NCBI GenBank assembly: GCA_027021705.1
Contig: JALUTT010000107.1
Location: 1 to 32,191, forward strand
Source: Anaerolineae bacterium
Lineage (GTDB): Bacteria > Chloroflexota > Anaerolineae > S140-20
Length of the DNA: 32,191 nt
Direction: 5' to 3'
Shown here: piece by piece, positions 1-32,191 of the stretch
How the letters are laid out: each line of letters begins with the position of its first letter
How positions within the stretch are numbered: position 1 is the stretch's first letter
Notes under the pieces: model-generated
Seen by the model: only the letters and a program-made list of their open reading frames with translations
Told to the model about the DNA's origin: nothing
The model's database searches: none
Made by a program: the position numbers and the translations under genes

Positions 1-64
1 GACATTCGATCGGCTCCGGATAGCGCCCCGGTTCTACCTTGGAAATCTTCACCCTCAGACGCAT
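1..64 (-). CDS. 5' fragment of a gene running off the window (MRLRVKISKVEPGRYPEPIEC...), possibly an IS transposase with an N-terminal Zn ribbon
   Basis: ATG at 64-62 preceded by GGAGGAGGTGA and a TATAAT at 97-92 on the minus strand. Only 21 codons are visible; the transposase call is a resemblance recalled from memory. Confidence 0.4.
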   Translation of the reverse strand, partial: MRLRVKISKVEPGRYPEPIEC

Positions 65-144
65 AGCTCACCTCCTCCTGCTACTGCCCTCATTATACAC
101 CTTTTTCACCAGTTGTGGAACAGTCACTGTTGTTTTGAAGCGTC

Positions 145-173
145 TTGACAAAGCTTCAAAACTGTGCTATAAA
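145..173 (+). promoter_or_regulatory. sigma70-type promoter for the S8 protease
   Basis: TTGACA(145-150)-17 bp-TATAAA(168-173) with an extended -10 TG. A perfect 10-bp inverted repeat, GTTTTGAAGC(132-141)/GCTTCAAAAC(153-162), brackets the -35. Confidence 0.7.
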
Positions 174-576
174 GGTCACTAGGATCCTTTGCAGTGAGCA
201 AGTACCCCGGTAGATTGCCGTGAAGGCTCGGACAGGTGCTCGGAATCCGTCCAGCCTGAACCAGCAGAGCAGTCAGGGCTTCCTGCCAGCTTTGCCACTA
301 TTCTCCTCTTTGCCCCTGACACGATTCCTCGGTAGTACGTATCTAAGCGCCAGTGCCTCGTCGAACCCTCCTGGGGTCTCGGCCTAATCTTAACTGTCTC
401 CACGTTGCTGGTGCACCGGTGCACCAGCACGCTTGGGGTTGGTGTTCTTCCTGACCTTGGTGGAAAGGAGGTGATGCTGGCAGAAGAAAGTGTCTCCCAC
501 CGACCGGCTTCTCTCTTCTATCTGTCGTCGGCTCTCAGCTAATCTAGCAATGTCCAGGTAGGTGAAGGAGGAAGAA

Positions 577-3500
577 ATGCCAAATAGGCTATGGCAAGCG
601 GTTGCCTTCCTGATGGTACTGTTGTTGGCTCTCCCTGTCGCCTCTATGCAAGCCGATCAGAATCCGGTCTCGACGGGAGAAGGGCCGACTTTCACCGGTG
701 TAGAGGTGGAGGACCTGGGGCTCTTCGGAGGAGATTCCGGTGTTCGTACCGGCGTGCGCGTGATCGTGGAGCTGGCTGATCCTCCCCTGGCTGCCTATGG
801 AGGCTCTCTGGCGGGACTCCCTGCACCGGCCCGCCTGCCCGATGGCAAGATCAGCATCCAATCGGCCGAGGCCCAGCGCTACCTGGACTATCTGGCCAAG
901 CAGCAACTGGCCTTTCGAGCAGCCTTGGCGCGGGCTCTGCCAGAGGCTGGAGTGGCCCAGTACCTGGATGAGCAGGGGCGGGCTCGTGACCTTTCTTACC
1001 GTTTCGCCTTCAATGGGATGACCATCCACCTCCCCCAGGCGGACCGGGAGAGCCTTATCCGGCTGGCTCGGCTACCTGGAGTGAAGGCGATCTACCCCGT
1101 CGTGGCTTACGAGATCACGATGGATGCCAGCCTGCCTTTGCTGGGATTGGTGGATGATGCCAACGACAACGGACTGGACCCCAGCGACGCCGATGCTGGC
1201 CTCTGGGATGCTGTTGGCGGCCACGCCAATGCGGGTGCCGGACTCAAGGTCGCCCTGCTTGACACAGGCGTGGCTCAGGACCATCCTTTCTTCGATCCGA
1301 CGGGCTATACCTACCCTGCAGGCTTCCCCAAGGGGGACACCCGCTACACCACCCCCAAGGTGATCGTCGCCCGAGGCTACTACCGTCCCGATGATCCCCC
1401 CCAGAACCCCGGCCCCTATGACTACAACGGTCACGGCTCCCACACGGGCGGAACCATCGCCGGCAACTACGGCACTGTAGCCACGGTGGGTACCTATACC
1501 CAAACGGTGAGCGGTGTTGCTCCGAGGGCCTATCTGATGAACTACCAACTCTTCTACCTGGCGGAGAGTGGGAGTGAGTCGGCCTACAACGCCGAGATCC
1601 TCAAAGCCTTCGACGACCTGATCGCCGATGGGGCCGACGTGACCAGCAACTCCTGGAGCGGGCCGGATAACTTGCTGCCGGCGGCCGATCCCCTGATGCA
1701 GGCCGTCGCCAATATCGCTGCGGCAGGTATCGTGCCTGTCTTCGCTGCCGGGAACTCTGGTCCGGGACAGAGCAGTGCCCACCCGCCCTCCTGGGCCCCC
1801 GAGGCCATCAGCGTGGGGGCGAGCACGACGAGCCGCCTCTTTGGGAACGACCTGGACGTTACGGCTCCTGCCACCGTCCCTGTTACCTTGACTAACATCA
1901 TCGCGGTGCCGGCTGCCTTCGGCCCCACCATTACCCAGACGGTGGGTCCGGCGGTCTACACCTACGTGGGCGACGCCTGTAGCGCCATCAGCACCGATCT
2001 GACCGGGAAGATCGCCCTGATTATCCGGGGTGGCTGCTACTTCACGACCAAGGTGCAGAACGCTCAGGATGCCGGCGCCATCGCCGCCGTCGTCTACAAC
2101 AACCGGACCAATGCTCCACCCATCACGATGGGTGGTACGAGCACGACCATTAAGATCCCGGCGGTGATGGTGGGCAACAAGCAGGGCGGGGACCTGAAGA
2201 GCTGGGAGGCCACCAACTCCGGAACCGCTCAACTGCAGATCAGCGCCGATACGACGCGCAACGGTCACGACCATCCCGCCGACATCATCGCCGACTTCAG
2301 CGGGCGTGGTCCTGGGCTGGGCAGCCTGACCATCAAGCCCGATGTAGTGGCCCCTGGTGTGGACATCCTGTCGGCCTACTACAACTCCGAGACCGGCAAG
2401 GTGGACGGGTGGGGAGCCATCCAGGGCACCAGTATGGCGACGCCCCACGTGGCCGGTGCCGCTGTGTTGCTCAAGCAACTCCATCCCAGCTGGTCTCCGG
2501 CCCAGATCAAGAGCGCCCTGATGAGCACGGCCACGGGCGTCGAAGGAACCCTCTACAACGACTACGCCCAGACCGGCGTGGCCGGCGTGATGGACCGGGG
2601 CGCGGGACGCATTGACCTGAGCAAGGCCGGGGACCCTGGTCTGACCTTCGATAGGCCCAGCGTCTCCTTCGGGCAGATGATGCCGGGGCAGACCGCGTCC
2701 GTGACCATCGAGGCGACCGACGTCGTCTCCCACACCGGGACCTTCACCTACACCATCACCATCAGTGAGACGGGAGACGTTACCACCACCGCCTACTTCA
2801 CGGCCGGCACGAGTGTCACCCAGTTGGGCTTCACCGGTGCTGGTGACACGGCGACCTTCAACGTGACGATGGAGATTGCCCCCAACGCGCCGGCCGGTGA
2901 CTACGAAGGGCTGGTCTGGCTGCGGCACGGCCCTCACAGCGCCCATATCCCCTTCTGGGTGCGCGTGAAGCCGACGGCGACCGTCAAGGACATCCTGCTT
3001 GTTGACGACAGCCTGTCCTCCCTTGGTGTGGGCACCAGCTACCTCTCTTACTACACCAGCACGCTGGAGAGCCTAGGCTACACCTACGACGTGCTGGACA
3101 CCGGCTACATCTATGCCGGCCTGGTCTCCTTCCCCTCCCTAGCCGAACTCCAGGCCTACAAGGCGATCGTCTGGTTCACCGGCGACAGCTACTACACCTA
3201 CTACCACTTGGGTGTGGATGTCGCCTCCGGGCACCGGATGATTGACTACCTGCGCAGCGGCGGCCGGCTGCTGATGACTGGTCAGGACTTCAGCGGCTAT
3301 GACCTGGGGTCCACCTACGGCAAGCCCTACCTGGTCACCATCGGGGCGGGGGCGGAGGAGATCGTCGAAGACCAGTTTGACCCATCCACCGCGCCCTTCC
3401 CGGTGGTTGAAGGGATGCCCAGCGTGGCCGCCTTCCAGGGGATGCTCCTGGACCTCGGCCCGTCGGGGGATGGGGCCAACAACCAGGAGTACGTGGATGA

Positions 3501-4410
3501 AGTCACCGCCTACGGTGGGGACTACGGCAGCGAAGTCTTTCTGCGCAGCCTGATGCCGGGCGCAACCAAGGGTGGTGGAGTTGGCCTCCTGCGTCACTTG
3601 GAGTACACTTTGGAGAGCCCCAATACCCTCTCCGGCCCTGACTATCGTGCGGTCTATCTGGCCTTCGGCCTGGAAGGGATCAACAACACCTCGGGTTACA
3701 CCAGCCGGAAGGACTTTATGAAGGCGCTCCTGAACTTCCTGCTGGACGAGGTGAGCGTGACGCTGACCGGTGCCGGCGCTCCCAACGATGTTGCCACCCT
3801 GAAGGCGGAAGTCACGTCCTCGGTTGGTGCGACGGGCGTTCGTTATCGCTGGGACTTCGGCGATGGCAGCCCCATCGTTGAGACGACTACAGCCGAAGTG
3901 ACCCACGTCTACACCAGCACCGGCACCTACACGGCCCGGGTGGAGGTCACCGACAGCTACGGCCACACGGCCATCGGTTCGGCACCCGTCTTGGTCACCG
4001 CTGCCGGCAGCACGACGAAGTCGGTGGACAAGAGCCTGGCCTACGTCGGGGATGAGTTGACCTATACCATCGTGCTCAAGAACACCAGCCTGGTCACGAC
4101 CACCGTCGCGCTGACGGATACACTGCCCACCTACACTGACTACGTCTCCCACACCGTCGGCACCATCGCGCCTCCCAGCAGCGGCACCGGTACCTGGAGC
4201 GCGCCGGAGCTCCGCTGGAGTGGCAGCTTGGCACCGGGCGCGGTCGTCACCCTGACCCTCACCGTCAAGATCACCGGCAACGCGCCCGTGGGCGGGAAGA
4301 TCGTGAACACGGCCCTAGTCGGCACGCCCGATGGCGTCTTCACCAAGTCGGCGGAAACCACAGTTGGGGCTCGCGTCTTCTTGCCTCTCGTGATGCGCAA
4401 CTATCCTTAG
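577..4410 (+). CDS. Secreted multidomain S8 (subtilisin/Vpr-like) serine protease: signal peptide, I9-like propeptide, S8 with PA insert, Fn3-like, PKD and DUF11 domains, Chloroflexi-type C-terminal tail
   Basis: Catalytic motifs LLDTG, HGSHTGG and GTSMATPHVAG; PA motif GKIALIIRGGCYF; PKD motif YRWDFGDG; DUF11-like KSVDK..GDELTYTI; ends ARVFLPLVMRNYP. Start moved to ATG 577 after AAGGAGG. Confidence 0.93.
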   Translation: MPNRLWQAVAFLMVLLLALPVASMQADQNPVSTGEGPTFTGVEVEDLGLFGGDSGVRTGVRVIVELADPPLAAYGGSLAGLPAPARLPDGKISIQSAEAQRYLDYLAKQQLAFRAALARALPEAGVAQYLDEQGRARDLSYRFAFNGMTIHLPQADRESLIRLARLPGVKAIYPVVAYEITMDASLPLLGLVDDANDNGLDPSDADAGLWDAVGGHANAGAGLKVALLDTGVAQDHPFFDPTGYTYPAGFPKGDTRYTTPKVIVARGYYRPDDPPQNPGPYDYNGHGSHTGGTIAGNYGTVATVGTYTQTVSGVAPRAYLMNYQLFYLAESGSESAYNAEILKAFDDLIADGADVTSNSWSGPDNLLPAADPLMQAVANIAAAGIVPVFAAGNSGPGQSSAHPPSWAPEAISVGASTTSRLFGNDLDVTAPATVPVTLTNIIAVPAAFGPTITQTVGPAVYTYVGDACSAISTDLTGKIALIIRGGCYFTTKVQNAQDAGAIAAVVYNNRTNAPPITMGGTSTTIKIPAVMVGNKQGGDLKSWEATNSGTAQLQISADTTRNGHDHPADIIADFSGRGPGLGSLTIKPDVVAPGVDILSAYYNSETGKVDGWGAIQGTSMATPHVAGAAVLLKQLHPSWSPAQIKSALMSTATGVEGTLYNDYAQTGVAGVMDRGAGRIDLSKAGDPGLTFDRPSVSFGQMMPGQTASVTIEATDVVSHTGTFTYTITISETGDVTTTAYFTAGTSVTQLGFTGAGDTATFNVTMEIAPNAPAGDYEGLVWLRHGPHSAHIPFWVRVKPTATVKDILLVDDSLSSLGVGTSYLSYYTSTLESLGYTYDVLDTGYIYAGLVSFPSLAELQAYKAIVWFTGDSYYTYYHLGVDVASGHRMIDYLRSGGRLLMTGQDFSGYDLGSTYGKPYLVTIGAGAEEIVEDQFDPSTAPFPVVEGMPSVAAFQGMLLDLGPSGDGANNQEYVDEVTAYGGDYGSEVFLRSLMPGATKGGGVGLLRHLEYTLESPNTLSGPDYRAVYLAFGLEGINNTSGYTSRKDFMKALLNFLLDEVSVTLTGAGAPNDVATLKAEVTSSVGATGVRYRWDFGDGSPIVETTTAEVTHVYTSTGTYTARVEVTDSYGHTAIGSAPVLVTAAGSTTKSVDKSLAYVGDELTYTIVLKNTSLVTTTVALTDTLPTYTDYVSHTVGTIAPPSSGTGTWSAPELRWSGSLAPGAVVTLTLTVKITGNAPVGGKIVNTALVGTPDGVFTKSAETTVGARVFLPLVMRNYP

Positions 4411-4437
4411 ATCGCGCTTCGAGATACCTGGCGATCG

Positions 4438-4473
4438 AAAAGAGGGTCAACCCAATCGGTTGGCCCTCTTTTT
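4438..4473 (+). terminator. Rho-independent terminator
   Basis: AAAAGAGGGTCAACC-caatc-GGTTGGCCCTCTTTTT hairpin with T tract just after the protease stop. Confidence 0.85.
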
Positions 4474-4584
4474 GCACTCTTGTGATTCGGTAGACAACCT
4501 CCCCGCGCTCTACTCATAGGGACCTGATCCTATCTCCGGCGCCAAGAGTGCGTCAGAGCCGAAAGGCCCGTGCCCCAAGAACCC

Positions 4585-4613
4585 TTGCGAGGCCATCGGG
4601 AGCGTGATATAAT
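4585..4613 (+). promoter_or_regulatory. sigma70-type promoter for the uma2-thrC-MBL hydrolase genes
   Basis: TTGCGA-17 bp-TATAAT with an extended -10 TG at 4605-4606. Confidence 0.65.
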
Positions 4614-4722
4614 GGGATTAAGGGGGTTCGGCGAGCAACCTCTACACAGGAGCAAAGGCCATCCGGGGAGGAGCGTCCCCCGGCACTCCGGCCTTCTTGA
4701 CGGATGTGGGAGGGAGCAGGCA

Positions 4723-5466
4723 ATGGACAGGCAAGGGGAAGAGGCGCTTCGAATCTTGCGAGAGCCCGGCGTGCTGACCGACGACCTGCGCCGGGAGTTG
4801 CTGGAGCTGTTGGTCTTCCCGCCGGAGAAGCGCAGGATGACCTACGAGGAGTTCCTGGAATGGGCCGATGAGGACACCCTGGCCGAGTGGGTGGATGGAG
4901 AAGTGGTGATGTACAGCCCGGCTTCTCTCAAACATCAACAGATCGCGGGATTCCTTGCCCGGGTGATGGGAGCCTATGTGGAGAGCCGGGGGATGGGTAC
5001 CGTGATCCTCGCTCCATTCCAGATGAAGCTGGCCCGTTCCGGGCGGGAGCCGGATTTGCTGTTTGTCTCCCAAGAGCACCTGGGTAGGTTGAAGAAGACC
5101 TACTTGGACGGCCCGGCCGACTTGGTGGTGGAGATCATCTCGCCGGAGAGCATCGGCCGCGACCGGGGGGAGAAGTTCTGGGAGTATCAAGAGGCCGGCA
5201 TCCCCGAATACTGGCTCATAGACCCCAACAAGAGGTGGGCCGAATTCTACGCGCTGGGGATGCCGGAGCGATACCGCTTGGTGATGGAGGGCGAGGAGGG
5301 GGTGTACCACAGCCGTGTCCTCGAGGGGTTTTGGCTCCGGATTGAGTGGTTGTGGCAGGAGCCGATGCCGGCAGTCGAAGAAGTGCTCCTGGAGGTTGGG
5401 GGGAAAGCGTATGCCCGCCGCCTGATCGAACGACTACGGGGGCAGGGGCTCCTGTCCGAAGTGTGA
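4723..5466 (+). CDS. Uma2 family (DUF820) PD-(D/E)XK endonuclease-like protein
   Basis: MTYEEFLEW..EWVDGEV..SPAS..HQ, REPDLLFV, GPADLVVEIISPES..RDRGEKF..Y..AGIPEYWLIDP; start moved to ATG 4723. Confidence 0.9.
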   Translation: MDRQGEEALRILREPGVLTDDLRRELLELLVFPPEKRRMTYEEFLEWADEDTLAEWVDGEVVMYSPASLKHQQIAGFLARVMGAYVESRGMGTVILAPFQMKLARSGREPDLLFVSQEHLGRLKKTYLDGPADLVVEIISPESIGRDRGEKFWEYQEAGIPEYWLIDPNKRWAEFYALGMPERYRLVMEGEEGVYHSRVLEGFWLRIEWLWQEPMPAVEEVLLEVGGKAYARRLIERLRGQGLLSEV

Positions 5467-5486
5467 AGCGGTTCTTGGAGGCTTTG

Positions 5487-6779
5487 ATGTCCACAACGCG
5501 ACTGGACCACGTACTCGGCCTGAAGTGCCTCATCTGCGGAGCGGAGTACCAACCTGACGAAGTGCTCTACGTCTGTCCCCACCACGGCAACGAGGGGGTC
5601 CTCGACGTCGTCTACGACTATCGGCGCATTGGCCAGCGCCTCTCGCCTCAAGCCCTGGCCCAAGACTCCACACTCTCTATCTGGCGTTACCTCCCCTTGC
5701 TGCCTGTGGAGCCCGGAGTGGTGGCCCGGGTGCGCCCTGTCGGCGCCCGGCTTCCTCACCACCCCCTCTTCTCCGTCGGCTGGACACCGCTGTACGAGAG
5801 CCCGACCCTGGCCCAAGAACTGGGCCTGGCCGCCGTCTATGTGAAGAACGATGGGCTGAACCCCAGCGCTTCGTTCAAAGACCGTGCCTCGGCCATCGCC
5901 GTCATCAAGGCGCTGGAGATGGGACGGCGGGTGATCGCCGCGGCCAGCACCGGGAACGCGGCCTCCTCCCTGGCCGCGCTCTCGGCCAGCCTGGGCCTGG
6001 AGAACATCATCTTTGTCCCTGCTTCCGCCCCTCAGGCTAAGATCGCCCAGCTCCTGATCTTCGGTGCGACTGTGCTGGCCGTGCGGGGCTCTTACGATCA
6101 GGCCTTCGACCTCTGCCTGGAGGCCTCCCAGACCTACGGATGGTACAATCGGAACACGGCCTACAACCCCTATATGAGCGAGGGGAAAAAGACGGCGGCC
6201 TACGAGATCGTGGAGCAGTTGGAGTGGGAGGTGCCCGACCGGGTCTTCGTCGGCGTCGGCGACGGGTGCATCATCGGCGGGCTCTACAAGGGCTTCTCCG
6301 ACCTGCTGGCCCTGGGATGGATTGACCGAATGCCCCGGCTGATGGGAGTGCAGGCGGCCGGCTCGGCGGCGATGGTTCATGCGTGGCGGGCGGGGATGGA
6401 TCCAATGGCGATGGAGCCCATCGAGGCCCACACCATTGCTGATAGCATCAGCGCCGGGCTCCCTCGGGATCGGATCAAGGCGATGCGGGCCGTTGTGGAG
6501 AGCGATGGGGCCTACATCGCTGTGACCGACGAGGAGATCCTGGCCGCGATGCCGGTTCTGGCCCGCAAGGCGGGCGTCTTCGCGGAGCCGGCTGGTGCTG
6601 CCCCCTACGCCGGGCTGGTCAAGGCGGTGCACGAGGGTCTGGTAGGCCCTCAGGAACGGGTCGTGGTGCTGGCCACGGGGAACGGGCTGAAGGATGTGTC
6701 CAGTGCGATGAAAGCTGCCGGCACCCCTCACATCATCGAGCCCTCTCTGGAAGCGGTGCGGCGTGTGATTCCCTCGTGA
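5487..6779 (+). CDS. thrC: Threonine synthase (PLP fold type II)
   Basis: N-terminal CxxC..CP, NPSASFKDR (PLP lysine), ASTGNAA, EGKKT, TIADSI, TGNGLKD; ATG 5487 after GGAGG. Confidence 0.88.
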   Translation: MSTTRLDHVLGLKCLICGAEYQPDEVLYVCPHHGNEGVLDVVYDYRRIGQRLSPQALAQDSTLSIWRYLPLLPVEPGVVARVRPVGARLPHHPLFSVGWTPLYESPTLAQELGLAAVYVKNDGLNPSASFKDRASAIAVIKALEMGRRVIAAASTGNAASSLAALSASLGLENIIFVPASAPQAKIAQLLIFGATVLAVRGSYDQAFDLCLEASQTYGWYNRNTAYNPYMSEGKKTAAYEIVEQLEWEVPDRVFVGVGDGCIIGGLYKGFSDLLALGWIDRMPRLMGVQAAGSAAMVHAWRAGMDPMAMEPIEAHTIADSISAGLPRDRIKAMRAVVESDGAYIAVTDEEILAAMPVLARKAGVFAEPAGAAPYAGLVKAVHEGLVGPQERVVVLATGNGLKDVSSAMKAAGTPHIIEPSLEAVRRVIPS

Positions 6780-6846
6780 TCTCCTGCAGGTTGGCAATCG
6801 AACGTCTCAGGAAGCAGGTTTGAGAGGCTAAGGAGGAGTTGCCCCG

Positions 6847-7644
6847 GTGTTGAAGGTGACCTTTCTGGGTTCTGGTGCTGCCGTCCCTGCTGCTGGTCGG
6901 ACCAACATCGCCCTGGTGGTTGAGAGCGACAAACACGCCCCTCTGCTGATCGAGTGTGGCCCGACGATTCTGCTTCAGTTGACCAAAGTGGGTATCCCCC
7001 CCGACCGCATCCGCTATCTCTTCCTCTCCCATCGCCACGGCGACCACACGCTGGGGGTGCCGATGTTCCTGCTTTACCGCAAGTTGTACAACCGGGGGTC
7101 TCCCCTGACCATCTTGGCCGGTCGAGATACACTCCAGACAGCCCGGACGCTGACAGACCTGGTCTACCCAGGCATCCTGACCCTGCCTGATCACGTAGAG
7201 TGGCATCCCCTGCCCGAAGGAGAGGCCGGTCACGAGGAACTGGCTTCGGGCCTGCTTCTCACCACCATTCCGGCTCCCCACGTCCCTGGCATCCCCTCAC
7301 TGGCTCTGCGGCTGGACTTCCTGGATGAGGGCCGTTCCCTCGTCTACTCGGCTGATACCGGCCCCAGTTCCGATCTGGTCAGCCTGGCCGCCGGATGTGA
7401 TCTGCTGATTCATGAAGCTAACTTCTGCGAAGCGCTCATGCCGGAGGTCAATCCTGCCTCCTATGGTCACTCTACCGCCCGCATCGCGGGGCGGGCCGCT
7501 GCTCAGGCGGGTTGTCGTCTCCTGGCCCTCGTCCACATCCACGATGCCTATGGCGGACGGGAGGAGGTCCTGGCCAAGGAGGCGGCGACGGAGTTCTCCG
7601 GTCAGGTGCTTGTGCCCCAGGATGGCACGGTGCTCTACCTCTAG
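6847..7644 (+). CDS. MBL-fold metallo-hydrolase, RNase Z/BN-like
   Basis: FLGSG, SHRHGDH, YSADT, LLIHEA, GHST, LVHI motifs; GTG after AGGAGG. Confidence 0.85.
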   Translation: MLKVTFLGSGAAVPAAGRTNIALVVESDKHAPLLIECGPTILLQLTKVGIPPDRIRYLFLSHRHGDHTLGVPMFLLYRKLYNRGSPLTILAGRDTLQTARTLTDLVYPGILTLPDHVEWHPLPEGEAGHEELASGLLLTTIPAPHVPGIPSLALRLDFLDEGRSLVYSADTGPSSDLVSLAAGCDLLIHEANFCEALMPEVNPASYGHSTARIAGRAAAQAGCRLLALVHIHDAYGGREEVLAKEAATEFSGQVLVPQDGTVLYL

Positions 7645-7654
7645 TTGACGATTG

Positions 7655-7663
7655 TGGTATAAT
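7655..7663 (+). promoter_or_regulatory. Extended -10 promoter upstream of the partner-switching operon
   Basis: TGGTATAAT about 40 bp before the ATG at 7703; no correctly spaced -35. Confidence 0.5.
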
Positions 7664-7702
7664 GAGGCCAGGCTCCCGAACTCTTATCCAGCCTGAACTG
7701 CG

Positions 7703-8155
7703 ATGGGCCACAGACCCCGGATCGTCGAACTGACCATCCCCAGCGAGTACGGCTACGAGAAGCTGGCTATGAGGTTGGCTGGCAGCGTAGCCGAGGAGAT
7801 GGGGTTCACCCCCGACCGGGTGCAGGACCTCCAGACGGCGGTGGCTGAAGCCTGTCTGAACGCCATCGAACATGGCAACCGTCTGGAGGCCGATACTCAA
7901 GTGCTGATCTTGCTCAGTATCGAGCCTGACCGGCTGGCCATAGATGTCCGGGATGAGGGCCGGGGCGGTCCTCCTCCCTCGGAAGTCCCCGAACCTGACA
8001 TCGAGCAGCAGGTCGCCGGGCTGATGCCCACCCGTCGCCTGGGGATGTACCTGATCAAGCATCTGGTTGACGAAGCCGGGTTCGTCGAACCGGAAATGGG
8101 CGGTGGAAATCTTTTCCGCATGGTTATCCACCTGCAGCGGAATCGGGAGAGTTGA
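7703..8155 (+). CDS. Anti-sigma factor / Ser-Thr kinase, RsbW/SpoIIAB-like (HATPase_c_2)
   Basis: AVAEACLNAIEHGN (N box), VRDEGRG (G1), RRLGMYLIKHLVDE (G2). Confidence 0.9.
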   Translation: MGHRPRIVELTIPSEYGYEKLAMRLAGSVAEEMGFTPDRVQDLQTAVAEACLNAIEHGNRLEADTQVLILLSIEPDRLAIDVRDEGRGGPPPSEVPEPDIEQQVAGLMPTRRLGMYLIKHLVDEAGFVEPEMGGGNLFRMVIHLQRNRES

Positions 8156-8156
8156 C

Positions 8157-8516
8157 ATGCTGAACAGACCCCTCAAAGTCCATCTAAGGCGCGTCGGCGA
8201 TGCCGTTATCATTGACCTGGTAGGCGATCTCAATCACCAGGGAGAGACTACCCTCAAGGAAGCCTATCAGCAAGCCACGGTGGACAATACCCGTCGGATC
8301 TTCTTCAACTTCGAGCGAACGGATTACATCAACACCTCGGGCATCGCCATCCTCATCTCCATTGTGATGGAAGCCCAGAAGGCTGGCCAGCAAGTCGGAC
8401 TCTTCGGAGTCAGCCCTCATTACCAGAAGATCTTTCAGCTCGTGCGCCTCCCTCTCTACGCCAATATCTACACCACCGAGCAAGAAGCGCTCGCCAGCGT
8501 CGTCCAGAGTCAATGA
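8157..8516 (+). CDS. STAS-domain anti-sigma factor antagonist, RsbV/SpoIIAA-like
   Basis: IIDLVGDL, FNFERTDYINTSGIAIL, KIFQLVRL; ATG 8157; stop overlaps the next start (ATGA). Confidence 0.9.
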   Translation: MLNRPLKVHLRRVGDAVIIDLVGDLNHQGETTLKEAYQQATVDNTRRIFFNFERTDYINTSGIAILISIVMEAQKAGQQVGLFGVSPHYQKIFQLVRLPLYANIYTTEQEALASVVQSQ

Positions 8517-9751
8517 GGCCCTCTCTTCCTCTCGACCGGGAAGCCCTTCGATGGCGGCTGGAGCGATGGCACTCCCCCCTCTGGTGGCAAATGCCACTCA
8601 TCGGCTTCGCCATCGGTGCCCCCATCAGCATCAGCTCCGCCCTCTATTTGGCCGCCTATGGCAGCGCCGCAGGACCCTACGGAAGCTTCTGGTTCCTGAC
8701 GGGGCTGGGGGTGGCTGTCTCCGCGCCGGTCTTCGTTGTGGGTGGCTTTTTCGTCGCTGCTCCGCTGGAGATCTGGCTCACCCATCGTCCTCACCGCCCC
8801 CCTGTTCTCAAAGCGGGTCTGTTGCGAAGTGCTCTCTACGCCGCCTACGCGCTGGTGGGGGCCTTCATCGCCCACGTCGTTGTCAAGCACTTCCTGCCCG
8901 TTGCCCCCCCTCCAACGTTGCTGCCGGTGCTCCTGGTCACCTATACGGGCAGCGGCATCGTCATCGGCATTGGGTACACCTTCTACGACGAGTACACCCA
9001 CCAGCTTCAGCGCTCGACCCGGATGAGCGAGGAACTCCAGGTCGCCCGCGCCATCCAGCAAGGACTCTTTCCCAAGACCATTCCCGAGGTCGCGGGCTTC
9101 GAACTGGACGCTCGCTCGCTCCCGGCTCAGGAGACAGGGGGCGATTTCTACGACTTCGCCCAGTTGCAGGGGGGACAGTTGGGGATTGTGATCGGGGATG
9201 TGTCGGGGAAAGGGGTACCGGCAGCCCTGCTAATGGCCGATGTGCGGGGAATCTGGCGGGCCGAGGCTTGGACGAACCCGGATCCGGCGGAGGTGCTGGC
9301 CCACGTCAACTACTGGCTCTGTCGGGACATCCGCTCCCACGACTTCGTCACAATGGTCTATGCCGTCTTGGATCCTGCCCGGAAGACGCTGCGGATTGCC
9401 GGGGCTGGACATCCTCCTCCCTTGTTGCGCAGGGCCGGGGGCACGCTCCAGGAGGTCGAAGCTTACGGTCTCCCGCTGGGGATTCGTCCAGACGTCACCT
9501 ACGAGCAGGTTCAGGTCTCCCTTGCGCCCGGGGATACGTTGATCCTCTACACCGATGGAATTGTCGAGGCGCTGAAGCCGGGCACTCGCCAGTTTTTCGG
9601 CTTTCACCGCTTGGAGCAGTTGATCGTCCGGCAGGATCCACCGTCCCCTCAACAGCTCATCGAGGAGATCATCCAAGCCATCCATCACTTTAGTGGAGAT
9701 CGGGCCTGGAACGATGATGTGACCATCGTGGTGCTGCGACGGAAGCCGTAG
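8513..9751 (+). CDS. Membrane-bound PP2C phosphatase, RsbU/SpoIIE family
   Basis: About 4 hydrophobic N-terminal helices, then ELQVARAIQ, GGDFYD, GDVSGKGVPAALLM, AGHPPP, YTDGIVE, DDVT. Confidence 0.92.
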   Translation: MRPSLPLDREALRWRLERWHSPLWWQMPLIGFAIGAPISISSALYLAAYGSAAGPYGSFWFLTGLGVAVSAPVFVVGGFFVAAPLEIWLTHRPHRPPVLKAGLLRSALYAAYALVGAFIAHVVVKHFLPVAPPPTLLPVLLVTYTGSGIVIGIGYTFYDEYTHQLQRSTRMSEELQVARAIQQGLFPKTIPEVAGFELDARSLPAQETGGDFYDFAQLQGGQLGIVIGDVSGKGVPAALLMADVRGIWRAEAWTNPDPAEVLAHVNYWLCRDIRSHDFVTMVYAVLDPARKTLRIAGAGHPPPLLRRAGGTLQEVEAYGLPLGIRPDVTYEQVQVSLAPGDTLILYTDGIVEALKPGTRQFFGFHRLEQLIVRQDPPSPQQLIEEIIQAIHHFSGDRAWNDDVTIVVLRRKP

Positions 9752-9778
9752 GTGGTCGGGGGGGCGCTTGGTTACTTG

Positions 9779-9975
9779 GTCCTCAGTCCACGGTCCACAG
9801 TCCTCAGTCCTTGGTCGGCGGTCGTATCCGATCCTCGGTCCGCTGCTAGGCCGCTAGGCCGCTAGGTCGCCAGGCCGCTAGGCCACTTGATCGGCAGTCG
9901 GCGGTCGGATGCAGTCCTCAGTCCTTGGCCCTTGCCCCCTGCCCCTGCCCCTTGCCCCTCAGCCCTCAGTCCTCA
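9779..9975. repeat. Short tandem repeat tract (7-mers GTCCTCA/GTCGGCG/CCCCTTG-like; 8-mer GCTAGGCC x5)
   Basis: gtcctca gtccacg gtccaca gtcctca gtccttg gtcggcg from 9779; GCTAGGCC-like x5 at 9845-9884; second heptamer run about 9914-9975. Confidence 0.85.
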
Positions 9976-12821
9976 GGGCCTTGGCTATTGGCCCGGGCCA
10001 GCCAGCGGGCCGCCGCGCCGGGCAGGCTGGCCAGCGGCCCCCGCCGGATGGTTGGCTCTGGCAGGGAGTCGAGGAAAGCTTGACCGTAGGATTTGGTCAG
10101 CAGCCGTCGGTCGAAGATGGCTACCACCCCTCGGTCCGTCCGGGTGCGGATGAGCCGACCGAAACCCTGCAGGAAGCGCAGGATCGTCTCCGGGACCGCG
10201 TACTCGAAGAAGGGCTGTTCAAAGGTCTCACTCCGGGCTGCGAAGATGGGATCGTCGGGCACCGAGAAGGGCAGTCGAATGATGGCCAGGCAACTGAGCG
10301 CCTCGCCAGGGATGTCTACCCCCTCCCAGAAGCTGCGGGTGCCCAGGAGGACGGCCCGTTCGGCGCCCTTGAACTGCTCCAGCAATTGGCGTCGAGAGGC
10401 TCCCCCACCCTGCTCGTAGACAACGATGTCGGCTTCCGCCAGCGGCTCTGCGATGGCTCGGGCTGTGGCCCGGAGTTGGTTGTATGACGTGAACAGGGCC
10501 AGTCCTCGCCCCTCCGTCGCCTTGAAGAGTTCGACCAGCCCCCGCTCCACCGCTGTCTGATACCCCGACTGGTTGGGTTCCGGGATGTCGTCCACCAGGT
10601 AGACCAGCGTCGAGCGGGCGTAGTCGAAGGGGGAACCTACTGCCAGCTCCTCCGCCTCCCAAGCGTGCAGGCGGTCTCGGATGAAGTCGAAGCTCCCTGC
10701 CACCCGCAGCGTGGCCGAGGTCATCACCACCGCTTCCTTTTCCTCCAGTAGATGCTGACGCACCAGTGGTCCGACGTGCAGAGGTGCCGCGTGGGCGGAG
10801 AGAGGCTGGTTGCCCGGCCCCGCCGACAGCCAGTAGATGGCGTTCTCCGAGGGTTCACTGACCAGCGCTCGAAGTTGGGCCTCGATGGTCGTCAGCCGTC
10901 CACGCATCCCCGCCAGCCGGACCATCAGGTCCTCTCGGTCGGGGACGTTGTATCCCTCCAAGTTGTCCAAGCCCCTCACCAGCCGTTCAAGCCCCTCCGC
11001 CAACGCTCGCAGTTGGATCGCTGCGTTCTCCCAGGCGATCTCCACGCGGCTCCAGGAGGGTTGCCGACGCATCCCCGGCGTCAGCCGTAGTCGGCGGGCG
11101 TAGTTGCTGCGGTGGCGGTTGGGCCCGTGCTCTGCTAGAAAAGCCTCCAGTGAGTCGAAAAAGCTCTCCGTCCGCCCCAGCAGGTCGGCGACCATCTCCC
11201 CTAGCTCCTGCACCAGGGCCTCCACCTGGGCTCGGAGGGCCGAGGGGAGGCCGGCCCGGCAGCGGACCACCACATCTCCCAGCAATCCTGTTGTCCGGCG
11301 ATCGGATCGGCTCCCCCCCAGCTCCCGCAGCAGGCGGGTGACCGCCAGACGATCTACTTGGAAGCTGAGTTGATCGGTGGTCGCCCGCTCCAGGTGGTGG
11401 GCCTCGTCCACGATCAGGTAACGGTAGCGGGGCAGCGCCCGGTTCTCTACGGCGACATCGGCCAGGAGAAGGGCGTGGTTGACGATGATCAGGTGGGCAG
11501 CCTCTGCCTCCCATCGAGCCCGGTAGAAGAAGCAGGTGCCTTCTGCGTAGGCCTGGCACTGTTCGGGAACGCAGGCTTCGTTGTCCGCCGAGAGTCGTCG
11601 CCAGACTGCCCGTTCCGCCTGGTTGGGCAGGAAGAGTTCGTCGCCGTCGCCCGTGAGGGTGTGGGGCAGCCAGAGGAGCACCTTGGCCAGAACGCGAGCT
11701 TCCACCGGGTCCTTGGGGCCGACCTTGCGCAGCGCCTGGAGCTGCGCCGGGCAGAGGTAGTGGCTTCGTCCCTTCAGAACGGTGGCCCGGAACTTGAAAG
11801 GAAGGAGCTTCTGGAGGGTTGGCAGGTCTTTGTCGTAGAGCTGCTCTTGGAGGTTGATGGTGTTGGTGGAGATGACCACCCGCTCGCCGTTTTGCACGGC
11901 CCAGTGGATGGCCGGGAGGAGGTAGGCGACCGATTTGCCGGTGCCTGTGCCTGCTTCCACCAGGAGGTGTTCCCCTTCGTTGAGGGCGTGGGCTACGGCC
12001 CGGAGCATGGCCACCTGCTGCGGACGGTACTCGTAGCCGGGGAAGGCACGAGCGAAGGGACCGTCTCGCTCTAGGAAGGCGGCCAGTTGGTCTACGTCCA
12101 GGTGGGTGCGCTCAGAGGCCGGTTCCAGCGGGCGGGGGGGACGAGATCTCGGGGTCAGGAGCGGCAAACCGGCCTCTGCCCCTCGGCGGGCAGCCAATTG
12201 GGCTCCGATGGTCCCGCTGAAGGCTTGGCGGGCAGCAGCCCGGACGGCATCCTGGAAGAAGCGGCGGGCCGACCATCCGGCCATCGCAGCGGCTTCGACG
12301 ATCTCCTCAAGGATCCGCACCGGCAGGCGGGAGGCTCGCTGGAAGAGGGCGATGAAGAGAGCGTGGGTGGCCCGGGCGTCGTCCAGAGCCCGGTGGGTGG
12401 CCGGCAGACTGACACCCAGCTCTCGGGCCAGGGCCCCCAGGCTGTAGCGGCCGGCGTGAGGGACCAGCACACCGGCCAGCTCGAAGGTGTCCAGGGCCTC
12501 CTGGTCCTCGAACAGCCCGTGGCGGCGCAGGAAGGCCAGGTCGAAGGCGATGTTGTGTCCCACCACGGGGAGGCGTCCCACGAAGCGCTGGAGGCGGGGC
12601 AGGACGGTCCAGAGGGAGGGGGCCTGTTCTGCCTCCTCTTGGGTGATCCCCGTGAGGTCCACCACTTTGCGTGGGATGTGCCGGCCTGGGTTGACCAGGC
12701 TGGTGAAGACCTCTAGGACTTTCTCCCCCTGGAATTTGACCGCCCCGACCTCTAGGATGGCATCCCGCTCAGGGTCCAGGCCCGTCGTCTCCAGGTCGAG
12801 GGCTACATACGTGCGTGGCAT
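9966..12821 (-). CDS. dinG: DEDDh 3'-5' exonuclease fused to a DinG/XPD-family helicase
   Basis: ALDLETTG, GHNIAFD, HRALDDA (exonuclease); YEYRPQQ, EAGTGTGKS, DEAHH, TSATL, FWEGVD, QGFGRLIR (helicase). Confidence 0.93.
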   Translation of the reverse strand: MPRTYVALDLETTGLDPERDAILEVGAVKFQGEKVLEVFTSLVNPGRHIPRKVVDLTGITQEEAEQAPSLWTVLPRLQRFVGRLPVVGHNIAFDLAFLRRHGLFEDQEALDTFELAGVLVPHAGRYSLGALARELGVSLPATHRALDDARATHALFIALFQRASRLPVRILEEIVEAAAMAGWSARRFFQDAVRAAARQAFSGTIGAQLAARRGAEAGLPLLTPRSRPPRPLEPASERTHLDVDQLAAFLERDGPFARAFPGYEYRPQQVAMLRAVAHALNEGEHLLVEAGTGTGKSVAYLLPAIHWAVQNGERVVISTNTINLQEQLYDKDLPTLQKLLPFKFRATVLKGRSHYLCPAQLQALRKVGPKDPVEARVLAKVLLWLPHTLTGDGDELFLPNQAERAVWRRLSADNEACVPEQCQAYAEGTCFFYRARWEAEAAHLIIVNHALLLADVAVENRALPRYRYLIVDEAHHLERATTDQLSFQVDRLAVTRLLRELGGSRSDRRTTGLLGDVVVRCRAGLPSALRAQVEALVQELGEMVADLLGRTESFFDSLEAFLAEHGPNRHRSNYARRLRLTPGMRRQPSWSRVEIAWENAAIQLRALAEGLERLVRGLDNLEGYNVPDREDLMVRLAGMRGRLTTIEAQLRALVSEPSENAIYWLSAGPGNQPLSAHAAPLHVGPLVRQHLLEEKEAVVMTSATLRVAGSFDFIRDRLHAWEAEELAVGSPFDYARSTLVYLVDDIPEPNQSGYQTAVERGLVELFKATEGRGLALFTSYNQLRATARAIAEPLAEADIVVYEQGGGASRRQLLEQFKGAERAVLLGTRSFWEGVDIPGEALSCLAIIRLPFSVPDDPIFAARSETFEQPFFEYAVPETILRFLQGFGRLIRTRTDRGVVAIFDRRLLTKSYGQAFLDSLPEPTIRRGPLASLPGAAARWLARANSQGPED

Positions 12822-12880
12822 CGAAAAAATCCTTACGCAGTGATCGGGTCAAGGAGAGCGTTCCAAAAGCGGTTAGCGAC

Positions 12881-12956
12881 ATTGTACTCCATATCGCCGG
12901 AACAGGCAATCCCTCGCAATCCCTCCGTTGTCGGGAGTTCCCGTATGGGGTACAAT
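12881..12956. promoter_or_regulatory. Back-to-back sigma70-type promoters with a tandem 10-bp repeat between them
   Basis: Minus: TTGCCT(12909-12904)-17-TACAAT(12886-12881). Plus: TTGTCG(12928-12933)-17-TACAAT(12951-12956). GCAATCCCTC x2 at 12906-12925. Confidence 0.55.
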
Positions 12957-12970
12957 TCTGGGGGACTGCT

Positions 12971-13222
12971 GTGGGCCGTATCCGTATTCTCTCGGCGATC
13001 TTTCAACGCGCACGCTGGAAGTACCGGGAGCGCACCTACCGTTATGTGCTGCTAGAGGCCGGCCACATCGGACAGAATTTCTACCTGGCGGCCACCTCGA
13101 TGGGACTGGGGGCTTGTGCTGTGGGGGCCTTCTTGGACGACGAACTCAATCACCTGTTGGGGTTGGATGGTTGGGAAGAGGCCGTCCTCTACCTTTTCGC
13201 GGTGGGCAGGATCGAAAGATAG
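12971..13222 (+). pseudogene. C-terminal fragment of a SagB/ThcOx-family nitroreductase-like protein
   Basis: WKYRERTYRYVLLEAGHIGQNFYLAATSMGLGACAVGAFLDDEL..LLGLDG; the N-terminal half (RRS.R, PSAG motifs) is absent; in-frame GTG at 12971. Confidence 0.75.
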
Positions 13223-13310
13223 CTGGTGTCTTCCCTCGCCACGTCCCCTGGGGAGGGGACATCGGAGGGAGGGCCGGGGGGATGATTGAAAAAAGTGTGG
13301 GAGCAACTCC

Positions 13311-13339
13311 TTGACAAAGGAAGTCTGACCCGATATAAT
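13311..13339 (+). promoter_or_regulatory. Consensus sigma70 promoter for the liv-type operon
   Basis: TTGACA-17 bp-TATAAT, perfect consensus, about 360 bp upstream of the start codon. Confidence 0.85.
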
Positions 13340-13698
13340 ACGTCAGCTATTTGTCCAGGCTGGTGACCATTCACCATAGCGATTTGCACAATCCCGATGG
13401 CAGCTATGAGACCAGCCGGAAAGTCATTCCTCCTCTCCACTGCTGACGCCACCCCTTCCTTCTGCCCTTCCTCTGGAGGGCAGGTTACTATCGTCCCCCA
13501 ACCGATTTGACCGTTGAAAGGAGGTGATAGGCTCTAGATAGGATCACCCTCTTGCCGTGAGCGCCTGTCCGAAAGATGGGCGGACCGACCGGTCTCTCTC
13601 CAGCTAGTTGGCCGCCTGAAGATCCGATGAGGTGATCTTCGATCTTTCGGATGGCCCTTGCAGATCACTTCCGTTGGACCACAAAGGAGGAGATGGAG

Positions 13699-16188
13699 AT
13701 GAGAAAGTTCACGTTTGGCCTGCTGACCTTGCTGACGGTCTTCTCATTGGTCCTGACGGCCTGTGGTGGTGGAGCCCAGCCCACGGCCACCAAGGCTCCC
13801 GAGGCCACCAAGGCACCTGAGCCGACCAAGGCACCCGAACCGACCAAGCCCCCTGTGGCGGAGTTCGAGTGCACGGATCCCTTAGGCTGTGTGGACATCG
13901 CGCCTGGGGATCCGATCCGGATCGCCTACATGCTGGTGGTTTCCGGTCCTAACGCCTCGCTGGGTGAGGACTCCCGGAACGGCATCGAGATCGCCATAGA
14001 CGATGTGGGTGGTGAGTTGCTGGGGCATCCCATCGAGCTGGTAGGCGAGGACTCGCTGTGCAGTCCGGAGGGTGGTCAGGCGGCGGCTCAGAAGATCGCG
14101 GCGGACGAGAGCATCATCGGGGTGATCGGCACCAACTGCTCCAGCGCGGCGAAGGTGGCGGCTCCCGTCATCAGCGACGCTGGGATGGTGATGATCTCGC
14201 CCTCCAACACGGCCCCCTACCTGACCGATCCGGAGACCCACTCGCCGGGCTATCTGCGCACGGCCCACAACGATCTCTTCCAGGGGGCTCTGGCGGCTGA
14301 GTTCGCCTACAACGAGTTGGGGGTGCGCAAGGCGGCGACCATCCACGACGGGAGTGTCTACGCCGAGCAGTTGGCGAACGTCTTCGCCAAGCGCTTCCAG
14401 GAGTTGGGTGGGGAGATCACCGCCCAGGAAGCGGTGAACGTGGGTGACACCGATATGCGCCCTGTGCTGACGCGGATTGCGGCTACCGGGCCGGAGTTGA
14501 TCTACTATCCCATCTTCGTGGCCGAGGGTGGGTTCATCACCCGGCAGGCCAAGGAGGTGAGCGGCCTGGAGGACGTGATCCTGATGGGTGCGGACGGGAT
14601 GTTCACGCCCGACTTTGTGGAGGCGGCTGGCGACGCGGCGGTGGGGATGTACTTGAGTGGACCCTACGTTGCTGGCGCGGCCTACGACGAGTTCCTGAAG
14701 AAGCACGAGGCCAAGTACGGTGGTCCTCCGCCCAGCGCCTTCCACGCCCACGCCTACGATGCGACGATGATGCTCTTTGAGGCGATCAAGAAGGTGGCGG
14801 TGCAGGAGGCGGATGGGACGCTGCACATTCCGCGCCAGGCGCTGCGGGATGCCCTCTACGCCACCAAGGACTACAAGGGGCTGACGGGGACGCTCTCCTG
14901 CACGGAGACGGGCGACTGCGCCACCGGCGAGGCGCTGGGTGTCTTCCAGATCACGGAGGAGGTCGTGGCTGGTGGTTGGCCGCCCCCCGTCGTCTACACC
15001 AAGGGCAAGCGCGTGGCGGCCCCGGTGACCGGTCCCTTCGAGTGCACCGATGCTATCGGCTGTGTGGACATCGCGCCTGGGGATCCGATCCGGATCGCCT
15101 ACATGCTGGTGGTTTCCGGTCCTAACGCCTCGCTGGGTGAGGACTCCCGGAACGGCATCGAGATCGCCATAGACGATGTGGGCGGTGAGTTGCTGGGGCA
15201 TCCCATCGAGCTGGTAGGCGAGGACTCGCTGTGCAGTCCGGAGGGTGGTCAGGCGGCGGCTCAGAAGATCGCGGCGGACGAGAGCATCATCGGGGTGATC
15301 GGCACCAACTGCTCCAGCGCGGCGAAGGTGGCGGCTCCCGTCATCAGCGACGCTGGGATGGTGATGATCTCGCCCTCCAACACGGCCCCCTACCTGACCG
15401 ATCCGGAGACCCACTCGCCGGGCTATCTGCGCACGGCCCACAACGATCTCTTCCAGGGGGCTCTGGCGGCTGAGTTCGCCTACAACGAGTTGGGGGTGCG
15501 CAAGGCGGCGACCATCCACGACGGGAGTGTCTACGCCGAGCAGTTGGCGAACGTCTTCGCCAAGCGCTTCCAGGAGTTGGGTGGGGAGATCACCGCCCAG
15601 GAAGCGGTGAACGTGGGTGACACCGATATGCGCCCTGTGCTGACGCGGATTGCGGCTACCGGGCCGGAGTTGATCTACTATCCCATCTTCGTGGCCGAGG
15701 GTGGGTTCATCACCCGGCAGGCCAAGGAGGTGAGCGGCCTGGAGGACGTGATCCTGATGGGTGCGGACGGGATGTTCACGCCCGACTTTGTGGAGGCGGC
15801 TGGCGACGCGGCGGTGGGGATGTACTTGAGTGGACCCTACGTTGCTGGCGCGGCCTACGACGAGTTCCTGAAGAAGCACGAGGCCAAGTACGGTGGTCCT
15901 CCGCCCAGCGCCTTCCACGCCCACGCCTACGATGCGACGATGATGCTCTTTGAGGCGATCAAGAAGGTGGCGGTGCAGGAGGCGGATGGGACGCTGCACA
16001 TTCCGCGCCAGGCGCTGCGGGATGCCCTCTACGCCACCAAGGACTACAAGGGGCTGACGGGGACGCTCTCCTGCACGGAGACGGGCGACTGCGCCACCGG
16101 CGAGGCGCTGGGTGTCTTCCAGATCACGGAGGAGGTCGTGGCTGGTGGTTGGCCGCCCCCCGTCGTCTACACCAAGGGCGGGAAGTAG
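13699..16188 (+). CDS. Branched-chain amino acid ABC transporter substrate-binding lipoprotein (LivK/LivJ family) with two tandem binding domains
   Basis: Lipobox LVLTAC, (A/P)TKAPE linker repeats, two copies of the Peripla_BP_6-like domain (GTNCSS, ISPSNT, AHAYDA, GLTG); ATG 13699 lies 8 nt after AAGGAGG. Confidence 0.9.
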   Translation: MRKFTFGLLTLLTVFSLVLTACGGGAQPTATKAPEATKAPEPTKAPEPTKPPVAEFECTDPLGCVDIAPGDPIRIAYMLVVSGPNASLGEDSRNGIEIAIDDVGGELLGHPIELVGEDSLCSPEGGQAAAQKIAADESIIGVIGTNCSSAAKVAAPVISDAGMVMISPSNTAPYLTDPETHSPGYLRTAHNDLFQGALAAEFAYNELGVRKAATIHDGSVYAEQLANVFAKRFQELGGEITAQEAVNVGDTDMRPVLTRIAATGPELIYYPIFVAEGGFITRQAKEVSGLEDVILMGADGMFTPDFVEAAGDAAVGMYLSGPYVAGAAYDEFLKKHEAKYGGPPPSAFHAHAYDATMMLFEAIKKVAVQEADGTLHIPRQALRDALYATKDYKGLTGTLSCTETGDCATGEALGVFQITEEVVAGGWPPPVVYTKGKRVAAPVTGPFECTDAIGCVDIAPGDPIRIAYMLVVSGPNASLGEDSRNGIEIAIDDVGGELLGHPIELVGEDSLCSPEGGQAAAQKIAADESIIGVIGTNCSSAAKVAAPVISDAGMVMISPSNTAPYLTDPETHSPGYLRTAHNDLFQGALAAEFAYNELGVRKAATIHDGSVYAEQLANVFAKRFQELGGEITAQEAVNVGDTDMRPVLTRIAATGPELIYYPIFVAEGGFITRQAKEVSGLEDVILMGADGMFTPDFVEAAGDAAVGMYLSGPYVAGAAYDEFLKKHEAKYGGPPPSAFHAHAYDATMMLFEAIKKVAVQEADGTLHIPRQALRDALYATKDYKGLTGTLSCTETGDCATGEALGVFQITEEVVAGGWPPPVVYTKGGK
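13864..16179 (+). repeat. Intragenic tandem duplication, period 1173 bp
   Basis: 13885-15006 matches 15058-16179; I found only one mismatch by eye (T14010/C15183, synonymous). Confidence 0.95.
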
Positions 16189-16224
16189 CCTCCCGGCAGT
16201 GCGCGGCCTTGGTCTGCTGACTTC

Positions 16225-16260
16225 AACCTTCCCGGGGGCTTCCAAGCCCCCGGGAAGGTT
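16225..16260. repeat. Perfect 17-bp inverted repeat (REP-like or mRNA-stabilising hairpin) after the binding-protein gene
   Basis: AACCTTCCCGGGGGCTT-cc-AAGCCCCCGGGAAGGTT, no T tract. Confidence 0.75.
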
Positions 16261-16309
16261 CACCTGTCCTGTGACGTGACCACCTCCTCGAACAGGGTAG
16301 GAGACTACT

Positions 16310-17371
16310 ATGCAGCAACGCCTGAGAATGGAATTAACGGGTACTCAGATTGCCCTCTGGCTTATTGGCGGAGGGCTCCTCGCTATGGTGCTCATCGGCT
16401 CTGTCCGCACCCTCGCGGTGGGGAAGTATACCAGCAAACAGTGGTTGGACTTCATCGTCTTCGGGTTGGCCCAAGGGGGGATCTACGCCCTCATCGCTCT
16501 GGGGTACACGATGGTCTACGGTATCCTAGGGATGATCAACTTCGCCCACGGCGAGATCTTTATGAGCGGGCCGATGATCGGGTATTTCTTCGCCATCCGC
16601 ATGGCACGTAGCGGGTTCGTAGACCGCCAGCCGATCCTCAGTCTGCTCATCGTTCTAGCAGTGGCTATGATCACCTCCACGACAATAGCCGTTCTGCTGG
16701 AACGGGTGGCCTATCGTCCCTTGCGGGGCGCGCCTCGCCTGGTCCCCCTCATCACTGCCATCGGGGCTTCCTTCTTCCTCCAATACCTCTTTCGCGGGCT
16801 CTTTGGCGCCGACGTCAAGGTCTATCCCGACTGGGATATTCTGAGCGGCAAGGTGCCCATCCTGGGGGTCCAGATCTTGAAGACCCAGTTGGTGGTGATC
16901 ATCGCGGCGGTGCTGCTGATGGCCGGGCTCTACACCTTCATCCAGCGCACGAAAATGGGAAAGGCGGTCCGGGCTGTAGCTGAAGACAGGGCGGCTGCCG
17001 CGCTGATGGGGATTGACGTGGATCGGACGATCGCAGTCTCCTTCGCCCTGGGCGGCCTGATGGCTGGTGCCGGAGGACTTCTCTACGCCCTGCTCTTCAA
17101 ACAGGTCTTTTTCCTGATGGGGTTCGTGCCCGGCATCAAAGCCTTCACTGCCGCTGTATTGGGTGGGATCGGCAACGTGCCCGGCGCGATGCTGGGCGGG
17201 ATGTTCCTGGGCATCTTCGAGTCCATTGGTCCCAACCTCTTCCTTGACGGTCTGGGCATCCCCGCCCCCTACCAGCTGAAGGATGTGATCGCCTTCACGA
17301 TGCTGGTGATGGTGCTTATCTTCCGACCGACGGGGATCCTGGGTGAGCGGCTGGCCACCAAGCGAGCCTGA
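16310..17371 (+). CDS. livH: Branched-chain amino acid ABC permease LivH
   Basis: YALIALGYTMVYGILGMINFAHGE, LERVAYRPLR, KAFTAAVLGGIG. Confidence 0.92.
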   Translation: MQQRLRMELTGTQIALWLIGGGLLAMVLIGSVRTLAVGKYTSKQWLDFIVFGLAQGGIYALIALGYTMVYGILGMINFAHGEIFMSGPMIGYFFAIRMARSGFVDRQPILSLLIVLAVAMITSTTIAVLLERVAYRPLRGAPRLVPLITAIGASFFLQYLFRGLFGADVKVYPDWDILSGKVPILGVQILKTQLVVIIAAVLLMAGLYTFIQRTKMGKAVRAVAEDRAAAALMGIDVDRTIAVSFALGGLMAGAGGLLYALLFKQVFFLMGFVPGIKAFTAAVLGGIGNVPGAMLGGMFLGIFESIGPNLFLDGLGIPAPYQLKDVIAFTMLVMVLIFRPTGILGERLATKRA

Positions 17372-17385
17372 AACGGAGCGATGCG

Positions 17386-19113
17386 ATGCGCGATCTTCAG
17401 CCCTCTCAACTCTTTCGCACAGCCCTGATCAGCAGCACGGTTCCCTTGCTTTTGGCCCTGACAGGGATGGTAGAGGCGTTCAGCAAACGGGGGCTCATCG
17501 GCGAGGCCGTCTCCGTGGGGCATGTGTTGCTCTTCCTCTCCATCCTGATCGCAGCTTACCTCTTTGAGCGCCGTCAGAAGTCCCCCTCTCCCCTGAATGC
17601 GACGATCAGCGGCATCGTCATCGGAGGGGTCAGCGGCATTGTCCTGGTGGTGCTCGTTTTTCTGACCAAGGCGTTGATCCCCAAGCCCTGGGACTTGCGG
17701 AGCATCTTCCCCAACGCCTCCCCCGCGCTGATCGAGGTCCTGACCTTTAGCCGGGGGGAGCGCACGGGGGCTCTGCTGCTTTTCCTCTTCAGTGTCGTCA
17801 GCGGGCTGATCGGCACCCTTTTCCCCTTGATCCCCTTGCTGATCCGAGGTCCTCTAACGACCGGCTTCCTGGTCACCCTCATCATTGGGCTGCTCCAGGA
17901 CATTATCTCCACCCTGCCCATCTTCCGAGGGAAGATCATCAAGTTCTTCTTCGCCCGCTCGGGATTCAAGCCGGTCGGTGCTCTGCTCATCTTCGTCGTC
18001 ACGATTGTCCTGGCGGCCCTCTGGCATCAGTATGGCCGGAGGTTGCGGGAGGAGCACCGACAGCTCCAACAGCGCCGGCCGATGACGGTCCAGATCGCGG
18101 TCTGGACCTTTGTGCTCCTCTTCTTGCTCGTGCTGCCTCGGATCGTGGGCTCCTATATGAGCGAGGTGCTGGACACGGTGGGCCTCTACATTCTGATGGG
18201 GCTGGGGCTGAACATCGTGGTGGGGTTCGCCGGGATGCTGGACCTGGGGTACGTGGCTTTCTTCGCCATCGGTGCCTATACCATGGCCGTGTTGACTTCG
18301 ACGGAGCTGGGCTTCTTCAACTTGACCTTCTGGGAAGCCCTACCCCTATCCATCCTGGCTTCTATCGCTGCTGGCGTTATCTTGGGTGTGCCGGTGCTGA
18401 AGATGCGGGGGGACTACCTGGCTATCGTCACAATGGGGTTCGGCGAGATCATCCGAATTCTGGTCCTCTCCGACTTCCTCAAGCCGATCCTGGGGGGGGC
18501 CCAGGGGCTAACCCGCATTGCCCGGCCCGTCATTGAGGGCCCCATCATCGGGAGGATCGTGATCAAAGACCCACCCCACTTCTACTACCTGATCCTGATC
18601 GGCTGTTTGATTGCTCTCTTCATCTCTATCCGCCTGAAGGCATCCCGCCTAGGGCGGGCCTGGATGGCCATCCGTGAGGATGAGGATGTTGCCGAGGCGA
18701 TGGGGATCAACCTGGTCACCACGAAGCTGCTGGCCTTCGCCACTGGCGCTGCCCTCTCCGGCCTGAGTGGGGCGATCTTCGCCTCCAAGATCAACTCGAT
18801 GGCCCCCCATAGCTTCAACCTACTCATCTCCATCTACGTCCTCAGTCTCATCATCGTCGGCGGCATGGGAAGCCTGCCCGGCGTGGTCGTCGGGGCCTTC
18901 GCCCTGATGGGGCTGCCGGAACTGCTGCGGGAGTTCGCCGAGTACCGGATGCTGGTCTACGGGGCTGCGATGGTAGTGATGATGCTCTACAAGCCGGAAG
19001 GGCTGTGGCCGGAGGCCACCCACGTGCGGGCCCTCAGGCAAGAGGAATCCCGGGAACCTGTGCCGGAACCTTCCCCCAAAAAAGCGCCCGCCGCCACGGT
19101 AGCCAGCGAATAG
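17386..19113 (+). CDS. livM: Branched-chain amino acid ABC permease LivM with a long N-terminal membrane extension
   Basis: GLNIVVGFAGMLDLGYVAFFAIGAY, RGDYLAIVTMGFGEI, GRAWMAIREDE. Confidence 0.9.
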   Translation: MRDLQPSQLFRTALISSTVPLLLALTGMVEAFSKRGLIGEAVSVGHVLLFLSILIAAYLFERRQKSPSPLNATISGIVIGGVSGIVLVVLVFLTKALIPKPWDLRSIFPNASPALIEVLTFSRGERTGALLLFLFSVVSGLIGTLFPLIPLLIRGPLTTGFLVTLIIGLLQDIISTLPIFRGKIIKFFFARSGFKPVGALLIFVVTIVLAALWHQYGRRLREEHRQLQQRRPMTVQIAVWTFVLLFLLVLPRIVGSYMSEVLDTVGLYILMGLGLNIVVGFAGMLDLGYVAFFAIGAYTMAVLTSTELGFFNLTFWEALPLSILASIAAGVILGVPVLKMRGDYLAIVTMGFGEIIRILVLSDFLKPILGGAQGLTRIARPVIEGPIIGRIVIKDPPHFYYLILIGCLIALFISIRLKASRLGRAWMAIREDEDVAEAMGINLVTTKLLAFATGAALSGLSGAIFASKINSMAPHSFNLLISIYVLSLIIVGGMGSLPGVVVGAFALMGLPELLREFAEYRMLVYGAAMVVMMLYKPEGLWPEATHVRALRQEESREPVPEPSPKKAPAATVASE

Positions 19114-19123
19114 GAGGCGAGGA

Positions 19124-19909
19124 ATGGGAATTCTGGAAGCCCACAATGCCACCAAGCGCTTCGGCGGGCTGGTCGCTGTGGACAGCCTGGACCTGGATGT
19201 GCAGGAGCGCTCCATCCACAGCATTATCGGCCCCAACGGAGCCGGCAAGACCACTTTCTTCAACTGTGTGACGGGGTTTTACCGTCTCGATGAGGGAGAG
19301 ATCCTCTTCGAAGGTCGTCCTATTCACTTCCTCTCTCCAGACCACGTGACGAGGCTGGGGATCGCCCGGACCTACCAGAACATCCGGCTCTTTGCCAATA
19401 TGACGGTTCTGGAGAACGTCCTGGTCGGGATGCACCTGCACCTGCGTTCGACCATCTTCGACGCTATCTTCAAGACGCCCCGGATGCGCGACGAGGAGGA
19501 ACAGGCTCTGGAGGAGGCCCGCCAGTTGCTCCGCTTCGTGGGCCTTTTGGGACGGGAGGGGTTCCTGGCCAAGAACCTGCCCTACGGTGAGCAGCGTCGC
19601 CTGGAGATCGCCCGGGCTCTGGCGACCAAGCCGAAGCTCTTGCTTCTAGATGAGCCTACGGCGGGGATGAACATCGCCGAGACCCAGGAGACGATGCAGT
19701 TCATCCGGCGTCTGCGCGATGAGCTGGGACTGACCATCGTGCTCATCGAGCACGATATGCGTGTGGTGATGGGCATCTCCGATGTGGTGACGGTGCTGGA
19801 CTACGGTCGGAAGATCTCAGAAGGGACGCCGGCCGAGGTGCAGCGTGATCCTCGGGTGATCGAGGCTTATCTGGGGACAGGGGCAGCCACAGCCCTCCAG
19901 GCCGTCTGA
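19124..19909 (+). CDS. livG: Branched-chain amino acid ABC ATPase LivG
   Basis: GPNGAGKT, LPYGEQRRLEIARAL, LLLLDEP, IEHDM. Confidence 0.93.
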   Translation: MGILEAHNATKRFGGLVAVDSLDLDVQERSIHSIIGPNGAGKTTFFNCVTGFYRLDEGEILFEGRPIHFLSPDHVTRLGIARTYQNIRLFANMTVLENVLVGMHLHLRSTIFDAIFKTPRMRDEEEQALEEARQLLRFVGLLGREGFLAKNLPYGEQRRLEIARALATKPKLLLLDEPTAGMNIAETQETMQFIRRLRDELGLTIVLIEHDMRVVMGISDVVTVLDYGRKISEGTPAEVQRDPRVIEAYLGTGAATALQAV

Positions 19910-20050
19910 CCGCTTTTTTGGGGGGAGCCTCCTGTGCTCCGGCGCTTTCTCTGACGTCTGTCCATCCGACCGAAGGTCTGGGGAGTCACGGTATCGCGGG
20001 CCTGCCTGCGATCTGGCGTTCCCCCTGATACCTCCTGCGAGAAGAAGACG

Positions 20051-20761
20051 ATGCTGGAAGTACAAAACCTGCACACCTATTATGGTAACATCCATGCCCT
20101 GCGAGGGATCTCCCTCACCGTGGACGAAGGGGAGATCGTCACGTTGATCGGAGCCAATGGGGCTGGCAAGACGACCACGTTGAACACCATCTCCGGGCTG
20201 CTCAAGCCCCGGGAGGGGCGGGTTTTGCTGGAGGGGGAGGAGATCACCGACCTCCCTCCCCACGAGATCGTCAAGCGGGGAGTCGTCCAGGCCCCCGAAG
20301 GTCGCCGCATCTTTGCCCGGATGACGGTGATGGAGAACCTGGAGATCGCGGCCTACACCCGCACCGACAAAGAGGGCATCCGTCTGGATATGGAACGGGT
20401 CTTCGACCTCTTCCCCCGGCTGGCCGAGCGACGCAATCAGTTGGGCGGCACCCTCTCGGGAGGCGAGCAGCAGATGCTGGCCATTGGAAGGGCCCTGATG
20501 GGCAAGCCCCGGGTCCTGTTGCTGGATGAGCCCAGCATGGGGCTGGCCCCTCTCCTGGTGGAGGAGATCTTCGAGACCATTCAGCAGTTGAACAGCGAGG
20601 AGGGGGTGACCATCCTGCTGGTGGAGCAGAACGCTTTGATGGCCCTGAGCGTGGCCCATCGGGGTTACGTGCTGGAGACGGGAGAGGTGGTGCTGGAGGG
20701 TAGCGCCAAGGAACTGCGGGAGAATCCCGACGTGCGCAGGGCCTACTTGGGCGGGATCTGA
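20051..20761 (+). CDS. livF: Branched-chain amino acid ABC ATPase LivF
   Basis: GANGAGKT, PEGRRIF, LSGGEQQMLAIGRALM, LVEQN. Confidence 0.93.
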   Translation: MLEVQNLHTYYGNIHALRGISLTVDEGEIVTLIGANGAGKTTTLNTISGLLKPREGRVLLEGEEITDLPPHEIVKRGVVQAPEGRRIFARMTVMENLEIAAYTRTDKEGIRLDMERVFDLFPRLAERRNQLGGTLSGGEQQMLAIGRALMGKPRVLLLDEPSMGLAPLLVEEIFETIQQLNSEEGVTILLVEQNALMALSVAHRGYVLETGEVVLEGSAKELRENPDVRRAYLGGI

Positions 20762-20794
20762 GGAAAACGGGAGGAAGCCCTAGCCAACTCAGCT

Positions 20795-20820
20795 TCCGAG
20801 GCCCAGCGAGGGGCCTCGGA
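20795..20820. terminator. Hairpin between convergent genes
   Basis: TCCGAGGCCC-agcgag-GGGCCTCGGA, 10-bp stem, weak T tracts. Confidence 0.5.
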
Positions 20821-20826
20821 GCCTTA

Positions 20827-21132
20827 TTACCCCAGATCGGCCGCCAGGTCGGTTAAGTCCCGCTCCCGCAGCATCCGGTACTTCCACTTCTGAATCAGGG
20901 GGACGATGTAAGGGAGCAGGCGGAGGCTGTAGTAGGGGGGGAGAATGGGCACGCCCAGCAGATCGCCGAAGCTGATGAGGACGAAGAGGTGCTCCAGGTC
21001 CGCCCGCTGACGGCGGAAGTGGCGGACGATTTCGAACACCGTCATCCCATAGATGAAGCCGGCCACCCACTCCCCAACGGCTCTGGCCCGCTCTCGCCAG
21101 CGGTTGATGCGGCCTGCCGGAGTTGTGGTCAT
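20827..21132 (-). CDS. Small ArsA-associated hypothetical protein (paralog B of 24613-24888)
   Basis: RBS GGAAAGGAG; shares EHLF.LI..GDLLGVPILPPYYSLRLLPY.VP....WK.RMLRE.DLTD with the 24613 ORF. Confidence 0.85.
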   Translation of the reverse strand: MTTTPAGRINRWRERARAVGEWVAGFIYGMTVFEIVRHFRRQRADLEHLFVLISFGDLLGVPILPPYYSLRLLPYIVPLIQKWKYRMLRERDLTDLAADLG

Positions 21133-21211
21133 CGCGAACTCCTTTCCGCCCTAGTGGACCCGGTGCACAGTAGATCGTGAGTGTGACGAATTGGTGGGTA
21201 TGAGGTAGAAG

Positions 21212-21868
21212 ATGTCCCTCGCTGCTCAGCGCGTCATCTGGGCCATCGCCATCCTGATGGCCCTCTGGTACGTTGGGGGGACCTGGTATAACCGCCGTCG
21301 TGGCATCCGCACGCTGACCTGGCTGCGCGAGGGCCTCCAGCGGCTAGGGGGTCGGCTAGAGATGGTGTGGATCGGTTCCGCCGCTTCGGGAGCCAAGGCG
21401 ATGGTCAGCAAGGCCAACCCGCCCTTCCGCCACCTAGAGGCTATCTTCCTGCTGGAGTCGCGGGAGATCCTTCCCCTCTGGGCGATCAACCGGCTGCGAG
21501 GCCGGCGGGATGAACTGATCATCAGGGCCCAGCTTCGCTCCTCTCGCCGAGGAGAGATCGAAGTGGTTCCGGCCGGCAGCCGGTTGGAGCGCTCGCTGCG
21601 GCGCGAAGAGCAGCCTCCCTGGGAGTGGGAGGAAGGCCCCCACGGGCTCCGCATTGCCCGCCGGGGCTCCCAGGGGAAAGCCCTCAGCCAGGCCGTCGGA
21701 GCCTTTCTCCAGGATTATGGCACCTCTCTCTACCGTCTCTCCTGGCGGCGTAGCAGGCCCCACCTCTTGCTCCACCTACGCCTGTCCGGGCTGACCGAGC
21801 GCCCGGCCAGCGATCTCTTCAGCGCCCTGCGCACAGCCCTCACCTATCCCCGTCAGGGTAGTTTGTAG
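21212..21868 (+). CDS. N-terminally membrane-anchored hypothetical protein, possibly CCDC47/DUF1682-like
   Basis: GAGG RBS; hydrophobic helix VIWAIAILMALWYVGG followed by a basic NRRR; family call by eye only. Confidence 0.7.
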   Translation: MSLAAQRVIWAIAILMALWYVGGTWYNRRRGIRTLTWLREGLQRLGGRLEMVWIGSAASGAKAMVSKANPPFRHLEAIFLLESREILPLWAINRLRGRRDELIIRAQLRSSRRGEIEVVPAGSRLERSLRREEQPPWEWEEGPHGLRIARRGSQGKALSQAVGAFLQDYGTSLYRLSWRRSRPHLLLHLRLSGLTERPASDLFSALRTALTYPRQGSL

Positions 21869-21943
21869 TCCTCGGTCCCTCCCCAAAGCCAAAAGTGTAG
21901 GAGGCCCTTTCAGGGCCGCTCCCCAGGACTGGGCACAATCGGA

Positions 21944-22435
21944 CTAGTGACAGCGCAGGTAGGGGATCGCCGCCAGCATCTCCTCGAACCCCTCCCGGGG
22001 GCATCGCCCGCTGAACTCCACCACCAGGTGTCGCTCGCTCACCGGACAGTCGAACTCCACCCGCAGGAAGGTGATGGTGTGGCGCCGGAAGAGCCCCCGT
22101 CGCCCCTCTCGCCAGCGCACCGTGGCTGGATGGCCATGGACGGTGACCTCGGTCACCTCCCCGACCGGAGCCCGGTTCCATCGCCGGGACAATGCCCCCA
22201 CCTGCAGCATCAATTCCATCGCCCAGCGGCGCTCGGCATCGAAGACCACATACCAGGCCCGGCCTGAGGCGACCCACTTCTTGCCCCCTCGCTCATGGTT
22301 GGCGATGACCTCCGGCCGCCCTACTCCGGGGGCCAACTCCCAGCCCGGCGGTAAGCCGAGCGAGAGGAATAGGGAATCGCCCAGCAGCAGGTTGCTGGCT
22401 GCGATGTCGTGGCGCACCAGATCGGTCGGCTGCAC
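21944..22435 (-). CDS. Hypothetical beta-rich protein, last gene of the arsA-like operon
   Basis: GTG 22435 after AAAGGAGA; LPPGWEL near the N-terminus, CPVSERHL, C-terminal YLRCH. Confidence 0.7.
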   Translation of the reverse strand: MQPTDLVRHDIAASNLLLGDSLFLSLGLPPGWELAPGVGRPEVIANHERGGKKWVASGRAWYVVFDAERRWAMELMLQVGALSRRWNRAPVGEVTEVTVHGHPATVRWREGRRGLFRRHTITFLRVEFDCPVSERHLVVEFSGRCPREGFEEMLAAIPYLRCH

Positions 22436-22593
22436 ATTGGTCTCCTTTGAACGGACGTTCCGATGAACTCTAAAAGGCGACCGCCGGGGAGCGTTATCCC
22501 CCGACGGCCACAGACCTCCCGCTACCACCCTGCCCCTCAGCAACGATCGGCTGTTTGATCCGACCCATTCAATCCGGTGGACGGCTTGGTTCG

Positions 22594-23574
22594 CTAGGCG
22601 AACATCCGCTCGGCGGTCTCAATGAGCATCGGCACCCCCTTCACCTCGGTGTCGAAGAGGGGGACGATGCTGCGAACCAGACCGTCGAACTCCTGCTCGA
22701 TGACCTCCATGTACTCGTCTTGCATCGCCACTCGGTTCAGCACGAACTCCGCCGCATCGGTTCCGATCTTCTCCTTGTCAATGACCATGTTGACGACCAC
22801 CCCACCCACAGGGATGCCGAAGTCGTGGAACCAGTTGATGAAGCGGCGGATGACGGCGATGGGCAGGGCCTCCGGCAGCGTGACGAAGAAGAAGGCCGTC
22901 AGTTCTGGGTCGGTCAGCAGTTCCTTGGCATGCTGCATGCGCTCTCGGAAGTTGAGGAGGTACTCCATCAGCGGGTCCTTCTCTTCTTTTTTCTTGCTGT
23001 AGGAGAGCATCTCCCGTAGGCTGCGGGCCTCCTCCCGGCTCTGCATCATCTTGTTGACCCAGAGGGAATAGACGGAGGACATCCCCAACAGACGACGGGC
23101 GTTGGCGGTAGGTGCGGTGTCGAAGACATAGACGTCATACTCGTCCTTGAACATGATGTCAATCATGTTCTCGAACATTGCCGATTCCTCGAAGGCCGGG
23201 TTCATTGTGGCCGACTCGATGAATTCGTCAGCCTTGGTGCGGATCTCGGCGAACTTGAGGAACCAGTCAATCTTCTCCCGGATCTCCTGTTTGGACTTCT
23301 CAATGGTCTCCCGGGTGTCAATTTCGTAAGCCCAGAGGTTGGGGACGCCTTCCACAGGTGTGGGGGCGCCAAAGACGTCTTGCTCCAGCATGCCGCTCAG
23401 GCTGTGGACCGGGTTGGTGGAGGCGAGGAGGGTGCGCCGGCCTCGGCGGGCGAAGCCAACGGCCGCTGCACCGGCCATCACCGTCTTGCCCACGCCCCCC
23501 TTGCCGCCGAAGAAGGTGTACTTCAACCGGGGATGTTCATCCAGGAATTGGGAGAGGGTCTTCTCGATGCGCAT
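22594..23574 (-). CDS. ArsA/Get3(TRC40)-family single-domain ATPase, subunit 2 (switch I D->N)
   Basis: GGKGGVGKT, STNPVHSL, DTAPTAN, VTLPE; no Cys. Confidence 0.9.
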   Translation of the reverse strand: MRIEKTLSQFLDEHPRLKYTFFGGKGGVGKTVMAGAAAVGFARRGRRTLLASTNPVHSLSGMLEQDVFGAPTPVEGVPNLWAYEIDTRETIEKSKQEIREKIDWFLKFAEIRTKADEFIESATMNPAFEESAMFENMIDIMFKDEYDVYVFDTAPTANARRLLGMSSVYSLWVNKMMQSREEARSLREMLSYSKKKEEKDPLMEYLLNFRERMQHAKELLTDPELTAFFFVTLPEALPIAVIRRFINWFHDFGIPVGGVVVNMVIDKEKIGTDAAEFVLNRVAMQDEYMEVIEQEFDGLVRSIVPLFDTEVKGVPMLIETAERMFA

Positions 23575-23577
23575 CGT

Positions 23578-24561
23578 TCACGCTCCGTTCCCAAACATGA
23601 CCTCGGCCATCCGCTCGATCATCGGCAGGCCGGTCACATCCCGCTCGAACTCGGGGATGTAGGCCAGCACCTGATCCCCAAAGAGCCGCTTGATCTCGGC
23701 GAGGTACTTCTGTTGCATCTCGTACCGGTTGCGCAGGTAGGCCGGAATATTGGGCTGCTGCATCAGGGAGTCGGGTAGCACCCGGTTGACGATGTAGCCG
23801 CTGAGGGGCACCTGATACTTGGCGAAGAGCCCTGCGGCCTTTTGCGTATCTATCAAGATCATCTCCTCGGGCACCAGGACGAAGAAGAAAGCTGTCCGTT
23901 CCCGATCGGTCAAGATGCTGGAGGAGGTGTTGATGCGGTGCTTGATGTACTGGAGTTCTTTGAGGATCAGGTCCTCTTGGAGCTCCTTGTCCCGGGCGTA
24001 GCGGGCTGCCATCTCCTCGTATTCCCGCATCTCCTCACGCAAGGCTGTGATCTTGGTGATCCATTCGTCGTAGACACTGGCCATGCTCAGGTAGTAGAGG
24101 GCGTGGCCCAGCGGGACCAGGTCGTAGATGTAGTAGTCGTACTCGCCGGCCACCACGATGTCCACGACCTGATCGAAGATGGCGCTCTCCTCCATCGCGG
24201 GCTCTGCCGCCGCAGCCCGGATGTAGCTTTCGATCTCATCGGGAATCTCGTCCATCCCGTACATATCGCGGATCTTCTGGCGGATTTCCTCCTGGTACTC
24301 TCGGATCCGCTGGTCGGCATCAATCTCCTGAGCGAAGAGATTAGGGATGATTTCAACGGCCCCCTTGCCGTAGATGTCCCGCTCGAAGATGTCAGAGAGC
24401 GAAGCCTGGGGGTCCACGGAGAAGACCAGCACTTTATGGCCCTGTTGAGCCAGGTAGTAGGCCGTGGCGGCGGAGAAGGTCGTCTTGCCCAGCCCTCCCT
24501 TACCGCCAAACATAATGTAGCGTCGTTCAGGGTTTTCCTCGAAAATGCGCTTGAGCGACAT
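23578..24561 (-). CDS. ArsA/Get3(TRC40)-family single-domain ATPase, subunit 1 (deviant switch II)
   Basis: GGKGGLGKTT, SVDPQASL, DLVPLGH, VLVPE, IVNRV; no Cys. Confidence 0.9.
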   Translation of the reverse strand: MSLKRIFEENPERRYIMFGGKGGLGKTTFSAATAYYLAQQGHKVLVFSVDPQASLSDIFERDIYGKGAVEIIPNLFAQEIDADQRIREYQEEIRQKIRDMYGMDEIPDEIESYIRAAAAEPAMEESAIFDQVVDIVVAGEYDYYIYDLVPLGHALYYLSMASVYDEWITKITALREEMREYEEMAARYARDKELQEDLILKELQYIKHRINTSSSILTDRERTAFFFVLVPEEMILIDTQKAAGLFAKYQVPLSGYIVNRVLPDSLMQQPNIPAYLRNRYEMQQKYLAEIKRLFGDQVLAYIPEFERDVTGLPMIERMAEVMFGNGA

Positions 24562-24612
24562 TGCTTGCTCCTCGTTTGATGGCTTGTCTCAAGAATGGGG
24601 GTCCAGGCGGGA

Positions 24613-24888
24613 CTAAGCCAGAGCGTCGGTCAAGTCTTTCTCGCGCAGCATGCGCCGTTTCCAGGTGGCGATCTGGGGCACCACGTAGGGGAGCAGACGC
24701 AGGGAGTAGTAGGGCGGCAGGATGGGCACACCTAGCAGGTCGCCCATCGTGATGAGGATGAAAAGATGTTCCATACTTCCCCGCGTCTTCAGGGCCTGGC
24801 GGGTCATCTCGTGTGCTGCCATGCCGTAGATGAGGTCTTGAACGGATCGTTTGGCCCGTTCCCAGAGGCTGAGCTTCTCTTCGGTCAT
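24613..24888 (-). CDS. Small ArsA-associated hypothetical protein (paralog A), 91 aa
   Basis: ATG 24888 after AAAAGGAGG; similarity to the 20827 ORF starts only downstream of this ATG. Confidence 0.85.
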   Translation of the reverse strand: MTEEKLSLWERAKRSVQDLIYGMAAHEMTRQALKTRGSMEHLFILITMGDLLGVPILPPYYSLRLLPYVVPQIATWKRRMLREKDLTDALA

Positions 24889-25076
24889 ACGGTCTCTTCC
24901 CTCCTTTTCACAGATCTGTTGCAGTATTCGGGAGAGGGGGAAACAGATCTTGAACGATCGGCGAACCGCTACCGGCAACGGACGTTGGTACCGTTGCCCT
25001 TCTGTCCAAGTCGTTACGCAGGATCCTTTGATCACCGAGGTGCCTTGCTGACCTTCCAGGGGCGGGGGGGCCGTGC

Positions 25077-25100
25077 AAAAAGCGGGGTTCGCCAACCCGC
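25077..25100 (-). terminator. Probable terminator of the pst-phoU operon
   Basis: Minus strand GCGGGTT-ggcg-AACCCCGC-TTTTT, 30 bp after the phoU stop. Confidence 0.6.
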
Positions 25101-25105
25101 ATTGA

Positions 25106-25134
25106 ATTATACTCCAAGGTTATGGTTCGGTCAA
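25106..25134 (-). promoter_or_regulatory. sigma70-type promoter pointing toward the arsA-like operon
   Basis: TTGACC(25134-25129)-17-TATAAT(25111-25106); the -35 overlaps the phoU stop codon. Confidence 0.6.
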
Positions 25135-25802
25135 ACCTCTTCCTCGTCCACGTCCATCTCGATCATCTCGCCCGTGACGGTGAAGATCACCCGTTCACAG
25201 ATGTTGGTCACCCGGTCGGCGGTGCGCTCCAGGTTGTGAGCCGCCCACAGGAGATAGTTGGCCTGTTCGATGGTGTGGGGGTCGGCCATGATGAAGGTCA
25301 TCAGCTCCCGATAGACCTGGTTGTAGAGGGCATCCACCTCGTCATCCTCTTCGGGAATGGCCTGGGCCAACTCCACGTCCCGCCGGATAAACGCCTCCAA
25401 CGCCCGGTGCAGCATATCCCGTGCCTTCTCCGCCATCCGGGGAATGTCAATGAGCGGCTTGATCAACGGCTCGTCCCCGATCATCAGGTTGATCTTGGCG
25501 ATGCCCTTCGCGTAGTCGCCCATCCGTTCCAGTTCGGTGACGATCTCCAACACCGCCGCCAGAGTGCGCAGGTCGCTGGCCATCGGCTGTTGGGTGGCGA
25601 TCAAGGTTAGCGCCTGGGCCTCCAGGGCGAAGCGCTTTTCATTAATTTGCCGATCGTTGGCGATGATCCGGCGCGAGGCCTCCATATCCCGCCGCTTGAG
25701 GCTGTCCACCGAGGCGGTCAGCGCCTCTTCGACCATGCTCCCTAGGACCAACACCTCTTCCTGCAACCGCTGTAGGTCCTGCTCGAAAGCTTTACGGATC
25801 AT
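25131..25802 (-). CDS. phoU: Phosphate signalling protein PhoU
   Basis: QQPMASDLR, ELERMGDYAKGIA, DDEVD, NLERTADRVTNICE. Confidence 0.96.
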   Translation of the reverse strand: MIRKAFEQDLQRLQEEVLVLGSMVEEALTASVDSLKRRDMEASRRIIANDRQINEKRFALEAQALTLIATQQPMASDLRTLAAVLEIVTELERMGDYAKGIAKINLMIGDEPLIKPLIDIPRMAEKARDMLHRALEAFIRRDVELAQAIPEEDDEVDALYNQVYRELMTFIMADPHTIEQANYLLWAAHNLERTADRVTNICERVIFTVTGEMIEMDVDEEEV

Positions 25803-26250
25803 CCGTCCCCTCCTCTCCCACAGAACGCTCGAACTGGTCCAGATAGCTCAGGATGCGCCGGCGCAGACCATCCCGCACCTCTCGGAAGACGGCCAGCCGC
25901 TGGGCCTCGCTGCCCGTCGCCGCCGCCGGGTCCGGGAAGCCGATGTGCACCCGCCGGCCGCGCCCCAGCCAGACGGGGCAGTTCCGGTCGGCGTCGTCGC
26001 AGACGGTGATGACCAGGTCGAACTGGGCATCCCGGAACTCGTCCACCGACTTGGAGCGCTGGGTGCCGATCTCCACCCCCAGCTCGGCCATCGCCCGTAT
26101 GGCCAGGGGGTGGACGTAGCCGGCCGGTTTCGTGCCTGCCGAGTGGGCCTCCCACCGGTCGCCTCGGAAGTGGTTGACCAGCCCCTCGGCCATCTGGCTC
26201 CGGGCCGAGTTGCCGGTGCAGAGGAAGAGCACACGCCCCTTGCGGCTCAT
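25792..26250 (-). CDS. arsC: Thioredoxin-type arsenate reductase (LMW-PTP fold)
   Basis: [27 protein letters not shown] (resolving Cys pair), FPDPA, FREVRD. Confidence 0.9.
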
Positions 26251-27017
26251 CCGAACCTTCCCGTGATGTAGTCTTCGGTGCGCTTATCCTTGGGATTGGT
26301 GAAGATCTGGTCGGTCGGCCCGTACTCGACCAGGACGCCGGCCCGGTCCTCGCCCATCATCAGGAAGGCGGTGTAATCGGAGACCCGGGCGGCCTGCTGC
26401 ATGTTGTGGGTCACGACGACGATGGTGTAGGTCTGGGCCAGCTCCCGCATCAGGTCCTCGATGCGCAGGGTGGCGATGGGGTCCAGGGCGGAGGCCGGCT
26501 CGTCCATCAGGAGGACCTCCGGCTCCACGGCCAGGGCCCGGGCGATGCAGAGCCGTTGTTGCTGACCGCCGGAGAGGGCGGTGCCCGGCTCGTGCAGCTT
26601 GTCCTTGACCTCGTCCCAGAGGGCCGCCTGGCGCAGGGAGCGTTCCACCCGCTCTTCCAGGTCGGGCACACGCCCCCAGTGGCCAAGCCGCAGCCCCGCC
26701 GCCACGTTGTCGAAGATGGACATCGTGGGGAAGGGGTTGGGGCGCTGAAAGACCATCCCCACCCGGCGTCGGACCTGCACCGGGTCCACCTCCGGGGCGT
26801 AGATGTCCTCCCCGTCCAGGAGCACCCGCCCGCGCATCCAGGCCCCCCGCACTTCCTCGTGCATCCGGTTCAGGCAGCGCAGGAGGGTGGACTTGCCCGA
26901 CCCCGAGGGGCCGATGATGGCGGTGACCTTGTTGGGCACGATGGTGAGGGTGATGTCGCGGATGGCAGTGAACCCGCCGAACCCGGCGCTGAGGTTCTCG
27001 ATGGACATTCCTCGCAT
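26247..27017 (-). CDS. pstB: Phosphate ABC transporter ATPase PstB
   Basis: [45 protein letters not shown] 27017 overlaps the upstream stop (TGATG). Confidence 0.96.
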
Positions 27018-28198
27018 CAGAAGCTCCCCTTGCGGTGGCGAGAAGGCAGCACTACGGTGAAGCGCACCCGGTTCGCGTCGAAGCGGGGCGGTGCGGACCC
27101 CAACGCCTCCATCTCCCGGCGGATGCGGATCAAGCCTCGGCCCACTTCCTCCATGTAGCCCCACTCCCGGAGCACCCGGGCGATGATCGGATTGCGGGGG
27201 TAGGAGGCCCCGCCCCGTTGGGTGATCTCCTCCAGCGTCAGGTCGGGCGGAAGCCCCCCTGGGTTGGTGACCTCCAGCCGGTCGGTGAAGATGCGCAACA
27301 GGATGCGCCCGGTGCTGCTGTAATCCCGATGAGCCACGGCGTTGGTCAACACCTCCCGGACGGCTCCCAGGGGATACTCCGGCAGGTCGCGTCGGCGGGC
27401 CGACGTATCCTCCTCGAAGAGGGCCGCGACGCGCATGTTGCGCCGCACGAAGGCCAGGGCCTGCTCGATGAGCCGGTCTGCCGTGCCCTCCAGGTCCGCC
27501 CGGTCTACGATGGGATCCGTTAACTCGGTGCCGTGGATCCGTACAGCGCCCAGCCCCCATTGGGGGCGCTCTCGCTGTGGGTCCAACCCGAACAGGATGA
27601 GGCCGGCCACGGTGGGGACCACGCGCCCGGCCTCCCGCCGGGCCAACCCCCAACTCACGGCCACGTCCGAAGGGCGCAGGCCGTTGATCTGAATCGCCCC
27701 CGGTGCACGCCGTTCGATGTATGCTTGGAGTCGGGCCAGGTTCAGGTCCTCCAGGCTGGATTCGGCCACCGGCGTGCGCTCGTACTCGGTGTAGCTGCTC
27801 TCCAGACTCAGGCGTCGGAGTTCATCGGGTCGGGCACGCCGGGTCGTGGCGCCGGCCCGCACGTAGCAGATGTCGTTGGCCGTGTAGGGCTTCTGGGTTC
27901 CCTCCGGCACGCGGATGAGGAGGAGCGTTTTTCCCTCGCCGGTGACGACCTCGGTCTGGGGTGTCAGGGCCGGCTTGATGCCGGTGCGGCAAAGGCCCAT
28001 CACCCGGTCGGCGATCCGACGGGGGTCGTCCACGCCCACCGGGGTTCCATCGTCTGCCACACCGACGAGGATCACCCCGCCGCTGCCGTTGGCGAAGGCG
28101 ACGATCTCCCGGGCGATGGCCGTCGTGAAGTCCTCTTTGAACTCGACCGTTGGCCCTTCGCCTTGGTCAATGAGGTGGCGGACCTCCGAGCTCTTCAT
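27017..28198 (-). CDS. Schlafen/AlbA_2 + HATPase_c_4 domain protein
   Basis: [68 protein letters not shown]. Confidence 0.88.
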
Positions 28199-28232
28199 CG
28201 GGCTCTCCCAAGGGGTTCTGGTGATGAAGGTG

Positions 28233-29066
28233 CTAACGCCGCCGACCGACGTAGCGGACCAGCAGGCTGGCGACGAGGACGAGGGCGGTCAGGACCAGCC
28301 CGATCCCCCAGGCTTTGGTGTGCCAGTCCTCGTAGGGCGAGATGGCGTAGGTGAAGAGGGTATGGGGGAGGGTGGCGATGGGCTGGGAGATGTCGGTGTT
28401 CCAGAAGGGGTTGCCGAAGGCGGTGAAGAGCAGCGGGGCCGTCTCACCGGCCACGCGGGCGATGGCCAGGACCACCCCGGTGAGCACCCCCCCGGCCGCC
28501 GTGGGCAGGACCACGCTCACCGTCGTCCGCCAGCGGGAGATCCCCAAGGCCAGGGCCCCCTCCCGCAGGTCTCGGGGGACCAGTTGCAGCACCTCCTCCG
28601 TCGTGCGGGTGATGGCCGGCAGCATCATCACCCCCAGGGCGAAGCCCCCCGAGAGGGCCGAGAAGTGGCCCTGACGGGCGACGATGAGACCGTAGGCGAA
28701 GATGCCCATCACGATGGACGGGACGCCGGCCAGCACGTCGGCCAGGTAGCGGACCAGGTCGCCGAAGCGGTTGTCGCCGAACTCGCTCAGGTAGATGCCG
28801 GCCCCCAACCCGATGGGCAGGGCGAAGAGGGTCGCCAGGCCGACGACGATGAAGGTGCCCACGATGGCGTTGGCGATGCCGCCCCCGGGCACCCCCACGG
28901 GCGTGGGCAGGCGCAGGAAGAAGTCGGCGTTGAGGGCGGCGAAGCCGTTGACCGCCACGTAGCCCAGCACGGCGACCAACGCCAGGACGGAGAGGGCCGT
29001 GCTGAGGGCAGCGACCCCGACCATCAGGTGGTTGACGAAGCGACGCCAGCGGTAGGACTTCCTCAC
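28233..29066 (-). CDS. pstA: Phosphate ABC permease PstA
   Basis: GGGIANAIVGT, LAGVPSIVMG, REGALALG, ARVAGETAPLLFT; GTG 29066 overlaps the pstC stop. Confidence 0.95.
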   Translation of the reverse strand: MRKSYRWRRFVNHLMVGVAALSTALSVLALVAVLGYVAVNGFAALNADFFLRLPTPVGVPGGGIANAIVGTFIVVGLATLFALPIGLGAGIYLSEFGDNRFGDLVRYLADVLAGVPSIVMGIFAYGLIVARQGHFSALSGGFALGVMMLPAITRTTEEVLQLVPRDLREGALALGISRWRTTVSVVLPTAAGGVLTGVVLAIARVAGETAPLLFTAFGNPFWNTDISQPIATLPHTLFTYAISPYEDWHTKAWGIGLVLTALVLVASLLVRYVGRRR

Positions 29067-30010
29067 AGCCGTCCTCCTCGTCGTCCGCCCTCCATCCGCC
29101 AGACCAGCAGCCGGGCCAGCCCGTTGAGGATCAGCGTGATGACGAAGAGGACCAGGCCCAGCTCGATGAGCACGGAGATGTAGAGGTCCGAGGTGGCCTC
29201 GGTGAACTCGTTGGCGATCTGGCTGGCGAGGGTGTAGGCGGGGTTGAAGAGGCAAGCGGAGACCTGGGGGCGGTTGCCGATCACCATCGTCACCGCCATC
29301 GTCTCCCCCACGGCCCGGCCCAGGGCCAGCATCAGGCCGCCGACGATGCCGGAGCGGGCGTAGGGGACGACGGCCCGCCAGATGGTCTCCCAGCGGGTCG
29401 CCCCCAGGGCTAGCATCGCCTCCCGCTGGTCGTTGGGCACGGCCCGGAGCACATCCCGGGCCACGGCGGTGGTGTAGGGGAGGATCATCACGGCCAGGAT
29501 GAGGACGGCGGCCAACATCCCGAAGCCCAAGGGGGCACAGGAGAAGAGGGGAAGGCTCCCCAGCGCGTCGTGCAGCCCCCGCTCGACCGGATCGCGCAGG
29601 ATGGGGACCAGGACGTAGATGCCCCACAAGCCGTAGACGACGCTGGGGATGGAGGCCAGCAGCTCGACTAGGAAGGAGAGGGGGGCGTCCAGCCAAGGTG
29701 GGGCCAGTTCGGTCAGGAAGATGGCAGAGAGGAGGCCAACGGGGCCGGCGATGGCTAGGGCCAAGAGGGAGGAGACCAACGTGCCGTAGATGGCGGGCAG
29801 CGCTCCGAAGGTCTCCGTGATGGGGTTCCAGTCCTGGGCCACCAGGAAACCCAGGCCGAAGCGGGAGAGCCCCGGCAGGGAGTCGCCGAGGAGCCGGTAG
29901 ACCAGGAGGAGGACGATCAGCAGGACGGTGGCGGCCATCAGCCAGGCCCATCCCTGGAAGAGGGCATCCCCCAGATTACGGGGCCGACGGCGTTGTTGCC
30001 TTTGGAGCAT
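29063..30010 (-). CDS. pstC: Phosphate ABC permease PstC
   Basis: FGALPAIYGT, ELLASIPSVVYGLWG, LGRAVGETMAVTMVIGN. Confidence 0.95.
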   Translation of the reverse strand: MLQRQQRRRPRNLGDALFQGWAWLMAATVLLIVLLLVYRLLGDSLPGLSRFGLGFLVAQDWNPITETFGALPAIYGTLVSSLLALAIAGPVGLLSAIFLTELAPPWLDAPLSFLVELLASIPSVVYGLWGIYVLVPILRDPVERGLHDALGSLPLFSCAPLGFGMLAAVLILAVMILPYTTAVARDVLRAVPNDQREAMLALGATRWETIWRAVVPYARSGIVGGLMLALGRAVGETMAVTMVIGNRPQVSACLFNPAYTLASQIANEFTEATSDLYISVLIELGLVLFVITLILNGLARLLVWRMEGGRRGGRL

Positions 30011-30028
30011 TCGCTTCTCCTCAGAAGC

Positions 30029-30430
30029 TCACCAGATGGTCTCCAGTCCGGCCAGCCGGATCTTCCGATCCCGGCTGATGAGGGGCACGCCCAGGTGCAG
30101 GGCTGTGGCTGCGATGATCCGGTCGGGCATATCGGGAACCTGGTCTCTAGGGACATAAGCCACCGCTGTGGCGACTGCGGCGGTCAAGTCGGCGATCGTC
30201 AAGCCGGTGTTTCCCCGTTGAAGTGCTGTGTCGAACAGGTCCTTCAAAGTCGCCGGGATCCGCCCCTTCTCTTGAAGGTATAGGATCTCAACAAGGCAGA
30301 TGGTAGGGACATAGATGATGCCTTCTCCCCGGTCACAGGCGTCGAAGGCGAGACCGGCTGCCGGGCCCAGACGCGGATCATCCGTCAGGTACCAGATCAG
30401 GGCGTGGGTGTCCGTCACCATATCGGACAT
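30029..30430 (-). CDS. vapC: PIN-domain (VapC-family) toxin
   Basis: DTHALIWY, ICLVEI, DMPDRIIAATA, LISRD; ATG 30430 overlaps the antitoxin stop (TGATG). Confidence 0.9.
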   Translation of the reverse strand: MSDMVTDTHALIWYLTDDPRLGPAAGLAFDACDRGEGIIYVPTICLVEILYLQEKGRIPATLKDLFDTALQRGNTGLTIADLTAAVATAVAYVPRDQVPDMPDRIIAATALHLGVPLISRDRKIRLAGLETIW

Positions 30431-30669
30431 CAGATGTCCTCCCGTGGGAAGTTCTGCCACATCTCACGGCGGATTTCGGCAATGTCCTCCTCTGTGATCT
30501 CCAAGCCGCGCCACAGACCCCGCAGGGACTTACGAGGGGGCGGTTGGACGACGACCAGTGCCCGCTCGATCTCCGGTGCCAGCCGTTCGATCAGACGGAC
30601 CTGGTCCCGGGCGGGGAGTTGCCGGGCCAGCGTCAGCACCTCCTCCAACGTGACCACCTTCTCCTTCAT
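30430..30669 (-). CDS. Putative type II antitoxin
   Basis: 79 aa directly upstream of the PIN gene and coupled to it; SLRGLW...ITEEDIAEIRREMW tail; GGAGG RBS. Confidence 0.8.
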   Translation of the reverse strand: MKEKVVTLEEVLTLARQLPARDQVRLIERLAPEIERALVVVQPPPRKSLRGLWRGLEITEEDIAEIRREMWQNFPREDI

Positions 30670-30690
30670 AAGCGACCTCCTCGCTAAACC

Positions 30691-31770
30691 CTACTCCTCC
30701 AGGATCGGCTTTCCCCCCTCACAGGTGAGCGTCTGGAGCCGATCCAGCACCCTCTGCTCCACCCGGCTCCCCAGAGGGGCGTAGAGCAGCTCCCGGGCGT
30801 AGACGTCGCCTTCGGTCAGCGCCCAGCGGAGGAATTCTACCATCTTCCGGGCCTTCACGCAATCGGGCATGTCCTGATAGAGCAAGATGAAGGTGTAGCC
30901 GGCGATGGGGTAGGAGGCCTCGCCCGGCGCGTTGACCAGGAGCTGGCCCATATCCTCCGGCATCTGGTCACTGTAGGCGTCGGAGGCGGCGGTGATGCTC
31001 TCCAGGGTCGGCTCGACGAAGGTGCCGGCCCGGTTCTGGAGGAAAGCGTAGGCGAGGCCGTTCTGCACGGCATAGGCCAACTCGACGTAGCCCAGGCTAC
31101 CCGGCTGCTGCCGGATGATGCCGGCCACCCCCTCGTTCCCCTTGCCTCCCAGGCCCACCGGCCATTCCACCGACTTCCCGGCCCCGACCTCCTGCTCCCA
31201 CGTCGGGCTGACCAGGCTCAGGTAGTTGGTGAACAGGAAGGTGGTCCCGGAGCCGTCGGAGCGGTGGGCCACGACGATCTCCTGGTCGGGCAGGGCCAGG
31301 TCCGGGTTCAGCGCCGTCAGCCGGGGGTCGTTCCAGCGGGTGACCCGACCCAGGAAGATGTCGGCCAGGAGGTCGGGCGAGAGCTTCAGCCCCTTGGGGA
31401 TGGGGTTGCCCTGGGCATCCTGGAGGTTGTAGACGATGACCACGCCGCCGGCCACCGTGGGGAAGAGCCGCAGGTCTGGGGCCGCTGCCTTCTCCTCCTC
31501 GGTCAGGATCGCGTCCGATGCCCCAAAGTCCACCGTCCTGGCCATGATCTGGCGGATGCCGCCGCCGGAGCCGATGGACTGGTAGTTGAAGCGGACGGTG
31601 GGGTCTACAGCGGTGTACTCGTAGAACCAGCGGGAGTAGAGGGGGAAGGGGAAAGTCGCTCCGGCGCCGGTGATCTGGACGGTGCCTGTTGGAGCGGAGG
31701 AACCGCCGCCACAAGCGGTCAGGATCAGCGTGAAGATGAGGATCAGGCCCAGCAGGGGTAGGTTGCGCAT
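30691..31770 (-). CDS. pstS: Phosphate-binding lipoprotein PstS
   Basis: Lipobox LILTAC, GAGATFP, YQSIGSGGG, DFGASD, HRSDGSGTT; ATG 31770 after AAGGAGG. Confidence 0.96.
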   Translation of the reverse strand: MRNLPLLGLILIFTLILTACGGGSSAPTGTVQITGAGATFPFPLYSRWFYEYTAVDPTVRFNYQSIGSGGGIRQIMARTVDFGASDAILTEEEKAAAPDLRLFPTVAGGVVIVYNLQDAQGNPIPKGLKLSPDLLADIFLGRVTRWNDPRLTALNPDLALPDQEIVVAHRSDGSGTTFLFTNYLSLVSPTWEQEVGAGKSVEWPVGLGGKGNEGVAGIIRQQPGSLGYVELAYAVQNGLAYAFLQNRAGTFVEPTLESITAASDAYSDQMPEDMGQLLVNAPGEASYPIAGYTFILLYQDMPDCVKARKMVEFLRWALTEGDVYARELLYAPLGSRVEQRVLDRLQTLTCEGGKPILEE

Positions 31771-31807
31771 ACTTTCCTCCTTCAGGATTGTGCGGTGACC
31801 TGCTCTC

Positions 31808-31836
31808 ACTATATCACGTCCCCTACCCGGTGTCAA
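31808..31836 (-). promoter_or_regulatory. sigma70-type promoter of pstS
   Basis: TTGACA(31836-31831)-17-TATAGT(31813-31808) with an extended -10 TG. Confidence 0.75.
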
Positions 31837-31838
31837 CC

Positions 31839-32030
31839 CTCAGGCCCTGGTGATTACCCACAAGTGAGCGAGAGAGTGGTCCATAGCGGGCCATCCACGA
31901 ATTTCTCACAAATGCACGAATGAGGCGGTCCTTAATTCGTGTATTCGTGCCCCATTCGTGGACGGCCAGTCTCCCTATCTCCAAAGATATGGGTAATCAC
32001 CGCTCAGGCCCTGGTGATTACCCATATCTT
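31839..32030. mobile_element. MITE/REP-like non-coding element with nested inverted repeats
   Basis: 22-bp direct repeat CTCAGGCCCTGGTGATTACCCA at 31839 and 32003; inverted copy TGGGTAATCACC at 31990-32001; inner CACGAAT/ATTCGTG inverted array at 31889-31966. Confidence 0.55.
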
Positions 32031-32191
32031 GGCGGTCTGCGGTCGTCCAGAGTGGGACCAGAAACGCGAGCGTATCGAGTTGGGGACCTACAGGTAGCCG
32101 AAATGGGCTCTGGGCTTCGTAAAATGGTCGAAAAAGGGGGGGGAGCTTGCCCATAATGAATTTGAGCCAACCCGCGAAATAGGGTACAATG

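Follow-up and report, generated by a model that had tools for sequence, protein, structure and literature searches.

The window, a contig stretch of 32,191 nucleotides from an Anaerolineae bacterium, carries a cluster encoding two small proteins (S1 and S2), two ATPases (A1 and A2) and two further proteins, U199 and U218 (Table 1). All six reading frames were confirmed at the positions given to them by an initial annotation of this DNA, as was the 3-nt spacing that it reported between the two ATPase genes. However, U199 was probably over-called as listed, since the GTG at 22435 lies 6 nt behind an AAGGAG and ortholog alignments begin there. The pstSCAB-phoU genes and an ArsC-family gene are located directly upstream, on the same strand. 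The initial annotation correctly noted that neither ArsB nor Acr3 is encoded in the window, but it overlooked this ArsC-family gene (25792-26250; TIGR02691, 125 bits) some 900 nt upstream of the module. The 242-nt gap between phoU and S1 contains a promoter candidate with 11 of 12 consensus matches; as one such site was found where 1.0 was expected by chance, it is best read as a consensus match in a plausible place.

Table 1. Features of the cluster, with positions in the window.
Feature	Position	Strand	Details
S1, CstX-type small protein, ATPase-proximal paralog	24613..24888	(-)	91 aa ORF
A1, single-domain Get3/ArsA-family ATPase, switch I Asp kept	23578..24561	(-)	327 aa
A2, single-domain Get3/ArsA-family ATPase, switch I catalytic position Asn	22594..23574	(-)	326 aa
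U199, ORF as listed	21944..22543	(-)	TTG start at 22543
U199, probable extent	21944..22435	(-)	GTG start at 22435, 163 aa, conserved Cys-His end
U218, membrane-anchored, CCDC47 fold	21212..21868	(+)	218 aa
S2, CstX-type small protein, distal paralog	20827..21132	(-)	101 aa ORF
Sigma-70-like promoter candidate ahead of S1	25106..25134	(-)	TTGACC-17-TATAAT

A1 and A2 (36% identity, E 1e-61) are each recognised by PF02374 (246 and 226 bits) and by the TIGR00345 model GET3_arsA_TRC40 (237 and 222 bits; cut-off 135). The best solved relatives of each are archaeal, namely 3ug6 (E 8e-65 for A1, 5e-54 for A2) and 3zq6 (E 1e-58 and 7e-51), with E. coli ArsA (1f48) behind them in the A1 search at E 2e-33. 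Likeness to archaeal Get3 (3ug6/3ug7, 3zq6) extends over the full length and takes in the deviant Walker A GGKGGxGKT and a comparable insert region, which the A1–3ug6 alignment crosses with a gap of just 4 residues. Both ATPases are free of cysteine, as initially annotated, with Met contents of 4.3% and 5.5% (the latter in A2), and their reading as Get3-like rather than ArsA is thereby sustained. Although E. coli ArsA belongs to the same superfamily, A1 and A2 are without its metalloid-binding cysteines and score 98 and 106 bits on the ArsA equivalog (cut-off 650). BagAB of M. tuberculosis, a bacterial pair of interacting Get3-like ATPases, is likewise of this superfamily, but scores are 43 and 46 bits for BagA (cut-off 400) and 38.5 and 39.5 bits for BagB (cut-off 521). 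In contrast to archaeal Get3, two diverged paralogs are found here, which would form a heterodimer; the switch II motifs are altered in both, and the genes stand alongside those for CstX-type and CCDC47-fold partners. At least 98% of 86 A1 orthologs keep SVDPQASL and YDLVPLGH, and at least 98% of 75 A2 orthologs keep STNPVHSL and DTAPTAN. A2 always carries Asn (N54, invariant in a 39-row alignment) in place of the switch I Asp, the catalytic, water-activating residue (D57 in yeast; PMC10248533).

The ATPase pair might act with the adjacent pst-arsC-phoU genes in handling arsenite or arsenate, and the upstream, same-strand position of those genes and the weak ArsA-model matches of the ATPases would fit such a role. 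This is very improbable, as the ATPases have no cysteines and fall far below the ArsA equivalog cut-off, and a promoter-like site stands between phoU and the cluster. Nor is the neighbourhood conserved: an arsC gene and a pstB-like gene each occur in 1 of 100 related loci, which were selected by likeness to S1 (80 of them the top-ranking ones among at least 616 matches), so that these and the following counts describe close relatives; some records are metagenome bins and may be mis-binned. In addition, the source genome, 94.9% complete, yielded no Acr3, and its sole ArsB-family match (32 bits) is on another contig.

As had been proposed, S1 is a paralog of S2, with 56% identity (E 9e-37). Their suggested likeness to the cory-CC-star protein (NF041419; PF25952) is real yet below threshold, at 36 bits for S1 and 34 bits for S2 against a cut-off of 80; the core of the NF041419 model is matched by both and by 75 of 76 family members tested, and S1 homologs carry the precomputed label PF25952. 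Unlike the cory-CC-star protein, they have no C-terminal Cys-Cys: S1 and S2 contain no Cys, and none of 150 representatives ends in CC. The AF2 model of S1 (pLDDT 80) is a two-helix hairpin (residues 2-52 and 59-81) with a hydrophobic stretch at and around the turn, some 20 residues before the C-terminus. The initial description of both proteins as hydrophobic is borderline for this stretch, which reaches a Kyte-Doolittle 19-residue maximum of 1.6-1.7 and contains invariant Gly, Asp and Pro. Since the hydrophobic arms of the hairpin are short, the Asp is invariant and an Arg is near-invariant, S may not be embedded in the membrane at all. S1 is 75-92% identical across 80 loci from other assemblies, above the 65-84% of the ATPases, and this stronger conservation fits a subunit with several partners. 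Two or more S genes occur in 77 of the 100 loci, and a quick tree of 175 sequences sets the proximal apart from the distal copies with 3 label changes.

These features make it very likely that the six genes represent the cstX-arsA-homologue module of Castillo and Saier (2010), with both cstX and arsA duplicated. The proposal of a candidate new system thus gives way, as the cstA-cstX-(cstY)-arsA-homologue association has been in print since 2010, including adjacent ATPase pairs in Pyrobaculum arsenaticum and Symbiobacterium thermophilum and paired CstX paralogs in P. arsenaticum (PMC2963123). In the published clusters, as in this one, a CstX of about 90 aa adjoins ArsA homologues that have one domain and about 330 aa, and ars genes are absent. 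U218, a bacterial protein, is probably the counterpart of CstY and a candidate homolog of it; CstY, with a single TMS and about 210 aa, has been reported from five archaea alone. However, the window is without cstA, whereas cstX is stated never to be found without it (PMC2963123). The portions of that account available hold neither U199 nor the CCDC47 fold nor the Asp-to-Asn asymmetry; beyond the 2010 description stand the closeness of the ATPases to archaeal Get3, the switch I Asn of A2, the CCDC47 fold of U218 and the Cys-His end of U199. U199 has no family match in Pfam or NCBIfam; four residues (H138, C166, C198 and H199) never vary among 14 aligned orthologs and a fifth (H45) hardly does, and an invariant Cys-His forms the C-terminus of the family. 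It occurs in 12 of the 100 loci and, further afield, at the two loci L135 and L137, and its position is occupied by a membrane TPR protein in 36 of the 100.

U218 begins with a hydrophobic helix and is modelled by AF2 with high scores (pLDDT 95, pTM 0.89). Its initial description as CCDC47-like is upheld at the level of fold; CCDC47 (PF07946) is a subunit of the eukaryotic PAT complex and multipass translocon. The top three Foldseek matches are 7tm3_4, 9i78_4 and 6w6l_7 (E 8e-8 to 1e-4), beyond which none fell below E 0.04, and the ESM Atlas structure row carries the label PF07946 (TM 0.77). Structure comparison by VIA gave Z scores of 15.9, 13.7 and 10.0, followed by mycobacterial TtfA (6t84) at 9.6. 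The best of these superposes U218 residues 2-218 on chain residues 135-400 (rmsd 3.2 A), transmembrane helix included; the matched chains are taken as CCDC47 by the Atlas label, the entry contents (PMC9816642) and residue numbers rather than by chain name. As in CCDC47 (7TM3, 6W6L, 9I78), an N-terminal membrane helix precedes the same alpha/beta domain, with 213 of 218 residues aligned. However, U218 stops at the domain end, without the long C-terminal extension of CCDC47, no sequence-level match to CCDC47 was found in a search, and no Asterix-like partner was identified. TtfA, a membrane-anchored accessory factor of the large transporter MmpL3, has a related fold over 151 aligned residues, a weaker match than CCDC47; like U218 it is membrane-anchored, but its transporter is from a different family and we know of no ATPase partner for it. 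As a transport factor thus shares the fold, CCDC47 likeness is not a specific pointer to biogenesis. U218 is found in 44 of the 100 loci and is not obligate, as 9 S-bearing genomes among 41 related genomes show no match to it.

The arrangement of the cluster is far beyond chance, as it recurs among the 100 related loci, and the initial expectation that the families co-occur in other genomes is borne out. Of the 84 loci with room for it, 80 have A1 downstream of the anchor S gene and within 2 kb of it; of the 74 with room for the pair, 70 carry both A1 and A2; and 9 loci repeat the exact order S1-A1-A2-U199-U218(-)-S2. The absence of cstA from the window, initially taken as incidental, is not so: cstA, the gene for a nutrient transporter, is the main conserved neighbour, present in 74 of the 100 loci, and 57 of the 77 with room have it upstream in the same orientation. 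Among the 41 genomes, S and CstA are both found in 19, S alone in 1 (75% complete), CstA alone in 1 (with A2-U199-U218 at a contig end) and neither in 20. The single cstA of the source genome lies on a different contig (C3:42316-43881), where no S, ATPase or U218 gene adjoins it, and the module is likewise unlinked in several relatives. The module probably works with CstA in trans. One locus (L051) has a cstA-S pair without ATPases, which points to S as a permanent subunit of CstA rather than a short-lived client.

The initial idea of a targeting or chaperone module is supported in part by the Get3-like ATPases, the CCDC47 fold and the co-occurrence of the families, but a general role is less likely than a CstA-specific one, given the neighbourhood and phyletic coupling to cstA. 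A general holdase, in which the heterodimer would capture hydrophobic segments of many membrane proteins and deliver them to U218 as receptor, independently of CstA, is improbable, even though the ATPases are cysteine-free, the window's module does not adjoin cstA and a possible role in targeting has been suggested for bacterial Get3 homologues that carry the TRC40 insert (PMC6593721). S occurs without CstA in just the one incomplete genome, and the module is wholly absent from half of the relatives' genomes, so that it is not a housekeeping pathway. Further, the number of tail-anchored proteins is uncorrelated with the presence of such homologues (PMC6593721).

If the module acts on CstA, it may do so by energising or regulating it, as Castillo and Saier proposed from co-clustering and from parallel CstA, CstX and ArsA-homologue trees, with CstX as linker and with ArsA-ArsB as a precedent within the same ATPase family (PMC2963123). 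The A1/A2 dimer would then dock on CstA via CstX and link transport or gating to the binding or hydrolysis of ATP, in an ArsAB-like manner, making the secondary carrier CstA ATP-assisted or ATP-gated, with U218 as a stabilising transport factor. The upstream, same-strand position of cstA, the presence of CstA in 19 of 20 S-bearing genomes, the L051 pair, the very strong conservation of S and the TtfA likeness of U218 are all in line with this. So is the combination of a degenerate ATP site with a competent one, which is common among regulated transport ATPases. However, this scenario is rather unlikely, as the ATPases are nearer archaeal Get3 than ArsA, ATP-driven uptake through an ArsA-type partner is, to our knowledge, without precedent, and unlinked maintenance from cstA is less usual for obligate pump subunits.

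Taken as a whole, the data allow a tentative model in which the cluster is a cstA-unlinked accessory module of CstA acting as an assembly aid; that its action is assembly or chaperoning rather than energising is put forward with slightly greater reserve. The parts would be two CstX-type S proteins, two Get3-like ATPases, the CstY-like anchor U218 and the lineage-restricted Cys/His protein U199. A1 and A2 would form an asymmetric Get3-type dimer in which ATP is hydrolysed at the A1 site alone, since in A2 the water-activating switch I Asp is replaced by Asn. This dimer may cycle at the membrane on a platform formed by U218 and the S1/S2 hairpins, where it would hold the hydrophobic tips of the CstX hairpins and help to assemble or stabilise the large polytopic CstA transporter, as a dedicated Get3-like biogenesis aid.

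The gene set of the window is a real, conserved variant of a kind of operon already described in 2010, here unlinked from cstA and accompanied by U199. All six open reading frames that the initial annotation had proposed are present, and the layout that it described is confirmed (see table): two small CstX-type proteins (S1 and S2), two paired ATPases of the Get3/ArsA family (A1 and A2), U199, the product of a 199-aa ORF, and the membrane-anchored protein U218. The same annotation had taken these genes for a new system, a Get3-like targeting or chaperone module; that novelty does not stand, as the available text of Castillo and Saier (2010, PMC2963123) describes cstA-cstX-arsA-homologue operons in 26 bacteria and archaea. 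In that text, CstX is about 90 aa long and lies beside the ATPase, as does S1; the ArsA homologue is a single-domain protein of about 330 aa with no ars genes in its operon, matched here by A1 and A2; adjacent ATPase pairs are reported from two organisms, one of which also has paired CstX paralogs; and CstY, a single-TMS protein of about 210 aa from five archaea, may have its counterpart in U218, which agrees with this description in size, in having one N-terminal helix and in gene context. However, cstA belongs to the same operon in the 2010 module, and usually does in the relatives considered here, but it is absent from the window. The available text further states that cstX is never found without cstA, to which the window is, at the operon level, a counter-example.

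Genes of the cstX-type module in the window
Feature	Coordinates	Strand	Remarks
S1	24613-24888	-	91 aa; 51 nt upstream of A1
A1	23578-24561	-	327 aa; one PF02374 domain
A2	22594-23574	-	326 aa; one PF02374 domain; start 3 nt after A1
U199 (ORF as listed)	22543 to 21944	-	coordinates from the ORF list
U218	21212-21868	+	218 aa; convergent with S1-A1-A2-U199
S2	20827-21132	-	101 aa; divergent from U218

Conservation was judged from 100 loci, 20 of them around S-family hits in 14 related genomes and 80 from a scan in which each species was represented by a single genome. The scan loci are the best 80 of at least 616 matches to a query of nine closer sequences, with a bias to close relatives of S1, and the titles of 16 of these records give a non-Chloroflexota affiliation (including Methylomirabilota, Burkholderiales, Desulfobacterales, Armatimonadota and Zixibacteria), the records being metagenome bins, some with possibly wrong labels. 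When gene presence was scored by tblastn with the proteins of the window, 80 of the 84 loci with room for A1 had it no more than 2 kb downstream of the anchor S gene, the four exceptions being extra S copies that had been fetched deliberately; A1 and A2 were both present in 70/74 loci with room, and at least two S genes occurred in 77/100, U218 in 44/100 and U199 in 12/100. The neighbourhood survey that the initial annotation had called for thus finds its gene families together elsewhere. A gene for the CstA transporter is present in 74/100 loci, and 57 of the 77 with room have it upstream in the same orientation, the commonest order being cstA, an S2-type gene, an S1-type gene, A1, A2 and then either a TPR-like protein or U199, with U218 close by. 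The TPR-like membrane protein stands behind A2, at the position of U199, in 36/100 loci (e.g., L101 10350-11030, L094 10406-10939). The order of the window itself (S1, A1, A2, U199, reversed U218, S2) is found again in nine loci, eight of which have cstA upstream; the ninth, L056, starts 290 nt before S1. In the closest relatives with this order, one or two small ORFs that are missing from the window lie between cstA and S1 (L057 7366-7791; L058 6683-7093 and 7107-7475; L085 6848-7336 and 7597-7962), with sequence patches judged by eye to be thioredoxin-like.

The window lacks cstA, as had been observed initially, and the sole cstA of the genome is on another contig, C3, where no S, ATPase or U218 gene adjoins it. 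Among 41 genomes, that of the window and 40 related ones, S and CstA are both present in 19 and both absent from 20; S without CstA occurs in one genome, which is 75% complete, and CstA without S in one, where A2-U199-U218 genes abut a contig end. These genomes are kin, and the co-occurrence is a pattern, not a statistical test. As cstA and the module are on separate contigs in several relatives as well, the module seems to require CstA, and not genomic linkage to cstA. A general role in membrane-protein targeting would fit poorly with such a patchy, CstA-bound distribution and is quite improbable. The main rival to the model favoured below is the 2010 reading itself, in which the available text proposes CstX as a linker through which the ATPase would energise CstA (PMC2963123), so that the module would be an ArsAB-like energiser or regulator of CstA. 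This reading is favoured by the cstA-S pair that exists without ATPases at locus L051, and by the conservation of S, which exceeds that of the ATPases; it is a serious candidate, if on balance somewhat unlikely.

S1 is preceded on its own strand by pstS, pstA, an uncharacterised 393-aa gene, pstB, an ArsC-family gene and phoU; on the downstream side, the end of a Liv-type ABC operon of the opposite strand is at 20761. The ArsC-family low-molecular-weight phosphatase gene (25792-26250, minus strand), between pstB and phoU, scores 125 bits with TIGR02691, below the 174-bit cut-off, and a 61%-identical counterpart is found in another genome 1.6 kb upstream of the cstA-S pair (L051 4128-4544). The 393-aa gene (27017-28198, minus strand), inserted between pstA and pstB, has no NCBIfam match, and its relatives among the fetched loci, at 35-36% identity, are distant from the module (L044 and L125). 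The 242-nt gap between phoU and S1 contains a promoter-like site (TTGACC-17-TATAAT, 11/12 matches); the 247-nt stretch 5' of S1 that includes this site (24889-25135) matches none of the other 100 loci at the nucleotide level, and the whole window is without an Rfam match. A link to phosphate or arsenic was considered and rejected, as the pst-arsC-phoU surroundings are not conserved among the 100 loci, the pst and arsC neighbourhoods each occurring in 1/100.

A1 and A2 are 36% identical (E 1e-61) and exceed the cut-off of TIGR00345 (237 and 222 bits against 135), as well as, by a wide margin, that of PF02374; the deviant Walker A motifs GGKGGLGKT and GGKGGVGKT are conserved in their families. 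The best solved relatives of A1 are archaeal (3ug6/3ug7, E 8e-65; 3zq6, E 1e-58), compared with E 2e-33 for E. coli ArsA (1f48); A2 gives a similar picture, and the insert region of A1 aligns to 3ug6 with a 4-residue gap. Methionine makes up 4.3% of A1 and 5.5% of A2; the aligned insert and this content are at most indirect signs of a hydrophobic groove that would bind a client transmembrane helix. Both proteins are free of cysteine, as originally noted, so that they lack the CxxC zinc site of eukaryotic Get3. ArsA has metalloid-binding cysteines, an ArsB/Acr3 partner and two fused domains, whereas A1 and A2 are single-domain proteins that score 98.5 and 105.7 bits with TIGR04291 (cut-off 650). 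They are likewise below the cut-offs for BagA (NF053622; 43 and 46 bits against 400) and BagB (NF053621; 38.5 and 39.5 bits against 521), and far under the equivalog cut-off for NosAFP. An arsenic role for the module is scarcely credible, given the cysteine-free ATPases, a genome that is missing the pump genes (no match to Acr3, and for the ArsB family a single 32-bit match, on contig C33) and a pst/arsC neighbourhood that is not conserved. A third ArsA/Get3-family gene of the genome, with no S gene linked (C48:29523-30425, locus L013), has an open frame of 484 aa and matches PF02374 at E 1e-90; it may encode a Get3d-type protein, with an additional domain at its C-terminus.

The two ATPases also differ from each other in fixed motifs, SVDPQASL and YDLVPLGH being specific to A1 (86 orthologs) and STNPVHSL and DTAPTAN to A2 (75 orthologs). 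In switch I, D50 of A1 is invariant in 40 rows and N54 of A2 in 39, and the residue aligned to this column in 3ug6 is the switch I Asp, a position that we take to be that of yeast D57. The switch I Asp of Get3 positions the attacking water, according to the available text of PMC10248533. Because the Asp is kept in A1 and is an Asn in A2, we infer from sequence a heterodimer in which the A1 site would be hydrolytic and the A2 site would bind ATP only. A complex prediction with A1, A2, S1 and two ATP, run without controls, gave scores of 0.32, 0.10 and 0.22 against a mark of 0.32, which weigh neither in favour of binding nor against it.

S1 and S2 are 56% identical (E 9e-37) and belong to a family with 5302 homologs in a set of 5.8 billion proteins, the best of them 80-96% identical and carrying a precomputed PF25952 label, and with 395 representative clusters at 50% identity. 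With the cory-CC-star model NF041419, S1 and S2 score 36 and 34 bits against a cut-off of 80, and 75/76 family members match it, also under the cut-off. However, the C-terminal Cys-Cys that is a feature of cory-CC-star proteins is absent, as S1 and S2 contain no Cys and none of 150 representatives ends in CC; literature searches on the name cory-CC-star found nothing. When 175 distinct S sequences on a quick tree were labelled by position, as adjacent to A1 or distal, the label switched just three times, and S1 and S2 therefore look like an old duplication whose order has been kept fixed. The AF2 model of S1 (76 sequences; pLDDT 80, pTM 0.45) is a two-helix hairpin (helix 2-52, loop 53-58, helix 59-81) with a hydrophobic stretch at its tip, where G49, G53 and P55 are invariant; D50 and R64 are near-invariant. 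The arms of the model seem too short to cross a membrane completely, and S may therefore be monotopic, or plugged into a partner. S1-type proteins 76-91% identical to that of the window are found in records titled Methylomirabilota, Burkholderiales, Desulfobacterales and Acetobacteraceae (L062, L065, L066, L068, L106, L111, L118, L120, L122, L125, L130), reflecting one of extreme constraint, gene transfer or mis-binned contigs. One representative protein, P0121 (163 aa), holds two S-family stretches in a single chain as a fused tandem pair. The genome of the window has a third, more distant S-family gene (L012 7698-7994; G000:C5:35742-35945, plus strand), flanked by an ArsR-type regulator and heavy-metal P-type ATPase and by a MacB-like ABC transporter; its surroundings lack a Get3-like ATPase. 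Its product ends in ...KHIGH, and a subgroup of the family representatives in HLHG[VLI].

The description of U218 as CCDC47-like, also proposed initially, holds at the level of fold. Its AF2 model, from a 42-homolog alignment (pLDDT 95, pTM 0.89), places an alpha/beta domain behind a long helix at the N-terminus. Foldseek matched this model to 7tm3_4, 9i78_4 and 6w6l_7 at probability 1.00, with all others at E of at least 0.04, and VIA-align gave Z of 15.9, 13.7 and 10.0 for the same three chains over 213, 207 and 181 aligned residues, the best alignment having an rmsd of 3.2 A over 213/218 residues (chain residues 135-400); independently, the ESM Atlas returned a PF07946 (CCDC47) cluster with a TM of 0.77 to U218. 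The available text of PMC9816642 places CCDC47 in 7TM3. CCDC47 has an N-terminal membrane helix and a cytosolic alpha/beta domain, the fold and topology of the U218 model, but it continues into a long C-terminal extension, whereas U218 ends with the domain at residue 218 and the matched chain range at 400. No Pfam family matches U218 at E up to 0.1, and its profile (42 homologs) gave chance-level hits to PDB sequences, with no CCDC47 chain at E up to 10. A profile search of 5.8 billion proteins found 951 relatives, and each of the 120 listed is either unnamed or called "hypothetical protein", none with a Pfam label. Mycobacterial TtfA has the same architecture at a weaker match (VIA-align Z 9.6; the next row, unrelated, 6.8). 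As TtfA is an accessory factor of a transporter, the CCDC47 fold does not dictate the function of U218. U218 is also not obligate, being present in 15/41 genomes, 11 of these with S. In literature searches, no paper was found to connect bacteria or TtfA with CCDC47 or DUF1682.

Translation of U199 probably begins at GTG 22435, since this codon lies 6 nt behind AAGGAG and the ortholog alignment begins there. U199 has no family match in Pfam or NCBIfam; among 14 orthologs, H138, C166 and a C-terminal Cys-His are invariant and H45 is near-invariant (ORF numbering), which may point to a metal or redox site. In two genomes from other families of the class, A2 or an ATPase fragment is found with U199 and U218 at contig ends (L135 6036-8266, L137 24-1441; 33-48% identity), and the U199-U218 pairing is therefore older than its count of 12/100 implies.

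As far as literature searches go, three features appear unpublished, namely the CCDC47 fold modelled for U218 as membrane partner, the predicted dead site that is fixed in A2 and the U199 family with its Cys-His end, and the supplements of the 2010 paper, beyond its available text, may list more CstY or paired cases. The conserved gene set, its fixed order, the coupling to CstA, the folds resembling Get3 and CCDC47 and the fixed difference between the two ATP sites point to a model in which A1 and A2 would form an asymmetric Get3-type clamp acting at the membrane, U218 and the S hairpins would be its platform, and its task would be the assembly or stabilisation of CstA; this model is held tentatively, at rather less than an even chance. 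It is further conceivable, though unlikely, that the module corresponds, in prokaryotes and for a single client, to the eukaryotic membrane-protein biogenesis machinery, and that in it a Get3-type heterodimer with one dead site, a CCDC47-fold scaffold and hairpins of about 10 kDa (Asterix- or receptor-like) would insert or assemble CstA. In that case, Get3-like ATPases would have been paired with CCDC47-like scaffolds before eukaryotes arose, and the pairing could be studied in bacteria. A CCDC47 fold encoded beside Get3-like ATPases in bacteria is also of interest for where parts of the ER multipass translocon came from. If the ATPases instead drive or gate CstA, they would add a second example to that of ArsAB, in which an ATPase of this family acts on a secondary carrier. 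The functions of prokaryotic Get3 homologues are described as unclear in the available text of PMC6593721. The ATPases here have a defined set of co-inherited partners, and CstA is the one obvious candidate for their client or partner; with such a partner set the function of a Get3 homologue becomes a matter of a few bench tests.

Follow-up and report, generated by a model that had tools for sequence, protein, structure and literature searches.

Get3/ArsA-family ATPases are usually studied as symmetric or near-symmetric dimers, and changing the switch I Asp to Asn is the standard laboratory means of freezing them in the ATP-bound state. Two adjacent genes of an Anaerolineae bacterium encode proteins of this family, and one of the two carries Asn at that very position. 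The question raised by this locus is whether the two products, referred to as S1 and S2, form one asymmetric enzyme in which one site hydrolyses ATP while the other holds it. The window is the whole stretch of DNA that was analysed, 32,191 nucleotides of contig JALUTT010000107.1. The following genes are considered here:

23578-24561, minus strand: S1 ATPase gene (327 aa, translated open reading frame)
22594-23574, minus strand: S2 ATPase gene (326 aa, translated open reading frame)
24613-24888, minus strand: leading gene of the cassette, encoding the proximal small protein of the DUF7990 family (91 aa)
21944-22435, minus strand: conserved open reading frame of about 163 aa, downstream of S2
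21212-21868, plus strand: 218-aa membrane-anchored protein, N-terminal TM helix and globular domain
20827-21132, minus strand: second DUF7990 paralogue (101 aa)

Active-site residues of the two ATPases

S1 and S2 are 36% identical to each other, and a 3-nt spacer lies between the S1 stop codon and the S2 start in the window. Both fall into the TRC40/GET3/ArsA family: PF02374 matches S1 with 246.5 and S2 with 225.7 bits (cutoff 24.3), TIGR00345 with 237.2 and 222.2 bits (cutoff 135), both contain the deviant Walker A with the signature lysine, and the switch II Asp is invariant. The best solved relative of each is 3ug6 (E-values 8.4e-65 for S1 and 4.8e-54 for S2). Active-site motifs were read by direct translation of the minus strand and compared over a cross-phylum set of 80 related loci with labels spanning about ten phyla, in 77 of which the S1 motifs are readable:

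24478-24507, minus strand: S1 intradimeric (deviant) Walker A, GGKGGLGKTT (76 of 77 loci)
24400-24420, minus strand: S1 switch I, SVDPQAS, with the Asp50 codon GAC at 24412-24414 (77 of 77 loci)
24103-24123, minus strand: S1 switch II, DLVPLGH (76 of 77 loci; DMVPLGH in one)
23479-23508, minus strand: S2 Walker A, GGKGGVGKTV, with the second Thr of GKTT replaced
23401-23421, minus strand: S2 switch I, STNPVHS, with the Asn54 codon AAC at 23413-23415 (80 of 80 loci)
23101-23121, minus strand: S2 switch II, DTAPTAN, with G changed to A and H to N (79 of 80 loci; DTAPAAN in one)

A preliminary description of this DNA had reported the same switch motifs (SVDPQA and DLVPLGH in S1, STNPVH and DTAPTAN in S2) as departures from a family consensus of STDPAH and DTAPTGH. 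Both the motifs and the consensus were borne out: STDPAHS and DTAPTGH are found at the aligned positions of 3ug6 and in most of 150 library representatives. Its further statements, that both ATPases keep the deviant Walker A GKGGxGKT and that neither has the Zn-binding CxxC of Get3, also agree with our data. The former holds in 76 of 77 S1 and 80 of 80 S2 loci; as to the latter, S1 and S2 contain no cysteine at all, and the CxxC zinc motif of eukaryote-type Get3/TRC40 is absent from both.

The description had, however, called the two sites reciprocally degenerate, and this is an overstatement, S1 having kept all known catalytic residues. The catalytic switch I Asp is present in S1 (D50, 77 of 77 loci) and absent from S2 (N54, 80 of 80 loci), which leaves S2 a member of the fold family without its defining active-site switch I Asp. 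All catalytic-type deviations, namely GKTV, Asn54 and the switch II change of His to Asn, fall in S2. The S2 P-loop GGKGGVGKT is nevertheless found in every one of the 80 loci; the Walker A ends in V in 72 of them, in A in 7 and in T in 1, and residues N54, P55, H57, K25, T31, D152 and N262 are invariant among 22 sequences that include divergent members (42–51% identical). S2 is a putative ATP-binding subunit that hydrolyses ATP poorly or not at all; its intact P-loop would fit a nucleotide-binding site with poor hydrolysis. Some representatives of the S2 clade have lost still more of the site (GKSSVGNT in P0125, SLSTLHS in P0154), and these extra losses would fit an S2 site that is dispensable for chemistry.

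In S1, the putative hydrolysing subunit, the P-loop is intact, switch I has its Asp, and switch II still shows Asp, Pro, Gly and His; its residues K21, G25, K26, T27, D50, D147, P150, G152, H153 and N259 are invariant among 18 sequences. Its switch II departs from the consensus at three of seven positions (T to L, A to V, T to L). These changes sit where ArsA links its nucleotide site and substrate helices (PMC12415280), and not at known catalytic ligands. One of the altered positions corresponds to the Thr that hydrogen-bonds helix 6 in ArsA, so S1 may also be unusual.

Fixation and descent of the pair

Alignment of orthologues, the check set in advance by the preliminary description, revealed conservation of both the Asn (80 of 80 loci) and DLVPLGH (76 of 77); hence the substitutions extend beyond this genome. 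Fixation of the motifs over the 80 S2 and 77 S1 loci is far beyond chance. In the 18 loci that comprise class-level relatives and the window's own copy (L013-L030), the motifs of S1 and S2 are all identical. The Asp-to-Asn change has thus been fixed by nature in one subunit, under very strong constraint, across labels of about ten phyla.

The two genes also travel together. Among 40 relatives, an S2-type gene was found in 20 genomes; an S1-type gene adjoins it in 19, and in the twentieth the locus ends there. S1 sequence lies upstream of S2 in all 80 cross-phylum loci, and for 82 of 93 pairs the S1 stop and the S2 start are separated by –14 to +40 nt, 24 pairs showing a 4-nt overlap. Exceptions are an intact S2 beside a 74-residue S1 remnant (L077), a pair separated by a 1.7 kb insert (L086), and an S1 split over two frames (L103).

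In the phylogenetic tree S1 (support 100/98) and S2 (100/100) are sister clades within one clade (100/98), with a stem length of 0.85 for S2 and 0.45 for S1. Since each of them shows the same two sub-clades, a single old duplication followed by parallel descent is indicated. Median identity to the orthologue of one reference locus (L062), calculated over 51 loci, is 75% for S1, 71% for S2, 81% for the proximal DUF7990 protein and 48% for the adjacent CstA. S2 is therefore not decaying but is conserved nearly as strongly as S1, and S1, S2 and their small partner evolve far slower than the adjacent CstA transporter.

We found no S1–S2 fusion among the top 150 representatives; the fused two-domain proteins in that set are only 27–35% identical to S2. 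Two S2 matches, located in open frames with lengths of 635 and 679 aa, were rejected as fusions: these frames are stop-free high-GC stretches that run over S1 in another frame.

Neighbouring proteins and the cstA module

The small protein encoded directly upstream of S1, both here and in most related loci, belongs to PF25952 (DUF7990 in the Atlas), the precomputed family for the window protein and for all 120 relatives listed. It was modelled by AF2 as two helices with low confidence (pLDDT 63.9, pTM 0.27), and its maximal 19-residue hydropathy is 1.59 (residues 42–60). The second DUF7990 paralogue, 54% identical to the proximal one, is located downstream in the window and upstream of the proximal copy in most relatives. 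At least two DUF7990 copies are found in 63 of 100 loci (two in 55, three in 8), some of these loci being incomplete. The cory-CC-star protein profile NF041419, whose family name we take to denote a Cys-Cys end, matches the proximal and second copies over profile positions 16–71 of 80 with 33.8 and 34.2 bits against a cutoff of 80. The C-terminal ends of the two proteins are DALA and ADLG, with no Cys-Cys.

The open reading frame of about 163 aa has an uncertain start, as it may alternatively be read as 199 aa from an upstream TTG. In L065 and, overlapping by 4 nt, in L031-L033 its homologues directly follow S2, and it has no match in Pfam or NCBIfam. The only leads from the Atlas were clusters of hypothetical archaeal proteins and weak structural rows of DcrB/PsbP-like type. 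A promoter-like site upstream of the cassette (25134 to 25106, minus strand, 11 of 12 matches) was given no weight because shuffled sequence also yields one such site.

The 218-aa protein, homologues of which adjoin the cassette in many related loci, was modelled by AF2 from 15 sequences with high scores (pLDDT 93.5, pTM 0.88). Foldseek related the model to 7tm3_4 (E 7e-8), 9i78_4 (2e-6) and 6w6l_7 (1e-4). The VIA Z-scores to CCDC47 chains are 15.3 (7tm3_4, rmsd 3.6 over 214 residues), 13.3 (9i78_4) and 9.8; TtfA (6t84) scores 9.7 and the next unrelated row 7.5. CCDC47 residues 76–370 are named in PMC12572126, in agreement with the 9i78 chain range of 76–371. By its model, then, the protein has a CCDC47/TtfA-like fold. 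No Pfam family, CCDC47 (PF07946) included, matches it at E-values up to 10, and a profile of 15 homologues retrieved no CCDC47 chain among PDB sequences. Like CCDC47, a component of the PAT complex and the multipass translocon, and mycobacterial TtfA, it consists of an N-terminal TM helix and a globular domain. It is without the luminal domain and the latch helices, and identity is no more than 13%; the likeness of fold does not show shared function.

Of the 80 related loci, 58 have a cstA gene no more than 3.5 kb from the cassette, and in 57 of them the strands agree. The pair probably belongs to a cstA-cstX-(cstY)-arsA-homologue module that was noted from gene context in 2010 (Castillo & Saier, PMC2963123). 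Their clusters 14–18, as described there, contain ATPases with a single domain and a length of about 330 aa that have none of the ArsA cysteines, encoded with single-TMS proteins of about 90 and about 210 aa, all of which resembles the locus studied here. Adjacent pairs of cluster 15 are listed for Symbiobacterium thermophilum and Pyrobaculum arsenaticum (PMC2963123), and we liken them to S1 and S2 by description. The proximal DUF7990 protein is probably their CstX and the 218-aa protein probably their CstY, on the basis of size, TMS count and context only. The published clusters include cstA, whereas in the window it is not adjacent: the cstA of this genome is on a separate contig (C3), with no cassette genes nearby. 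The parts of PMC2963123 that describe the clusters contain no asymmetric-heterodimer reading and report no experiments. In the literature searched, the gene association is treated only by Castillo & Saier, and we found no module experiments, no paper on the asymmetry of the S1–S2 pair and none on DUF7990. Neither this context, with its pair of DUF7990 proteins, the CCDC47-fold protein and the cstA genes of relatives, nor the 2010 account had figured in the preliminary description.

Another pair of adjacent Get3/ArsA-fold paralogues, BagA and BagB of Mycobacterium tuberculosis (Rv3679-Rv3680; 6bs3, 6bs4 and 6bs5), has been deposited as chains of one entry. Work by Hu et al. in 2019 and Whitaker et al. 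in 2020 reportedly describes the two as interacting ATPases. S1 and S2 show weak P-loop-centred similarity to 6bs3 (E-values from 2e-5 to 3.5e-4) and reach only 43 and 46 bits with the BagA profile (NF053622, cutoff 400) and 38.5 and 39.5 bits with that of BagB (NF053621, cutoff 521). By these scores the pair is not BagAB. The Get3d/NosAFP profile (NF050088) likewise stays below its cutoff of 325, with 45.7 and 73.9 bits. The genome also encodes a third paralogue of the ATPases; when it was compared with PDB sequences, 6bs3 was not among the alignments listed.

A proposed heterodimer with unequal sites and the competing readings

We favour the reading that S1 and S2 constitute a heterodimeric ATPase of the Get3/ArsA fold with a hydrolysing S1 site and an ATP-holding S2 site, and put its probability at about 0.6. 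The asymmetric heterodimer appears well supported by genomics, given that the substitutions are fixed, the genes are adjacent and tightly spaced, and the sister clades mirror each other. Duplication of the DUF7990 partners alongside the two ATPases, in 63 of 100 loci, would also fit. Both subunits would bind ATP, each supplying the signature lysine to the site of its partner. The switch I Asp of S1 would position the attacking water, enabling the S1 site to hydrolyse ATP, while at the Asn site of S2 the nucleotide would be held and hydrolysed slowly or never. By analogy with the degenerate site of heterodimeric ABC exporters, the S2 site could serve as a latch, keeping the two subunits joined as the S1 site goes through its cycles.

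This scheme draws on published work with Get3 and ArsA. According to the sections of PMC12506534 that deal with the site, D57 is the catalytic residue of Get3, and D57N binds ATP without hydrolysis. Those of PMC12415280 describe ArsA D46N/D364N as non-hydrolysing and the switch I Asp as the anchor of the catalytic water. The preliminary description had drawn this parallel, and it stands: the change at Asn54 is the same as in the laboratory variants, which bind ATP and stay closed (PMC12506534, PMC12415280), so that the S2 site would be their natural equivalent. The laboratory variants are engineered and altered at both sites, whereas the S2 change is natural, fixed and confined to one subunit. 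In ArsA, switch II connects the nucleotide and substrate sites, residues after the switch II Asp shift towards the nucleotide upon closure, and His149 stacks on His453 where the two domains meet (PMC12415280). DLVPLGH and DTAPTAN could accordingly represent coupling or interface changes that leave the chemistry unaffected, and across an S1–S2 interface a His would oppose an Asn.

E. coli-type ArsA (1f48, 9nbl) offers a close comparison, having the same fold, two facing sites that are non-identical and unequal, and switch II coupling (PMC12415280). It is, however, one polypeptide of two fused halves (about 580 aa). Each half has DTAPTGH and the catalytic Asp, and a Cys triad for arsenite (C113, C172, C422) is present, while S1 and S2 are products of two genes, are devoid of Cys and carry a natural Asn in one site. 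The closest solved proteins, archaeal 3ug6 (Methanocaldococcus jannaschii) and 3zq6 (Methanothermobacter), have the same length and no CxxC; unlike S1 and S2, they are encoded by single genes, show the canonical STDPAHS and DTAPTGH, and are homo-oligomeric.

One competing reading is that of two separate enzymes. S1 and S2 might each homodimerise like archaeal Get3 and carry out two steps of one pathway, for example by each serving one DUF7990 paralogue, in which case the asymmetry would lie between complexes and not within one. All solved single-domain relatives that we found (3ug6, 3zq6 and the Get3 entries) are homo-oligomers, the DUF7990 partners are likewise duplicated, L077 keeps S2 with only a remnant of S1, and separate homodimers acting in one pathway would produce adjacency and parallel descent equally well. 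Yet both sites of an S2 homodimer would carry Asn, leaving the enzyme devoid of a catalytic Asp despite a perfect P-loop that is strongly constrained. The close spacing or overlap seen between the genes and their strict co-occurrence better fit co-assembly in equal amounts, and a precedent exists in the adjacent Get3-like paralogues BagA and BagB, which were deposited as a single complex (chains A and B of 6bs3). On balance we consider separate homodimers improbable. A heterodimer in which both sites hydrolyse is also rather unlikely in our estimate. Here Asn54, perhaps aided by a residue such as His57, would position the water, and S2 would be the slower site, a timer. Conservation of S2 close to that of S1, together with the full P-loop and the retained adenine-region Asn262, would allow slow but real hydrolysis at S2, and unusual sites can be active: as described for Get3d (PMC10248533), proteins with a divergent switch I and no A-loop are still active ATPases, and NosGet3d functions with Glu at the catalytic position, while the two sites of ArsA are described as both competent but unequal, the N-site exceeding the C-site (PMC12415280). 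Against this, the identical Asp-to-Asn change abolishes hydrolysis in Get3 and ArsA (PMC12506534, PMC12415280), S2 has in addition replaced the His of switch II and the second GKTT Thr, and some S2-clade representatives have lost either this Asn or the lysine of Walker A.

Source records, which name these proteins 'arsenite-transporting ATPase' or 'arsenic transporter', would make the pair a divided form of ArsA, the ATPase of the arsenite pump, encoded by two genes and with a role in arsenic resistance. An ArsC-like low-molecular-weight phosphatase is encoded 1.2 kb upstream (25792-26250; TIGR02691, 125 bits), but this score is under the cutoff of 174.3 and the gene lies within a pst-phoU phosphate cluster. 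TIGR04291 gives 98.5 and 105.7 bits against a cutoff of 650; the metalloid-binding Cys triad must be absent, since neither protein contains cysteine; no arsB, acr3 or arsD is present among the window open reading frames scanned against Pfam; and the neighbour in 58 of 80 related loci is cstA. A split ArsA is thus extremely unlikely.

If the heterodimer with a hydrolysing S1 site and an ATP-holding S2 site is real, it would provide a natural system in which to ask what is achieved by one hydrolysing and one latch site in an intradimeric Walker A ATPase, a question like that posed by heterodimeric ABC transporters with their degenerate sites, and it would correct the widespread mis-annotation as 'arsenite-transporting ATPase'. 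The pair would act with the DUF7990 proteins and the CCDC47/TtfA-fold membrane protein and, in most cases, also with a CstA-family permease. CstA, DUF7990, the ATPase pair and the CCDC47-fold protein make up an abundant module that is tractable for biochemistry.

Two roles can be envisaged for the pair. ATP hydrolysis could be coupled to the CstA-family transporter, as that of ArsA is to ArsB, or the pair could, like Get3, take part in the assembly or handling of membrane components. A more specific form of the latter, which we regard as a speculative long shot, is that the cassette encodes a prokaryotic machine for handling membrane proteins, made up of two hairpin proteins of the DUF7990 family, the S1–S2 heterodimer with its one natural D57N-type latch site as a Get3-like ATP clamp, and the CCDC47/TtfA-fold protein as a CCDC47-like membrane partner. 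The clamp would grip either CstA transmembrane segments or the hydrophobic, Pro-rich core that is invariant in DUF7990, and the CCDC47-like partner would receive or regulate the gripped segments. Such a machine, if it exists, would link eukaryotic GET-type and PAT-type systems in one bacterial/archaeal operon.

The ATPase pair and its family

On the minus strand, genes S1 and S2 follow one another in head-to-tail order, with a 3-nt spacer between the stop codon of S1 and the start codon of S2 (TGA ACG ATG):

23578-24561, minus strand: S1, an ORF of 327 aa
22594-23574, minus strand: S2, an ORF of 326 aa

Each is a full-length protein of the TRC40/GET3/ArsA family (PF02374, 246.5 bits for S1 and 225.7 bits for S2; TIGR00345, cutoff 135 bits, 237.2 and 222.2 bits). 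They share 36% protein identity, and the nearest solved structures are of single-domain proteins from archaea, 3ug6 and 3zq6. The motifs below were read by translating their coordinates directly.

Table. Nucleotide-site motifs of the two ATPases
Motif; S1; S2
Walker A; GGKGGLGKTT; GGKGGVGKTV
Switch I; SVDPQAS (D50, codon GAC); STNPVHS (N54, codon AAC)
Switch II; DLVPLGH; DTAPTAN

At the aligned switch positions 3ug6 has STDPAHS and DTAPTGH. Neither S1 nor S2 contains a cysteine. The preliminary description, which had reported the deviating switches and the absence of a zinc-binding cysteine motif, was thus correct in every element.

Several more specific assignments were rejected. An arsenic pump is excluded by the TIGR04291 scores (98.5 and 105.7, where the cutoff is 650) and by the lack of cysteine, and none of the window ORFs scanned against Pfam was arsB, acr3 or arsD. 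Scores of S1 and S2 were also far under the curated cutoffs for BagAB and for Get3d/NosAFP. The only other gene of the genome counted as a true ArsA-family member lies on another contig, C48 (L001, 1234-2511, minus strand; PF02374, 304.8 bits; STDTAHS and DAAPTAE). It extends about 85 residues past the ATPase domain, matches Get3d structures (3igf/8egk, E 4e-24) and is possibly a Get3d-type protein whose C-terminal domain is alpha-crystallin-like.

Conservation and descent of the pair

The substitutions are not private to this genome; they are fixed in class-level and cross-phylum loci. Among class-level relatives, S2 orthologues were found in 17 of 40 genomes at 71-80% identity and in 3 more at 48-50%. 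An S1-type gene directly adjoins S2 in 19 of these 20 genomes, the locus end being reached in the 20th. All four motifs are identical in 18 loci (L013-L030, the window's copy included), while the three distant ones have SLNPVHS as S2 switch I and, in two of the three, STDPQAS in S1.

We then counted motifs in the best 80 loci (69-80% identical to S2) from 531 species-representative relatives. Their record titles, as given by the submitters of metagenome bins, list Chloroflexota classes, Acidobacteriota, Methylomirabilota, Binatia, several deltaproteobacterial groups, Spirochaetota, Nitrospinota, Gemmatimonadetes and Udaeobacter; some of the loci are on contigs of 0.8-4.4 Mb. In these best 80 loci, S2 carries STNPVHS in 80/80, DTAPTAN in 79/80 and GGKGGVGKT in 80/80, and S1 carries SVDPQAS in 77/77, DLVPLGH in 76/77 and GGKGGLGKTT in 76/77. 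S1 was unreadable in three loci, two ended by contig ends and one (L077) in which S2 is kept beside an S1 remnant of only 74 residues. About 1.7 kb with a 378-aa ORF is inserted between S1 and S2 in L086, and S1 is split across two frames in L103. Distribution within the phylum is patchy: an even sample yielded an S2 orthologue (E <= 1e-80) in 24 of 301 genomes.

A maximum-likelihood tree of 33 single-domain sequences resolved S1-type and S2-type proteins as two fully supported clades (100/98 and 100/100), which join in a clade of their own (100/98) that leaves out the other single-domain ArsA-like representatives. The same two sub-clades recur within each, and the stem of S2 is longer than that of S1 (0.85 vs 0.45). 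Since the clades are sisters with mirrored sub-clades and unequal stems, the tree has the pattern expected if a canonical enzyme was duplicated once, long ago, S2 then changed rapidly and the two lineages afterwards descended in parallel. P0148, a library representative with canonical motifs, is weakly placed next to S1.

Table. Median identity to the reference locus L062 across 51 loci with all components
Proximal small protein; 81%
S1; 75%
S2; 71%
Distal small protein; 52%
Neighbouring CstA; 48%

CstA is less conserved than both S1 and S2 in 51/51 loci, and on sequence grounds S2 is not decaying. The gap between S1 and S2 is -14 to +40 nt in 82 of 93 pairs, with a 4-nt overlap in 24, a spacing that fits co-translation. 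In two 50%-cluster representatives of the S2 clade more of the site is lost: Walker A is replaced by GKSSVGNT in P0125, and switch I reads SLSTLHS in P0154.

Predicted catalytic consequences of the substitutions

D57 of Get3 is described as the catalytic residue, and the D57N protein as one that binds ATP but does not hydrolyse it (PMC12506534). In a 2025 cryo-EM study of ArsA, the variant that fails to hydrolyse ATP is D46N/D364N, and the catalytic water is held in place by the switch I Asp; upon closure the switch II Asp stays near Mg, and the next four residues shift with helix 7 toward the nucleotide (PMC12415280). The same source describes a hydrogen bond from Thr147 to helix 6 in the open state and, in the wild-type closed state, stacking of His149 against His453 across the domain interface, these being the DTAPTGH histidines of the two halves.

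By this comparison S2 would lack both the water-activating Asp and the interface His, with the second Thr of GKTT also replaced, and S1 would retain the switch I Asp together with the Asp, Pro, Gly and His of switch II, with all three of its changes at coupling positions. Homology mapping onto ArsA would place S2 Asn158 opposite S1 His153 in a heterodimer. The two sites had been described as reciprocally degenerate. The two sites do differ, but not reciprocally as far as catalysis goes, because S1 keeps the Asp, Pro, Gly and His and S2 loses the Asp and the His; S1 has the look of a competent site, and S2 that of a naturally occurring D57N. Caution comes from Get3d proteins whose motifs are degenerate and which nevertheless hydrolyse ATP, one of them having Glu as its catalytic-position residue (PMC10248533). 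The earlier interpretation holds in part; what stands of it is an Asp/Asn pair that is fixed and co-inherited. The best reading, to which we give a probability of about 0.6, is that S1 and S2 are obligate partners that co-evolve, one contributing an Asp site and the other an Asn site.

Get3/ArsA-fold ATPases, their heterodimeric or pseudo-dimeric forms and the cstA module are already known kinds; literature searches found no paper describing a naturally fixed D-to-N subunit. Half-to-half asymmetry recurs in the family in a different combination, as seen in five fused two-domain ArsA-like representatives (P0168, P0173, P0185, P0187 and P0197). One half has MDLAPPGL or MDLSPPGL as switch II, in P0168 together with a switch I Asn (SVNPAHS), and the other half has GKGGCGKT, S.DPQ.S and DTAPTGH.

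The conserved cassette and its surroundings

Across 100 related loci the gene order is one to three small proteins, S1, S2, with at least two small-protein copies in 63. The small proteins belong to Pfam DUF7990 (PF25952), and share a core that hardly varies, HLFILITMGDLLGVPILPPYYSLRLLPYVVPQI.TWKRRMLRE; among the module genes, the proximal type is the best conserved across phyla. The window contains:

24613-24888, minus strand: proximal DUF7990 protein, first cassette gene
21944-22435, minus strand: conserved ORF, about 163 aa, immediately following S2
21212-21868, plus strand: 218-aa protein with an N-terminal TM helix
20827-21132, minus strand: second DUF7990 paralogue, on the far side of the cassette

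The two DUF7990 paralogues are 54% identical; in most relatives both stand in tandem upstream of S1, whereas here one is displaced.

Of the best 80 loci, 58 have a gene for a CstA-family permease (PF02554, E 7e-64) no more than 3.5 kb away, in 57 on the same strand. The sole CstA gene of this genome is on another contig, C3, where no cassette gene lies closer to it than 5 kb. A TPR-repeat membrane protein of about 210 aa follows S2 in 18/80 related loci (PF13424, E 1.3e-7; L093, 4533-5162, plus strand) and is absent from the window. Castillo & Saier (2010; PMC2963123) described this association from comparative genomics: genes for ArsA homologues (about 330 aa) clustered with cstA and a single-TMS 'CstX' of about 90 aa, in some archaea also with a single-TMS 'CstY' of about 210 aa, and adjacent ArsA-homologue pairs in Symbiobacterium and Pyrobaculum. 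They noted of the D in the SXD motif that it 'can be substituted only by N' and proposed, from comparative genomics only, that the ATPase energises CstA via CstX. Our literature searches found no later work on the cstA-ArsA-homologue module.

The 218-aa protein, whose homologues adjoin the cassette on the other strand in many related loci, is probably 'CstY'. Its predicted structure (pLDDT 93.5, pTM 0.88; 15 sequences) best matched three ER translocon chains and then mycobacterial TtfA, an accessory factor of the MmpL3 transporter.

Table. Best structural matches of the 218-aa model
Chain; Foldseek E; VIA Z
7tm3_4; 7e-8; 15.3
9i78_4; 2e-6; 13.3
6w6l_7; 1e-4; 9.8
6t84 (TtfA); 0.15; 9.7
Next row; VIA Z 7.5

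The translocon chains were taken as CCDC47 because the 9i78 chain range, 76-371, matches the 'residues 76-370 of CCDC47' named in its paper (PMC12572126); for 7tm3 and 6w6l we infer the same identity. The protein had no family match and no sequence-profile support for CCDC47. A CCDC47/TtfA fold is predicted with high confidence, a shared fold being no proof of shared function. CCDC47 is described as part of a membrane-protein chaperone complex (PMC12572126), and the predicted likeness keeps a role in membrane-protein handling open beside the transporter-energising idea.

Upstream of the cassette, on the same strand, are pstS-pstC-pstA-pstB, an ArsC-like phosphatase and phoU:

25792-26250, minus strand: ArsC-like phosphatase, low-molecular-weight, of the thioredoxin-type arsenate-reductase kind
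25085-25134, minus strand: promoter-like site and terminator-like hairpin, in the gap that separates phoU from the first cassette gene

The phosphatase (TIGR02691, 125 bits, below the cutoff of 174.3) is located between pstB and phoU, which puts an arsenate-related gene inside a phosphate-uptake cluster. The promoter-like site (TTGACC, 17 nt, TATAAT) has 11 of 12 matches; sites of these two kinds are no more numerous than shuffled sequence yields. The window continues from DUF7990, S1 and S2 to the ORF of about 163 aa, the 218-aa gene on the opposite strand and the second DUF7990. This ORF had no family match; its Atlas leads were archaeal hypothetical clusters, with only a weak DcrB/PsbP-like structural resemblance. 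Homologues follow S2 in the related loci L031-L033, where they overlap its stop by 4 nt, and in L065.
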